A stretch of DNA of 64,000 nt. Source: Selaginella moellendorffii (Eukaryota > Plantae > Lycopodiophyta). Below are positions 1 to 64,000 of the stretch, piece by piece; the first letter of the stretch is position 1, and each line of letters begins with the position of its first letter. The notes beneath the pieces are model-generated. The model was not told the origin of the DNA and made no database searches. It saw nothing but the letters and a program-made list of their open reading frames with translations. The stretch covers positions 1,398,834 through 1,462,833 of the forward strand of contig NW_003314305.1 in the NCBI RefSeq assembly GCF_000143415.4, read 5' to 3'. The position numbers and the translations under genes are program-made.

Positions 1-39
1 AGTCGACGAGGATACCGGTTAAGCGTAAACCTTGCGTAA

Positions 40-235
40 CTCCCTCTAAGCCAAAACGCACCTCGACAAAAATGCAAAAAAACTCCATCGTACTGCGCGA
101 TATTATCTCTCTCACATGAAGCTGGTGAAACAGAGAAAGTTTTATGTCACGCAGAAACAAAAAAAACCTTCTCTGTGAATCCATGAATGTCGGTGCTGAT
201 CCCATGGCCGTCATTTTAACACACCCGAGGAACTG
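40..235 (-). pseudogene. Degenerate sphingosine kinase fragment
   Basis: actccatcgtactgcgcgatatt, catgaagctgg and gctgatcccatggccgtc match the intact SPHK gene at ~11790-11850 and ~12300-12320. Confidence 0.65.
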
Positions 236-879
236 AAAGACCAAGCAGGAGCTGTGCAGCTTACATAGTTTGCTCGGAAGGGCAAGCTACCAATGCTTCA
301 CTTAATAGATCCACAATAAATCGAAGTGATCTATTATAAGGCAAGGAAACTTTGTGGCCAGCACATCGCTAACGAATTCAGTAACCAGAAAAATAAAGTT
401 TCCACTACCTCGAAATTGCGATGTCTTTGTCGATCCTCATTACGAGGACCATGGCATTGTGAAGCGACTCTTTCGTGCTCATAAGCTTCATCAAGGTTTT
501 CCAAGCAGCCGGTAGTCATGTAACTTCAGAGGGTCTTCAGATGGAATGGAAGAACTACACTTAACAAAAGAAGGAAAGAGGTTTCTATCCAAAATAGACA
601 GAGACCTGTAAGGAAGGGACGTGCAAGGCTTCACTCGTGTACATTCCGCCACAAGCTTAGCACCTGGAATGAATGCTCCGCTGCTCGTAAGAGGTACATT
701 ATAAAAAAATCGCAGCGTGCTACGCGAATAGAACAGAACCAGAAAGACCTGGAAAGCTGCACTGATCGTATGTATCCCCACAGCAGCACGAAAAATAAAT
801 GAAAGCGAAAAAAGATTTCTTTATCGCAGCCTGGAATTGAGACATTTGCATCGTACCACTGCTCTCAGCTATCAAATCC

Positions 880-1750
880 TCGTCACAACCCCACCATCAA
901 CATCGATGTATCCTACTTGGAACCGTCTTCCACCGGGAACACTTTCACCTATGCATAAAAAGTCTTACGCTCTTCTTATAAGCTTTTCGAGCGACTTACT
1001 TTGACATACATGAGATACTTGGATTCCACCGCTTTCCCTTGCTGTATGCTTGTAAGCAGGGCGATGAACTTGCAGTCCCGGATAGAAATTCGTCTGCAAA
1101 CTGCTATGAAAAGACAACGAGATCTTAGAGTGTGTACCTTGGACTCGGGGAACGGAGTTGAAGCCTTCACTAGCCCAAGAGATGCATTGTGCTCGAGTCT
1201 CTTGAGAACCATGTTGATCCAACACTTAAGTCTGTCCAGATTTCAGCCGTCTCGGAGTCCCATTTCATCGCCTTAGAAAAGCGTTTAAGACTGGCGTGCC
1301 TCTGCTGGAACTGCCACCTTACTGTTTCCTAAAGACTAGCGTTTCACCAGTCGATGGGAGGCTGGAGACGCAATTGTCCCGAAAGTCTGTAATGACGTTT
1401 AATTCTCGTTACAGAGATGGCATGGCTAAATCCTTGTTAGATGCTGCCGGGAGCCTTGCAATGCTCACAACGCTATAATACACGGTGATTCGCTTTGCTT
1501 CTTGGCCTGGTCTCTGATGGGACTTAAGCAATACTATGCATTGACACTTCCTTTGGCAAACAAGCGGAGAGTGTGTACCTTAAACTCGGGCGGAGTTAAA
1601 GTCCACTCCTATGTCCTTGTATCCAGGCGCTGGAACGTAGGCAAAGACACCGAAAGTGTAGCTCTGGAGTTGGTGGCTTATTTGAGCTTCTTGAAAACTG
1701 GATTCAATGTTGGACAAATTCTGAAACATAGCCAGCACTGTTTTCATTCA
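880..1750 (-). pseudogene. Mosaic of sphingosine kinase fragments (mostly - strand; 1415-1530 inverted) with a PPR-like fragment at ~1180-1385
   Basis: Translations such as FNSVPRVQG and LLTSIQQGKAVESKYLMYVKV match SPHK 10560-10900. 1180-1385 is a diverged copy of 3478-3700. Confidence 0.7.
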
Positions 1751-1966
1751 TTCATTCATTAATTGTTTATAAGGTCTTGCAGCGCCCACCAAGAAAACAT
1801 GAGACCAACGGATTATAGTAAGGTGTTTTGATGATTTTATTTTAATGAAGATGCAACCCTCCAAATAAAGGACTGCTGTAGAATATTCCGGGAGTAAGTC
1901 ACTTTTGGATGCAGCCCTCCAAATAAAGGATTGCTGTCCCAGGCATTGTTTTAGGTCGAGGTCGCG

Positions 1967-2441
1967 ATGGAGGCGATTGCCAGGCAGATGATGGAAGCCA
2001 TGGCCAATAATTATAAGGGCGATTTTATACTTGGGAAGGTGGCCATGATTGATGAACTAAGTGGGCGAGAGTACTACCTCTTGAGCTACACAGCAAAGGA
2101 TTTGCCAGTGCCATTTGAAGGTAGTGTGGCGACTCATGGTAAATTTTTCCCTCAGGATGCAAAAGGTGTGAGGGCTTTGATCGTCTTTATTGTTGACGAG
2201 GATAACGACGAAGCCATGGAAGTGAGGACGGAGAGGGTATGTTATGCGGCTGCTCTTGACTTTTTTTCACTTTTTATTTTTTCTCCAGGTGTCTGAGGAT
2301 GGCCAAGTGCTAGAAGCTTTAAGAAATTTCTGGTTGCCGGATGTTGATTGGCAAACATTGTGTATCTGGCAAGAACGCCGTGACAGAGTTGAGGCGATGA
2401 TCGACGATTCCATTAAGAGAGGCCACATTCTTTTGTGCTAA
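1967..2441 (+). CDS. Orphan ~140-aa protein 'gene X', copy 1 (exons 1967-2236, 2289-2441)
   Basis: ATG-start ORF with an in-frame GT-AG intron at 2237-2288. The same exon/intron structure is seen in the copy at 9570-10056. Confidence 0.7.
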
Positions 2442-2466
2442 AATGCTATTACTCCTTAGAAAATGT

Positions 2467-3908
2467 CTAAAACAAAGCCATGTTTAGTTTACCTCTTGGT
2501 CTCTTTCTTCTCGCATATTGGTAAGAGAAGTTCTTCTTCGAAAATTTCAGCAGCAGCAACTCAAAGTGGGATTTAACATTTGAATATGCATAATATTTGT
2601 CTCCGCCGCAATGTGGATCATTGTCGCATGCTTCTGCGAGGGCATCGAGCCCAAGATTAGTGATTTGGCCCAGAGTGGCTTTCTTCCCGTGAGCTTGCCC
2701 TGCAGAATTCAAAAGCAGCTTAATCCAATCTCAAGGAAACAAAATCCAACCACACCTGGCCGTGGATCTCGCAGAATACCTTCGGCATGCGGGCCACCAG
2801 AACCGATAGTCAAAAACGGCTGTTCCACTGCGTCCAATTGCAAGAGCTGGTACTGGCGCGTGTTGTCTCTCTTAACAGCGAAGAGTTTCTTGTTGTCAAA
2901 AATGAAAAAGCTTGATCTCGTACAGTGCTCATCAGCCATGCAGCGCTGGAAGACGAAATTTGCAGCTGCCTCACAAGTCATGGTGACTCCATGCTGAGCC
3001 TGACTTGACATCTCAATCTTCAGTACCATTATGATGCAGCGAGCGTCACTTACGGACCCAGCAATGCCGATTTGTAGTTCTGGCTCGTCACGAATCACAG
3101 TCACCTTCCGGTATTCCCTGTCCTTCTCTTCTAGATATAGTTGGCCAATTTGATCTGATGAAATCTCCGTTACGAGACTGTCGAAAAATACCACGAAGCT
3201 CCCATGCTTGCCAGCAACCGCAATCCCGATGGTACCACAGAGTTTCCCAATTTGGAGGTCAAGAGCATCCTGGATCACGCTTGTGTAGCAGCGGATTATG
3301 TTGTTGGCTGCAACCATGTCGATGCAAAGCCCGAGCTCCTGAATCTCAGTGAAGAGTGCCTTGGCCATGAGATAGTTACCAGCGTTTCCCAGGATCATGA
3401 TCATCGTTGAGTAGTTGGCCAGGTCATGCTGGAAACCAGGGATCGTCTTGGCCAGGATAAAGAGCTCGAGCGCAAGAGATGCATCGTGCTGGAGCTTCTT
3501 GAGAACCATGTTGATCCCACGCTTAAGTCTGTCCAGATTTTCGGCCGTCTCAAAGTCCCAGCTCCCTCCTCCCTCTTCCATTGCCTCATAGAAAGCATTC
3601 AAGACTAGCGTGCCGCTGTCTGGAACTGCCACCTTATTGTTTCCCTGGAGACCAGTGCTGCACCAGTCGACGAGGAGGCCGGGGATGCAATTGTCTGAAA
3701 AGTATGGTATCTTTCTGTAGAGGTCGACAGCTTCCTGGATCCGGTTCACTCTTGTGTAGCAGGGGATCATGTTGTTCACTGCAAACGTGTCAATGCAAAG
3801 CCCGAGCTCCTGGAGATCAATGAAGAGTGCCTCCGGCATGAGATAGTTGCCGTCATCTCCCAAGATCATGATCATCGTGCAGTAGTTTACCAAGTCGTCT
3901 TGGCCCAC
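2467..3908 (-). CDS. PPR-like repeats fused to a proteasome-beta/HslV-like Ntn-hydrolase domain (exons 3908-2756, 2699-2467)
   Basis: PPR-like motifs (LFIDLQELGLCIDTFAVNNMIPCY...) are followed by CG|TIGIAVAG..FFDS..RKV..IAGSVSDA..TIGSGGPHAEGIL. After an in-frame 56-nt intron (2755-2700) comes LDALAEACDNDPHCGG. Confidence 0.75.
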
Positions 3909-5521
3909 GTAAAGAGCTTGAGAGATGCATCGTGTTTCATCTTCTTGAGAGCAACGCAGACCTGGTGGGGGTGCGTTTTCCCGCGCTTGAGCCTGTCCAG
4001 CTTCTCAACTATCTCGGACCTCCAGCTCCCTCCTCCTTCCTTCAAAATCTCGCACAAAGCATCGGAGACTAGAGCTCCTTTGCCTGGGAGTAAACCTGGT
4101 AGCACCACCTTACTGCTCAGCACCATATAGTTCCCCGTTTCTTCTGTTCCTTCTCGCAAGCTCCACACTGGAAACGAGTTCCATGACGAGGAGACCTTCG
4201 TCGCCCGGTTGTCCACTGTTACTGACAAAGGCTGACCACTGACGAACTTGGTGCGACTGCAAACCTCTGGAGGATCATCATCGGTGTCGCTCACTGTCTC
4301 GTAGTCCAGAAACTTGTCCTCGACTGCATGGACGTTCCACTGCTCCTTCCCACTATGAAGGTGGAGCTTCCGCCCGTATTCCTTGTGACTCAGGATTGGA
4401 TCCACGCAGTTGCTTTCCTGCTCTTCGGCTGTGTAGGTCTTCTTCCCGAGCTGGTGGTGGAGTGCTGCCACACTGAATCCTGCTTGGTGGTCTGCGAATT
4501 CCTGCTCTCGACTTAGTCTCGGACAAGGTGGTGGCCCGAGCTTCCTACCATGCTTCGTCTTCACGTAGAGATCGTCGTCACGGGGCAGTTCTGTGATCAC
4601 CATGAGATAGTTGTGCAGGATCATGATCATCACCAGGTCGTGCTGCATTGTCTTGGCCCACGTAAAGATTTTGAGCGAGAGAGAGGCATCGTTGAGCTTC
4701 TTGAGAACCACGCAGAGCTGGTAGGGGTGCGTTATCCCAGTCTTGAGCCTGTTATCCAGCTTCGCAACCGTCTTGGAGCTCCAGCTCCCTCCTCCTTTCT
4801 TCACAGTCTTGTGGAAGACTAGAGCTCCTTTGCCTGGAACTAAACCCGGCTGACCCTCCTTACTGCTCGGCACCATATAGTTCTCCCTTTCTTCTTTGCA
4901 TTCCTGCAAGCCCAACGAGTTCCACGAGACATTCTTCGCCTGGTTGTTCACTGTTACTGACAATGGCTGAACAATGGCGATCTTGTCGCGACCGCAAAGC
5001 ACCAGAGGATCATCACCAGTGTCACTCGCGGGAGGAAGTGTCTCGTAGACCAGAAACTTGTCCCTGACTGCACGGACGTTCCACTGCTTCTTCCCTCTGT
5101 GAAGATGGAGCTCCTGCCTGTACTGCTTGTGACTCATTATCAGATCCACGTAGTTGCCTTCCTGCTCGTCGGCTGTGTAAGTCTTCCTCCCGAGCTGGTG
5201 TTGGACTGCTACCATGCTGAACCTATCCAAGCCTGCTTCGGGGACTTTTTGCTGTCTGGGACGAGGTGAAGGCCGCAGCTTCCTGTCATACTTCGTCTTC
5301 ACGTAGAGATCGTTTCCACGGGGCATGTCTGTGATCGCCATGAAATAGTTGCCATCGACTCCAAGGATCATGACCATCACCACGTCGTGCCGGAAGCTGG
5401 AGATTCTCATGGCCAGCGTAAAGAACTCGAGCGAGAGATATGTGTTATGCTTCATCTTCTTGACAACCATGTCAATGATCTCGGGCTTGAGAATGTCCAG
5501 ATTCTCTCTTCTCTCTTTCAT
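3887..5521 (-). CDS. 5' part of the same PPR-like chimeric gene, with two ~170-aa internal repeats; separated from 2467-3908 by a frameshift
   Basis: 544-aa ORF with recurring LKKxxHDASLxLxxFTWAK segments also present in the downstream ORF, and a duplicated DDLYVKTKYGRK...WNS unit. Confidence 0.6.
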   Translation of the reverse strand: MKERRENLDILKPEIIDMVVKKMKHNTYLSLEFFTLAMRISSFRHDVVMVMILGVDGNYFMAITDMPRGNDLYVKTKYDRKLRPSPRPRQQKVPEAGLDRFSMVAVQHQLGRKTYTADEQEGNYVDLIMSHKQYRQELHLHRGKKQWNVRAVRDKFLVYETLPPASDTGDDPLVLCGRDKIAIVQPLSVTVNNQAKNVSWNSLGLQECKEERENYMVPSSKEGQPGLVPGKGALVFHKTVKKGGGSWSSKTVAKLDNRLKTGITHPYQLCVVLKKLNDASLSLKIFTWAKTMQHDLVMIMILHNYLMVITELPRDDDLYVKTKHGRKLGPPPCPRLSREQEFADHQAGFSVAALHHQLGKKTYTAEEQESNCVDPILSHKEYGRKLHLHSGKEQWNVHAVEDKFLDYETVSDTDDDPPEVCSRTKFVSGQPLSVTVDNRATKVSSSWNSFPVWSLREGTEETGNYMVLSSKVVLPGLLPGKGALVSDALCEILKEGGGSWRSEIVEKLDRLKRGKTHPHQVCVALKKMKHDASLKLFTWAKTTW

Positions 5522-5729
5522 TGCATTCGAAGTCTAGTGTCTGGAACTAAGAACTGGATAGAAACTTGTCAGTTCCCAGTTTAAAAGAAGAACGTACCAA
5601 TGCTTTCCTCTGCTAGAACTAGTCACAGTTGGCTGTGGATTTGGCGGCGAGATAGTGGAAGCTCGGCTTGTTCCTTCCTGCAAGAGGAGCTTCATGAGTT
5701 ATGCACGTCGATCTATAAGTTAGAAGATA

Positions 5730-6075
5730 GCTTACCAATTTTCTGGAGCCGTGGGAGCTCGATCTACCCTGCCTGCCCGGATTCTCAGCTGGTGGATGAG
5801 AACCACGCTCTCCAATACGACGATCACGCCAACAGCACCGCTGGAACAGTCGCTTCCACGCGCTCATGCATCGATGCTATTGCAAAAGAGGTGAATCCGT
5901 GATAATCCGGCATCCAGTCCAAGAAATCCCGGTCTAGAGAGCCTGAGCGATCAATCCCACGCTGGATTCTGCCGCAGATCTAGACAATCCCGGTGAACTA
6001 TGGCGATGGCGACCTAGCAAGGGAAGAAAGAATGTACCTTGTGGATGATTTCTCAATGCTGCCAAGCGCCTAGAA
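5730..6075 (-). promoter_or_regulatory. Diverged inverted copy of the UBP promoter/5'UTR/first-exon start (12710-13085)
   Basis: The reverse complement contains atttcttggactggatgc.ggattatcacgg, gatgcatgagcgcgtggaag, gagaatccgggcag and gctaggtcgcc, all as in 12710-13085. Confidence 0.75.
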
Positions 6076-6329
6076 ATCTATCGATCGATCTGTAAAACCC
6101 TAGGCAGAGATCTTCTTCTCCCTCGGTGTTCTGCTGGCCGTGAAGTTAAAGATGTGGAGAATATACCAAAGATACTTGGGCACGACTAGGGCGAATTTAG
6201 GCGGGAAGGGAAGGGGATATGCTCGATCTCTGAAGAGAATGCATTCATTGCTGCCACGTCAGCGTGCCGCCAAGGCACTGATTCAAAGTTTAGGGCGCGG
6301 CAAGAGGATTAGAAGGCAATGGAAGAAGA

Positions 6330-7075
6330 TGCCCCCGCAGAAGCATGTGACAATGATCCACACTGCGGTGGAGCCAGATATTTATCCATATTCAAATGTT
6401 AAATCCCACTTTGAGTTGCTGCTGCTGGAATTTTCGAAGAACTTCTCTTACCAATATGGTAGAAGGAGAATATGTTTTAGACGTTTTCTAGAGAGTAATA
6501 GCACAAAAGAATCTCGCCTCTCTTGATGGAATCATCGATCATCGCTTCAGCTCTGTCGTGGTGTTCTTGCCAGGCACACAATGTTTGCCAATCAACATCC
6601 GGTGACCAGAAATGTCTTACAGCTTCTAGCACTTGGCCATCCTCAGACACCTAAAAGAGAAAAAAATTAAAAAGTGGAAACAAAAATGCCATAGCAGCCG
6701 CATAACATACCCTTTCCGTCCTCACTTCCATGGCTTCGTCGTTATCCTCGGACGATCAAAGCCCTCACACCTTTTGCATCCCGAGGGAAAAATTTCCCAT
6801 GAGTCGCCACACTACCTTCATATGGCACTGGCAAATCCTTTGCTGTGTAGCTCAAGAGGTAGTACTCTCGCCCACTTAGTTCAAATTATAAAATCGCCCT
6901 TATAATTCTTGGCCATGGCTTCCATCATCTCCCTGGCAATCGCCTCCACTCCATCGCGACCTCCACCTAAAACAATGCCTACAGCAATCCTTTATGCATC
7001 CAAAAGTGACTTACTCCAGGAACATTCTACAACAATCCTTTAAGTGACTTACTCCCGGAATATTCTACAGCAATC
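6330..7075 (-). repeat. Inverted copy of 1870-2640: gene X copy 2 (- strand, degenerate) plus the 3' end of the Ntn domain (+ strand)
   Basis: gcagaagcatgtgacaatgatccacactgcgg (AEACDNDPHCG) and the gene X sequence, both reverse-complementary to 1870-2640. Confidence 0.8.
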
Positions 7076-7094
7076 TTTTTAATACTCGAGTTAA

Positions 7095-7440
7095 AATCCG
7101 CTCCTATATCCTCGTATCCAGGCTCTGGAACGTAGGCGAAGACACACGTTGTACCGCCGAAAGCGTAGCTCTGGTGGCAGCTTATTTTAGCTTCTTGAAA
7201 ACCATTTACATAAAAATTGAATACTTTCCGGATCAATGTTGTACAAATTCTGAAACACAACCAGAATATAGACATTCCATGTACCGTTTGTTTGCAAAAA
7301 GAAGTGTCAATGCAGAGTCTGTAGTATTGCCTAAGTCTGCTCGGGGAGCAAAACGAATCACCTGTATTATAGTGAAAGTTGCGTTGCGAGAATTGCAAGG
7401 CTCCCTGGCAGCATTTAACAAGGATTTAGCCATGCTATTT
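7095..7440 (-). pseudogene. Sphingosine kinase internal fragment
   Basis: VFAYVPEPGYEDIGA and GMAKSLL match SPHK 11050-11560. Confidence 0.7.
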
Positions 7441-7489
7441 TTGTAACGTGAGAATTAAAAGTCAATCGATGAGAGATGCAATTGTCTGG

Positions 7490-7700
7490 AAACTCTGTAT
7501 CGAGATCCAGGAGCTCAGGCTTGGCATCGAGACGCTCGACCGCATCCAGGAAGCTCTCACCTTTACAGGAAGATGCTGTACTTTGGTTGTCAACCAGATG
7601 CTCACACCTTTTGGCCTCCTCAGTGGCGATAACCAAATCAGTATGCTCTATGGGATGATTGGGATTGCAGTTGCCGGCAAGCATAGTGTACTTACGACAC
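7490..7700 (+). pseudogene. Remnant of the PPR-Ntn chimera (PPR/Ntn junction)
   Basis: IEIQELRLGIE...GMIGIAVAGKH matches TEIQELGLCID...GTIGIAVAGKH. Confidence 0.65.
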
Positions 7701-8169
7701 TCCTGCCAGCTTTCAAGACAAAAGAAGGTTCTATCCAAACTAGACAGAGACCTGTATGGAAGGGACGTGCAAGGCTTCACTCATGTACACCCCCAACATA
7801 AATGAAAAACCTCGCTGCGTTTTACGAAAGAAAAGAACCAGAAGTAGCTAAACACTGATCTACGTATGCCCGTTGACAATTCTTGGCTAGACCAGCATTT
7901 TCAGCTAGCACGAAAAAAAACAACGAAAATGAAAGAGAAAACTTACGTTGAATTTTATAAAGAGCTTTCTTTATTGCGGCCTGGAATTGAGACATTTGCA
8001 TCACACCACTGCTATCAGCTATCAACCTATCCTTCTTGGAAGGGGATATGCTCGATGGTGCTGGGAGAGCCGGCTGGGATTTTGATAGGTAGGCCAAGGA
8101 TTGAGCATATGTGCTCCATCATGTAAGTAGATCTTCTCTTTATGGTTTTTCAGGGAGATTGATCGTTGT

Positions 8170-8753
8170 CATACAAGCTGCCACTACTCCCGCATTGAGG
8201 TCACGAAAAAAAGTGTCTCTTCTTCTCATCTGTAATTTAATTTAATTTTTTAATTTAGGCGACTCAAGACATGGCCAAGTCCGTGTTATTTGCGTTGTCG
8301 AGGTGCGTTTTCAGCAATGAACTTTCGGAAACAAAAGGCATCTCTCAGGTGTTGCTTGTTTTGTTGGAATGCGACCATTCTTAATGCTCAGGTTCTGGGA
8401 AATGGCATGGCTAAATCTTTGTGAATAGATGCTGCCGGGTGAATACGTGTGTCCTCGCACAAGCCTGGCTGGAGAGTGCTACATAGCAGTTTGCAGATGG
8501 ATTTCTATATCTCATTGTTCTCCGGGACTAATAGCTCATCGGCCTGCTTACGAGCATACAGTAAGGGAAAGCAGTGGAATCCAGGTATTTCACATATCTC
8601 AAAGTAAATCACTCAGAAGAACTTGGAACTTACAAGAAGAGGTTTTGAATCCAAGTAGCTCCGAGTGGAAATGTGGGGAGCAATCCAAGGAGACGTGGAT
8701 GGTATAGTTGTGACAAGAGGGCAAGGTCTGGCCACTCTTTTCTGTCCACCATA
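8170..8753 (+). pseudogene. Inverted, heavily deleted sphingosine kinase copy
   Basis: Contains ggttctgggaaatggcatggctaaatc (GSGNGMAKS) and tttgcagatggatttcta, and ends ...ctgtccaccatag like SPHK. Confidence 0.75.
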
Positions 8754-8824
8754 GCAGCTTAAAGATCTGTAAAATATACTGGTTATTTTCTCTCTTACGA
8801 AATAAGGTTTTTTATTTTCTTGAG

Positions 8825-9209
8825 GGGTTGCGATGGCCAGGCAGATGATGGAAGCGATGGCCAAGAAGTAGGGCGATTTTATAGTTGGAAAGATGACCTA
8901 AGTGCTACCCCTTCAACTACACAGCAAATGATTTGCCAGTGCCATTTGAAAGTAGTGTGAATTATCCCTCGGGATGCAAAAGGTGTGAGGGCTTTGATCA
9001 TTTTTATTGTTGACGCGAAGCCGAGGGTGGAAAGGATATGTTATCTGGATTTTGTTTTTTCTCCACTTGTTTTTTCTCAAGTGTCTGAGGATGGTGAAGT
9101 GTTGGAAGCTTTAAGAAATTTTTGGTCACCAGATGTTGATTGGCAAGAACACCAAGACAGAGTTGAAGCGTTGATTGACAATCTCATCAAGAAACGCTAC
9201 ATTGTCTAG
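8825..9209 (+). pseudogene. Gene X copy 3 (stop and deletions)
   Basis: RALIIFIVD...VSEDGEVLEALRNFWSPDVDWQ; in-frame stop near 8870. Confidence 0.7.
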
Positions 9210-9569
9210 AATGTACTCTCTTTATGTTTATTCACTAGTAGCTCCTTCGGCTATCTAGTGAATAAAAAATCATGTTTAGTTTACCTCTTGGTCACTTTCT
9301 TCTGGCATACTGGTAAGAGAAATTCTAGAAGCAGAACGAATTACCAATGAGATCAATGAGCTCTAGAAATCCGTCTGCAAACTGCTATGAACAGAAGACA
9401 ATGCGAAAGGAGAGAGAAGCAAAAAGTATCATAGCGAAAGTTGCGTTCAGCATTGCAAGGGATAAGAAAAATTCTTTTTTCACAAACTTGCATATCAAAT
9501 TAGATGGTATTTGGACCACGGTCAACTCACTTCCAAGACATTTCTCGAGATTAGCAAAAAGATAACAAA

Positions 9570-10056
9570 TCATATAACAATGTAGCCTTTCTTGAGGGAC
9601 TCGTCAATCAACGCTTCGGACCTGTCTTGTTGTTCTTGCAAGATAAACAAACTTTGCCAATCAACATCTGCTGAAGAATAGTTTCTATAATCTTCCAGAA
9701 TTTGGCCATCCTTAGACACCTGAAGGAGAAAAAGGTGAAAATAAGAAAAGAAAAAAAAAATTAAAATCCAGAGAAGGTACCCTTTGGATCCGCACTTCCA
9801 TGGCCTCGTCGTTATCATCGTCAATAACAAAGACAACCAAACCCCTCACACCTCTTGCATCCGGAGGGAAATATCTCCCATGAGTCGCCACATAACCCTC
9901 AACTGGCACCGGCAAATCCTTTGCTGTGTAGCTCAGGGGGTAATACTCTCTTCCACTTAGTTCATCGATCATACCCATCTTCCCCAGTGTGAAATCGCCC
10001 ACATAGTTCTTATTATGGCCCAGCCCTTCCATCATCTCCCGGGCAATCGCCTCCAT
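9570..10056 (-). CDS. Gene X copy 4, apparently intact (2 exons, intron ~9780-9720)
   Basis: MEAIAREMMEGLGHNKNYVGDFTLGKMGMIDELSGREYY...|VSKDGQILEDYRNY...KKGYIVI*. Confidence 0.7.
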
Positions 10057-10436
10057 CGCAATCAAAAGCAAAAAAAAACCTTTTTTGGAAAGTCTTCCTT
10101 GACCGTTACTTTGAGATGTTCACTTATGGTTCATGGACGGTGTGAGATTTATTTTCGCCAAAGCCAATTATATTATCTGTTTTTACTCCCCTTGGATTTC
10201 TAGATCTCATTGTTCTGCGGGACTGGGTATTACTCTCTCCCACTTAATTCATCTATTATGGCCACCTTCCCATAATAGTGTAAAATCACCCCTATACTTC
10301 TTAGCCATCGCTTCCATCATCTGTCTGGCGATCTCACAACCCCTAAAAAACACACACAAAAGAATGCCTAGCATATTCTACAGATCTTTAAGTAATGGAT
10401 CCTGTACAGGTTATTGGAAATTCCTAGAGGAGAAGT

Positions 10437-12407
10437 CTATGGCGGACAGTAAAGAGTGGCCAAACCTTGCTCCACACAGACCTCAATGGTCGGACCATAG
10501 GACATGGGGTCTCCTTTACCATCGCCCACGGCGCCCCAGCCTCTCGTCACAACCTCGCCATCCACGTCGATGTATCCTCCTTGGATCCGGCTCCCCACTC
10601 TTCCACCGGGAGCTATTTGGAAAGCTTTCACCTATGCATCAAAAAGAAGCTCTTCTTGTGAGTTCCAAGTTCTTCGAGTGACTTACTTTGAGATACGTGA
10701 GATACTTGGATTCCACCGCTTTCCCTTGCTGTATGCTCGTAAGGAGGCCGATGAGCTTGTATCGAGGGCAGTCCCGGAGAACAATGAGGTCTAGAAATCC
10801 ATCTGCAAACTGCTATGAAGCGTAAGAAAACGCGAGAGATCTTAGAGTGCGTACCTTGGACTCGGGGGCGGAGTTAAAGTCCTCACTAGCCCAAGGAACG
10901 TTTTGCAGCAAAACCATCACGAATGCTCCCTCCATCACCCTCCAGTCGCTTCTCAGCGACGAGGAAACCGGTCCCGAGTAGCCGGTCGCGGCGCGTCCCC
11001 TTCTCTCGTCGTCACACTCGACTTTCATGCCGTCGAGCTCGCCATTGTAAGGTGCTCCTATGTCCTCGTATCCAGGCGCCGGAACGTAGGCGAAAACACC
11101 GTTGTACCGCCGCAAGCGTAAGATGCGTATCAAGCTCTGCAAGCAAAACGGAGTGGAGTTCGCTTGTTATTTTAGCTATCTCTTGAAGACAACTTACGTA
11201 AAAGTCGAAACGCAAACCTCCCATCCACCGATACTTTTCGGATTCAATGTCCACGTCCGCGACAAATCCTGAAACACAGCCAGCAGTGTTTTAATGAAGA
11301 GAATATAAGCATTCTATGTACCCCATGTCAGTAGGAGAATGCTGTAGAACTTTGTTTGTCCTTGTACAACCGTGGCGACATCAACCGCTTGTGTGTGACC
11401 TGCAAAAACGGCCAAAACAAGTGTCAATGCTCTGTGGCATCGCGTAAGTCCGCTCAGAGACCAAGCAAAACGAATTACCGCGTATTATAGCGAAAGTTGC
11501 ATTGCGAGCATTGCAAGGCTCGCCAGCAGCATCTAACAAGGATTTAGCCATGCCATTTCCAGAACCTGAGCATTAAAAGTCGTCGCATTCACACAAAACA
11601 AGCAAAAAAAGCACGGCGAAAGTCTTGCCTGCGGGTACGACTCCAATCGGCATCTTGATTGCTCGAGCCCAGTCTGGCCTTTCTAAAAGCCCGTTTAACA
11701 CCTGAAAGAAGCGTGAGCGTTTTGTTTGCGAGAAGAGCTCATTGCTTAAAACGCACCTCCACTAAAATCCCATCACCGCTAACGCATATAACTCCATCGT
11801 ACTGCGCGATATTCATTGATTTGGCCATGTCTCTCGCATGAAGCTGGAATTGAGTCACTGAAACAAAGAAAAGTTTAAGAAGAGAAGAAGAAAAAAACAA
11901 AGAAATCGAAAGAGAAACCTTTTTTCGTGACCTCAATCCGAGCTGCCGCGAGTAGTGGCAAAACATCGCGCTTGTAGACTTCTTCTGCCTCTCCTTTGCC
12001 ACTAAAGGGATTGATAAAAACGACCAATCTCTTCGGCCTCCCTGAAAAATAATTCCTCAAGCTTGTTCTAGAAAACCAAAAGAGAAAATCTACTTACCTG
12101 ATCGATCCAAACACTCTTGGATGGCATCGCACCACAGCTTGTACGCCTCCCGCTGCTCGAATTCCAAGGTCACGTCCTTCCTCTTGCGCTGATTGCCTCC
12201 ACAGCACCCCGTGCTCGCAAACTGGAAGGTGTGAAGCACGATCGTGATCGGCTTGTCCGTGAATCCCAGAATGTCCTTCTGGACGATGAGGCTCCCGGCG
12301 CTGATCCCATGGCCGTCCCATTTCAGCACCCCCGAGGAGCTGAAAGACGCCTTGACGCGCGTTCCATCCAGCAGGAGCTGCGCTACCACGACTCTATCCT
12401 TGTCCAT
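10437..12407 (-). CDS. SPHK1: Sphingosine kinase / long-chain base kinase (DAGK catalytic domain), multi-exon
   Basis: RPKRLVVFINPFSGKG, YDGVICVSGDGILVEV, GSGNGMAKSLL, WGGLRFDFY-like, FADGFLDL and YIDVDGEV motifs in order, with canonical introns. Confidence 0.93.
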
Positions 12408-12458
12408 CTAGCTCAATCCTGTCAAAATCCCATCGAAATCATCAAGATTTCCCCCGAA

Positions 12459-12502
12459 TCGAGCTCCAGCGCCATGGATCTCGAGCTCCAGCGCCATGGA
12501 TC
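12459..12502. repeat. 22-bp tandem duplication (tcgagctccagcgccatggatc x2) upstream of SPHK
   Basis: Seen directly. Confidence 0.8.
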
Positions 12503-12948
12503 GCGCCCATTCTCTCACCAATCCGAAGACCTAAAATGATGCCACGTATATTCCCCGTATCTCGGGACATCTTTAATTCGTCAGGGAGGCCGTCAAGCCC
12601 GTCCAGGCTCTCTTGTTGGTTTTCATTTGCGCAAGCCCTAAGTTCTCTATCTAGGTTTTTCCCGGGCAGCGCCCGAGTTCCAAGGATTCCCCGGCGCTGC
12701 CACGGCATGGAGCGCTCCAGGCATTTGGAAATCCTCCGCAAGGTGCATTCTTCCTCTCCCCGCTAGGTCGCCGCCATCGCCACAGCTCCCTGGAATTGCC
12801 GTGATCGTCCAGCTTCCGCGGCGAAATCCACCGCGAATCCACCGGAAGAAGGAAATATTCGATCCCTCGGCAATTTCTTGGACTGGATGCTGGATTATCA
12901 CGGCCTCGCCACTCTTGCCACATCCTCCGGGGCAAGGGACAAACGTAG

Positions 12949-15900
12949 ATGCATGAGCGCGTGGAAGTGGATGTTCCAGCGCTGCTGTTGACACTCGTGA
13001 TCGTCGCGCTGGTGAGCTTGGGTCTGATCCACCAGGTGAGAATCCGGGCAGCAAGGCAGATCGAGCTCCAGCGGCTCCAGCAAATTCTAGCGGCCGAGAA
13101 CGAACAACACGAGAAGCTAGCCGAGCAGGAATACACTTCCATGTTGGCTACTCCGCGAAACTCTACCACCATCTCGTCGCCGAATCCACCACAGCAACAG
13201 CAACTAGCAGCCGCTAGCTTGTGTGCCGTCTGTGACAGCCCAACAAACAGTCGCTGCTCGCGTTGCAAATCGATTCACTACTGGTAAGCTAGTTCTTTCC
13301 TTGTTCTTCTCTTGGAACTAGGAAAATGACGAGTTTCTTCTTTCAGTTCTTCGAAGTGCCAAGTCACGCATTGGAGGCAAGGTCACAAGAATGAATGCCT
13401 TGTGGCGGGGGCGGAGAAACCCACGCCCAAGCCCAAGTCTGAGCCCATCTCTTTGGCAGTTCCAGGAACCAAGAAGCTTAAGAACACCGAAGCTTCTCCT
13501 CGAGCTCATGTTATCAGTCCTAAGCCAGCACCAGCAGAAGTGGAGGTGAAGAAGTTGTGTTTGCAAACTTCCGAATCTAAGTCGGACGAATCCAACGTAA
13601 CTTCTGATGGGAGTCTTGTAAAGCCCAAAAAGGTTCCGTCTTCTTTCCTTTCTTGCATTGATCAAGCATTTTTCTTTTTCTTTCAGATACTATTTCCGTA
13701 TGGTCGCTTCGTTCATTACTTCAACTGGGATTTTCGAAGGCCACCTTGCGGACTGATAAACTGTGGAAACAGGTAAAAGAAAATGTACTATGAGAAACGA
13801 GGTAACATATTTTTTCCCCTGGCAGCTGCTTTGCGAACGTTATACTTCAGTGTCTTTCTTACACAAGACCTTTAGCTGCATATTTACTTGAGGGAAGTCA
13901 CCGTGCTGAATGTAAGTACTAGAATTTCGATATCTTATCTTACATTTCTACTCTTCCAGGCCGTCGAAATGATTGGTGTTTTATGTGTGAGCTTCAAGAC
14001 CATGCTTTGAGGGTCTTCAATAGCGAGGTTCCTTTCTCGCCTTTTCGAATTTTGTCACGCCTGCGGGACATTGGTAATCATCTTGGCTATGGACGTCAGG
14101 AGGATGCGCATGAATTTATGCGGTAGGCTTTTGGATGTTTGTTTGCGAGTTTATAAAATATTATATTGTGCAGGTTCGCCGTGGATTCGATGCAGTCTAT
14201 ATGTCTCGATCAGTTTGGCGGTGAAAAGCAAGTAGATTCCCGTAGTCAAGAAACAACGTTGATTCAGTACATATTTGGTGGCCATCTTCAATCACAGGTA
14301 CGAAATAGACAGTCATTAAATCTTTGCTAAGTTATCTTCGTTTATCAGGTGAAATGCATGCAATGCGGCCATGAGTCTAATCGCTACGAGAACATGATGG
14401 ATCTTGCCGTGGAAATACAAGGTGCAGTTGAATCATTAGAAGATGGACTCGCTCAGTTTACAGCCCCTGAATGGCTAGACGGCGAAAACAAGTACAAATG
14501 CGATAGGTGGTGTGACGTTTGGGCAATTCCATTATTTTCCTGGTACTACTCTTGAATTATTCTCTGCTTTCCAGATGCAACGGTTATGTGAAGGCGAGCA
14601 AGCGTCTAAGTGTTTATGAAGCTCCGAACATTCTTACGATCGCCTTGAAACGCTTCCAGGTTTTTTTTTGTTTCTTTTTTGTTTAATGTTTTGAGATCAC
14701 TAACACGGTGTTATGTGTAGTCCGGAAAGTTTGGGAAGCTAAACAAACGGGTCACCTTTCCGGAAGCCTTGAACATTTCACCGTACATGAGCGGAGAAGG
14801 AGACAAACCTCCCCTCTACAGACTGTATGCGGTTGTTGTACATGTCGACATGCTAAACGCTTCTTTCTTTGGCCATTACATTTGTTATGTTCGGGACATG
14901 ACAGGAACTTGGTATAAAGTCGACGATAGCAAGGCAAGAGTTTCTTACTACTGTGTTGTTTCCTCCTTTACTGAGTGGATGTTCAATTTATGTAGGTGAA
15001 AGAGGTCGATACAGAGAAGGTGATGTCTCAGAAAGCTTACATGCTGATGTACAGCAGGTATCCAGAATTCCGCAGGTCTATCGGTTAACTTGTGTTCTTT
15101 TCGTAGATCTTCAGCAAGACCCGGTCCGGAAACAGCTGTTGGCTCTGTGGCTTCAACTATAACTGATGTATCGGTTTCAAATGGGAGAAAGTGCTCGTCG
15201 TCCTCCTGCAAGTACCAGCAGAGTTCATCAATTGGACAAGTCCATGATCAAGTCCATCGGGTTAGTCCGATAATAGCTGGAACTTTGATCGATAACTCGC
15301 TGGTAGAAGAATCGGTTGGGCCCTCGTATTCAACTTTGCAGACCACTACAATCGAGAAGGTTATCGAGCTCGGGTTTGACGATTCAGACAGCATCACCGG
15401 GTCATCCCAGGAGATAGACAGAATCTCGTCACCAAATTCACAGGTGCAGATGTCTCACGAGCTGGCAGAGTGCGAGGTCACTTCACCTTCAAGTCCGCAA
15501 AGAAGGAAGGCTGCCAAGCGGAGGTTAGAAACTTCCGACGCGCCTCGGACGAGATCGTTGTCGTGTCCTCCGGCTGCTAAGTCTCCAGCGTCCCCTTCAC
15601 AGTCTCATCAGCTAGCAGACGACCTTCCAAGGAGTTTTGGATACTCTCTGGCTCAGCGGGACAAGGAACGCTTGACAGCCGCGGATAAAGTCGAGTCGCC
15701 ATCCAAGAGGCAGCACTTGCTCCAAGAGCGCTCTTCTTCCATGGAAGGTGACAACGAAGTGAGTAACGAAACCAGTAGTAAAGAGGGGGGAGCTGAGGAG
15801 GAGCCAGCGTCCCCGTCGATGGATGAGCTTGATCAAAGCTTGTCTCTACCAGCGGGGGAACTTCATACAAGCACAGCCTGCGTGCAGCAAGCTTTGTCGG

Positions 15901-16286
15901 GGACAACCAAGGATGGAAACCAGGACATGAAGAAAGAGCCGCCGAGGAAAGCAGTGAACGGGGTTGTGCTCAAGCCGGTATTCGCGAAAGGATTTCTGGA
16001 CAGGTCCGTGAGGAGAGTTTTAAACACCACCAACAGGGAGGAGCTGTCTCCTAGAGGATCAAGCCGCGATCAGCAGGAGCGGCAGCAGCGAGAGATCATC
16101 ACAGGAAAAGGAGACGAGGTGTCGACGATTGAGAGATCGATCAACAGTGGCAGCAGCAGCAGCAGCAACAGTAGTTCCAGGAAGCTGGGACGAAACGATA
16201 GCTGTTCTTGCGGATCACAGCGGAAGTGGAAGAAGTGCTGTGGAATGGTGAAAGAGATCGAGAGTAGCCGGAGGCTGGTCGCGTAA
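12949..16286 (+). CDS. Ubiquitin-specific protease of the UBP15/16/17 class (N-terminal TM, zf-MYND, USP domain, C-terminal SEC-C motif)
   Basis: [13 protein letters not shown] zf-MYND; GLINCGN-SCFAN Cys box; RQEDAHEF; GHYICYVR His box; C-terminal [20 protein letters not shown]. Confidence 0.92.
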
Positions 16287-16528
16287 GTAGCAAAAGAAAG
16301 AAAATTCTTCCCCGACTTGCAAAATTTTTGGAATGCTAATGTTCATTCTTATATTGTTTTGTTGTAAATGTATCGATTTTATCTATGGCAAAACAAAACC
16401 ATAACAGAATATCTTTATGCTTAACGGAATATGCGTTTGAAAGCCATATGAACAGAATATGCCACTATAGCAGAATATGCTTCCCAAACCCCTAAATTTT
16501 GAAATTCTAGGGCTCTTGAAAGAGCGGG

Positions 16529-17457
16529 ATGGCGATCTCGGCGATCGTGGTGCTGGCGGCGGACCAGTCCGATTCGGCGTTTCTTCTCGCTGGATCCTAC
16601 GAGCTCAATGTCAGCATCTTCTATCGATCCAACGTCAAGGAGTTGATCGTGTTCACGGCGCGCACCATCGCCTCGCGCACCAAACCGGGGGAGCGCCGAT
16701 CGGTGGAGCAGGGTATGTGTTTTTCTAGATCGTTTGTTCTTCGTGTGTGAGCTCCTTTCTTTTCGTGGTGGATTGTTTTTCATTTTCTTTGTGTATAGAC
16801 CAGTACACGGTACATAGTTTCAACCGGAATGGACTTTGTGGCCTGGTTTTCGCCGATAAACACTATCCAAGCTCTTTCCTGGTTCTTCGCGAGGTAAACA
16901 CTTTGGAAGCTTTGACGAAGTTTTGTCTTCTTCGTTGTTTTTTCTTTCTCTGGCTCAGGTGCTTGACAAGTACGAGCAAACGTTTGGAAACTCGTGGAGG
17001 CAATTGAAGGCTGACAAGCAGCACGCCTGGCCATGGCTCGACGAGGCTCTCAAGAAATTCCAGGTAGCTTTCCATCTCTTTTTGCTCTAGCTTTGAATCC
17101 ATCCTTCCTCTTTCTCTAGGATCCAGTCAATGTGGACAAGATCCTAAAGATCACCAAGGACTTGGACGACACCAAAGTCATACTGGTGCGTGAAAGAGAG
17201 CCTCCCTTGAGTTTTTGTTCTTAGCTTTCCCGGTTTGATGGCTCGTGATTTTCCAGCACAAAACGATCGACAGCATCCTGGACAGGGGCGAGAAGCTCGA
17301 CAGTCTCGCCCAGAAAAGCTCCGACCTCAGCTTCAAATCTCGCGTAACTAAGTTCTTTTCTTCGTTCGCGATCCTCGAATGACCTTTGCGTGTTTTATAT
17401 ATGTAGGAATTCTACAAAGTCGCGCGCAAAACCAATCAATGCTGTTCCTTGGCATAG
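16529..17457 (+). CDS. YKT6: YKT6-like longin R-SNARE
   Basis: FYRSNVKELIVFTARTIASRT; LHKTIDSILDRGEKLDSL; ends TNQCCSLA* (CCAAX). Confidence 0.93.
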
Positions 17458-17783
17458 ATTCGACCACTTCGAACATGTCTTGCCGCTGTTTTCTTAGCCT
17501 CATAAGCATGGTTTTCCGATCTCACAATGTTGACTAAGCTTCTAAAGATTGGTTTCATTGCCCAGCATTGCGATCGAATCAAACTTTTTTGGATTGACAA
17601 AATGTCGAATGATCTTTACAATGCAGAATTCTATGAAGTCGCATACATGTCCGTTTTAAGAATTGTTGAAAGGAGTCAAAACTCTCGCACGGAGAAGGTC
17701 CGGTCTCATCATCAAAATTCTCGTTTAACTGTTGGATCCTGATTCCAAAAAGCTGTAAAAAAGTAACGATTCATACGATTTAC

Positions 17784-18621
17784 CTAAGTGATACGAAGGA
17801 TCTCTTGCATTGCGATGGAGGTTGCTCCAGGCTCAAAGTCGACACCGCCGAGCGCAGTTTCTTCGAGGCCCAGGAGCCTTGCAATGCAGCTCCGTTCGTC
17901 TTTGGTGAGTCCATCCGATTGCAAAGCGTTTTCCAGTCGGTCCTGACATCCCAGTGCTACTATCAGGTCGAATATCGCCTTCTGCAAGTTCGACGACATC
18001 AGGCACAAGTTCCCGCAGAGAAAATCGATGAAGACGGGCTCAGCCAAGATACTTTCTCGAATCCCTTGTTGCTCCATCACCAGCTGCATTTGAAAAGTGT
18101 AGAGGCCCTTAAAACATCAAAGTGGAGAAGCTCACCTTCCTCAAAACATTTGCGAGGTGAAGTTTCTCCCTGGCACTGCCTCCTTCTGAGTCCAGCAAGA
18201 CGAGTGGTATGCATCGGACCATTGTCTCTGGCCTCTCCTGCCACAGCCTCTGGAATACACCCCAGGACTCTTCGTTTCCGAGATCAATGCCTTGAACGAT
18301 GGCCTGGATTTCCCTCGCCTGTGGCTCGTGTTCGTGGATCATGAGTTGCCGTTGAGCACTGATAGAATTTGACGCCAACGCGATGTCCAACAGAGTACCA
18401 TAACTGGAGTTCACAGCTTCCTCTAGTTCTTCGTCTTCGGAAAACGATTCGAAGTTCTGCTTGGGAACGGCTGGCGGGGTACATACGCGGGCGTGCTCTT
18501 CGGGAAGGAAGCTGTCCACCTGCTCTGTTTTCTCAGATAGTTGGTCATAATGCGATACCGACATGATGTTCTTCGTTGCTGTGTTCGTGTTGCACAACGC
18601 AATCGTTGCAATGCCGGCCAT
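17784..18621 (-). CDS. Hypothetical helical (ARM/HEAT-like?) protein, 2 exons (18621-18136, 18083-17784)
   Basis: Two ORFs joined in frame by a 52-nt GT-AG intron; no family recognised; start codon uncertain. Confidence 0.55.
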
Positions 18622-19134
18622 GCCTGCCTCTTCGACGATCTACAGTCCCGAGAGGAAATATTTTATGGAAACGCGATCTATGATCGAAATACTTACTGCT
18701 TACCTGTGGATTCACAAGAAGCCGCAGCTCGGAGAAGCGAAAGCAATAGTCCCTCTTCTCGCCCAGGCCGCCAGGAGGAGAGAGGATGGGCTAAATCGAT
18801 TGATCGCGCGAGGTGAAACGGAAATGCGTCCCATGCTAGACGTTGGATCTGCCACGTCTCGTCTGAAAGAAAAATAGCGGAGTCGGCAATGCAAAAATGC
18901 CAAGGCCCAAAAGTCTTATACTAGTATTTGCCCAGCCAATGCTGGGTAGTTGGCAAAGCCACTAACATATTTTTGTGAGAATTTGCTCACATCTCACAAT
19001 TTCCTTGTGAAATGATTCCTTTATTTTTAGCACCAGTCTATTGTTATCCATTGGGCCATAGGGAAAATTAAAAAACAAACAAAGTTTATTGTAGTTTGTT
19101 TTTATGTTTTAAAGTGTAGTAGGACAGGAGTTAG

Positions 19135-22100
19135 TTAATATAAAGCTTCTTTATATACAGTATTGATGGTGAATGTTGATGAATTGAATGGAATTAAGCG
19201 GCCTTGTGTATGAGTTGTGTCAACTCGAATTGCAAGTTGTTGTGGTGATGTGCATCTTGAGAGTGCAACATAGAGCTGCCCATGGGTAAAGACTGGCTGG
19301 GGTAAGTAGATGCCTACACGATCAAATGTTTGACCTTGGCATTTTGAAATTGTTAAGCAGTATCCAAGACGAAGAGGAAATTGTTTTCGAGACATATGGA
19401 ATGGAACATCTGAATCAGAGGGTGTTAAATTAATGCGTGGGATAAAAGTTCTAGTACCTTTAAATTCACCTGTAATTATTTCACAGTCCAAAACTTTAGG
19501 TGAAGTTCTTTTGACCATTAGTCGAGTTCCATTGCATAATCCAATTGTTGGAGACATATTTCTCAGAAGAATAACTATACAACCTTCTTTTAGTATCAAT
19601 TTGTGTGGTGGTAGTCCAGAGGGAGTGATAGAGTTTAGAAATTCAATCGGGAAATCTTCAGGGTGTTTAACATCAACAGAGTCAATGCTAGTATAAGTTT
19701 GAGGTGGACCTGGTAATTGAGAGATGATGTTGTTGTTAATTGGAAATGTATCATCATTGAGAGGTGTTAAAATGGCTCTATTTGCTGCAATTTGAACATT
19801 TGAAATATCTTCGATACATGGGAATACGAAATCAGTAATAGAGGTACTTCTAATTAGTTCTGAAGAAAGAAGGATAGAATCAAGTGGTAAAATAGGGTTT
19901 TGTGTGTAATTATTTCCATCACCGACTTTTAATAGCCATTCTGCCCAGTCTGGGAACTTGGGGCCAAGCCGCATATTTGTTTGCAATTGAAACTTTCTAA
20001 ATAGATTCCATAGACTATTCATTTTTACAGATGTGGAAACAATTTGTGCTCGATGACTGTGTGGGACAACTGGTAATGTTTGACGGAAGTCACCACTTGT
20101 AACAATAACAATGCCACCGAATGGAGAATTATTTTGTTTTATGTCTCGTAGGCAGCGGTCGACAGCTGAAAAGGCAAGTGTATGAACCATACTAATTTCA
20201 TCCCAAATAAGCACTTGTATTGCTTTCATAGATCTACCGGCATTGTTATTAGGTGTTAAACCAGAAACAGATGTATCATTAATTGGAACTGGTAACTTAA
20301 AAGTTGTATGGGATGTTTGTCCATTGTGTAGTAGTGTGCTTGCAATGCCTGTCCATGCCATACAAACCACTTTTTTATTGTAGAACTCAAAATATTTTAC
20401 CATTGTATTTAATAAATATGTTTTGCCAGTACCACCAGGGCCATCAATAAAAATAAAACGATTGGTATCGGTCGGGCACTCGACAATATTAACAATTTCA
20501 TTGAATATAGTTAATTGTTCAACATTCAAGTTTGCAATATAATGGTAAATTTCTGTATATGAATGGTTGCAATTTGGTATTGGTTGAATTGAGGTATTTA
20601 GGATTGGGATAGGTAAATTGTATGATTGATTTGTTTTACCATGTATTTTCATTCTTGAGTTAATGTCTATTAGAGCAAGTTTATATCTGCATACAATATT
20701 TGTTCTACTAAAATCTTCAGAAAGCTGATCCTTAAAAACATCCCAAAGATATGGTGGGTCTTGTGGATTGCAAAAAATACATATGAAAGTAAAGAGTTGA
20801 CGCAATTGTGTAGGCATTTGAAAATTACATGCTTCTTGTAAACAATTATACCACTCGTTGTCATCATCAAGAAGACTCATAGCAATAGTAGTTTGTTGAA
20901 AGCTTCGGTAAGTTACATCATTAACTGTTTTAATATTGTCGAAGGATGTTGCTCCTCTTTTATGAAGAAGAATAATACGTAAATGGTACAACTCGGTATT
21001 TAGAGGAGATACTGAGTATAGTCGAGGAATAACCTTTTTTTTTTTTCGACGTTGCCATACATTAACAGATTTATTGAAAACATAATGTAAAGGTATTTCA
21101 ACGTAGGTATATTGTCTTGCATTCAGATCATGAATATTGAGTTCGAACCATTTTGTTAGCATTGTTCCATTACGTGCTGCTCTTTGCAAAGCATTGTGCT
21201 CCGAGCCTTCTGTAAAATACACATTTTGGAAGTCAGGAAGATGTACGGGCAGACATATTATAGGGTGTGAGCGTCCATGCATTTTAAATTTAAATATCCT
21301 CCAAATAGCTTCCGGTGCTGAAATGTATCGAGTATTTATAAAATTCGTGATTTCATCCCAGTTTAATACGTTTGCAGATTGAGTAGCTGTTTGGACTTGA
21401 ATGGTTGCACAATCATATCCTTTATAAACATATTGAAAAAGATACTTAATACTTTTAATTGATGCACATATTTCTATATTTATATGGGCCTTGTATTTTT
21501 TACATAAATATTTATTATATGGGACAATCCATCTGTTATCAATTGGAACATCATTTTTAAGGAAGGTGCGACCATTGTTTGGCCTAAAATATTCTGGGTA
21601 TCCATCCACACAGTATGTAGTCCCGTCATTGAAGTTTTTGGGATAGTTTTTGGAGCATTTTTTGTTTTCCATACATGGACTTTGAGAATTTAGTAATCCA
21701 CATGGACCATGTATCATATGTGATGTGATTATTTCAAATAGTTCGGGCTCTGATAAAGGGTCAGGTAATTGAGCAGATACATATTGGTCAATAGTATCAC
21801 GGTCTTTAATTTTACTTTCATTATCTAATATGCCTAGGAAATGACAATGTGGCAAACCTCTTTTTTGGAACTCAATGACATATATAAATGCAATACATCT
21901 TCCAAAGATATTATTTTGTGTAATATCATAGAGAAAATATTTTAGCTTCATGTTAAAAACCCTAGCAACTAAATCAGGTCGATCTTCAGGTCCTTCATTA
22001 GGGTGTAGATTTTGTAATATCTCAGGCCATTTAGGGTTGCAAGTGAAAGTTATGAAAATATCAGGTTTTGAGTGTTTTGTTACAATTGCCATAGCATCTT

Positions 22101-23475
22101 GGTAATTTTGTTACATAGCTCTGGGGCTTCCTGTAAAAGTAGAAGGTAAAATAACAATTTTTCCTGGTCGAGCATTTGCATCAGCAGCTTTTCCAGCAAC
22201 ATAATCCATCAAACCTGTATAAAAATCAACTCTCATATTTTTTTGATTAGATCTATAGTATTGTAAATTGTTGCTTTCAATTTTAACATAGGCATCTACA
22301 ATATATTGTTGGGTGAGTTTTCCAGCATGTAAAATTTGGTCATATGTAATTGTAGAGGTTGATAATGTTGAATCTCTTTTGGACAAACGATAAGCATAAT
22401 ATTGAAGGAGTGTTACATGCTTGTTAGAAGAAAGCTTGTCATGCCAAGCTCTATCTCCATATGGAAAAAGTAATGGATAAACCATAGGATCACAATTAGC
22501 ATTTAAAATAGATATATGTTGTGGTTCTGATGATTTTGGATGACTACATATTTCACGGTCAAAAGGTGGCACACCATCTTCACTTTGGAAAACTATTGCA
22601 ACATCATTAGTTTGTGGAGTATTATATCGACGATGGTCTGTGCCTTCATTTTTAATAAGCATATAAACTCCACGTAAATTGCTACCAGAAATAATAGTTC
22701 TTGAAATATTTTCCTGTTCCAATTCATACATCATTCTAAAAGCTTGTGCATATGGATTAATATATCGAAGTATCGTATCTAGTTGAAGTAGTAAATTATA
22801 ATCACAGTTAATGTTAAAAGGGTTTTGTTTTCTGATATCAGTAGCCTCATTGGAGTCTAGCATGTACAATTGACTGTAGCTTGGATTTTGATGTACTGAA
22901 GGATGTTGTGGCATAATTTTGTGATAGATTTGTCCATGAATTCTATAGCAGTATGGACCATGACCCGTAAAAGTATCAATGCTAGCTCCCATAGACGCAA
23001 AAGCAAGTGCACTATTATATTGTCTTATATTACTCTTGAAATTAGAGTGTTTGTGTGAGTTATATACAGAATACAGAAAAGGTGGTAATGGAAGTATTGG
23101 AGGCAGGTAGACTTGTCCACTCTGGCAACAAATAGACTTGTTCTCATCGGCAAAGTGTGAGGCATGACAATATTTACAAATATATGATAAGGGGCCTATA
23201 TTCAATGTCAAAATAGATGTATCATTATATAGGTAATTGCTAGCAAGTCTGTTGCGAATCTGAGGTGAAGGGGGCAAATAGGAATTGGAAATTGACTGCT
23301 GTTCAGTGTGATTATTAAGATTTGTTTGATGTCGATACTCTGTATCCTCTTGAATATTAGTGTTGTAAAAGCTATATGTATGCTGGTGCTGGTTAGTGGC
23401 TTCAACATTATCATTGTACGTGGGATGTGTATGTCTGTGTCGAATAGCATTCAGTACATGTCGAAGGCGTGACAT
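19135..23475 (-). pseudogene. Helitron RepHel (HUH Rep + PIF1 helicase) interrupted by a single in-frame TAA at 22113-22111
   Basis: PDIFITFTCNPKWPEI, IEFQKRGLPHCHF, KYLFQYVYKG, GPGGTGKT, DEISM, QFPLRLGYCLTISKCQGQT, HGQLYVALSR. Confidence 0.93.
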
Positions 23476-23775
23476 TATTTTCAACAGTTTCTTTTGGAAA
23501 TGGAGATCAGATATTAGGGCAGATAGAAAGGAAAAGATATTTACTGAGGGTTATGGACAGCATAAAAACTAACCTTTTCGATGCAATCGGGTGATGCCAA
23601 AAAAGAGCAGATTGACGTGTGTTACCTTATACAGTGTCTTCTCGCAAGACTTACAATTTTTTCTAGCTCAATTCTATGCACCACAAATACCTTGCTTTGA
23701 TGGAACTCCTCACAAATAACAACTTACGATGGGGTTCTCAGGAGCAAAGACACCAGCATTGACAGAGCGCCTCCG

Positions 23776-24190
23776 ATTTGGATCGTGAATCAGCAGCAGC
23801 AGCAGGGGCTCTCTCGCCGTCTCAAAAACCCTAGAAAAACATACAAAACAAAACCAAGCTGGATCACGACACGATCAAGCTCGAATCCCAGCCAGCAGCA
23901 ACGATTTGGGAGTGGATTTGCTTACCCACGGGAGGAAATCGCGATCCACAGCACGCTCCACTTGATCCTGCCCGATCCACAGCACGCTCCAAGGGCCGCG
24001 ACGGACTTGATGCTGCCCGGAGTGACGCGTGGAGCAGCAATCTCCGGTCAACACTTTGCATGTGCCACGTGTTGCTGGGCCTTTCTCCCGCCACACACGG
24101 CTTGGCCGCCTCCCATTGGCCGGGAGCAAACATCAGCGCGATTATTCACTAACACGTGGTTAAAGAAATAACCTTTACAGTTACCCCCCA
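23776..24190 (-). repeat. Internal direct duplication of the Helitron 1 5' region (29489-29880), containing a GTAAGC...TTTCTAG intron
   Basis: Near-identical sequence; ORFs 23785 and 29498 share their first ~58 aa. Confidence 0.9.
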
Positions 24191-24439
24191 TAGGTTATCA
24201 TGAGATTTAGCAAAAAAAGTGTGACGGATTGGATCTGGCGCTTTTGGGTGAGCGGGATTTCTAGGGCATTGCGAGGTGTCGTCGCCCTAGCTACAGCGGT
24301 GTCAGGCTTGTCGCCATAGCTCAAGAATCTGGAGTTTGAGGCCGCCGCTCGAATCGCTGTGCACATCAAGGAGAGTGGACGCGCTGCTGCTGGAAAAGAC
24401 CGATGGCTTCTAGCGTGGTAAGAAAAAGTTCCATGTAAC

Positions 24440-25110
24440 TGATTCGGGTCAGGCTTGATACTAAACTGCACCTTCAGCGCAGCAAGAGGTATCTCTTGTT
24501 TTGTTTTCTCTTCTTTATAACCGCAGCCCTCGTTCTAGCTCGCAGGAATGAAAGTGGTGGTTGTTTTTGATGCAAAGGAATCGGGTCTGCCATCACACAG
24601 AGAATCCAGAGCAAGGTAGACTCCACTCGACTTCTTTCTATTCCTTTTGGTTTCTTTTTTTGTCCTCTGGGATTTGATTACGCTTTGTTTCTGCAGTGTT
24701 GACATCGTGTTTGCGGCCGACGCTTGCGCCGATTCATGGATCAAGCGTGAGGTACTTTAGATGATTCCTGCATCATGGCTACATAAATTTCTGCTTTGAT
24801 TGATATCTTTCGGCAGGTCTACTTGTTGAGAGACGACGGCTGCCCCAAGATCAGAGTCATAACGTCCGATTCCCTTCATCAGCAGGTTGCAAACGGCGCG
24901 GTAAATTCGTGAAAGTCAGAGAACAAAACAATGGCTTATTTTCTGCAAAGATTCTTACTGGTTTTATTCTCGGGTCTTTGACAGGGTGCGTATGTATGGA
25001 GCTGCAAAGGTTTGATTGGAGAGCTTTTTAAGTTCCTGAGCGTTTCAGTTTGCTTGTTTAGATCAAGGACGTGAGGAAAGAATTGGAGCAGCTGTTACAT
25101 TCCGACAGGT
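24440..25110 (+). pseudogene. Captured exons of a YacP-like NYN-domain RNase gene, introns retained
   Basis: TFSAAR|GMKVVVVFDAKESGLP|VDIVFAADACADSWIKRE|VYLLRDDGCPKIRVITSD...|GAYVWSCK. Confidence 0.8.
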
Positions 25111-25145
25111 GATGTTACATTACAGCTGAGCCTTCACTGCCAATC

Positions 25146-25740
25146 ATGGCATCCATAGCAAGTGTAGCTCTTGGTCCGCCCATGTCATCTTCTTCAAGAC
25201 CAAGTGCCAGGTACTGCGAGAAAACAGGTAAATCGCTTGGGACAACTGGGAGTCCCAAGCGAGGAGATCACAGGTCTTGTGTATTTACAGCAACGAATTT
25301 AATCGATTGTTTTTCTCATCTCCAGGGATATAGAGATTGTTTTGGAGAGGATTGTCTATCCAGTCAGCCCCTGGTCAAGGTTATGATTTTTATGACCAGG
25401 CTTTTCAGTTCGCCCAAACTTTTGATTTATGTCCAGGCTATGGTTGACATTTGTGAGATTGGAAATACGGTACCGGGAGAATTCAAGAGCCCTGAGGAAG
25501 AAATTCGAGACTCTAGGCTGAATTACACAGAGGACGAAGAGCTCGAGCAGCTAATACATGGAAATGTCTGCATGGTCGATTATCCTGGTGAAGGTACTTC
25601 GAAATTTGCTCAGTGGTTAGTTTTTTCATAAGTTGTGATACAGGTAGCAAAGACTGTAGAATCGGCAGAAGGGTCGTTCTTTCCGGTGATTTTAATCCAT
25701 TGCATGAAGGTCATCTTACATTGATGAGCACGGCATGCAC
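25146..25740 (+). pseudogene. Captured exons of a plant nucleotidylyltransferase/cytidyltransferase-related gene
   Basis: PKRGDHR; EDEELEQLIHG; RVVLSGDFNPLHEGHLTL (HxGH motif). Confidence 0.75.
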
Positions 25741-26086
25741 GTAAGTTTCCTGAAAAAAAATGTTTTTGTTGGTCTAACGCAAGTTACAGCCTTGTGCAAG
25801 GCAGCAATCCAGGAAGCTCTGGATGTGGCGGACGATGCCTTTCAAGCCCAGCTTCGTGACATGATGACGTTGCTGGCCTGCCGCAAGCAGTGGGGCAGTG
25901 CAGCGATTGGGAAGCTCGCATTCCAGAGAGTCTTGCAAGAGACTTTGAGGTTGTAATAAAAACAACTATGCAGCAAGCTTATAGACAATACATTTTCTGT
26001 ACATAGACAATACAAACAGAAAATGAAAGCACACGGGAACAGGAAATGAAAGCACACTGGAACAGGAAATAAAAGTGAACGGTACT

Positions 26087-27374
26087 CTAATCAGCCTTGA
26101 ATGCAATAACTTTTGGTGAGCTTTGATCGGCACCAGTCGAAAATAAGAAGTGGCCTGTTGGTGGCTTCTTTGTCTCCAAAAGTTTGATTGCCTCAGGCAT
26201 TCGAGTCGAGGTGAACATTCTTAGAAACTGGCCAGGAGTGAGACCATATGCTTGGTCTATATAAGTGTCCTCCATGCAAACATCTTGGGGGTGGCCAGTA
26301 TCTGGATAGAATTTGCCATGGACCCGCAAAGTTTGAAAAAACGTTCATTCGTTCTTGCAATGGTGGCACCAACCAATATCTCGCGTTTGTTTCTCGACCC
26401 TAAACTTTTTGCAAACATGGCAGCCGCAACAAACAGAGATTGCTCGAGGGTTTTCAGGGATGAAATGGCCATGCACCTATTGATAAAACATGTGTTCTGA
26501 ACGGCTGGTATACATCAAGAGAGACGTACCCCAAAGAAGTTCTTTCCATATATGAATGAGACAGAGTGCAACTGCTTTTGTATATGATCCCAAGGTGTAT
26601 CGTCAGGAATTTTCAAGACAATAGTCGAGGGTGCAATCCTGAACACATTTTTATCTTTAGTTCCTCGGAGATTGTAGAAAATACGACTTGGCATGTCCCC
26701 AGCAAACCATGATGATTTGAGCTCATGATAGACATGGTCCATATCACCCAGCACATGCACCTATATTTGAAGTTCACCAAAAAATCTAGTCAAAATATTA
26801 CAAATACCTTATAGGTGTTTTCAGCTTCAGGATCATCAGCAATGAATATGATGTTTGTAGTGTTAGGCGTTTGATCTACACCAGTGATTGCCGCAGCAAC
26901 CGTTGAAGAAGTATAAGCAGAAGCATCCACTGCAAAGTGACTCAGTGGAACAATGTCTGATGGTCTGACAAAATCAAGCACTGGAGGAGCCTTCTCTGGC
27001 CATGCTCGAACATGTGTGGCCATAGAAATATCTACTGAGAGACGATGGAGCCCCAAATGATACTTCGGATTTTTAGCTCTGACTTTGTAGTGTTGAATAC
27101 ACAGCCAGTTAGATGGCTTGAAAAGGTGGCTGTATTTGTCAGCAGCGTTGGCTGCCATTGAAGCTGTCGCAAGGTGCATGCCGTAGCTGTCAGTGAAATC
27201 GATATTAAGGAACCTTGATGTTGATGCCATGCTTGTTGAGTGGATCTCATGTTGGAAATCATAACTGCCGTACCGAGATAATACATATATAAGAAGCGGC
27301 TCACCACCTGAATGGAGCTGTAGATCCGCGATATGAACACATGCATATTGTGTTTCCTCAGAAGAAGCAATCAT
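26087..27374 (-). CDS. Helitron-borne RPA70-like OB-fold ssDNA-binding protein (multi-exon; probable upstream exons to ~27941)
   Basis: LNIDFTDSYG...KYSHLFKPSNWLCIQHYKV...KYHLGLHRLSVDISMATHV follows the RPA1 DBD-A/DUF223 pattern; same strand as RepHel; exons 27374-26810, 26761-26530, 26462-26087. Confidence 0.6.
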
Positions 27375-28039
27375 ATTCCATACGCCAGGGTCTTGAATGC
27401 TATATAATTTGCGCTTAGCTAAAAAAGCCCGTTACAAACCCATAACTATAAAAAAAATTCTAAAATTGAGTAGTACCTCCTATAATCCCACGGGGCACTT
27501 GGCTAGAAGTTTGTGTCTGAGCACCTGGATCTGGCCACAGAGAAGGTTTATGGAGCAAAAAAGCCAAGTGCCAGTACCTGCTAAAATAGCAAAGGGACTT
27601 TGGAAATGTAACGGCTGTACCGGCTGTTTAAAGTCTTCTTGTACACCTATTTGTTAAGCTGTAAAGCACTGTATTGGAATAGACTAAGTACCTGAAGCAC
27701 TAAGCTGTGTAAGGTGCTCAGATCCTGGAAAGAAAAGTGATTCAATTCTGGTTTATCAAGATAAACACAAACCTGGTTCACTGCTCTCTCCACCCATCTC
27801 TACATCACCTAGAACTTGTTGCTGCTGTGAAGAAACATCATCTGGCGATGGCTGGTAATTGTAATCTACATGATCTTGAGACCCCACATCAGAATCGCTA
27901 GCTGCCGCTGCCATCGGAGAGGGCAATCCTGAACGAAGCAATTGATTAACTTTGGGTTAATCACAACCGTTGGCCCAAAGGCCTGCTTAATTATTGCCAC
28001 GTCATTAGGCACATGCAAAACTCGCAATAACTATTTCGC

Positions 28040-29460
28040 TCGATGAAGGCGTCCAAAATGTATTCTAGCTTCTTATCTTCAGTGGGAGCATCAGCAGATG
28101 ATGACGATGAGAGGCAGATGATCGTCGTGGATGGCTGGCTGGAGTTTGAGGCCGCGGCTCGAATCGCTGTGCACATCAAGGAGAGTGGACGCGCTGCTGC
28201 TGGAAAAGACCGATGGAAGAGTCCGAGTACTGGCCTCAACGTGACCAATCCTTGCAGCCAACTTCTCAATCTTCCAATTCTCGTTTCTTCGACGTATGCT
28301 TCTGCCACTTCAGGCCTTCATCGTGCTGAGAAGCTCGAGTGGGAGCACACAAAAATAGAGCTTGAGGAGTGACTTGCAAAGCCTCCTTCTTGTCGCATGT
28401 AGCGTCCATTTGATCCGTCAAACCTCTTGAGCTCGGTGCTCCACGGCAACTGACTTGTCCAACTGTGCTCTCTGATCCCTCGGTGCCTCAGCCTTCATCC
28501 TTCGGAGCTCCTCGTTCAGTCTCCCCAAAGCTTTCCTTTGCATTCGGCACGTCTCTCTCTCCTCGAGCGCCTTGAGCCCTGTGATCCTCTCCATCAGCTG
28601 CCATTTACTTGCTTCTCCAGGCTTGCCTTTGCGCTTCCAAACTCTGCCATCCTCTTCTCAACGTGCTCCTGGCCGAGAGCTCCACCTCGTGCAGCGGATT
28701 CGACTCCGTCAGCCATTATCCCCTGGGGTTCCTCTCCGAACACTTCCCTCATTCCACCAGATGACAGAGAACGTCTAGCATACTCTGTCTTATAGTCTCC
28801 GCAGCCATCTGAAACCCCGGTCATGAGCAGCTTCAGCTATATTGTCTTCTCGCCATCTTGCAGCCATCTGGCACTGGTTTACGTCATTCCTCACTACTAT
28901 CATAGACAACCTTACCGGATCCAACTTCTGGATTTGACTCTTGAAAGTTGGCTTCTCCGATGCTAGAGTCCGAGCACTGGCCTCCAGTTGACCAATCCTT
29001 GCAGCCAACTTCTCGAGCTTGGAGACAACTTCATTTCTCGTTTCTTCGACGTGCTTAGAACAGTTTGCTCATGTTCTCTTCTCAGGTAAACCCAGGGTCT
29101 AGTCGTCTTAGAGTTCGCTCCAGCCCGGCCAATCATCTTCTCGCCATCATGGTTCCAACAAAACAACACTCATCGTTACTCCAACTCGCTACAACAAACA
29201 CGGAAGTTATTAGCAAACGGCCATCTGGAATCTGGAAGGTATATCAAACTTACCTGTCTCCTCTTGAATTCGGCAACAAAATCTCTCCCCACACGATCAT
29301 ATAGTTTTTTTGCCTCCACGAAGACCACCTCACCGGACTGACTTCCACGGTTTCCTCTCACTCGGGATCCTATCCAGCATTTTCTGGAGCCTCATCATCT
29401 TCCGCACTCGCTTGATCCTCTCTCGGTCGCTGGATTTGCCGTTGAGCTCCTTGTAAAGCT
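28040..29460. other. Scrambled captured fragments (coiled-coil-like, degenerate) with internal repeats 28139-28216=24329-24406 and 28218-28295~28966-29052
   Basis: Direct repeats are seen; no intact ORF. Confidence 0.5.
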
Positions 29461-30433
29461 GCTCGGTGAGTCTGATCAGAATCCGGCGATTTGGATCGTG
29501 AATCAGCAGCAGCGGCAGGGGCTCTCTCGCCGTCTCAAAAACCCTAGAAAAACATACAAAACAAAACCAAGCTGGATCACGACACGATCAAGCTCGAATC
29601 CCAGCCAGCAGCAACGATTTGGGAGTGGATTTGCTTACCCACCGGAGGAAATCGCGATCCACAGCACGCTCCAAGGGCCGCGACCCACTTGATCCTGCCC
29701 GGAGTGACGCCCTGGAACAGCAATCCCCGGTCAACACTTTGCATGTGCCATGCGTCGCCGGGCCTTCCTCTCCTGCCCCACGCGGCTTGGCCGCCTCCCA
29801 TTGGCCGGGAGCAAACATCAGCGCGATTATTCTCAAACACGTGGTCAAAGAAATAACCCCTTTACAGTTACCCCCCCATCGGACGGCTGTGATTGGCTGG
29901 ATCCGGCGGCCCACAAAGTTCGGCGTTTGCTCCTTATAGTAGTAGACTAGCAATTGCCCAACAAATGCTGGGTGGTTGGCAAATTTGATGCCATTTGAAG
30001 AGGTTTTCTAAGCTTAGCTATGTTTGTTGTTTGATCAACTCCACAATTGAAAGACATTCTCATAACCAAATGTGTTATGAGCATTATATAAGCTAGATTA
30101 GATAACTGTTGAGTTGCATTCCTCCATTTTGAACACAAAAAGCCCAAAGAATAGTTCCAAGTCCATCTTTGGTGCAAGTGTTGGTACTTGCTTCTCAGCC
30201 TGCTAGAGAGGTTCCTGGGATGAGTGAGAAACCATTATATTGCAATGAGAGCTGCACTCAAAAAGCAATAGGATGAAAACTGTACCTCTACCATTAGCAA
30301 CTAAATAGCACATGCCATAACCAAAATGGGACAGCACCCAAGGCACACTTGTCAATGCCAGCTTTGTTGTGGTGTGCATTTGAAACTCACAACTTCATGG
30401 TTGGATATAGAATTGTGCCATATTTTTGTCAGT

Positions 30434-33400
30434 CTACTTAAGAATTTCAGCATAGACTGTATTCACAGTGTAAAAGTGTTGATCATGTGGTATAAGATTG
30501 CCTTGAAGGGGGGTTGCAAGCACTTGAACACGAAGTTGTTCAGGTGATCTACACCTTGACAGAGCAACATAAAGTTGACCATGTGTGAAAACAGGTTGGG
30601 GGAGGTAAATGCCAACACGGTCAAAAGTTTGGCCTTGGGCTTTAGAAATAGTTAAGCAATAACCCAGATGAACTGGGAATTGTCTTCGAGACATCTTGAA
30701 AGGGATTTCAACATCAGAAGGTGTAAGGGTAATACGTGGAATAAAAACTCGAGATCCCTTGAATTGTCTCGTGATAATTTCACAATCTAAAACGTTTTGA
30801 GATGCTTGCTTGAGAATGAGGCAAGTGCCATTGCATAAACCAATTTGTGGAGATATGTTCCTAAGAAGAATCAAAATCACATTTTGTTTTAGAATTAATT
30901 TGTGTGGTGGTAGTCCCGATGGGGTGATTGAATTTAAGAATTCAATTGGGAACTCTTCAGGGTGATCTGAGTCAACCGTGTCAATGCTCAAATAAACATA
31001 TGGATCACCTAGTAATCTTTCAACAATGTCATTATTTATTCTGAATGTGTCGTCATTGAGTGGGGTGAGAATAACCTTTGATGCAGCTGTATAAGTATTT
31101 ATAATATCATCGGTATTTGGGAAAACAAAGTTTACAACAGATGTAGTGATAGATAATGCATGTGGTATTTTGATAATATCTGGTGGGAGACATGGCAGCT
31201 GTAAACTACTATCACCATTGCCAAGTTTGAGAAGCCATTCAGAAAAACAAAGATTGTTTGAACGTATATTCTTTGTTAATGTTAGTGTTGTAAAGAGTGA
31301 CCATAGTCTATTCATTTTAACTGAGCTTGAAATAATAGAGGTTCTATGGCCATGGGGAACAACAGGAAGGGTTTGACGAAAGTCACCACTTGTAATCACT
31401 ATAACGCCTCCAAATGGTTTAGAATTACATTTGAGATGTTTTAAACATTTATCAACCACAGAGAAAGCATGTGTATGAACCATACTAATTTCATCCCATA
31501 TGAGAACATTTGCTTGTTTAATGGTTTTTCCAGCATCACTATTAATTGTTAAAGCAGAGACAGAAGTTTCATTTAAAGGAACAGGAAGTTTAAAAGTCAT
31601 ATGTGCCGTTTGACCATATTTTAGCAAAATGCTTGCAATCCCAGTCCATGCCATACTGATTACTTTTATTTTTTTTAATTGTAATGCTATAATGATAGTA
31701 TTAAGTAGAAAAGTTTTTCCAGTACCACCAGGTCCATCAATAAAGAAACATTGATGCTGGTTAGTATCAATGGCATTTATAATGAGTTCAAAAATATATA
31801 ACTGAATTGATTTATGTTTGCATTTATTTGGTCTTGTGATGGGTCAGGGATCTCTGTATTAAGCATGTGTTTGATAATGGGAGTAAGAGTTGAGAGTGGT
31901 AAACCAAAATCACAATTAGATTTATTGTGTAGTTGGAATTTTGAATTAATATCGACTAAAGCAATGTCAAAATAGTTTATGTCATTTCTAGCATAATCCT
32001 CAGACATATCAATTTTGAATTGATCCCATAATAGATTTGGGTCTTTTGGTGAACAATACAAACAAATAAAAACAAATAACTGTCTTAATTGGGATGGCAT
32101 TTTAAAAGTAGAAGCTTCTTGCATGCAGTGTTGCCATTCTGAATCATCTGCTAAATGTCCCATTGCCATAGCTGCTTGTTTAAAAGAGGAGAAAGTAACA
32201 CCTTCGACAGTACATATATCCTCAAATGATATAGCACCTTTTTTATAGAGTAATATAAGCCGTAAGTGGTATAACTCACTATTAGAAGGAGATATGGAAT
32301 ACATTCTTGGTATGAGTTTAGCTTTTCGCTGGCGTAATTGCCATTTATGAGAGGATTTGTTATATGTGTAATGTAATGGAATTTGAGCATATGTATATTG
32401 CCTTGCATTAGTATCTTGCATGTTTAAATTGAACCATTGTGTAAGCATTGTTCCATTTTGAGTGGCTTTTTCTAGTGCTTCTTGTTCATGACCTGGTCTG
32501 AAATAAACGTTTTGAAAATTGGGTAAATGAACTGGAAGGCGTATAATAGTTAGTGATTTATCATGCATATGAAACTTAAATATACGCCACATGCTTCAGG
32601 AGCAGAAATATATCGAGCATCGACAAAACTTGAGATTTCGTCCCAATTTAAAGTCCCTCGTTCTTCAGATGCAGTTAAGAATTCTAATGTTGCACAGTCA
32701 TAACCTTTGTATACATATTGAAATAAATATTTAATACTTTTAATAGAAGCGCAGATCTCTACATTGATGTGTGCTTGATATTTCTTACAAAGGTATTTAT
32801 TATAAGGAACAACCCATCTGTTGTCAATAGTACAACCATTTTTTATGAAAGTGCGCCCGTTATTGGGACGGTAGTAATCAGGATAACCATCAACACAATA
32901 AATGGTTTCAACATTAAATTCTTTTGGATAATTCTTAGAGCATTTGTTATTTTCTATGCAAGGGCTTCTAGGATTTAAATAACCACATGGACCATGTATC
33001 ATATGATTTATAATTATATTATGCAATTCTGGTTCTAACAGTGGGTGTGGCAACTGTGCAGTGACAAATTCATCAACTGAGTCTCGATTTCTTATCTTAT
33101 CTTCGCTTGATAACATTGCTAAAAAATGACAATGAGGCAAACCTCTTTTCTGGAATTCAATAACATAAACATATGCAATGCACTTCCCAAAAATTCCTTT
33201 GATACTTATGTCATGTAGGAATTCTTTAAGCTTTAAGTTGAAAACTCTTGAAATAAGATCAGGTCGATCCTCAGGTGATTCATTCAGCTGTAAGTTTTGC
33301 ACAATTTCAGGCCACTTTGGGTTGCATGTAAATGTAATAAATAAGTCAGGTTTTCCAAAATGTGTGACAATAGCAATAGCATCTTGATAATGTTGTTGCA

Positions 33401-34805
33401 TTGCTCGTGGGCTACCAGGAAATGTAGAAGGCAAAATTACAATTTTTCCAGGTTCAGCATTATTAGTAGCAGCTCTATTGCTAACATAGTCCATAAGACC
33501 TGTGTAGTAATCCACTTTTAAGTGTTTTTGATGAGTGCGAAAGAAATTAAGGTTGTTAGATTCAACCTTTACATAAGCATCAACTATAAATTGTTGAGTG
33601 AGTTTCCCAGCATGTAGCAATTGATCATAAAGGAAAGAGTTGCCAATGCTATCTCGTTGAGATAATCGATATGCATAGTACTGGAGTAGCGTTACATGTG
33701 ACTCATTGTGATAGATTTTTTCATGCCAACCTTTATCACCAAATGGTAAAAGTAAAGGATAAACTATAGGATCACAATTTTCATTAAGAATAGAGATTTT
33801 AATTGGCTGTGAGTTATATGGATGTATGCATATTTCTCTGTCAAGAGATGGCTCACCCTCATCAATAGCGAAAACAATAGCAACATCATTAATCTGTGGC
33901 AAATTATAACGATGTAGATTAGTACTTTCACTTCTAACAATCATGTAAACACCACGTTTTGGGGTTCCATTGCAAATTGAGCGATGTTGTTCTTGTGATT
34001 CAAGATTATACATCATTTGAAAAGCTTGTGCATACGGGTTTATTATTCTTAGCAAGTTATCTAATTGTAATAATAAATTAGAATCACAATTTGTGTTGAA
34101 TGGGTTTTGCTTTCTAATATTTGTAGCCTCAGAAGCGTCAAGCATGTAAAGTTGCCCATATGATGGTGGCACGTTAGCTGCAGGATATGCTGAAGCAATT
34201 TTGTGATAAATTTGACCATGTATTCTAAAGCAATATGGGCCTTTACCACTTAAATTATCAATATTAGCACCCATTGATGCAAAAGCCAAAGCATTGTTGA
34301 AATTTCTTATGTTAATTTTAAAATTGGAGTTTCTATTTTCATTAAAAAGCATACGCAATATAGTAGGTAAAGATGAAAGCTGGGGAAGAGAAACCTTTCC
34401 ATTCTGGCAGCACATTGATCTTGACTCATTTTCAAAATGTAATGCACCACAAAAGACACACACGGATGACATATTTCCAATATTAAACAGTTGTACTGTA
34501 TGGTCATTATAATTCTTTTGATGTGCTAATTTATAGATAGTATAACTGTGATGATTACATGTATTTGTATTAGTTTCATTAGCATTTTCAAGGTTTATAT
34601 TTGTATGGCCTTCATCAGCATATGCTATGTTTGTATTAGCATTGTCAAGATTTGAAGTAATTTTTGCATTAGCATGTTCAAGGTCTAGATTAGTTTCTTC
34701 ATTACCATATGCAAGGTTGTTGTGAATATGATTATATGTGCTAGTGTCAATAGTTGGAGGCAAATGGTGACGTATGCCTCTTAATACTTCGCGAAGCCGA
34801 GGCAT
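30434..34805 (-). pseudogene. Second RepHel, frameshifted at ~32590 and ~31790
   Basis: Same Rep motifs 1-3 and PIF1 motifs as RepHel 1, split across three frames. Confidence 0.92.
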
Positions 34806-35384
34806 ATTTGCTAGGGATGATAAATGAGATGAAATAACCTATCTAGTGTCAAAGCACTTATCTTAAAATTTTCAGAGATTCTAAGTAAAAGCCAGAACTC
34901 GCCTTCTTCTTACACTGGAAAAAAAATTTAAAAAAAATAAAAACGAAGACTATACAATGAGAGCACAATCCGTACACACCTTAATCTGTAAACAAAAGAG
35001 ACTAATCTAGCAACCAATAAAACCTAGACACAGGACTGACACACCTTTTCCAGGGTGTGGTGAGCAACTGTGAGAGGTGGGTGGGGTTTGCAAGTTAGAG
35101 AACTCACCTTGGGCTTGTTCTCTCTCACATCTGATGGTTCTGGCTGTGAAGGCTGGCTCTGGCTTCAGCTCTGCCACTGGATAGCATCCACAAACCCAAA
35201 TGAAGACGTTTCAAATTTTCACAGCACACAAAAATCCAGATTGTTGGGGTTAGGGGCCAAATTAGCGGCTGCCCAGCCGACGGTGAACACAGACCTTTGC
35301 GGGAAGAAGCGCAATTGCTGCGATTGCCACTGATCCGGCAAGCAAGCGTTAGCTCAATTGCGACAGGGCATCCAGGGCGAGCTA

Positions 35385-35492
35385 AGAAGAACGGGCACGG
35401 GGGCAGGACACCACTGGCACACGTGTCGCTGTGCCTTCTTCTCCCGCCCCACGCGGCTTGGCCGCCTCCCATTGGCCGGGAGCAAACATCAG
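35385..35492. repeat. 108-bp direct repeat, copy A (identical to 36092-36199)
   Basis: agaagaacgggcacgg...gggagcaaacatcag occurs twice. Confidence 0.92.
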
Positions 35493-36091
35493 CAAGTCTG
35501 TGAACAGCATCAGGTTATTCCGAGAGCCACCACCCGACGCCGCTGCCTCTGAATTCCCTCGCTCTCGCCTTTCGAGCTTTGTCGCTAAAGATCCTCGCAA
35601 TGGCCTCAGCAATCTCCTCCCGCTTCACAAACGCGTCGGAGCTCCTCCCGTCCGAAACTTCCACCCCGATGCGGCACCTCTCCGCCATGGTCTTGCGGTT
35701 GAGCCCCTGCCTCGTATATCCGAGGCCAGCAGATGATCGGCACGCCGCTGGAGACGCTCTCCAGGACCGAGTTCCATCCGCAGTGGCTCACGAATCCAGC
35801 CACTGCCCTGTGCGCCAGAACTTCTCTCTGCGGCGCCCATGAAACCACCAGGCCTCGTCCCTTGGTCCGCTCGACCAAGTTCTTGTAGAAGTCACTGTTC
35901 TTCACCAGGACTGTCGTGTCGCCCTCGTCCACGAACTGGGGCGGCCTGACTGTGAGCAAGAACGGCACCTTGCTCGCCTCCAAACCGAGCGCGAGCTCCT
36001 CGAATTCCTCCTGCGAAAGCTTCGCTATGCTGCCGAATGCGACATAGAGGACTGAGTCTGGCTCCTGCGTGTCGAGCCAGTCGAGGCATTC
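35493..36091 (-). pseudogene. Captured C-terminal half of a family-1 UDP-glycosyltransferase (PSPG box), with a frameshift
   Basis: CLDWLDTQEPDSVLYVAFGS...WAPQREVLAHRAVAGFVSHCGWNSVLES. Confidence 0.92.
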
Positions 36092-36199
36092 AGAAGAACG
36101 GGCACGGGGGCAGGACACCACTGGCACACGTGTCGCTGTGCCTTCTTCTCCCGCCCCACGCGGCTTGGCCGCCTCCCATTGGCCGGGAGCAAACATCAG
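36092..36199. repeat. 108-bp direct repeat, copy B
   Basis: Identical to 35385-35492. Confidence 0.92.
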
Positions 36200-36339
36200 A
36201 AAAATTTCTCGTGCAACCATGGCTACCGACCCTGGCCCGGGCCTGGGATCCAACGGCCGGCGAGCCTCCCCACTATCGCTTTATATGTATAGATTCATTA
36301 TATATTTTGTAAATTTCCGTGGTCTGCCCGGCGACGTGG

Positions 36340-36508
36340 CGCTCTTTCAAGAGCCCTAGAATTTCAAAATTGAGGGATTCTGCTACAGTGGTATAGTCTG
36401 GCTTATATATGGCTTTCAAACGCATATTCCGTTAAGCATGAAGATATTCTGTTATGGTTTTGTTTTGTCATAGATAAAATTACAACAAAACAATATAAGA
36501 ATGAACAT
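36340..36508 (-). repeat. Inverted copy of the UBP 3'UTR / YKT6 promoter interval (16340-16525)
   Basis: The reverse complement matches cttaacggaatatgcgtttgaaagccatat...ttttgaaattctagggctcttgaaagagc. Confidence 0.85.
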
Positions 36509-36515
36509 CCAAAAT

Positions 36516-36563
36516 TTAGATCATTAGATCATTAGATCATTAGATCATTAGGTCATTAGATCA
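36516..36563. repeat. (TTAGATCA)6 minisatellite
   Basis: Seen directly, one mismatch. Confidence 0.9.
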
Positions 36564-37244
36564 GTCCCACGACTAAATCATGGTAAGTTTTTAACTTCAA
36601 TGCCCTTTCCTTGTCCTGCTGCGTCTGATTTTAGATTTGCAGATGATTTCCTAGCAGCGTCTGCCTGGAAGAGCTCCAGGTCCCAAGAGCACGTTCGGGA
36701 CTGTCCGCTATGTGCTTGTTGCTGGTGGTGAGATTGTACCGTGTTACTGGTATTAACAAATATCCGTGAATTCGATTTCAGGCATTGCAACGGACTAGGA
36801 TGAAACTTCTTCCTTGGAAATGAAAAATGTTGAGAGAAAGACACCAACACTAGAGGTACTTTTGAGCTCTATCTAGCATCTTTTCTAAATGTAAATCGTT
36901 TTATTGTCGGCTTTCTATCGAATCAATAGTAACACTTGCTTTAACTTTCTTGCTTTCCCAGCATTGGTTTCAGTTTGATATTTTAGTGTTGATCTTCATT
37001 GCGGAAAGTTTTCTTCTAATTCTCAGGCTGCTTTGACAAGTTCCTCCAGAGGGTAAGCTGCGTTCTAAGTAAGTTTTTTCAAAGAGTTTCTATCGATCTT
37101 ATACTCACGGCATGCTTTGCAGTACCTGCTTCAGCTGAGGTAGCGTTTAGGGACATGCCAAGGACGTGATCTTCCTATCATGCAACTCAAATTATCCAGG
37201 TAACTCTCAAGTTTATCATGAGTCGAGAGACTGAGCCCTTTGTG

Positions 37245-37700
37245 TTTGACCAGTCCAGGGACAGGTGTGATCGCGGTCGCCACTTTCTCACGCTCCTCGT
37301 AGCAATTTCTTCCGAGCCAGAGTCCTGGAGATATGCTACAAACCAAGTACGAAGAGAGGCACACACCTTTACTTGGCTCATTCTCATGTCTATAACGACA
37401 AGTCCAGGTTTGATCCAGTTTCTTCTCACAAGATTTGCGTTTCCTGACCAGGATATCAGCAGTCCGAGAAATCTCTACTAGTTTTGGCGTGTGCGTATAT
37501 TGTGACTGTGGCATTGTGTCTCTGGAGTAGCACTCTTGGAAGGCCGACGACGTCGCTACAGCCAATGACCACCACTTTCTTCATCTCAAGAAGCTAAGGT
37601 CCACGAAACTTGGCTGGAAATCATCGAGAGCCAGAGGCCATCCACATCTTTCTTGAGGCTTATGTCTTGGAGCACGGTTTCCAGCCGGATCTTCTGAAAT
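37245..37700 (-). pseudogene. FolD (methylenetetrahydrofolate dehydrogenase/cyclohydrolase) fragment
   Basis: KKDVDG; SDVVGLP..LLQRHNATVT; RTADILV; NWIKPGLVVID; CYEE..VATAITPVPG, spread across frameshifts. Confidence 0.8.
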
Positions 37701-38216
37701 AGGGGAAGAAAACGATGAAGAGAATACTAGTATTCAAGCTTCTGGTACGTGGTCGTTAGAAATTCTTCTGACACTTCATTCGTTTGCTGGAACTTTGGAT
37801 GCGTGCCCTCGCAGTACAAGGACGAGCTCATTGGGAGTGCAGACGAGAGCCTGAAAGATCTTCTCGCAGTTCTCCTCCTCTCCAATCTTGTCTTCCCCGT
37901 TCACTGTATAAATCTGGGCCGTTAATTTATTTAAATCAAAGCTGTACATCTTAAAAGGATCTGAACCGTCGAATGTCAAACTGGTGACGTGTCATGTAAC
38001 TGATGATGTGGCTAGGATTGTATGTGGGATTTTCCATGTGAACATCTATTTGGACCAGGATGATTTACCAAATCTATTTTAATGTAGCTCCCACACGCGA
38101 TAAGAGTTTTCTGGGATCACCATGTTGATCTCACCGTGACAGCGGCTCAGAATTGGAGGCTTTTGATGGCAGCCAAGCCAACGTGGACCTGAAAACAGAG
38201 TTCTTTGGTCTACAAC

Positions 38217-38760
38217 TCAGGATTCTGGCAAGCTCCACACTGGAAACGAGTTCCATGACGCGGAAACATTCGTCGCCTGGTTATCCATTGTTACTGACAG
38301 AGGCCGACCAATGACAAACTTGTCACGACCACAAAGCACCGGAGGATCATCACCGGTGTCGGTCGCGGGAGGAAGTCTCGTAGACCAGAAACCTGTCCCC
38401 GACTGCATGGACATTCCATTGCTTCTGTCCCCTGTGAAGATGGAGCTCACGCCTGTATTGCTTGTGACCCAGAATCGAACCCACATAGTTGCCTTCCTGC
38501 TCCTCGGGTGTGTAAGGCTGCTTCCCGAGCTGGTGTTGGAGTGCTACCCACTGCCCACTGATTCTATCCAGGCCTGCTTGAGGGTCTGCGCGAACAAAGC
38601 GTTCCTGCTCTCGACTTAGTCGCGGAAGAGGCGGCGGCCTCATCTTCCTACCATACTTCGTCTTCACGTAGAGATCGTCGTCACGGCACAGGTCTCTGAT
38701 CGCAGCAATCTGTTCCTTCGTCCAGTAGAAGCGAGGAAGGGGCTGAAACTTGGCACCCAT
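38217..38760 (-). pseudogene. Stand-alone copy of the ~170-aa repeat unit of the PPR chimera (frameshifted)
   Basis: RDDDLYVKTKYGRK...HKQYRRELHLHRGQKQWNVHAV...DTGDDPPVLCGRDK...WNSFPVWSL. Confidence 0.75.
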
Positions 38761-38989
38761 CTCAGATGCTAGCTAGCTAAACCCCTCGCCAAAAGAAAAA
38801 CTTACCGAAAGCTCATCTTTTGACTAAAGAATGTTCCTTCTCTGCTAGAAAATACAATGGTTCAGAATCCGGACATGCAAGAGAAAGTACTTACAAAGAA
38901 TCTATAGACAAGCGTTGGCCTGTAGTCGCAAGAGCCGCGATTCAGCAGCAGCACCAGCAGCTTGAGCCGGAGTTAAATCTCGGAAAGTA

Positions 38990-41060
38990 TCAACCAGTGG
39001 GGGTGTTCTCTTTCGGTTCGTCCCAAGCTAGTAAGCTGTTCATGTCATTCGCTGAAAGAGGCTGCTCTTTTTGTTTCATTGGAAGGAGGTTCGTCTTCTG
39101 TTGGCTCATTTTGTAGATGTTCTCCTCCACGGTGTTACATATCTGGAAATGTCATCAGTAATTGGAAAACAGAAGAAACGTACGTAACTTACAATGAATC
39201 TATGTACAAGTGTCTTTAGACGTTGGCCAATCCTGTGGACTCGATTGATAGCCTGAGCTTCTACTGCCGGATTGAGCAAAGGCTCCACCAAAATAACGTG
39301 TTGGGCCTCTATTAAGTTCAGGCCATTGGCACCATGTTGAATGGGTAGTAACATGACTTGGATGTTCTCCTTCTTAAATTCCAAGATGGAAGAACCCATT
39401 TGTCTGTGAGAAACACAAAACGAGCACATGAGTAAAAGTAAAACAGATTATCGATGTTACCTGCGGTGCTTTAATCGAACCCAGCTGAGCTTGTGCTCTT
39501 CAGTGCGTGTTCTAATAAGTCCAGCACTTCTTGCCACGTCGAGAACACAAAAAATTTCACAAACGGATCGTCTTCTTTCAGACTAAAAATTCTCCTGACG
39601 ACAGCTTCAATCTTCAAAGTTGCAAAAGAATTGAAGTAAAACGCAGACGACAAAGCGAGATTACCTTTGTTCCATACGACCCTGCCACGGTTATAGATGT
39701 TTCTTCGTCCTCTTCTTCTTCCTGGAGGTTTTCCGCAATTTTCGAAGAAGCCGCTTCAGCATTGGCATAAGCAATATTAGAGACATAAGTCTGTTGTCTC
39801 GTTGGACATGCAATGCGCTTAAAATCAGCACCGATCGCTGGTGCTTTCTGGCAGTCCACAATAAGATTCAAACCTGCGAAATAAAATGAAAATTTGCTCA
39901 GGAAACCAACAAAGTAAGACACCAAAACTTACACTTGCCACAAAGCAAATGGCCGCATGGAAGGACCATTGCTCCAGATTCTAAGCTATCGTGGCAAACT
40001 GGGCAAGTTTCTCCTTCCAAACTGTTATGGCCCTCGTCCTTCTTATTCCTTACACCCTGCAATCCGGAAATGAGAGGAGCTGCGAATAAAAGAAAACTTA
40101 AGCCTAATACCTTCAAGTATCTGAGCTGCCTCTTCACACGAGATAGATTCTCAACAGCAACAAATTTTTCGTTGGTAAGCTCCGCGTTTCTAATTGCTAT
40201 CTCGTAGCCTTCATCACCAAAAGGATTGCCGTCTGCAGCCTTGGCACCTTGCAAACATAGCCTTGTTGTCGACATGCTCAGCTCGTCCAATGCAGTTAGA
40301 ACTAATTGTTGTGCTGTTGTCAAGCGTCTCGCCGCTGCATATTCGCTACGCAATGCCTGAATTGACACGGTTTGTCAAACAGACTTACAAATAAGCACAG
40401 GAGTGTTTACTTCAAGGTACTCGAGATGCTTCTTTGCGGCTTCGATCTCATCCTCCTCAAGGTTCGTTTCCGCTATCATGTATGCAAGTAAAATTTTTAA
40501 AACCATTTCCGTTTCAGAACATCTGTGCGTAACCTGTGAAAAGAAATATTTAAGCTCGACGCAAAGAAAAACAAAAGAAAAAAGTTAGAAAAACAAAAAG
40601 AAGTTGCCTTACCGCAGCTACTGCTGCTCCTTTTCTCCTGCCTGTGAACGTACTTGAGAAACAAAGGCGTCTTCTGCAGCAACAATGCCATCTAATTCAG
40701 CTGCTCGGGACGTCAAGTAAAATCGCCTATTTGCATATTTCTGTTTATCCACTAGATTGTACCTGAAACATGAGATCAATCGCACAATGAACACAAGTTA
40801 TCCCAGTGTGTCTAGGCTGGCACTGGGAACATTGTCCAGCGCGCTGCACATAATCGGGATTCGGATTCTGCATCCCGCCATCCATTTCAAGTAAGCGACT
40901 CAGTACGTGGTCACGAGTCTCATGGAGATAAGAACTTGAGGCCGTTAAGGTCGTGGTATCTACATGCTCACTAGAGTACCTTCCAAGAAAGATAAGGAAA
41001 ACATACCTTAGAACAAGACTAGAAGCATTCCGAAAGGCAGGTTCAGTGTTCATGGCATCT
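38990..41060 (-). pseudogene. 3' part of an SHPRH-like SNF2/RING E3 ligase
   Basis: CPVC..LPCGHLLC RING; GSYGTKIEAVV; LLPIQHGANGLNLIEAQHV..QAINRVHRIGQ. Frameshift near 39500, last RING Cys lost (CPTRQ), 5' half absent. Confidence 0.85.
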
Positions 41061-41299
41061 CAGTCATCGCTCAACATCAGTTTGGGTGAGACAGTTGATC
41101 TGAGACTGCCAAGAACGCCAGAATTGAGAGCATCAGGCTCTATATACAACATTCAGCAATCCTTGCATGCCAGACGTATATACAACATTGGGAGCGGGTG
41201 TCTTCTGCGGCTTGGTCCTGCTACCAGGGGAACCTCGTTCTATGACTCGTCACCAACAGACACAACGATTGTGGCTTTCCCAACGTATACTATAAAGTC

Positions 41300-43120
41300 A
41301 ACTAAACTACCATGTTAAAGTGGCCTTTACCATCAAAACCACTCAATATCGTTTTATATAGTGGTTGTAATTGAAGTATGGAATCTTGTGTGTGTATATA
41401 CAAGACTGCTATTTGTTTGTTAATATACAAAACTAAGTAATGTCAAAGGTAGTAAAATAAAATGATATTTCAATACCAACTAAAATATTTAGGCCTATAA
41501 TATAATAAAAATAATAATAATGCTAATAATAATATCAATAATAGAATTCAATGCATTGGTAAACTAAAATATATATTAATTGAATTAGATATAGTTTGTC
41601 ATCTGCTATAAATGATACAAGCCCCATCTTGTTATATTGTAAATAGTTTCTAGAACAAGTGAGAATATAAAAAGTCTGTTTAAAATAATAAAATACTATT
41701 TTATAAAAAATGGTATAAAGTATATAAGCTAATAGTTTTACATTTAACAAAGAGTTATATATCTTTTTCTTTGAAATAAATTTTGATTTCTTGGAAAAAT
41801 GAGTTTTTAACTTTAATTTTCTTTAAATTGAAAGATTGAGAAATATGCACAAAACTCTTGACCTTTGTGCCCTTTGCTACACAGTTTTCAATTTTTTTTA
41901 TAATATGAGGCAACAGATGTTTAACCACATGATGCAAATCAAACAAATGTAGGTGTATGGGCTATCATTAATGGCTTGGAACTCCCAAAGAACTCTTAGC
42001 ATGTGTGGAAGCTATATATAATATAGATTCAGGAAATCATCTTAATTCAAATAAACAAATTTAATTCTTCGGCATTTTGTGCATTGAGTTGAATTGTGTA
42101 GGATGGGATGACAATTAACTTGGGGTCCAAGGAGTTTGATGGCTACATTTTTTTACTTTCTAAACAATTTTCCCAAAAAATAAAGAATTGGCAAGTTTAA
42201 TGAGCTCTCCCATTTAACTTTAGAACATGGTAATAGAGTATATTTGTGTAAGTTGAAATTTGTAAATGCTATATTTGTGTTCATTTCCATGACTTTTGTA
42301 TTTTCCTAATAGAAGAGTGTATTGATAATGTTCTAGATTTAAAGTGCAAAGAAGTTTGATGTTATTTCTCTATCACCCACTAATTCTATAATTAGTAAAA
42401 AAAGTTATTTATTCAATATTGTTTTGCCTTAATAGATTGTATTTCCCACTAGTTTGGGAGTTATATATGTGTATTGTTTTTGCACATTTGTAAAAATTTA
42501 ATAATTAATTATTTAAGATTTTCTGATAAATATTTACTTCTTTTAAATTTTTTATAAAATTTAAATTATAAATAAAATATATAAATTAATACTTTTATTA
42601 AATAAAATAATTTTTTTAAAGAAAAAAATTGCAATAATAGTGCTGATAAAATAAACACAACTAAATTATTAACAAAAAGCTTTATATGTATTTATATTAA
42701 AACTTAGCATTATAGTTAGACAAAAATTATTTTTACCAACTGATTTAATTGCAGATTACAAATTAGATTTCTTATATATTCAATAGGCTTTTCTATTCTC
42801 TTTTTTCTTAAAGTCAAAATTTTTGGGATTACTAATTATTTTAATGTCAATTTTTATGATTCTAGTTTAAAACTATTTTAAAATTATTTAATATTCAAAT
42901 AATAATACTATATAATGTTTTTGTTGTAATTTAATACAAATTTTTTATTTAATTTATTGATTTGAAACTTTTAATTTTTATAATGTAATAAATTATTTTT
43001 AGATATTATACTATATAGGAGGAATAAATGCCAAGAAAGTTAAATATCTCTAGGGTTTAATATCTAATTTAAAGTTTATATCATATTGTTTTCCTGAACA
43101 TTTTAATTATGGTTTTACAT
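41300..43120. other. Very AT-rich noncoding island (probable non-autonomous TE remnant)
   Basis: Abrupt composition shift; no credible ORFs; termini not identified. Confidence 0.4.
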
Positions 43121-43884
43121 ATCAGGAATCGCTTACCAAGTCAGAGCATCAAGAATCATACCAGATGAGGTGTGGACAAGTGTCCAGACACTTTCAAGTG
43201 TTTTGCTGTGCACACATTCCAAGCGAACTGCAAAAGAAGCTAGATCCTAAGCAGGCTACAGCAAGACTTAGAAGGCCTATTGACTTTACAGCTTGGACCA
43301 GAAGCAGCTACTGATCAGTTGAGATGTTGTTTTTGACGAGACAACTCTCTATAAGGATTATCTCTCGTCACGCACTCAAGGTACTCACTCTGATGAGCAA
43401 ACTAATCCAGGATGGCTGCAGTTGCTAGAAGATGAGGAACCCCAGCTGCCAAAGTTTTTCCTCAACTTCCAATAACTCCTAGCACAAAGGCTAGCGATAG
43501 CTCTCCTCCAGACCACTTTCTTCCATGGTAAGTTTTCCAGGCGGCTCCTCCGTCTCCAAAAGCTTCAAGCTCTTCAAGCCCAGTGCTTCGGGTGCTTAAG
43601 CGTTTCCGACAAGTCACGCGATCAGGACGCAGAAGCTAATCCGCAGCTCAGCCGACTCCATCTGAGAGCTCTTCTTGTCCAAAACAGTAGCCATGGCTGA
43701 CTCTGCTACAAAGATCTCCTTGATCTTTTGTACCAGAGTTCGAGATATCAGCCATGGCTACTGTCTGGGGTTCCAGGTGCTGAGAGATGAACGACAGGTA
43801 TTCTTCACGTTGCTGAAATTCTCGGGTAAACACTTTGGAATATTTGCCTTTCTTTTTCTTTCTCTCTTGACTCATTTTTGGCTC

Positions 43885-44045
43885 TCTCCCTGGCTCAGGT
43901 TACGAGCAAACCTTTGGAAACAAGTTGAGGCAATTGAAGGCTGCCAAGCAGCACGCCTGGCCATGGCTCGACGAGGCTCTAGCTTTGCATTGCTCTAGCT
44001 TTTTCTTCATCCTTCTTTTTTATCTAGGATCCAGTCAATGTGGAG
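43885..44045 (+). pseudogene. YKT6 exon/intron fragment
   Basis: ctggctcagg..tacgagcaaac..gcacgcctggccatggctcgacgaggctct..ctaggatccagtcaatgtgga matches 16950-17136. Confidence 0.85.
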
Positions 44046-44295
44046 TCAGAGTGAGATAGCATTTATTCTTTCTGGTTTTTTCTCTCGGCCTGATGCTCGT
44101 GAGTTTCTCTTTCTCGCGTTTTCGCAATTGTGTTTATTTCCCTTGCCACGTGCCTGACACGTCATATACTTACGTGTCATATTTTGTCACATCCACGTGT
44201 ACCTTGACGTTAGGGCTCTTCTGTTTCTTCGTTCTCTTCAAATTTTGATCGCGAAGATCAAAGAACAAGAAATTCTCCAATGCTTCCACACGATC

Positions 44296-46388
44296 ATGCC
44301 AGTCTCGAGGAGGAGAAGCAGCACAGTGACGCTCGCGAGGAAACACTTGACGTTCTTCCGCCTCCACCTGGCCTACTTCATCGCCATCGCCATCGCCGGG
44401 ACGTGGATCCTCTGGGGGATTGGAGCCCGCCGCCATAGCAAGATCTCCCACCTGAAATTCATCGACTGCTTCTACCTCATCACCTCCGCGCTCTGCATCA
44501 CCGGCCTCGCCAGCGTCCCGATCGAGAGCATCCCCCCCGGCGGCCAAGTCGTGCTCATGCTGATGATGATCCTGGGCGGCCAGGTCGTCACCTCGGTGGT
44601 TCCACTCTTCGTCAAGAAGCGGCGCTACTGCGACGTCGCCAGGCAAGTCCTCGAGCAGGATGATCGCAAGCGGCCATCGTCGAGCTCTAATCCCGACAGT
44701 GATCGCGATCTCGTCCCCAATCCAAACGCCCAAGCTCCTCAAAATCGTGAAGACGATGCTACTCCTACTAGCGCTACCACACCCTCGAGCTCGCAAGGAC
44801 CTCCAGGATCTCTTAAAAGAACGCAAAGCGGTGCTGTCCGGCTCTTGAGGAGATTGAGCGGCTCCATGAAGCTCCGCTCCAAGGAGGACGTCTGGATGCG
44901 CGAGATGGCGTCCAAAAAGCACGCCCAGCACTTGCGCGAGATCTTCCAAGAGCACAGCGCGACCGTGTCACTCACCTGGATCGTCGTCTGGTACTACATC
45001 CTCGTCCATCTCATCGGCTTCTTCATCACCTGGGGATGCATACTGGGCGATGCCAGCGCCAAGTCGAGCCTGGAGAGCAAGAACATCAACATCGGCTTCT
45101 TCGCGCTCTTCCTCACAGTCTCATCTTTCGCGAATGCCGGGTTCGTCCTCGTCGATGAAAACATGACCCTCTTCAGCTCCTCCACCGTGCTGCTGCTGGC
45201 GCTGGCGGCGATCATCCTCCTGGGCAACACCATGTTTGCGCCATCGCTGCGCGGGATCATCTGGCTGCTCCACCGAGTCGACGCCACCCGGCGCGAGGAC
45301 TACGAGTTCCTGCTGGAGCACCCCAGGAAGTGCTACACGCACTTGTTCCCGCGGACCACCACCCTCTGGTTAGTTCTCGCCGTCACCGGGTTCAATGGGT
45401 TTGAGTGCCTCATGTTTTACATTTTGGACTGGAAAAGCAAGGCCTTGGAGGGTTTCGGCACAGGTGACAAGGTTGTCAATGGCATCTTTCAGTCTGTTAA
45501 CACGCGGAGTGCAGGCATGAACTCCATGAACCTTGCAGATCTCTCGCCCTCAATGCTCTTCCTCTACTGCGGCATGATGTAAGTTACTATTACTCCCACC
45601 TATTTTTCTTCTTCCCGGCATTTTTAGAAGAGAGAGAAAAGGTGGCAGCTTGAGTTTACTGAGCGTGAGAATGCAATGGTTTTGCAGGTATATTGCTGCT
45701 TACCCGGTATTCCTCTCGCGGCAGTACTCACGACACTACGAAGCCAAAGAGCAGCGGGCTTCCGTGATTGTGGGGCTGGACCGGGACGTTTTGGACACCA
45801 CAATCACGACCCAGTCCAAGAGATTGCTGGCTCAGGACTGGGCCTACCTCTTCCTCGCCACCTTTTTCATCTGCGTGTCGGACAACAAGCAGCTCAAAAG
45901 CGACCCCCGCAACTTCACCATCTTTAGCGTCATCTTCGAGGTCATAAGGTACGAAAACTCTTCGAGTTGCAAGACAAAATCTCTAAAACTTCGAAATTCA
46001 TACAAGTTATCATCTAAGTTACAAAATCATCATCTCTCCTCTGATCAAGCTCACGAGTTTCTGATTTGATCGAACTTGCAGCGCGTACGGCAATGTCGGG
46101 CTGACGCTGGGCTACAGCTGCAGCCTGAGGATCGATTCGGCGCCATGCACGGACGTCCCGTACAGCTTCTCGGGCAAATGGGGCGTTGTTGGCAAGCTCT
46201 TGCTCATCCTGGTCATGTTTCTCGGCAGACACAGGGGTCTACCAGATAGCATCGACTCCGCGATCTTGCTCCCAGAGGATAAGTTCTACACCATGTTGCG
46301 GAGCCAGACCGTAGCACAACCCGATGGCTCCATCATGGTAATCGCACCACCGAGATCGGAATGTACAGATCTTGTTGATTTGTCGTGA
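44296..46388 (+). CDS. HKT: HKT/Trk cation transporter 1 (exons 44296-45578, 45688-45948, 46082-46388)
   Basis: Pore loops [29 protein letters not shown]; typical two 3' introns. Confidence 0.92.
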
Positions 46389-47032
46389 AACAAAGATAAA
46401 GACGAGAACCTCTTTTCGGAAAGCTGCAGAACACCATCGGCAAAAAGAAGAAAAAAAAAGGAGCACATACCTTTGTGTACAGTCCTCTCGAGATTAAGAT
46501 TCTTGCACACTTTAAGAGAAAATCGTGGAAGTCGTTTGGTTCTTGCTTGCTGATCGGATGGACGAAGGGCCAACGTATGCCACACTTGGTGCGAGGCCTG
46601 GAAGTGGGAAGATCAAAACAGAGTGAAAAGAAGGCTTTTTTACCTCCACTAAATGATGGAGAAAGTATTCGCTCGCTGTAGCCACGAACAGGATTACTCG
46701 ATCCACACCACCGACGGGGGGGAGCATATAAGTTTCCTTCGCCGCAATGCTCGATCCACCACTCGTTGGGAGCAACACATCACGTTATGGAGTCAAAGTC
46801 TGATAGTAACTTGTGTTAATGCGCTCGCCAAGTCTTCTACTGACTTTGTAGGAGGTCTGAGTCGAGCGTTTTCGAGCGAGCGAGCGAGAGCTAAACTTCT
46901 CCATAGAATTTACCCCGCTGGCCTATTTAATCCCCTGTGCTTGAGAGTGTCCCCGCGCAACACTACCAGTGCTTGTACTGTATAGATTTTGTGGCCGATT
47001 CTCTATGATGAGCTGATGCGCAGCAGCTGGCG

Positions 47033-48774
47033 ATGGATGTTTCAGCTGTTCTGCGGAGATTGGCGAAGAAGAGACCGAGTTACTACCACCTCCACGTCCT
47101 CTACTTCGTCGGCCTCAGCCTGCTCGGGGCTCTCCTCCTCCGGAGCTTTGGAACGAGAAAAGGATCCACGCATAACCACTTTAGCTTCCTGGACTGCTTC
47201 TACACGGCTGTGTCGGCGATGTGCCTCAGCGGACTCTCGAGTATTCAGATCGAGGACATTCCAGCGTCTGGCCAGGTGCTTGTCATGGTGCTGATGGTCC
47301 TGGGAGGCCAGGTTTTGTTATCGGTTGTCCCGCTGCTTGTCAAGAAGCACAGGTACTGCAAGATAGCCAGGATGGCGTTGAGGCCCCGAGTAAAGAGCAA
47401 CAGCCTGTTTAAGTCGCTGTATAGAACTCTCTGCTTGCGATCCAATGACGACCTCTGGATGGAGTCCTTGGCTTCCAGGCCAAACCTTCCCGAGCCTTTC
47501 AAAGTTGTCTTCCTTGAGCACCAAGCCATTTGTCACCTAGCTGACATTGTTGTGTGGTACTTGCTGGCTGTTCACTTGCTCGGCTTCGTCGTCGCATGGA
47601 TTTCCATCCAGTGCTCTTTAAACACCAAGTCAGTACTTGAGAGTAAGACAATCAACCCGGGCTTCTTCGCGCTCTTTGCAACCATCTCGGCTTTCAACAA
47701 CATCGGCTTCGTGCTTACGAACGAAAACTTAGTCGCCTTCAACACGAACAGCGTTTTGCTTCTCGATCTCGGCCTCGTCATTCTGCTTGGTAACACCCTG
47801 TTCCCTGTTGCCTTGCGAGGAATTCTATGGCTGCTCTACCGCTACACCACAGGAACGAAGAAGGAAGTCTACACGCTCCTGCTAGAGCATCCCAGAAAAT
47901 ACTACTTACACCTGTTCCCCAAAACTGCAACGCTCTGGCTGTTACTGGCTGTCACAGGTTCCAATGCATTAGGAGGCCTCATCTTCTGCGCCCTGGACTG
48001 GAACAACGAGGCGCTCGATGGACTACGCCCTGGTGAAAAGCTTGTCAATGGTCTCTTCCAGTCGTTCAGTACGCGCAGTGGTGGTATGAACTCGTTGAAC
48101 CTCGTGGAGCTCTCGCAAGCCACGCTCTTCTTCTACTGCGTTATGATGTGAGTCGTTATCTGCTGAAGAGATCGTCATTGTCTATATACTTTGCAGGTAT
48201 ATCAAGCCGTACCCTGTGTCGCTGAGAGAAGAACAGAGCAGAGAAGATGATACCACACTGTTGACACAGTCCAGACGAAACCTTGCCAACGACAACACCT
48301 TCCTGTTCCTTCTTGTGATCTTCAGCAGCATCTCTCTCAACAGCCAAATGGAAAAGGATCCCCGGAACTTCAACCTGTTCGCCATACTCTTCGAAGTTGC
48401 AAGGTTGGCCTTCGCTTTTTTTGTCCTGACATTTTCTCTCTCGCTGCTGTCTACACGTTCCTAAAGCTTTTCCCTGTTTTCGTCCCACATGCAGTGCCTA
48501 CGGATGCGTCGGCTTGACTCTTGGATACAGCTGCAACTTGAGGCTCCAACCCGGCCATTGCAAGGACACCACGCTCAGCTTCTCAGGAACTTGGAACGCC
48601 CCAGGAAAAATGTTTATCATCGCTGTCATGTTCATTGGCCGCCACCGTGACCTTCCCTATCACATTGATTCCACAACCGACATGGAAAAAATAACCAGAC
48701 TGTCGAGAAGGCCAAGCTTCATAGCTCTGACTCAGCCACCTGTTGTAGTACCAGAATCTACCCCTCCTGTTTGA
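47033..48774 (+). CDS. HKT: HKT/Trk cation transporter 2 (exons 47033-48147, 48197-48403, 48495-48774)
   Basis: Pore loops SAMCLSGL, AFNNIGF, TRSGGM, SAYGCVGL. Confidence 0.92.
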
Positions 48775-48855
48775 AAGTCTTGCTAAAGTTGAGTCTTCCA
48801 CATTTACATGCCCATACTGCTCCCTTTTTGTTGACCCCGCTGCCTAAGTAGTCCG

Positions 48856-49655
48856 TCACAAGTAGCGTGACGCTAATGCTTTTTCTGCTTGCAATGCCCA
48901 CAACGACCCTTCGTAAGGTCGGGCATACTTGAAAAAGCTTTCAGCCATTCCCTGTGTAAAACGCAAAGCAGAAGAGAAAGCTAAGGTTTGAAAATACCAC
49001 TTGATAAAAAATGTGCATACCAATCCATTCGCAGACACAGCCTCAGAACTTCCTTCAGAGAAAAAGGACTTAACTCCACTTTTATGCTGCAGAAAACAAC
49101 AGATTCTAAATCCGCAAGCAGTACAGGAAAAGAAAATCTTACAGCGGCTCGCTTGGGTGGAGGCTGGTTCAAAATCTTCTGTGCTCTATTCAATCGATCG
49201 TTGTAGTATTCATACGTTGTGGCACCGGGAGGAGCTTGATTTGGATCCTTCACATTGTTCTCTACCTGGAAAAAGTGAGACAAGATGCGTCAACCGTAGC
49301 GAACTGTTTAAAGTTTCCGGGAAGAATCAAGAATAAAAATCATACCTGGGTTTTAAAACCTTTATAATGTGGCCAGGCACCTCGCGAGTACTGGTCAAGA
49401 TCAAACAGTAGCATTTTCTGCTTGCAGCATGGCTTCTCATCATTGGCCGTGGCGCTTTGTGGATTGTGATCGGGAATATGGCCCATGTAACCAGGGATTG
49501 GATATTTCCCGACCTTCCGCCTGGAAACGAGAAATTTCAAGCACAGAAATGAAGAGAAGTGATTACCTTGGCACCCGATCCTTTTGCTTGCGGATTTCTT
49601 CCGCAATGTGCCCTGTCCGTATCCATCGTCCCTGGATCCTGCAAGACGCAGCCAT
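48856..49655 (-). CDS. Multi-exon hypothetical protein with a PIPGYMGHIP motif (possible flagellar microtubule inner protein); 5' end may lie in the gap
   Basis: Exons can be joined through GT-AG introns; the motif resembles the PGYxG repeats of ciliary MIPs. Confidence 0.45.
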
Positions 49656-49671
49656 CACAGCGCTAAATCCC

Positions 49672-49771
49672 NNNNNNNNNNNNNNNNNNNNNNNNNNNNN
49701 NNNNNNNNNNNNNNNNNNNNNNNNNNNNNNNNNNNNNNNNNNNNNNNNNNNNNNNNNNNNNNNNNNNNNNN
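49672..49771. other. Assembly gap (100 N)
   Basis: N run. Confidence 1.
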
Positions 49772-52150
49772 TGCGGGAGGCGCGAGGCCAAGCCATCCAA
49801 TTTCTTCGTCGAGAGTGCGAATTTCTGCTGTAAAATTGTGACTATGGTGAATGGAGGTGAATTTTCTTTGAGCTTTTCTTACCTTGTTCCATCCTCACGA
49901 CAGAGCTCTCTTCCACCTCCTGGCGAAGCACAGGCTTGACGACGATGTTATTGTCCTGGAACATCTAGAGAACAAACACCACGAAAGTTTTAGCTTTTCT
50001 TCCATTACTGGCACTAGATTGGGATTCAGTGACCTGCAAAGCCATGACGACCTTCCACAAGATCTTGAACTGGGACTCCGTGGCGAGTTTCTCGACCGCC
50101 GCATCCTGATAATTAAAAGCCAAGCAACAGTGATCGACTTAACGCCGATAAGAGAACTTGATTCTACCTTGACAATGTTACGAACTTGATGTTCCAGCTT
50201 GTCCAGCCGCTCGTGATCTCTAGAAAGAAAAATCATCCAGTTCCAGTTGAGACAGCGATGGTTTCCAGGGAAAAAAATTCACACCTTTCTCGGTCTCTAT
50301 CAACCTGGCTTTCGGTCTTGATAAAGGTTGCGTATCCTGTTTCCTGGAGGCAAAAAGTGAAAAACTGTTTTACGGCCTGAAAGAAACAAGATCATGAACC
50401 ATAAAGTGCGAGTTCTCGCGATGCAGCTCGTGGAGATGGATGTAAGCGCTTTGAAGCTCCTCAATGCTTGCCTTGAGATTCTGGATGGATAAAACCTCGT
50501 CAATGAAAAGCCACTCAAAGTGATTGATGTTAATACCTCGACTTGCGTTCTCATCCTTCCTTTGTCCTGCGAATCTGCGAATCCGGAGTTTTGTGTCAGA
50601 GTCTCGGTTTCAGTTGGAGAGCTCCTCATTGTAAAAAGCTTACTGTTTGGAATACGAAACAATCAGTCTAAGTAATTCAGAACAACGAAAACACAACAGA
50701 CCTTTTGAGTTGCTCAACTTCTTGCTTGAGGCTGTTCATCTCGGCAGCCTCTGAAGCGGTCATGCCTCGGCAACTATAGGGGAGTTTGTCTCCTGGACTC
50801 CATCCAGGAGGCGGAAGCCAGAAGGGGTCTTCAATGCCGGCAGACTTGCGAATCTCCATCAAAGAAGCATCTTCAAGCCAGTACTCGAGGCTGCCTTCCG
50901 AGTTATGCCGCCTCCTAAAACGTTGGCCATCAGGTGTCGTTTTGTCCACCAAGTGCTTCAACAAGTGATCCAGCAAGCCAGTGTCGCCGATAAACTTCCG
51001 TGCGTCCTCTCGTAACACGGCTCTTGAGATCGCATTGCCAGGCCGGGCTCCTTTAGCACGCATAAGATCAATAAGCTTTTCCTGTGCACTCGCATATCTG
51101 TATCGATACAGTCAAGACAGCACTCGAAGTTTTCAAAACCGAGTCACTTACCGTCCAGCAGACCACCTTCCAAGCACATCTTTACGAACTTGAATGGCCG
51201 TACACCTCACTGGGGTCTTCTCGGGGTGCGTTATCGAAGAGCCGCTGTTGAACCTGCTCACAGCGAGCTGAAGGTTCTCGTTGATCTTCGAGACACGCGT
51301 TGATTTTCTTCGAACAGCCCAGCTCCTCGGGTTGTTTACAACAGGCTCTTTTTTGTCTTCAGCCAGCCAAAAGGACTCAAGGTGACCTTGATGGAGGAGC
51401 TCAGTGCAAGATATCGGTCGTATGAGGAGGTCCTCCGCGAGTTTTGCTGTTACCGTCACCTCCTCGTCTAGCTCCGGCTTCGTACCCATGATAGTCTCCG
51501 AGATAGTCTCCGAACTTCCCAGGGAGCACTTTTTTTCCGCGTTGCTCCGAAGAAACCTCTCCAACGAGGAACAACTGGGAAATCTGAGCTTCACTTCCTC
51601 GCTCGATACGCTCACCACCTACGTGCATTGTAAGTCTCATCTCTAGAAGATAAGAACGCAAAGTTTTTACCATCGCAACGCGAGATCTCAGTCGAGACGA
51701 CGGGGAAGATGCCAGAGGCCGGCTAATTTCGTACACGACTCCAGCTCTTGGATGCTCAGCTACAAAGAAGACACCAAACGAATGAGAGAAACAAGAAAAA
51801 AGAACGAAGAACGAAGAAGAGCAGCACTGGTTTGGTTCTTACCGGAGGTTTTCTCTACATAGAGTGTCAAAGCTAGATGCTGGTCACGATCGTCCTCGAG
51901 CGAGTCTAGAAGCTTTCTCTTCCGGTTCTTTTGCTCAGAGCACCAAGGCAAGAGCTCTGCATTCTTCTCGATTTCGTCCTTGGCCTGGGATGAGAGCTCA
52001 CATCCAAGAAAGAAATCCAAGCAAGAAGCGCTCACCTCTGGAAATGTATCCTGTGGAAATATTTCCTTGCCGCTCCCCTCTAGCGATCCAACAAGCGTCA
52101 AGAAGAGAAGAAAACACCGAAGTTCTTCGATCCATACCTTGATTTCCCAT
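49772..52150 (-). CDS. SWI1/DYAD/AMEIOTIC1-like meiotic protein (long form); 3' end runs into the gap; start approximate
   Basis: GRWSAGRY..LREDARKFIGDTGLLDHLLKH..RFRRRHNSEGSLEYWLE..DPFWLPPPGW; AM1-like VVYEI..VKLRFPS. Confidence 0.88.
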
Positions 52151-52809
52151 CGCCTGGAGCCAGTACTCTGTCGACGGCCTCGAATTTTTCATCGCTCGGC
52201 TCCAATGCTGGAGAAATTTCGCTGTTAGAGCGCAGAATCCAGAGCGACGATCACCTGGACGCCAGAATCCCAGCCCCGGACGTGAATCACCGCGCGCGCT
52301 CGAAGTTTCTGCCAGCCTCCGCCCCTCAAACCCTATCTTGCTCGTCGCTAAAGCCCGACGAGAGCCTCCTATCACTTCTTCCTCGCACACTGGCTTTCAC
52401 TTCCCATAGCTCTGTACGGTACGTACTTGGCCACCTTGAATTTCCAATTTCGGGCCACTGGAATCTTCCCGCTTCACGGCAGCATATTCGCCCCGCGATA
52501 GCAACAGCTAACCGTGATACGCTTGAGCATCTTCGTGAAAAACTTAAGCTTCGTAGTAGAGAGTGTACTGTTTTAACGGACAGAAAGGCTAGCAAAAACT
52601 TTTTAAAGCCGTGCCTTCTCTATCCTTTTGCTCGATCTAAGCTCTTAGCCTTTGGAGCGACTAGTTAGATTCTTCGAGGTACATCGCTGATCATTGCCTG
52701 GAGGGAAAAAACGCATTAAAAGCTCATCTCTGGGATTATAAAACTACTACTGTGATTGAAAGTACTTACCTCGTCTACAGCAAAAAATTTAGCTCCTAGG
52801 ACGTCGAAG

Positions 52810-54034
52810 TTACGTCTGCAGCGTCTCGACGTTGTGTCCGATTTCGTGCCAGATTTTCTCGACCTCGTTCACGAAAGCTGCATTGGAAGAAATCGTCATC
52901 AAAGTTTTAGCCAGGTTTGATATAAACCAGAGAAGTTTTTACTGCCTTGCCTGGGAAGGAAGGATCCATGAGGCACTTCTGCGAAAACAGCGAAAGGAAT
53001 AGTTATAAAACGTCTTTGATTTCATCAAAGAGATGCTCACGAGGATTTGCTCCTTGAGCTCCGGTCCTGAAGGTTTGGTGCTGATCAAAGAGTTGCTCGT
53101 ATGGATTTGGTCTTTGAGCGCGGGTGCTGATGGCTTGTTACTGGATCCTGCTTAAGATAAACCATGAACTTCTAGCTTAGAAAGCTCTGAGATTTCTTAA
53201 AGTTGTATCGAAGCGAAGTACCTGGGCATGGCAGTGCTAAGACTACCTCTGGATCCGGGAGAACAGACCCTGCTCCCGAGGTGTTGCTTCGAGCCCCGTT
53301 GGGACTGTTGGTTTCAATCACTTCCGGAATGAATTGGTCGGGAGCTCCTGGGGCTGTCCAGTCCATCTCGCTGTAGATTTTCGGGACCACGCTTTCTAGA
53401 GTACCCCTGGGAATGGACGCGGCAGCCTAGATAGAACAAGCAAGTTAAAACAAGAAAAACAATGATAAAATACAAAACAGTAGCACGTACTTCGAGGATC
53501 TTAAAGCATTTCGACGCTTCCTCGTCGTTCTCGAACCTCATTCCAAACTTGTATGTCTGCAAAAAAAAAAAAACATCGTAGAATTGTTTTTTCTTTTCTA
53601 ATCTCGGAGATTAAAAAATAAAATCGAACTCACCGTTCCAGAGATTGCGTAGCTTGCGAGAATGACTCGCGAGCTCCCAGTGGTACGAGGCCAAGCAAAC
53701 GACAAGTCGGGAACACAGTGTTCTTCCTGGACAACAAAAAGATAACAAAATAAACCATTTAGAAACCGTGGTTTTCTTACAAAAGCCAATGCCGGCCAAG
53801 CCAAAACAATAGAACGACTACGCGAAGCAAACAAACAACGCGCTATGCCAAGAAACTCACATAGACATTGCCATTGAGAACGATGGCCAGCGTCGCGGAG
53901 GCGCTGTTGATCGTGAGAGTAGCCGCCGACTTGGAGATGATCCAGGAGCCCGCCAAGAATCGCCGGTGAAGCCCCTCGAACGGCGGGACGAATTGCGCCA
54001 GCTCCACTTGCCATGCGATCCGAGCGTCGCTCAT
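52810..54034 (-). CDS. PHS1: PHS1 / REC114-like meiotic protein
   Basis: EEHCVPDLSFAWP..SRVILASY..KFGMRF and C-terminal ELKEQILKCLMDPSFPAFVNEVEKIW; last intron is GC-AG. Confidence 0.75.
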
Positions 54035-54350
54035 CTCGCTTGCCCCCAGCGCTCGAAGAACCCTAAAACGCAGTTTCCCGCCAAAACTTATGCTGATAAT
54101 ATACCCGACAGTTTAGTTTTAAATTAAACGCGTCTTTGGCAAGCAATAGCTACGCGTTCTTCCCGGTTTTTAAAGCGAGCATTCTCTTCTTCCACATTAC
54201 CTCATTCTTTCTTGGGGATTGATCGATCGATCACACAGCTTTGGTCAATTCTCGATTGATTGATATCGATTACACAGCAGCGTTCTCAATTCTCGAGTGA
54301 TTGACAAAGGCAAGATCTTTAGAACGAGGTAGTTCTTCAAGGATTCTCCA

Positions 54351-56087
54351 ATGGGACGAGCAATGGCGTTACTTCTTCTCTTTTCCACGATCTTCTCCAT
54401 CTCCAATTTCATCTCCAGCGCCCAAAACACCAATGCAAGTGCCTGTAAGTGCTCCAATCCAAGCGAGTCCTGCTGGCCCAGCGCCGACGCCTGGAAAGCC
54501 CTCAATTCCTCCATCGCTGGCCGGCTCCTCGTCCCAATCCCTGCCGCCCTCCCCTGCTACAAGGACACCTTTGACAACGCTTCGTGCTCCATCGCCATGT
54601 CCCGATGGTCCGACCCGAGCTGGCGGATCGACCAAGCCGGCGCCGTCCAGTACGCAAACTGGGAGCTCCTGGGCGAGGACGGCTGCCCGCTCAACACCAC
54701 CGCGGCCAAGAACGGGCAGTGCCGGCGCGGGAATCTTCCAGAATATTCTGTCCGCGCGGCCACCGCCGGCGACGTCCAGGCGGCCGTGCGCTTCGCGGCG
54801 AAGTACCGCCTGAAGCTCAAGGTCAGAGGCGGCGCGCACAGCTACCACGGTCAAAGTACGGAAGCCGGGTCAATGGTCGTCTGGACCCGGGACCTGAGGA
54901 ACATCAGCTTCAGCGACGACTTCAGGCCGGCGGGTTGCAATGCTGGTCAACGCGGTCAGAGTGCGGTCAAGGTTCATGCAGGTGACGTTTGGGAGGATGT
55001 TTACCGCGCGGCAGACACACGGAAAGTTGTTGTTGTGGGCGCGATGTCAGGAACAGTGGCGGCGGCGGGGGGCTATGTTCAAGGTGGCGGGCACGGCCCG
55101 ATCTCCCACATGTTTGGACTGGCGGCGGACAATGTTTTGGAGTTTGAGGTTGTGACTGCAGATGGGGAGCTTGTTGTTGCGAATGCATGCCAGAACCAGG
55201 ACCTCTTCTGGGCCCTGCGGGGCGGAGGTGGCGGAACTTTTGGAGTTGTGGTATCCGCAACATACCGGACTTTCCCGGCTTTCAGTCGTGTGATCGGAAC
55301 CTTTGTGAGCATCATCCCGGCGAATGCCCCTAGTCTCCTCGAGGTAACCCGGCATTTCATTGAGATCCAGGGTGCGCTATCGGATGAGAACTGGGCGGGT
55401 TACTTTGAGATCAGGCGCGAGAGGCTCTTTTTTGGATATCTCATTCCCAACGGCGAGGCGTCGCAAGTGAACGAAACCTTGGGTGGCTTTCTGAGCTATG
55501 TCCGGCAGCAGCAGGGGCTCACGATCCAGGTTGCAAACGTGAAGGAGTTTCCATCTTTTCTAGTGTGGAGACAAGCGGCGTCTTGCGCCTTCTTCGGTGC
55601 ACAATGCGTGGAGAGTACTGGCCACAACTTGCAGATTGCTTCCAGGCTGATACCACGCGAGACGATGGAGAAATCGCCGATGGAGCTTGCGCAGGCATTG
55701 GTGAATGTTCTTGACAATGGGATTGGGCGGATCATCGGCTGCTTTGTTGCGGGTGGAAAGGTGGCTGAGGAGCAAGACAACGCTGTGAATCCCGTTTGGA
55801 GGAAGGCTCTGTGGCAGCTTGTGTTGCCCACCTCTTGGCTGGAAGGGACGAGTTTGATGGAGCAAGACGTAAAGACCAAGGCACTCACGCATGCAAACAG
55901 CCTTCTACGTGATCTTACGCAAGAGTCCGGAGCTTATCTCAACGAGGCCGATTTCAACGAGCCTAACTGGCAAGAGTCGTTCTTTGGAGTGAACTTTGAG
56001 AGGTTAAAGTCGATCAAAAAGGTGGTGGATCCAAACAAGCTTTTCAGGTGCCACAATTGTGTGGGAGATGATATAAATGTCTGTTAA
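54351..56087 (+). CDS. Secreted BBE-like FAD-linked oxidoreductase (FAD_binding_4 + BBE), intronless, fungal-type
   Basis: Signal peptide; CWPS..W..LN..GRL; RGGAHSY flavinylation site; DLFWALRGGGGGTFGVV; GAYLNEAD..FFGVNFERLKSIKKVVDP. Confidence 0.9.
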   Translation: MGRAMALLLLFSTIFSISNFISSAQNTNASACKCSNPSESCWPSADAWKALNSSIAGRLLVPIPAALPCYKDTFDNASCSIAMSRWSDPSWRIDQAGAVQYANWELLGEDGCPLNTTAAKNGQCRRGNLPEYSVRAATAGDVQAAVRFAAKYRLKLKVRGGAHSYHGQSTEAGSMVVWTRDLRNISFSDDFRPAGCNAGQRGQSAVKVHAGDVWEDVYRAADTRKVVVVGAMSGTVAAAGGYVQGGGHGPISHMFGLAADNVLEFEVVTADGELVVANACQNQDLFWALRGGGGGTFGVVVSATYRTFPAFSRVIGTFVSIIPANAPSLLEVTRHFIEIQGALSDENWAGYFEIRRERLFFGYLIPNGEASQVNETLGGFLSYVRQQQGLTIQVANVKEFPSFLVWRQAASCAFFGAQCVESTGHNLQIASRLIPRETMEKSPMELAQALVNVLDNGIGRIIGCFVAGGKVAEEQDNAVNPVWRKALWQLVLPTSWLEGTSLMEQDVKTKALTHANSLLRDLTQESGAYLNEADFNEPNWQESFFGVNFERLKSIKKVVDPNKLFRCHNCVGDDINVC

Positions 56088-56253
56088 CTATAAACTCTTA
56101 TTTTGTTTTGGATAAGAAATTGAATGGATAAGATTTTATGAACCCAAAAGGAGCCTTTTCGCTAGTAAAAAGGGTGTTACCTGTCTTATAAAACTCAGGC
56201 TTTGGTGTTTTGGTGTAATAGGGTTGTGAGAGCTTTACGGGTTTTAGAACAGC

Positions 56254-57312
56254 ATGGCGATCGCAGCAACGATTATTGGAGTGGCTGGGAATGTTGTCGC
56301 AGCGTTGATGTTCTTGTCTTCGATGTATGTTTTCACTCTTTTTCTTGCTTCATGACCCCCTTTTCCCAATCTGATTCTTGCTTTTCCATTGCAGACTCAC
56401 TTTCATAAGGATTGCAAAGAAGAAATCCACGGAATCCTTCTCCTCGGTGCCCTATATCGCCTCGCTCCTGAATTGTATTCTCTGGGTTCTGTATGGCTCG
56501 CCAATTAACAAAAACGCAACGCTGGTCGTCACCATCAATGGGCTTGGGACAGTTCTCAACGTGATCTACGTCTTGCTTTTCTTGTTCTACGCGAGGAAAT
56601 CGCCCAAGGCACTGGTAAGGATTTGTTTTGAGGGTTGATCGAATCGCTTTGCCAACTTTGCCCCTTTTGAATTTGCAGAAAAGAGCATCCCTTTATACGT
56701 TTTCGTGCTTGGCGATCATGGCGGCCGTGGGCTTTGGCATAAGTCTCGGAATCCATAGTAAAGACACGAGGATTACAATCTTTGGAGTTCTTTGCATCGT
56801 CCTCAACATCGCGATGTATTGGTCACCTTTGTCCGTGATGGTAAGTTGGCGGATTAAAACCTTAACTTTCCTTGTTATCATCGCTAATCACAAAACCTCT
56901 GTATTGCAGTACCGGATTTTCAAGACCAAAAGCGTCGAGTTCTTACCTTTTTACCTGTGCTTGACCGTCTTCATCAACAGTGCCCTGTGGTTTGCGTACG
57001 CGCTCTTGAAGCACGACATTTACATACTGGTAAGTTTTCTGCAGTAAAGGCCGACATATTTACAGGGAATTAACAGAGTTTTGACCAATTCAGGTTCCCA
57101 ATGTTCTTGGACTAGCTGGAGGCGCTGTCCAGCTCTTTTGCCACTACATATATTACAAGCCCGGTAACTTGCTGACGTGGCAGGTACCTGACGAGAAGGA
57201 AGCTGAAGAGAGTGAATCCCCGGATTTGGAGAGTGGAATTGAGTTACCCAAGCAAAATGGGAAATTTGTTGACGTAGCTCTTAACACCTCTACCATGGCA
57301 ACGCAATCATGA
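56254..57312 (+). CDS. SWEET: SWEET/MtN3 sugar transporter
   Basis: GVAGNV; TFIRIAKKKSTESFSSVPY; MYWSPL; KTKSVEFLPF; VPNVLG. Confidence 0.93.
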
Positions 57313-57479
57313 AAACCTTTAGAGTAAACCTTTAGAGTAAATTCAGCTGTAAATTCATTTCATAATTTGTATTGTAAGAATAAGGTTTACTGCGTAATGC
57401 CAAATGGAAACACTAGGAGCTTTGAAAAATCTCCATTTATTTCCTTAATATTCAAGATCTGGTGCATTTCCTACACTAA

Positions 57480-59420
57480 CTAACACAAGAGGCATTGAAT
57501 AATTTGTTCATCTTTTGGAAATATATATATCATATTTATATATACAATAATAAAATTAATTTTTTAGGAAGATAAAGTTATTTTATTTCAAATATAAATT
57601 TTTTCAATGAAAGTATTAAAAAAAGTTTTAAAATTTCAGAAATTATCAATAATAGTTTTTATTCTCAATCACATATTTAATTTCTTCTTTATTTATTTAT
57701 TTTTACTCTCTAAAAAATATTTTGACATTGTTTATTTTGAGAAGAACTAAATAGGGTCAAGTTAATGATATCCAAAAACATTTGTTGTAGAAAAACTCTT
57801 AGCTCCATACATTTGGGTTCTCTTTTATAATGATTTGTCTAAATTTGAATTAAAATATTAAATCAAATATAGATAAAGTTTTTTAAAAACTATTTAATAG
57901 AAATTTTTACTAACCATACATTATAACCTAATTAACTATCATCTAAATGTACATATTCATGTAAATATATAATGGAGTAGTTAACAATATTTACTTAATG
58001 TATTTAAAATTTTAGTTTGTATTTAAAACATTTAATTAAAATATTACTTGTAGAAATAATTTATACAACATCAAATTTTGCTTAAATATTAAAAATATAG
58101 GCAAAAAAATATTAATATAGCAACAAAAATAATCTAATATCAAAATATTCATAAAAAACAAAACATAAAATTTAACAATATTGAAATAATAATGGATTAT
58201 ATTTAAAATGTAATATAAGTCATAGTTTAGTATAACATTGGTTTTATTTTTTATTGCAATGTAAACATGATAAAAAGGTACTTAATAATATATAAACATA
58301 AAGTAGAATTTATTACTTAGAAGCTAGTATTAAAGACAGTACATGTAATGATACTTTATTTAATTTTCATGAGTTATTTAAGAAAATGATCTCATGTTAC
58401 TCATTAATATCAATTAGTAAAATATTAATAATTTTAAATTTTTTCTAGCTAATAATATTTAAATTTAATATAATAATAATATATTTATTTATAAATAAAA
58501 TAAGATCTATGAACTTTTTATACCAGTTAAAAATTAATTCTTTATCTAATTATAGAATGAAAATAATTTGGAGAGAGTTATAATTTTAGGTATAATTTAT
58601 ATAATTAAATTATTTATGATTAATCATATTTTGTAATGTTAAATAAAAAATTTTAACTTGTGGCAGTATCACAAAAAATTATATAACCATCATCACTTGT
58701 ACATATTGATTGTCCCATTAATCTTTATTTGGTTTTCCAAATAATATTACTGTTATTATCATAAATTATAAAGTTTTTATCAGTTTATAATTTTAAAAGT
58801 AATTTTTTCTGTTATTAATTTTATATTTTCTATATGATATTCTAATACTCAGAATGTATATACAAACATTTTCCCTTTAGTTACAAAAGATTTTGTAAAA
58901 TTTTTTATTGTAAAATCTCTAATTTTTATTGACTTCCTTTTGTAAACTTAAAGTTTCTATTAGTGTTAAAATATGATGAGAATTATCTCTAATGATTAAA
59001 ATGTAAATAACATTTGGAATAAAAATAATCAAAATAATTGATAAATATGTCCTCTTTTTAATCCTTTTTTAGCTAGTGAAAAGATGTTTTTGAAAAGAAG
59101 TTGTATGTTTTTATATATTTAATGTTTTTATAATATCTATGGCATTGCATAGAAATTTATTCACATAATTGCATTTTTCTATAATAAATATTACATGGTT
59201 TCTTTGGCATTTTTACAGTTCCTTTGATGTTAAAAGGCAAGAAATCAAAACTGTCAGATTGAGCCATTAATTAGTTGAGGAAGTACTTCAAGCTATAGCT
59301 TATGGCTATTTGATCTTAGAAGAGGTTCTTTTCTTGGCTGGATTATATAAACAAACTAAAACATTAGATTTTGTTTAGATTATATAGAAAATTGACCTAA
59401 TTAACTGTCATGTCCCAGCC
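57480..59420. other. Second very AT-rich noncoding island
   Basis: Abrupt composition shift; no ORFs. Confidence 0.4.
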
Positions 59421-59651
59421 AGCTGAAATGGATCTGCTATACTTTTACCATTTAGCCATGTAATTTACCGTACGACACGGCTATCATTGTTTGTATGCGT
59501 CGTGAGTATTGGCCATGGCGCAATGTGGTCTCTTCTCTGTTCCATTGAGGCGAAGGCTCTCATTAGGGGAGAGCGCAAGAGCCCTAAGCGCGGTACCGCT
59601 GCGCCAATGGCGCTGGTCAGGGTTAGCCCGGAGCGATGCGATGCGATCGAT

Positions 59652-61367
59652 ATGGAGCTCAAGCAATCATCGCCGAAGTGTGGCCAGTTCTATCGCCGGC
59701 GCCGGCGGCCGCAGGCTCTCCGTGTGGAGCCGATCCAGACGAAGATTTGCAGCGAGTCGGGTAAAATCTCTCGTCTTTCTCGCATTGCGTAATTTGGATC
59801 TTTCTTGGCCGATCGATCGTGCAGAGGGAGAAGACTGCGAGAAAGATCTCAGCGAGAGGCAGATCAAATGGGGAACGCGCAAGAAAATCAAATACACGAC
59901 CAATCCGGACGAGAACCTCCAGATCGTCGTCAAGGGCTGCTCCAAATCGCTGCTGAAAGTTCCCAAGGACATGCAAGGACGCTGGTCGAATGAAAGGTAC
60001 AAATCTACAGATTGGGGATTTTGGAACGAGCATTCAAGCTCCTTTCTTGTTTTCTTTCTTTTTCCTTTGCGATTTCTTCAGGTATTCTGCCGCTCAAGAG
60101 AGTCTCGTCCTGATCCTCCACGAGAAAGGAGCGACCCCGGGAGCTCCAATTGCGAGGCATGTCCTGAGAGACGAGGCGAGAAAATTCATTGGCGACACTG
60201 GGCTTTTGGATCATCTCCTAAAGCACATGAGCGACCGGGTGGTGGTGAGGGACCAACGATTTCGGCGACGCCACAATCCCGAAGGCGTGATGGAGTACTG
60301 GCTCGAGGATGCGAGCTTCATGGAGCTGAGGAAAGATGCCAACGTAAGTGATCCTTGGTGGATTCCGCCTCCTGGATGGAAGAAGGGCGATCCTACCATC
60401 ACGAACGTTGAGGGAGAGATAAGAGCACTTAAGGTGGGCTTTGATGGCCTTCGAAGGTATGGAGCTTGTCGATTTTCTCGTAAACTTTGACGTTCTAACT
60501 TCTGGTTTTGTGCTGCTAGCGAGATGCATCAAGTACAAGAATCGTCGAGCGAGTCTTCACACGAAGCGATAAAATCTCTCAAGGAAGAGGTAGAGCTCTT
60601 GCGAAGGTCGGGTCCCGTGCTGGAAACGTTTAGTTTGTAACTTCCTTTCGTTGTCTTTCTCGCAGTGAAGTGCAGCAGCTGCAAGGAAAACCTGTCGAGA
60701 GACTGGATGGCCTGGAGACTCAAGTTCGTAAGATGATGGAGGTATACTCTCATTTCATTTATAGCTTAAAACAAATCGTTTTCGCAGGAAGGCAAACTCC
60801 GACAGGAGCTCCAGATCGTGGAGAAGCTGACGCTCGATACTCAGTTCGCAAACATGTGGAAGACTGTCATTACAATTCAGGTAAGTTACAATCGAGTTCC
60901 ACGTCCAATTGCGTAACAAAATGGTCGTGTTCATCCAGGAAAAGCTGGCGGGCATGGAACGCTTGGAGAACTCTCGCTACCAGCAGCGCAGCGTCTTCTC
61001 TCCCTGCGTTATACAATCCCCCAGCGACCAGAAGGAGCACGCCTTCAAGCTATGCAGGCCACCAGGGACGTTTCTCATGCCTCCGGCCTCGACTCCCAGT
61101 GGCAGCAGGGGCCCCTCGTACCGAGTGGAAGACATCCTCTCCCCGAGATCCTCCTCGGACTCGGAAGTGACGATGGAAACGAACAAACCATTCATCGATC
61201 CGGTGGTGAGCAGGCACCAGATGTTCCTCACGGCGGCGGTCCAGGCACTCCAGGACAATACCTTCCAGCGTCAGCAGCAGCAGCAGCAGCAGCCAGACAG
61301 CTCTTCCTCCTGGCTTGGACTCGCGGGATCTCCGAGCTTTGAGCTGCTCCAAGCTCGCCAGAGCTAG
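59652..61367 (+). CDS. Second SWI1/DYAD-like protein (short form); start approximate
   Basis: GRWSNERY..LRDEARKFIGDTGLLDHLLKH..RFRRRHNPEGVMEYWLE..DPWWIPPPGW. Confidence 0.88.
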
Positions 61368-61541
61368 CTCTCATCGTTATCCGCCACCACCACCGCAATT
61401 TTGGACCCTATAACGTACTTAAGAGATGACTTTGTACATAACGAGACGAGACGAGGCGAGTGAGGAACCAAAATGGAAACGAAACAGCGTACCTTAGAAA
61501 CAAGAGAGAACCGTATCGTTCATAAAACTTGATGACACAAG

Positions 61542-63853
61542 TCACGACTTTTGCAATACAACGCACCAATTCGATTTGTCAAAGAAGTGATCAACGATTA
61601 CGGCACCATCGATCGATGAAACCAACCTGCAAAGCAGCCGTGAATGATCGAAAAAGAAAACCAAACCGAGAAGAAAGAGACTGACCTTTCGAGCTCGCCT
61701 CTGACGAAGACATGGTAGTATCGGTTGTAGACGACGGCGTTCTTCTTATCGTCCTTCCTCGCGAAGCCACTCACGACCGCCTCCGCGGAGCCGGCGATCT
61801 CCGCGCGATGGTAAGGCAAGTGCCACGGTACGAAGTACTCTTGCTGCTCTTCCAGATTTTCAGCGCTAACCATTCCAGCCTCTCCTTCGGCTTCGTCGAT
61901 CTTTGCTAGAGATGGCGACGACGTCGCTGGAAAGCTCTTGCTTTTACCACCCCCGTCCATGTCCCCGACCCATCCTTCCACGCATTTCTCATCCAGAGGA
62001 GTCCATTTCTTGACGAGTCCTTTGTCTTCCTGTTCTGCGGCCCACACTGTGACCAGCACCTTGCCTCCTGTGCTCACTATCCTCAGAAGCTCTACGATTG
62101 CTTTCCTCCGCCTCTTCTCGGTGCTAAGGTGGTGGAGCACGGCGATCGAGATGGCCGCGTCGAAGCAGCCTGTTCTAAACGGTAAGTTGACAGCATCCGC
62201 GACGAAAACTTCGTGGCCTCTTCGTGCGCAGATGGAGATGAGCTGCGGACTCACATCGCAGCCGATGAAGAAGCAGCTGTCGTTGAGGCCCAAGTACTTC
62301 CCGTTTCCACAGCCAGCGTCGATGACCATCGAGCTCGGGGGCAGCGAGTCGAGGAAAGCGGCAACTCTGGGCCACTTTGCAAACCTTGTGGAGCTGAAGT
62401 GTGGAGCAATGGCGTTGTAGACTTTGTGAACGAAAGTTTTCTCTATTTCCGGCGTTACGAGGTCATCTGGATCGGCTTCTTCTTGATCAACACTTTCAAC
62501 TATCTCTGGAGCTCCAGAGTCGGATTGAGAATGGCACTGAGAATCGCAATACTGCCGAAAGTTGCAACGACAGGGACCATGACGAACCTGCAAAGATGGT
62601 CGCAAGGAGAGTTACTTTGAAGAGACAAACCAAACCTTTCGGAATGTATAGGAGACTCTTCTCGACTCTCGCGGGACGCTCTGACCAGATACGAGATCAA
62701 ACTACACAGTCGACATGAAGCGTTGGCAAGGAAACGAAGAATACGAGATAACAGACCTTGTGATGCGGTATATAGTGGTGCCATCCATACCGTGACTCTC
62801 CGGATAGAATCAGCAATGATCTTTGCGGAAGGAACAACGCCTTTCTTTCAAACTCCGGCGACACACCTTCGCTCGCGTACTTCCTGAACTCCATGACACA
62901 AGGGCCAGCCAGAGAAAGAGAGATTATTGAGCCTTGGAACGCGGAGTGAGTGTCAATGTGCGGGGACAAGCCCACACCACGAGGATATTCATTAACCTAT
63001 GAAAGAAAGAAAGACTCGAAAGTTTTGAGACGACGACACAAAGTTGCAAGAGCAAAACGTACCGTAAGTTGGTCGAAAGGAAACGTCGCCTCGGACGTTT
63101 CCTGGAGCTCAGCAATCGAGGAAATCTTCTCGAGCAATGGCTGGAGAAAGTCTGGGAACTCCCCCAAAAACTTGGAGGTGTCCACATTTCTTGCCTGGAG
63201 AAACAATCCAGTTTTTAGAAGATCGCAAGAGATAAAAACGAAAGGAGTACGTTGTATAGAAACTCGTATCCATAATGCTGGACTCGACGCTTCGCAAGAG
63301 CTTGCCACGGCCTAGCATCGACCTCTTGAAGAAGTCTCTGGGAAAAAAAAAATTCCGATGAAAGATCTCTACAACTGGAGATCCAAGAAAGTTTTTGATT
63401 CTCACCTCTTCTTCCCGCGATGATATAAACTCCGTCAGCAAAGAGAGGCCTGGAATTCCCAGCTCCTGAGCCGAGGTGCTCACTGGTACCTCAACCAACT
63501 AGCGAAGAAAATCTTGTCAAAGACGAGTAACGAATTCCTCAATACTCGAGAAGAACAGAGAGTCTCAATTGGCATACCTTGATTCTCTCACGAGGAGCTG
63601 CGAATTCGATCACCAGCGCGCGCTCCCCGAGCGCTCCACAGCATTGCCGATTCCACGCATCCCTGGCCGCCGCCGCATCCGCCTCCCTCTCAAACGACAC
63701 GATGACCCTAGCCTTGCTCGAATCCGCGGCGCAAGCGTCCAGTACCGGCCCAAACTTGGAGAATGCCGCTTTCACGGATTCCAGAGCTATCCCCAAGCAA
63801 TTCGCAACATAGAGATGGCGCGTGGCTCCCACAGCTCGCGCAAAGCCCTCCAT
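61542..63853 (-). CDS. ALKBH8: Fused ALKBH8-TRM9 tRNA wobble-uridine modifier (RRM + AlkB dioxygenase + Zn finger + SAM methyltransferase)
   Basis: RRM; GLSPHIDTHSAF; ESRYGWHHYIP; CRCNFRQYCDSQ continuous in one exon with VHKVYNAIAPHFSSTRFAKWP, DAGCGNGKY and ...DKSNWCVVLQK. Confidence 0.9.
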
Positions 63854-64000
63854 CCCCAAGAACCCTAAACCCAGAGCGAGAAAGAATCAACGGCTTGCAA
63901 CCTGACACCTGAAAACATCGAATCTACACCGTCCGTCAGGGCAAAATTTAAAATCAGCCGTTGGATGCAAACGGGCATCCTAGGTGGCATCTTGTGAGCC

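What the first reader, a model, noticed from the sequence alone, without database searches (positions are those of the whole stretch)
2467..3908. PPR-like repeats fused to a catalytically intact-looking proteasome-beta/HslV-type threonine protease
Seen: the PPR-like helices end at LCG|TIGIAVAG (Thr codon 3233-3231). The domain then has FFD, RK, AGSVSD and GSG, and after an in-frame phase-1 intron, DPHCGG. Knowledge: these correspond to Gly-1/Thr1, Asp17, Lys33, Gly47, Ser129 and Asp166 of 20S beta subunits, which autoprocess at G|T. The domain is far too divergent to be a normal plant beta subunit, and it has only one intron. Inference: the PPR-like array occupies the propeptide position. This could be a self-cleaving sensor-protease or decoy, or a non-proteasomal Ntn protease family not described in plants.
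Basis: partly seen in the sequence, partly recalled or inferred. Interest (0 to 1): 0.88.

Follow-up and report, generated by a model that had tools for sequence, protein, structure and literature searches.

The report
Spikemoss PPR-fragment fusion to proteasome-like domain
This spikemoss gene joins leftover pieces of an RNA-binding (PPR) gene to a very divergent but intact-looking copy of the proteasome's cutting subunit. The cutting domain belongs to a small, undescribed family seen so far only in this plant, but this copy carries a frameshift, shows little selection and gave no RNA reads, so it is probably decaying.

Summary
On the minus strand, PPR-type helices run straight into ...LCG|TIGIAV (Thr codon 3233-3231). 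A proteasome-beta-like Ntn domain follows. Removing 2755-2700 (GT..AG, phase 1) restores the frame and the alignment to paralogues.

The fold is not a chance match. Pfam PF00227 scores 23.5 bits for this domain and 26-30 bits for paralogues. A family profile hits only proteasome beta and HslV chains in the PDB. An AlphaFold model of a paralogue aligns to 20S beta subunits at Z 18-20, with the family Thr on Thr1.

The window is Selaginella moellendorffii scaffold GL377609.1. An exhaustive phmmer search found real relatives only in this species. Non-fused paralogues evolve at dN/dS 0.17, so the family is functional. I found no paper on it.

This copy looks poor:
- A 19-nt deletion near 3899 frameshifts the N-terminal array.
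- The array is a tandem mosaic of truncated PPR heads plus an unrelated fragment, and its size differs between haplotypes.
- Ntn dN/dS against the sister copy is 0.7.
- Neighbouring copies are pseudogenes.
- Two RNA-seq runs gave no reads or junctions on the Ntn exons.

The sensor-protease or decoy idea is unsupported here. The undescribed plant Ntn family idea is supported. The scan had already noted the sister copy and the other haplotype.

The parts
3887..5521 (-). Upstream 544-aa ORF of the same gene (ATG at 5521). It holds tandem units, each a truncated PPR-gene head plus an unrelated ~170-aa fragment. The JGI 971-aa model starts here.
   Evidence: Pfam finds nothing significant in it. 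The fragment has a 62%-identical relative at window 38220-38760(-).
3890..3908 (-). Frameshift point. This copy lacks 19 nt here relative to the sister copy and to its own repeat unit, which splits the long ORF into 5521..3887 and 3908..2709.
   Evidence: 19-nt gap in the window at ~3899; the other indels are 9 nt and in frame. The sister copy has one 920-aa ORF. No clean splice bridges the shift.
3237..3908 (-). Two PPR-head units in the Ntn frame. The first in-frame ATG is at 3875-3873. The second unit ends in helix B of a PPR motif, directly before Gly-1.
   Evidence: Pfam PPR E 1.2e-8, 3 stretches.
3231..3236 (-). Gly-1/Thr1 codons (..LCG|TIGIAV), the predicted autoprocessing site.
   Evidence: GTIG is invariant in the family. 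In the model of paralogue P0005, the family Thr aligns to residue 1 of mature beta5i, HslV, BPH and Anbu.
2756..3233 (-). Ntn domain, exon 1. Asp17-equivalent at 3182-3180, Lys33-equivalent at 3107-3105, Gly47-equivalent at 3059-3057, Ser129-equivalent at 2801-2799.
   Evidence: Pfam PF00227 E 5e-5; profile alignment; coordinates.
2700..2755 (-). Putative 56-nt GT..AG phase-1 intron. It contains an in-frame stop if retained. It is identical in the three fused copies held here (window, sister copy, P0001 locus), a remnant survives in the pseudogene copy, and it is absent from non-fused paralogues. Not confirmed by RNA.
   Evidence: no joints.
2467..2699 (-). Ntn domain, exon 2. Contains LGLD..AC..DPHCGG (Asp166-equivalent at 2619-2617; Cys in place of Ser169 at 2610-2608) and the family C-terminal motif NFSYQYARR. 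Stop codon at 2469-2467.
6328..6469 (+). Decayed inverted fragment of the Ntn 3' end, 83% aa identity.
7493..7747 (+). Decayed fragment of the PPR/Ntn junction. It reads ..GMIGIAVAGKH.., so the Thr is lost.
9262..9324 (-). Short fragment of the Ntn C-terminus.

Best explanation
The locus is one of two convergent paralogous copies, about 10 kb apart on Selaginella moellendorffii scaffold GL377609.1, of a young chimeric gene.

**C-terminal ~240 aa.** This is a complete member of a proteasome-beta-like threonine Ntn-hydrolase family found so far only in S. moellendorffii. The family is kept by purifying selection. It conserves Gly-1/Thr1, Asp17, Lys33, Gly47, Ser129 and Asp/Asn166, and has Cys in place of Ser169.

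**Inferred mechanism.** As in 20S beta subunits, family members are made as precursors with an N-terminal extension of 17 to ~400 aa. They cut themselves at Gly|Thr to expose Thr1 as the nucleophile, and they act outside the 20S particle.

**This sub-lineage.** The original N-terminal extension was replaced, up to about two residues before Thr1, by tandemly amplified fragments of a P-class PPR gene head and of another gene. These fragments supply a start codon and a long 'propeptide' but not a working PPR tract.

**This copy.** It has a 19-nt frameshift in that array, shows relaxed constraint and gave no RNA signal. It is most likely a decaying or silent duplicate. At best it could yield a ~450-aa protein (two PPR heads plus the Ntn domain) from the internal ATG at 3875.

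**Shown:** fold, family membership, residue conservation, frameshift, haplotype variation, selection values. **Inferred:** autoprocessing, protease activity, the intron, non-function of this copy.
For: **Identity of the locus.**
- Window 1-5590 is 100% identical to GL377609.1, and the gene is the JGI 971-aa model.
- Allele P0001 of the sister copy is 97% identical in the Ntn domain.

**Fold.**
- PF00227 scores 23.5 bits here and 26-30 bits in paralogues.
- NCBIfam's best match is archaeal beta, E 1.4e-6.
- All 30 hits of the family profile against the PDB are proteasome beta or HslV chains.
- The AlphaFold model of paralogue P0005 has pLDDT 77 and pTM 0.80.
- Foldseek's top 500 hits all have probability 1.0, and the 50 listed are all proteasome subunits, HslV or Anbu.
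- VIA-align gives Z 18.4-19.8 to 20S beta subunits, with the family Thr on Thr1. The best Ntn hydrolase outside the proteasome group scores Z 11.6.

**Family.**
- Exhaustive phmmer over 1.84 billion representatives gives 9 hits. Seven are S. moellendorffii proteins. The other two (a Bartonella adhesin and an unnamed ENA protein) I take for repetitive-sequence artefacts.
- Further family members turned up.
- The genes lie on Mb-scale scaffolds among ordinary plant genes.
- Non-fused paralogues give dN/dS 0.17.
- The invariant columns are the catalytic and core motifs.

**Chimera and decay.**
- 19-nt frameshift relative to the sister copy's 920-aa ORF.
- The array collapses to one unit in the other haplotype.
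- The array's non-PPR segment has a relative at 38.2-38.8 kb of the window.
- dN/dS is 0.71 for the Ntn domain, 0.67 for the array and 0.54 overall.
- Neighbouring copies carry stops and frameshifts.
- Two raw RNA-seq runs gave no reads on 2467-3211 and no joints.
Against: - The Ntn ORF of this copy is fully intact over 243 codons, although it is only 37-40% identical to its paralogues. The neighbouring pseudogene of the same sub-lineage has several stops. So this copy was under selection for most of its history and may still be.
- The PPR units next to the Ntn domain give dN/dS 0.16 (5 syn, 3 nonsyn), and the whole gene gives 0.54 with p 0.025 for an excess of synonymous changes.
- The other indels between the two copies are in frame.
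- Only about 12% of each of two RNA runs was read, from unknown tissues. One run of unrecorded type holds low-depth contigs at 2793-3102.
- The selection estimates for the Ntn domain rest on 14 differences.
Confidence: 0.68

Rival explanations
1. One reading: a functional fusion zymogen. The PPR-derived array is a real, selected pro-region (sensor, decoy or targeting part), removed by autoprocessing at Gly|Thr to activate a threonine protease.
For: - The catalytic residues and Gly-1 are intact.
- The sister copy keeps one uninterrupted 920-aa ORF through the array into the Ntn domain.
- Two of three indels between the copies are in frame.
- dN/dS is 0.16 for the PPR units and 0.54 overall, p 0.025.
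- All family members carry some N-terminal extension before GT.
Against: - This copy is frameshifted.
- The array varies from 1 to 3 or more units between haplotypes.
- Each unit has only 1-2 PPR motifs plus unrelated sequence, too few for RNA binding as known for PPR proteins (general knowledge of PPR tracts).
- Array dN/dS is 0.67 and Ntn dN/dS is 0.71.
- There is no RNA support.
Confidence: 0.17
2. The whole gene is passive cargo: gene fragments captured and amplified by a transposon (Helitron or Pack-MULE style), with no function of its own and ORFs that persist only because the fragments are young.
For: - The N-terminal array is a mosaic of fragments from at least two genes.
- RNA reads from other loci match parts of the array at 95-99% and then run off into unlike sequence.
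- The locus is a 5.6-kb inverted duplication with scattered fragments.
- Other notes of this scan place Helitrons at 24-36 kb of the window (untested here).
Against: - The Ntn part is a whole domain, not a fragment. It is only 37-40% identical to every other family member, so it is not a recent capture and has stayed open over a long divergence.
- I looked for no transposon ends around the gene, so none supports this reading.
Confidence: 0.1
3. The proteasome likeness is a chance match and the ORF is not a real domain.
For: The single-sequence Pfam score is only just above the cut-off (23.5 against 22.4 bits). phmmer against PDB sequences finds nothing relevant.
Against: - Paralogues score higher.
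- The profile's PDB hits are proteasome beta and HslV chains only.
- Structure searches give Z about 19-20 over about 188 residues.
- The conserved columns coincide with the catalytic residues.
Confidence: 0.02

Closest known systems
20S proteasome beta subunits (Pfam PF00227; archaeal beta, eukaryotic beta5 type)
   Same: - Same Ntn alpha-beta-beta-alpha fold. In the model of paralogue P0005, VIA-align gives Z 18.4-19.8, rmsd about 3 A and 184-188 aligned residues.
- Gly-1/Thr1, Asp17, Lys33, Gly47, Ser129 and Asp166 equivalents are present.
- An N-terminal extension ends at Gly|Thr, as a propeptide does.
- Two paralogues even have His-Gly|Thr.
   Different: - Sequence likeness is only at profile level: E 4e-4 to archaeal beta and 0.02 to beta5.
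- It is not an orthologue of beta1-7. No plant beta subunit reached E<=0.001 in the exhaustive search.
- Ser169 is replaced by Cys throughout the family.
- There are insertions between Asp17 and Lys33, a family-specific C-terminal motif (NFSxQYxRR) and tails, and N-terminal extensions of up to about 400 aa.
- The family is found in one species so far. No alpha-type partner is known.
HslV (ClpQ), Anbu and BPH: stand-alone proteasome homologues of prokaryotes
   Same: Stand-alone beta-like subunits outside the 20S particle. Structural matches: Anbu Z 17.9, HslV Z 15.7, BPH Z 15.1. NCBIfam HslV models hit two family members at E about 6e-6.
   Different: - All scores are far below the family cut-offs.
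- HslV starts at Thr directly after Met and is about 175 aa. This family is about 225 aa plus long extensions.
- This is a eukaryotic nuclear gene family among plant genes.
- The 2021 survey of proteasome homologues limits the new groups to prokaryotes and phages (PMC8665760).
P-class pentatricopeptide repeat (PPR) proteins
   Same: The units carry bona fide PPR motifs (Pfam PPR 35 bits, cut-off 25). By my own knowledge of the family, they also carry the typical N-terminal 'head' of P-class PPR genes.
   Different: There are only 1-2 motifs per unit, truncated, interleaved with an unrelated fragment and tandemly repeated. There is no long contiguous PPR tract.

Membership tests
Proteasome-like Ntn hydrolases (Pfam PF00227 superfamily) | Sequence match to the family profile at or above the curated cut-off | tested here: met
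   23.5 bits against a 22.4 cut-off for window:2757-3233:-. Paralogues score 26.1-29.9 bits. The whole 384-aa ORF scores 21.3 bits, just below.
Proteasome-like Ntn hydrolases (Pfam PF00227 superfamily) | Four-layer alpha-beta-beta-alpha Ntn fold with the nucleophile at the start of strand 1 | tested here: met
   The model of paralogue P0005 (pLDDT 77) gives Z 19.8 to beta5i, with model residue 3 (Thr) on chain residue 1. The model of allele P0001 (pLDDT 60) also hits only proteasome subunits and HslV among the listed matches. The window's own spliced product was not folded because it has no reference.
Proteasome-like Ntn hydrolases (Pfam PF00227 superfamily) | Catalytic set: Thr1, Asp/Glu17, Lys33, Ser129, Asp166, Ser169 | tested here: inconclusive
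   Thr1, Asp17, Lys33, Gly47, Ser129 and Asp166 equivalents are present in the window gene. Ser169 is Cys in every family member. Activity is untested.
Eukaryotic 20S beta subunit (beta1-beta7 orthologue) | Orthology to one of the seven conserved eukaryotic beta subunits | tested here: not met
   Exhaustive phmmer finds no plant or other eukaryotic beta subunit at E<=0.001. The profile's E to beta5/beta6 is 0.01-0.05, weaker than to archaeal beta. No tree was built because I had no outgroup sequences.
Eukaryotic 20S beta subunit (beta1-beta7 orthologue) | Assembly into the 20S core particle | not testable with these tools
   Needs biochemistry or proteomics.
HslV | About 175-aa protein starting Met-Thr, scoring above the HslV equivalog cut-off, partnered with HslU | tested here: not met
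   NCBIfam HslV models hit only 2 of 5 members, at E about 6e-6 to 2e-5. Long N-terminal extensions are present. The partner was not examined.
PPR protein (functional RNA-binding tract) | PPR motifs detected | tested here: met
   PF01535 E 1.2e-8, 3 stretches.
PPR protein (functional RNA-binding tract) | Long uninterrupted tandem array of 35-aa motifs | tested here: not met
   There are only isolated 1-2 motif heads, separated by about 100-170 aa of other sequence.
Autoprocessing zymogen (propeptide removed at Gly-1|Thr1) | Cleavage at Gly|Thr that depends on Thr1 | not testable with these tools
   Only the site and residues are conserved: GTIG is invariant.

The most novel reading that the evidence does not exclude
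The divergent Ntn domain is a portable C-terminal module in Selaginella. It can sit behind almost any polypeptide and cuts itself free at Gly|Thr, releasing the upstream partner and an active threonine protease.

The PPR-fragment array here would be one carrier. Other carriers are listed only in other notes of this scan, which I did not test: fumarase, a TOM2A-like membrane protein, an ADP/ATP carrier and Cys-rich repeats.

That would make it a plant counterpart of Hedgehog/Hint-type self-cleaving modules, built on the proteasome fold.
Probability: 0.2. Interest if true: 0.8.

Novelty: new variant of a known kind. Interest (0 to 1): 0.45.

Why it matters
Apart from organellar HslV, stand-alone proteasome homologues (Anbu, BPH, connectase and the newer groups) are described as prokaryotic or phage proteins (PMC8665760). 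A nuclear family in a land plant that is under purifying selection, keeps the catalytic residues and carries long, variable N-terminal extensions ending at Gly|Thr would be a new branch of that superfamily. It would also give a natural system for asking what a beta-type subunit does outside the 20S particle.

This particular locus matters less. It shows how such a domain acquires new N-terminal partners by local duplication and fragment amplification, and how quickly such fusions decay.

Tried and rejected
- **phmmer of the domain against PDB sequences** gave only an irrelevant LSm hit at E 0.9. The family profile was needed.
- **Word-seeded searches** found only S. moellendorffii proteins and failed to retrieve the 971-aa and 999-aa models of the fused genes.
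- **RNA support** gave no usable reads on the Ntn exons and no joints. Reads at 3212-3340, 3668-3781 and 5264-5605 carry fixed mismatches and run off into unlike sequence. The loose end at 3340 matches the neighbouring pseudogene locus, so those reads come from other loci.
- **A splice to bridge the 19-nt frameshift.** Only weak GT..AG pairs without a pyrimidine tract fit the frames, so I do not accept the ab initio JGI bridge.
- **A PPR motif in the N-terminus of paralogue P0008.** I thought I saw one; Pfam and BLAST do not support it.
- **First AlphaFold model (allele P0001).** Poor after residue 147, pLDDT 60. P0001 carries the JGI mis-splice, which drops 8 residues, and that may be the cause. 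I used a paralogue for the second model.
- **Contamination as the source of the family** is rejected. All loci sit on Mb-scale scaffolds among plant genes, in both haplotypes.
- **Not done.** The window's own spliced protein was not folded or searched as one piece, because it has no reference.

Full report
**What is in the sequence.** On the minus strand a 399-aa ORF runs 3908..2709. Removing 2755-2700 (GT..AG, 56 nt, phase 1) joins it in frame to 2699..2467, giving a 461-aa product. The N-terminal 225 residues hold two units with PPR motifs (Pfam PF01535, E 1.2e-8, 35 bits, cut-off 25). The second unit ends in ..LCG, followed directly by TIGIAV, with the Thr codon at 3233-3231. The remainder matches Pfam Proteasome PF00227 at 23.5 bits (cut-off 22.4).

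**Where it comes from.** Window 1-5590 is 100% identical to Selaginella moellendorffii scaffold GL377609.1. There the gene is a 971-aa JGI model spanning window 5521-2319. A sister copy with a single 920-aa ORF lies convergently about 10 kb before the window start and is 96.4% identical in DNA. This scan noted it earlier as s1-395659. On the other haplotype (GL377567.1), P0001 (SELMODRAFT_404515, 396 aa) is the allele of that sister copy. It differs from the sister at one codon in the compared region, while the window copy differs from both at the same 12 codons.

**Is the domain really proteasome-like?** Yes.
- Paralogues score 26-30 bits on PF00227.
- NCBIfam's best match is archaeal beta at E 1.4e-6, then HslV.
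- A five-sequence family profile hits 30 PDB sequences, all proteasome beta or HslV. The best is archaeal beta at E 4e-4, aligned end to end.
- That alignment places the family's GT on Gly-1/Thr1, FDS on residue 17, KK on Lys33, AG on Gly47, GSG on 128-130 and D..CGG on Asp166..Ser169-Gly170. Ser169 is therefore Cys in this family.
- The AlphaFold model of allele P0001 was mediocre (pLDDT 60). P0001 follows the JGI mis-splice that drops 8 residues, which may explain the poor C-terminal part. Foldseek still listed only proteasome subunits and HslV.
- The model of paralogue P0005 is good (pLDDT 77, pTM 0.80). Foldseek's top 500 hits all have probability 1.0, and the 50 listed are proteasome subunits, HslV or Anbu.
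- VIA-align over 48,161 chains gives Z 18.4-19.8 to 20S beta subunits (rmsd about 3 A, 184-188 residues). Anbu scores 17.9, HslV 15.7, BPH 15.1 and the best other Ntn hydrolase 11.6. The family Thr aligns to residue 1 of the mature chains.
- The ESM Atlas fold search and feature search also point to proteasome-domain clusters.

**A family found only in this species.** Exhaustive phmmer over 1.84 billion representatives found nine proteins at E<=0.001. Seven are from S. moellendorffii. I take the other two, a Bartonella adhesin and an unnamed ENA protein with unrelated Pfam hits, for repetitive-sequence artefacts.

The real relatives are 36-40% identical. They are LOC112344941, LOC9635678, SELMODRAFT_403023/422680 and their alleles on the second haplotype. 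They sit on Mb-scale scaffolds among ordinary plant genes. All have GTIG preceded by an extension of 17 to about 400 aa that carries no known domain. In all of them the Ntn domain is encoded without an intron.

Two non-fused paralogues that are 70% identical give dN/dS 0.17 (84.5 synonymous and 77.5 non-synonymous differences). The family is therefore maintained by selection. The invariant columns are the catalytic and core motifs.

I found no paper naming these genes. The 2021 survey of proteasome homologues says the new groups are limited to prokaryotes and phages (PMC8665760).

**The 'PPR array'.** Upstream of 3908, a 544-aa ORF (5521..3887) belongs to the same gene. It repeats a unit made of a PPR-gene head plus an unrelated segment of about 170 aa. 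That segment has a 62%-identical relative at 38.2-38.8 kb of the window and no Pfam match.
- The window copy lacks 19 nt near 3899 relative to the sister copy, which shifts the frame. The other two indels between the copies are 9 nt each.
- I found no convincing splice that bridges the shift.
- On the other haplotype the array is collapsed to a single unit within one continuous ORF.
- The region ahead of Thr1 is thus structurally unstable. It is not a PPR tract in the functional sense.

**Selection and decay in the fused sub-lineage.**
- Window copy against sister copy gives dN/dS 0.67 for the array, 0.16 for the two PPR units next to the Ntn domain (5 syn, 3 nonsyn), 0.71 for the Ntn domain (4 syn, 10 nonsyn) and 0.54 overall (p 0.025 for excess synonymous change).
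- Against P0001 the value is 0.64.
- The neighbouring copy on the other haplotype (SELMODRAFT_404514) has stops, frameshifts and deletions but keeps a remnant of the 56-nt segment. SELMODRAFT_420043 and 420040 on this scaffold are annotated only as short fragments of the same junction. The window also holds fragments at 6328-6469, 7493-7747 and 9262-9324.
- In contrast, the window's Ntn ORF is fully open although it is only about 38% identical to the other subfamilies. It was therefore constrained for most of its history.

**The intron.** The 56-nt segment is identical in the three fused copies I hold and absent from non-fused paralogues. Removing it exactly restores the alignment ILxxPxxG|QxHG. 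If the segment is retained, a stop at 2711-2709 truncates the domain before Asp166. I rate it a probable gained intron, but no read spans it.

**Expression.** In about 12% of each of two raw RNA-seq runs with this species label, no read lay on 2414-3097, only stray depth (0.58) reached 3098-3211, and no joint was seen.
- Reads at 3212-3340, 3668-3781 and 5264-5605 carry fixed mismatches and run off into unlike sequence.
- The loose end at 3340 matches the neighbouring pseudogene locus.
- Two small runs of unrecorded type hold low-depth contigs at 2793-3102 and 2300-2544. The latter continues into the neighbouring plus-strand gene.
- Expression of this copy is therefore unshown.

**Verdict.**
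- The sensor-protease or decoy reading is not supported for this locus.
- The most likely account is a young chimera. A family member's N-terminal extension was replaced by amplified gene fragments, and this copy is frameshifted, weakly constrained and apparently silent.
- Autoprocessing and protease activity are inferences from conserved residues.
- Other notes of this scan report similar domains behind fumarase, a TOM2A-like protein, an ADP/ATP carrier and Cys-rich repeats in the same genome. I could not test those. If they hold, the variable-partner pattern would be the more interesting story.

Noticed in passing
window 1967-2296 (+), mirrored at 6477-6905 (-): A 109-aa ORF with no Pfam match (JGI 140-aa model) lies tail to tail with the chimeric gene and is duplicated with it. 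A contig from a run of unrecorded type spans about 2026-2544, so its transcript, if the run is RNA, would overlap the 3' end of the Ntn gene in antisense.
   Followed up: partly
window 38220-38760 (-): An ORF (136 aa plus a continuation in another frame) is 62% identical to the non-PPR segment of the array. It has no Pfam match and lies next to a SNF2/RING-type helicase-like ORF at 39106-40368.
   Followed up: partly
P0006 / P0012 / P0015 / P0017 (other scaffolds; loci L004, L007): The non-fused paralogues also carry tandem repeats of about 30 aa (..LLLPSFKWQSQE.YNIS..G.NVPLDGA..) in the extension ahead of Gly|Thr. Repeat amplification ahead of Thr1 therefore recurs in this family.
   Followed up: no
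L005 10001-10571 and L001 13503-14428: The decayed PPR/Ntn junction copy on the other haplotype (SELMODRAFT_404514, L001) has stops. A copy of this kind appears to be transcribed: RNA reads at about 11x depth lie on window 3212-3340 with four fixed mismatches, and their loose ends match the sequence upstream of the L001 copy. SELMODRAFT_420043 (L005) is the corresponding fragment on this scaffold.
   Followed up: partly
window 49672-49771: A run of 100 N (assembly gap).
   Followed up: no
window 1-6851 against L005 542-6100: The two chimeric genes lie in a 5.6-kb inverted duplication (96.4% identity). It flanks about 9 kb that holds a cytochrome P450 gene and the pseudogene fragments.
   Followed up: partly
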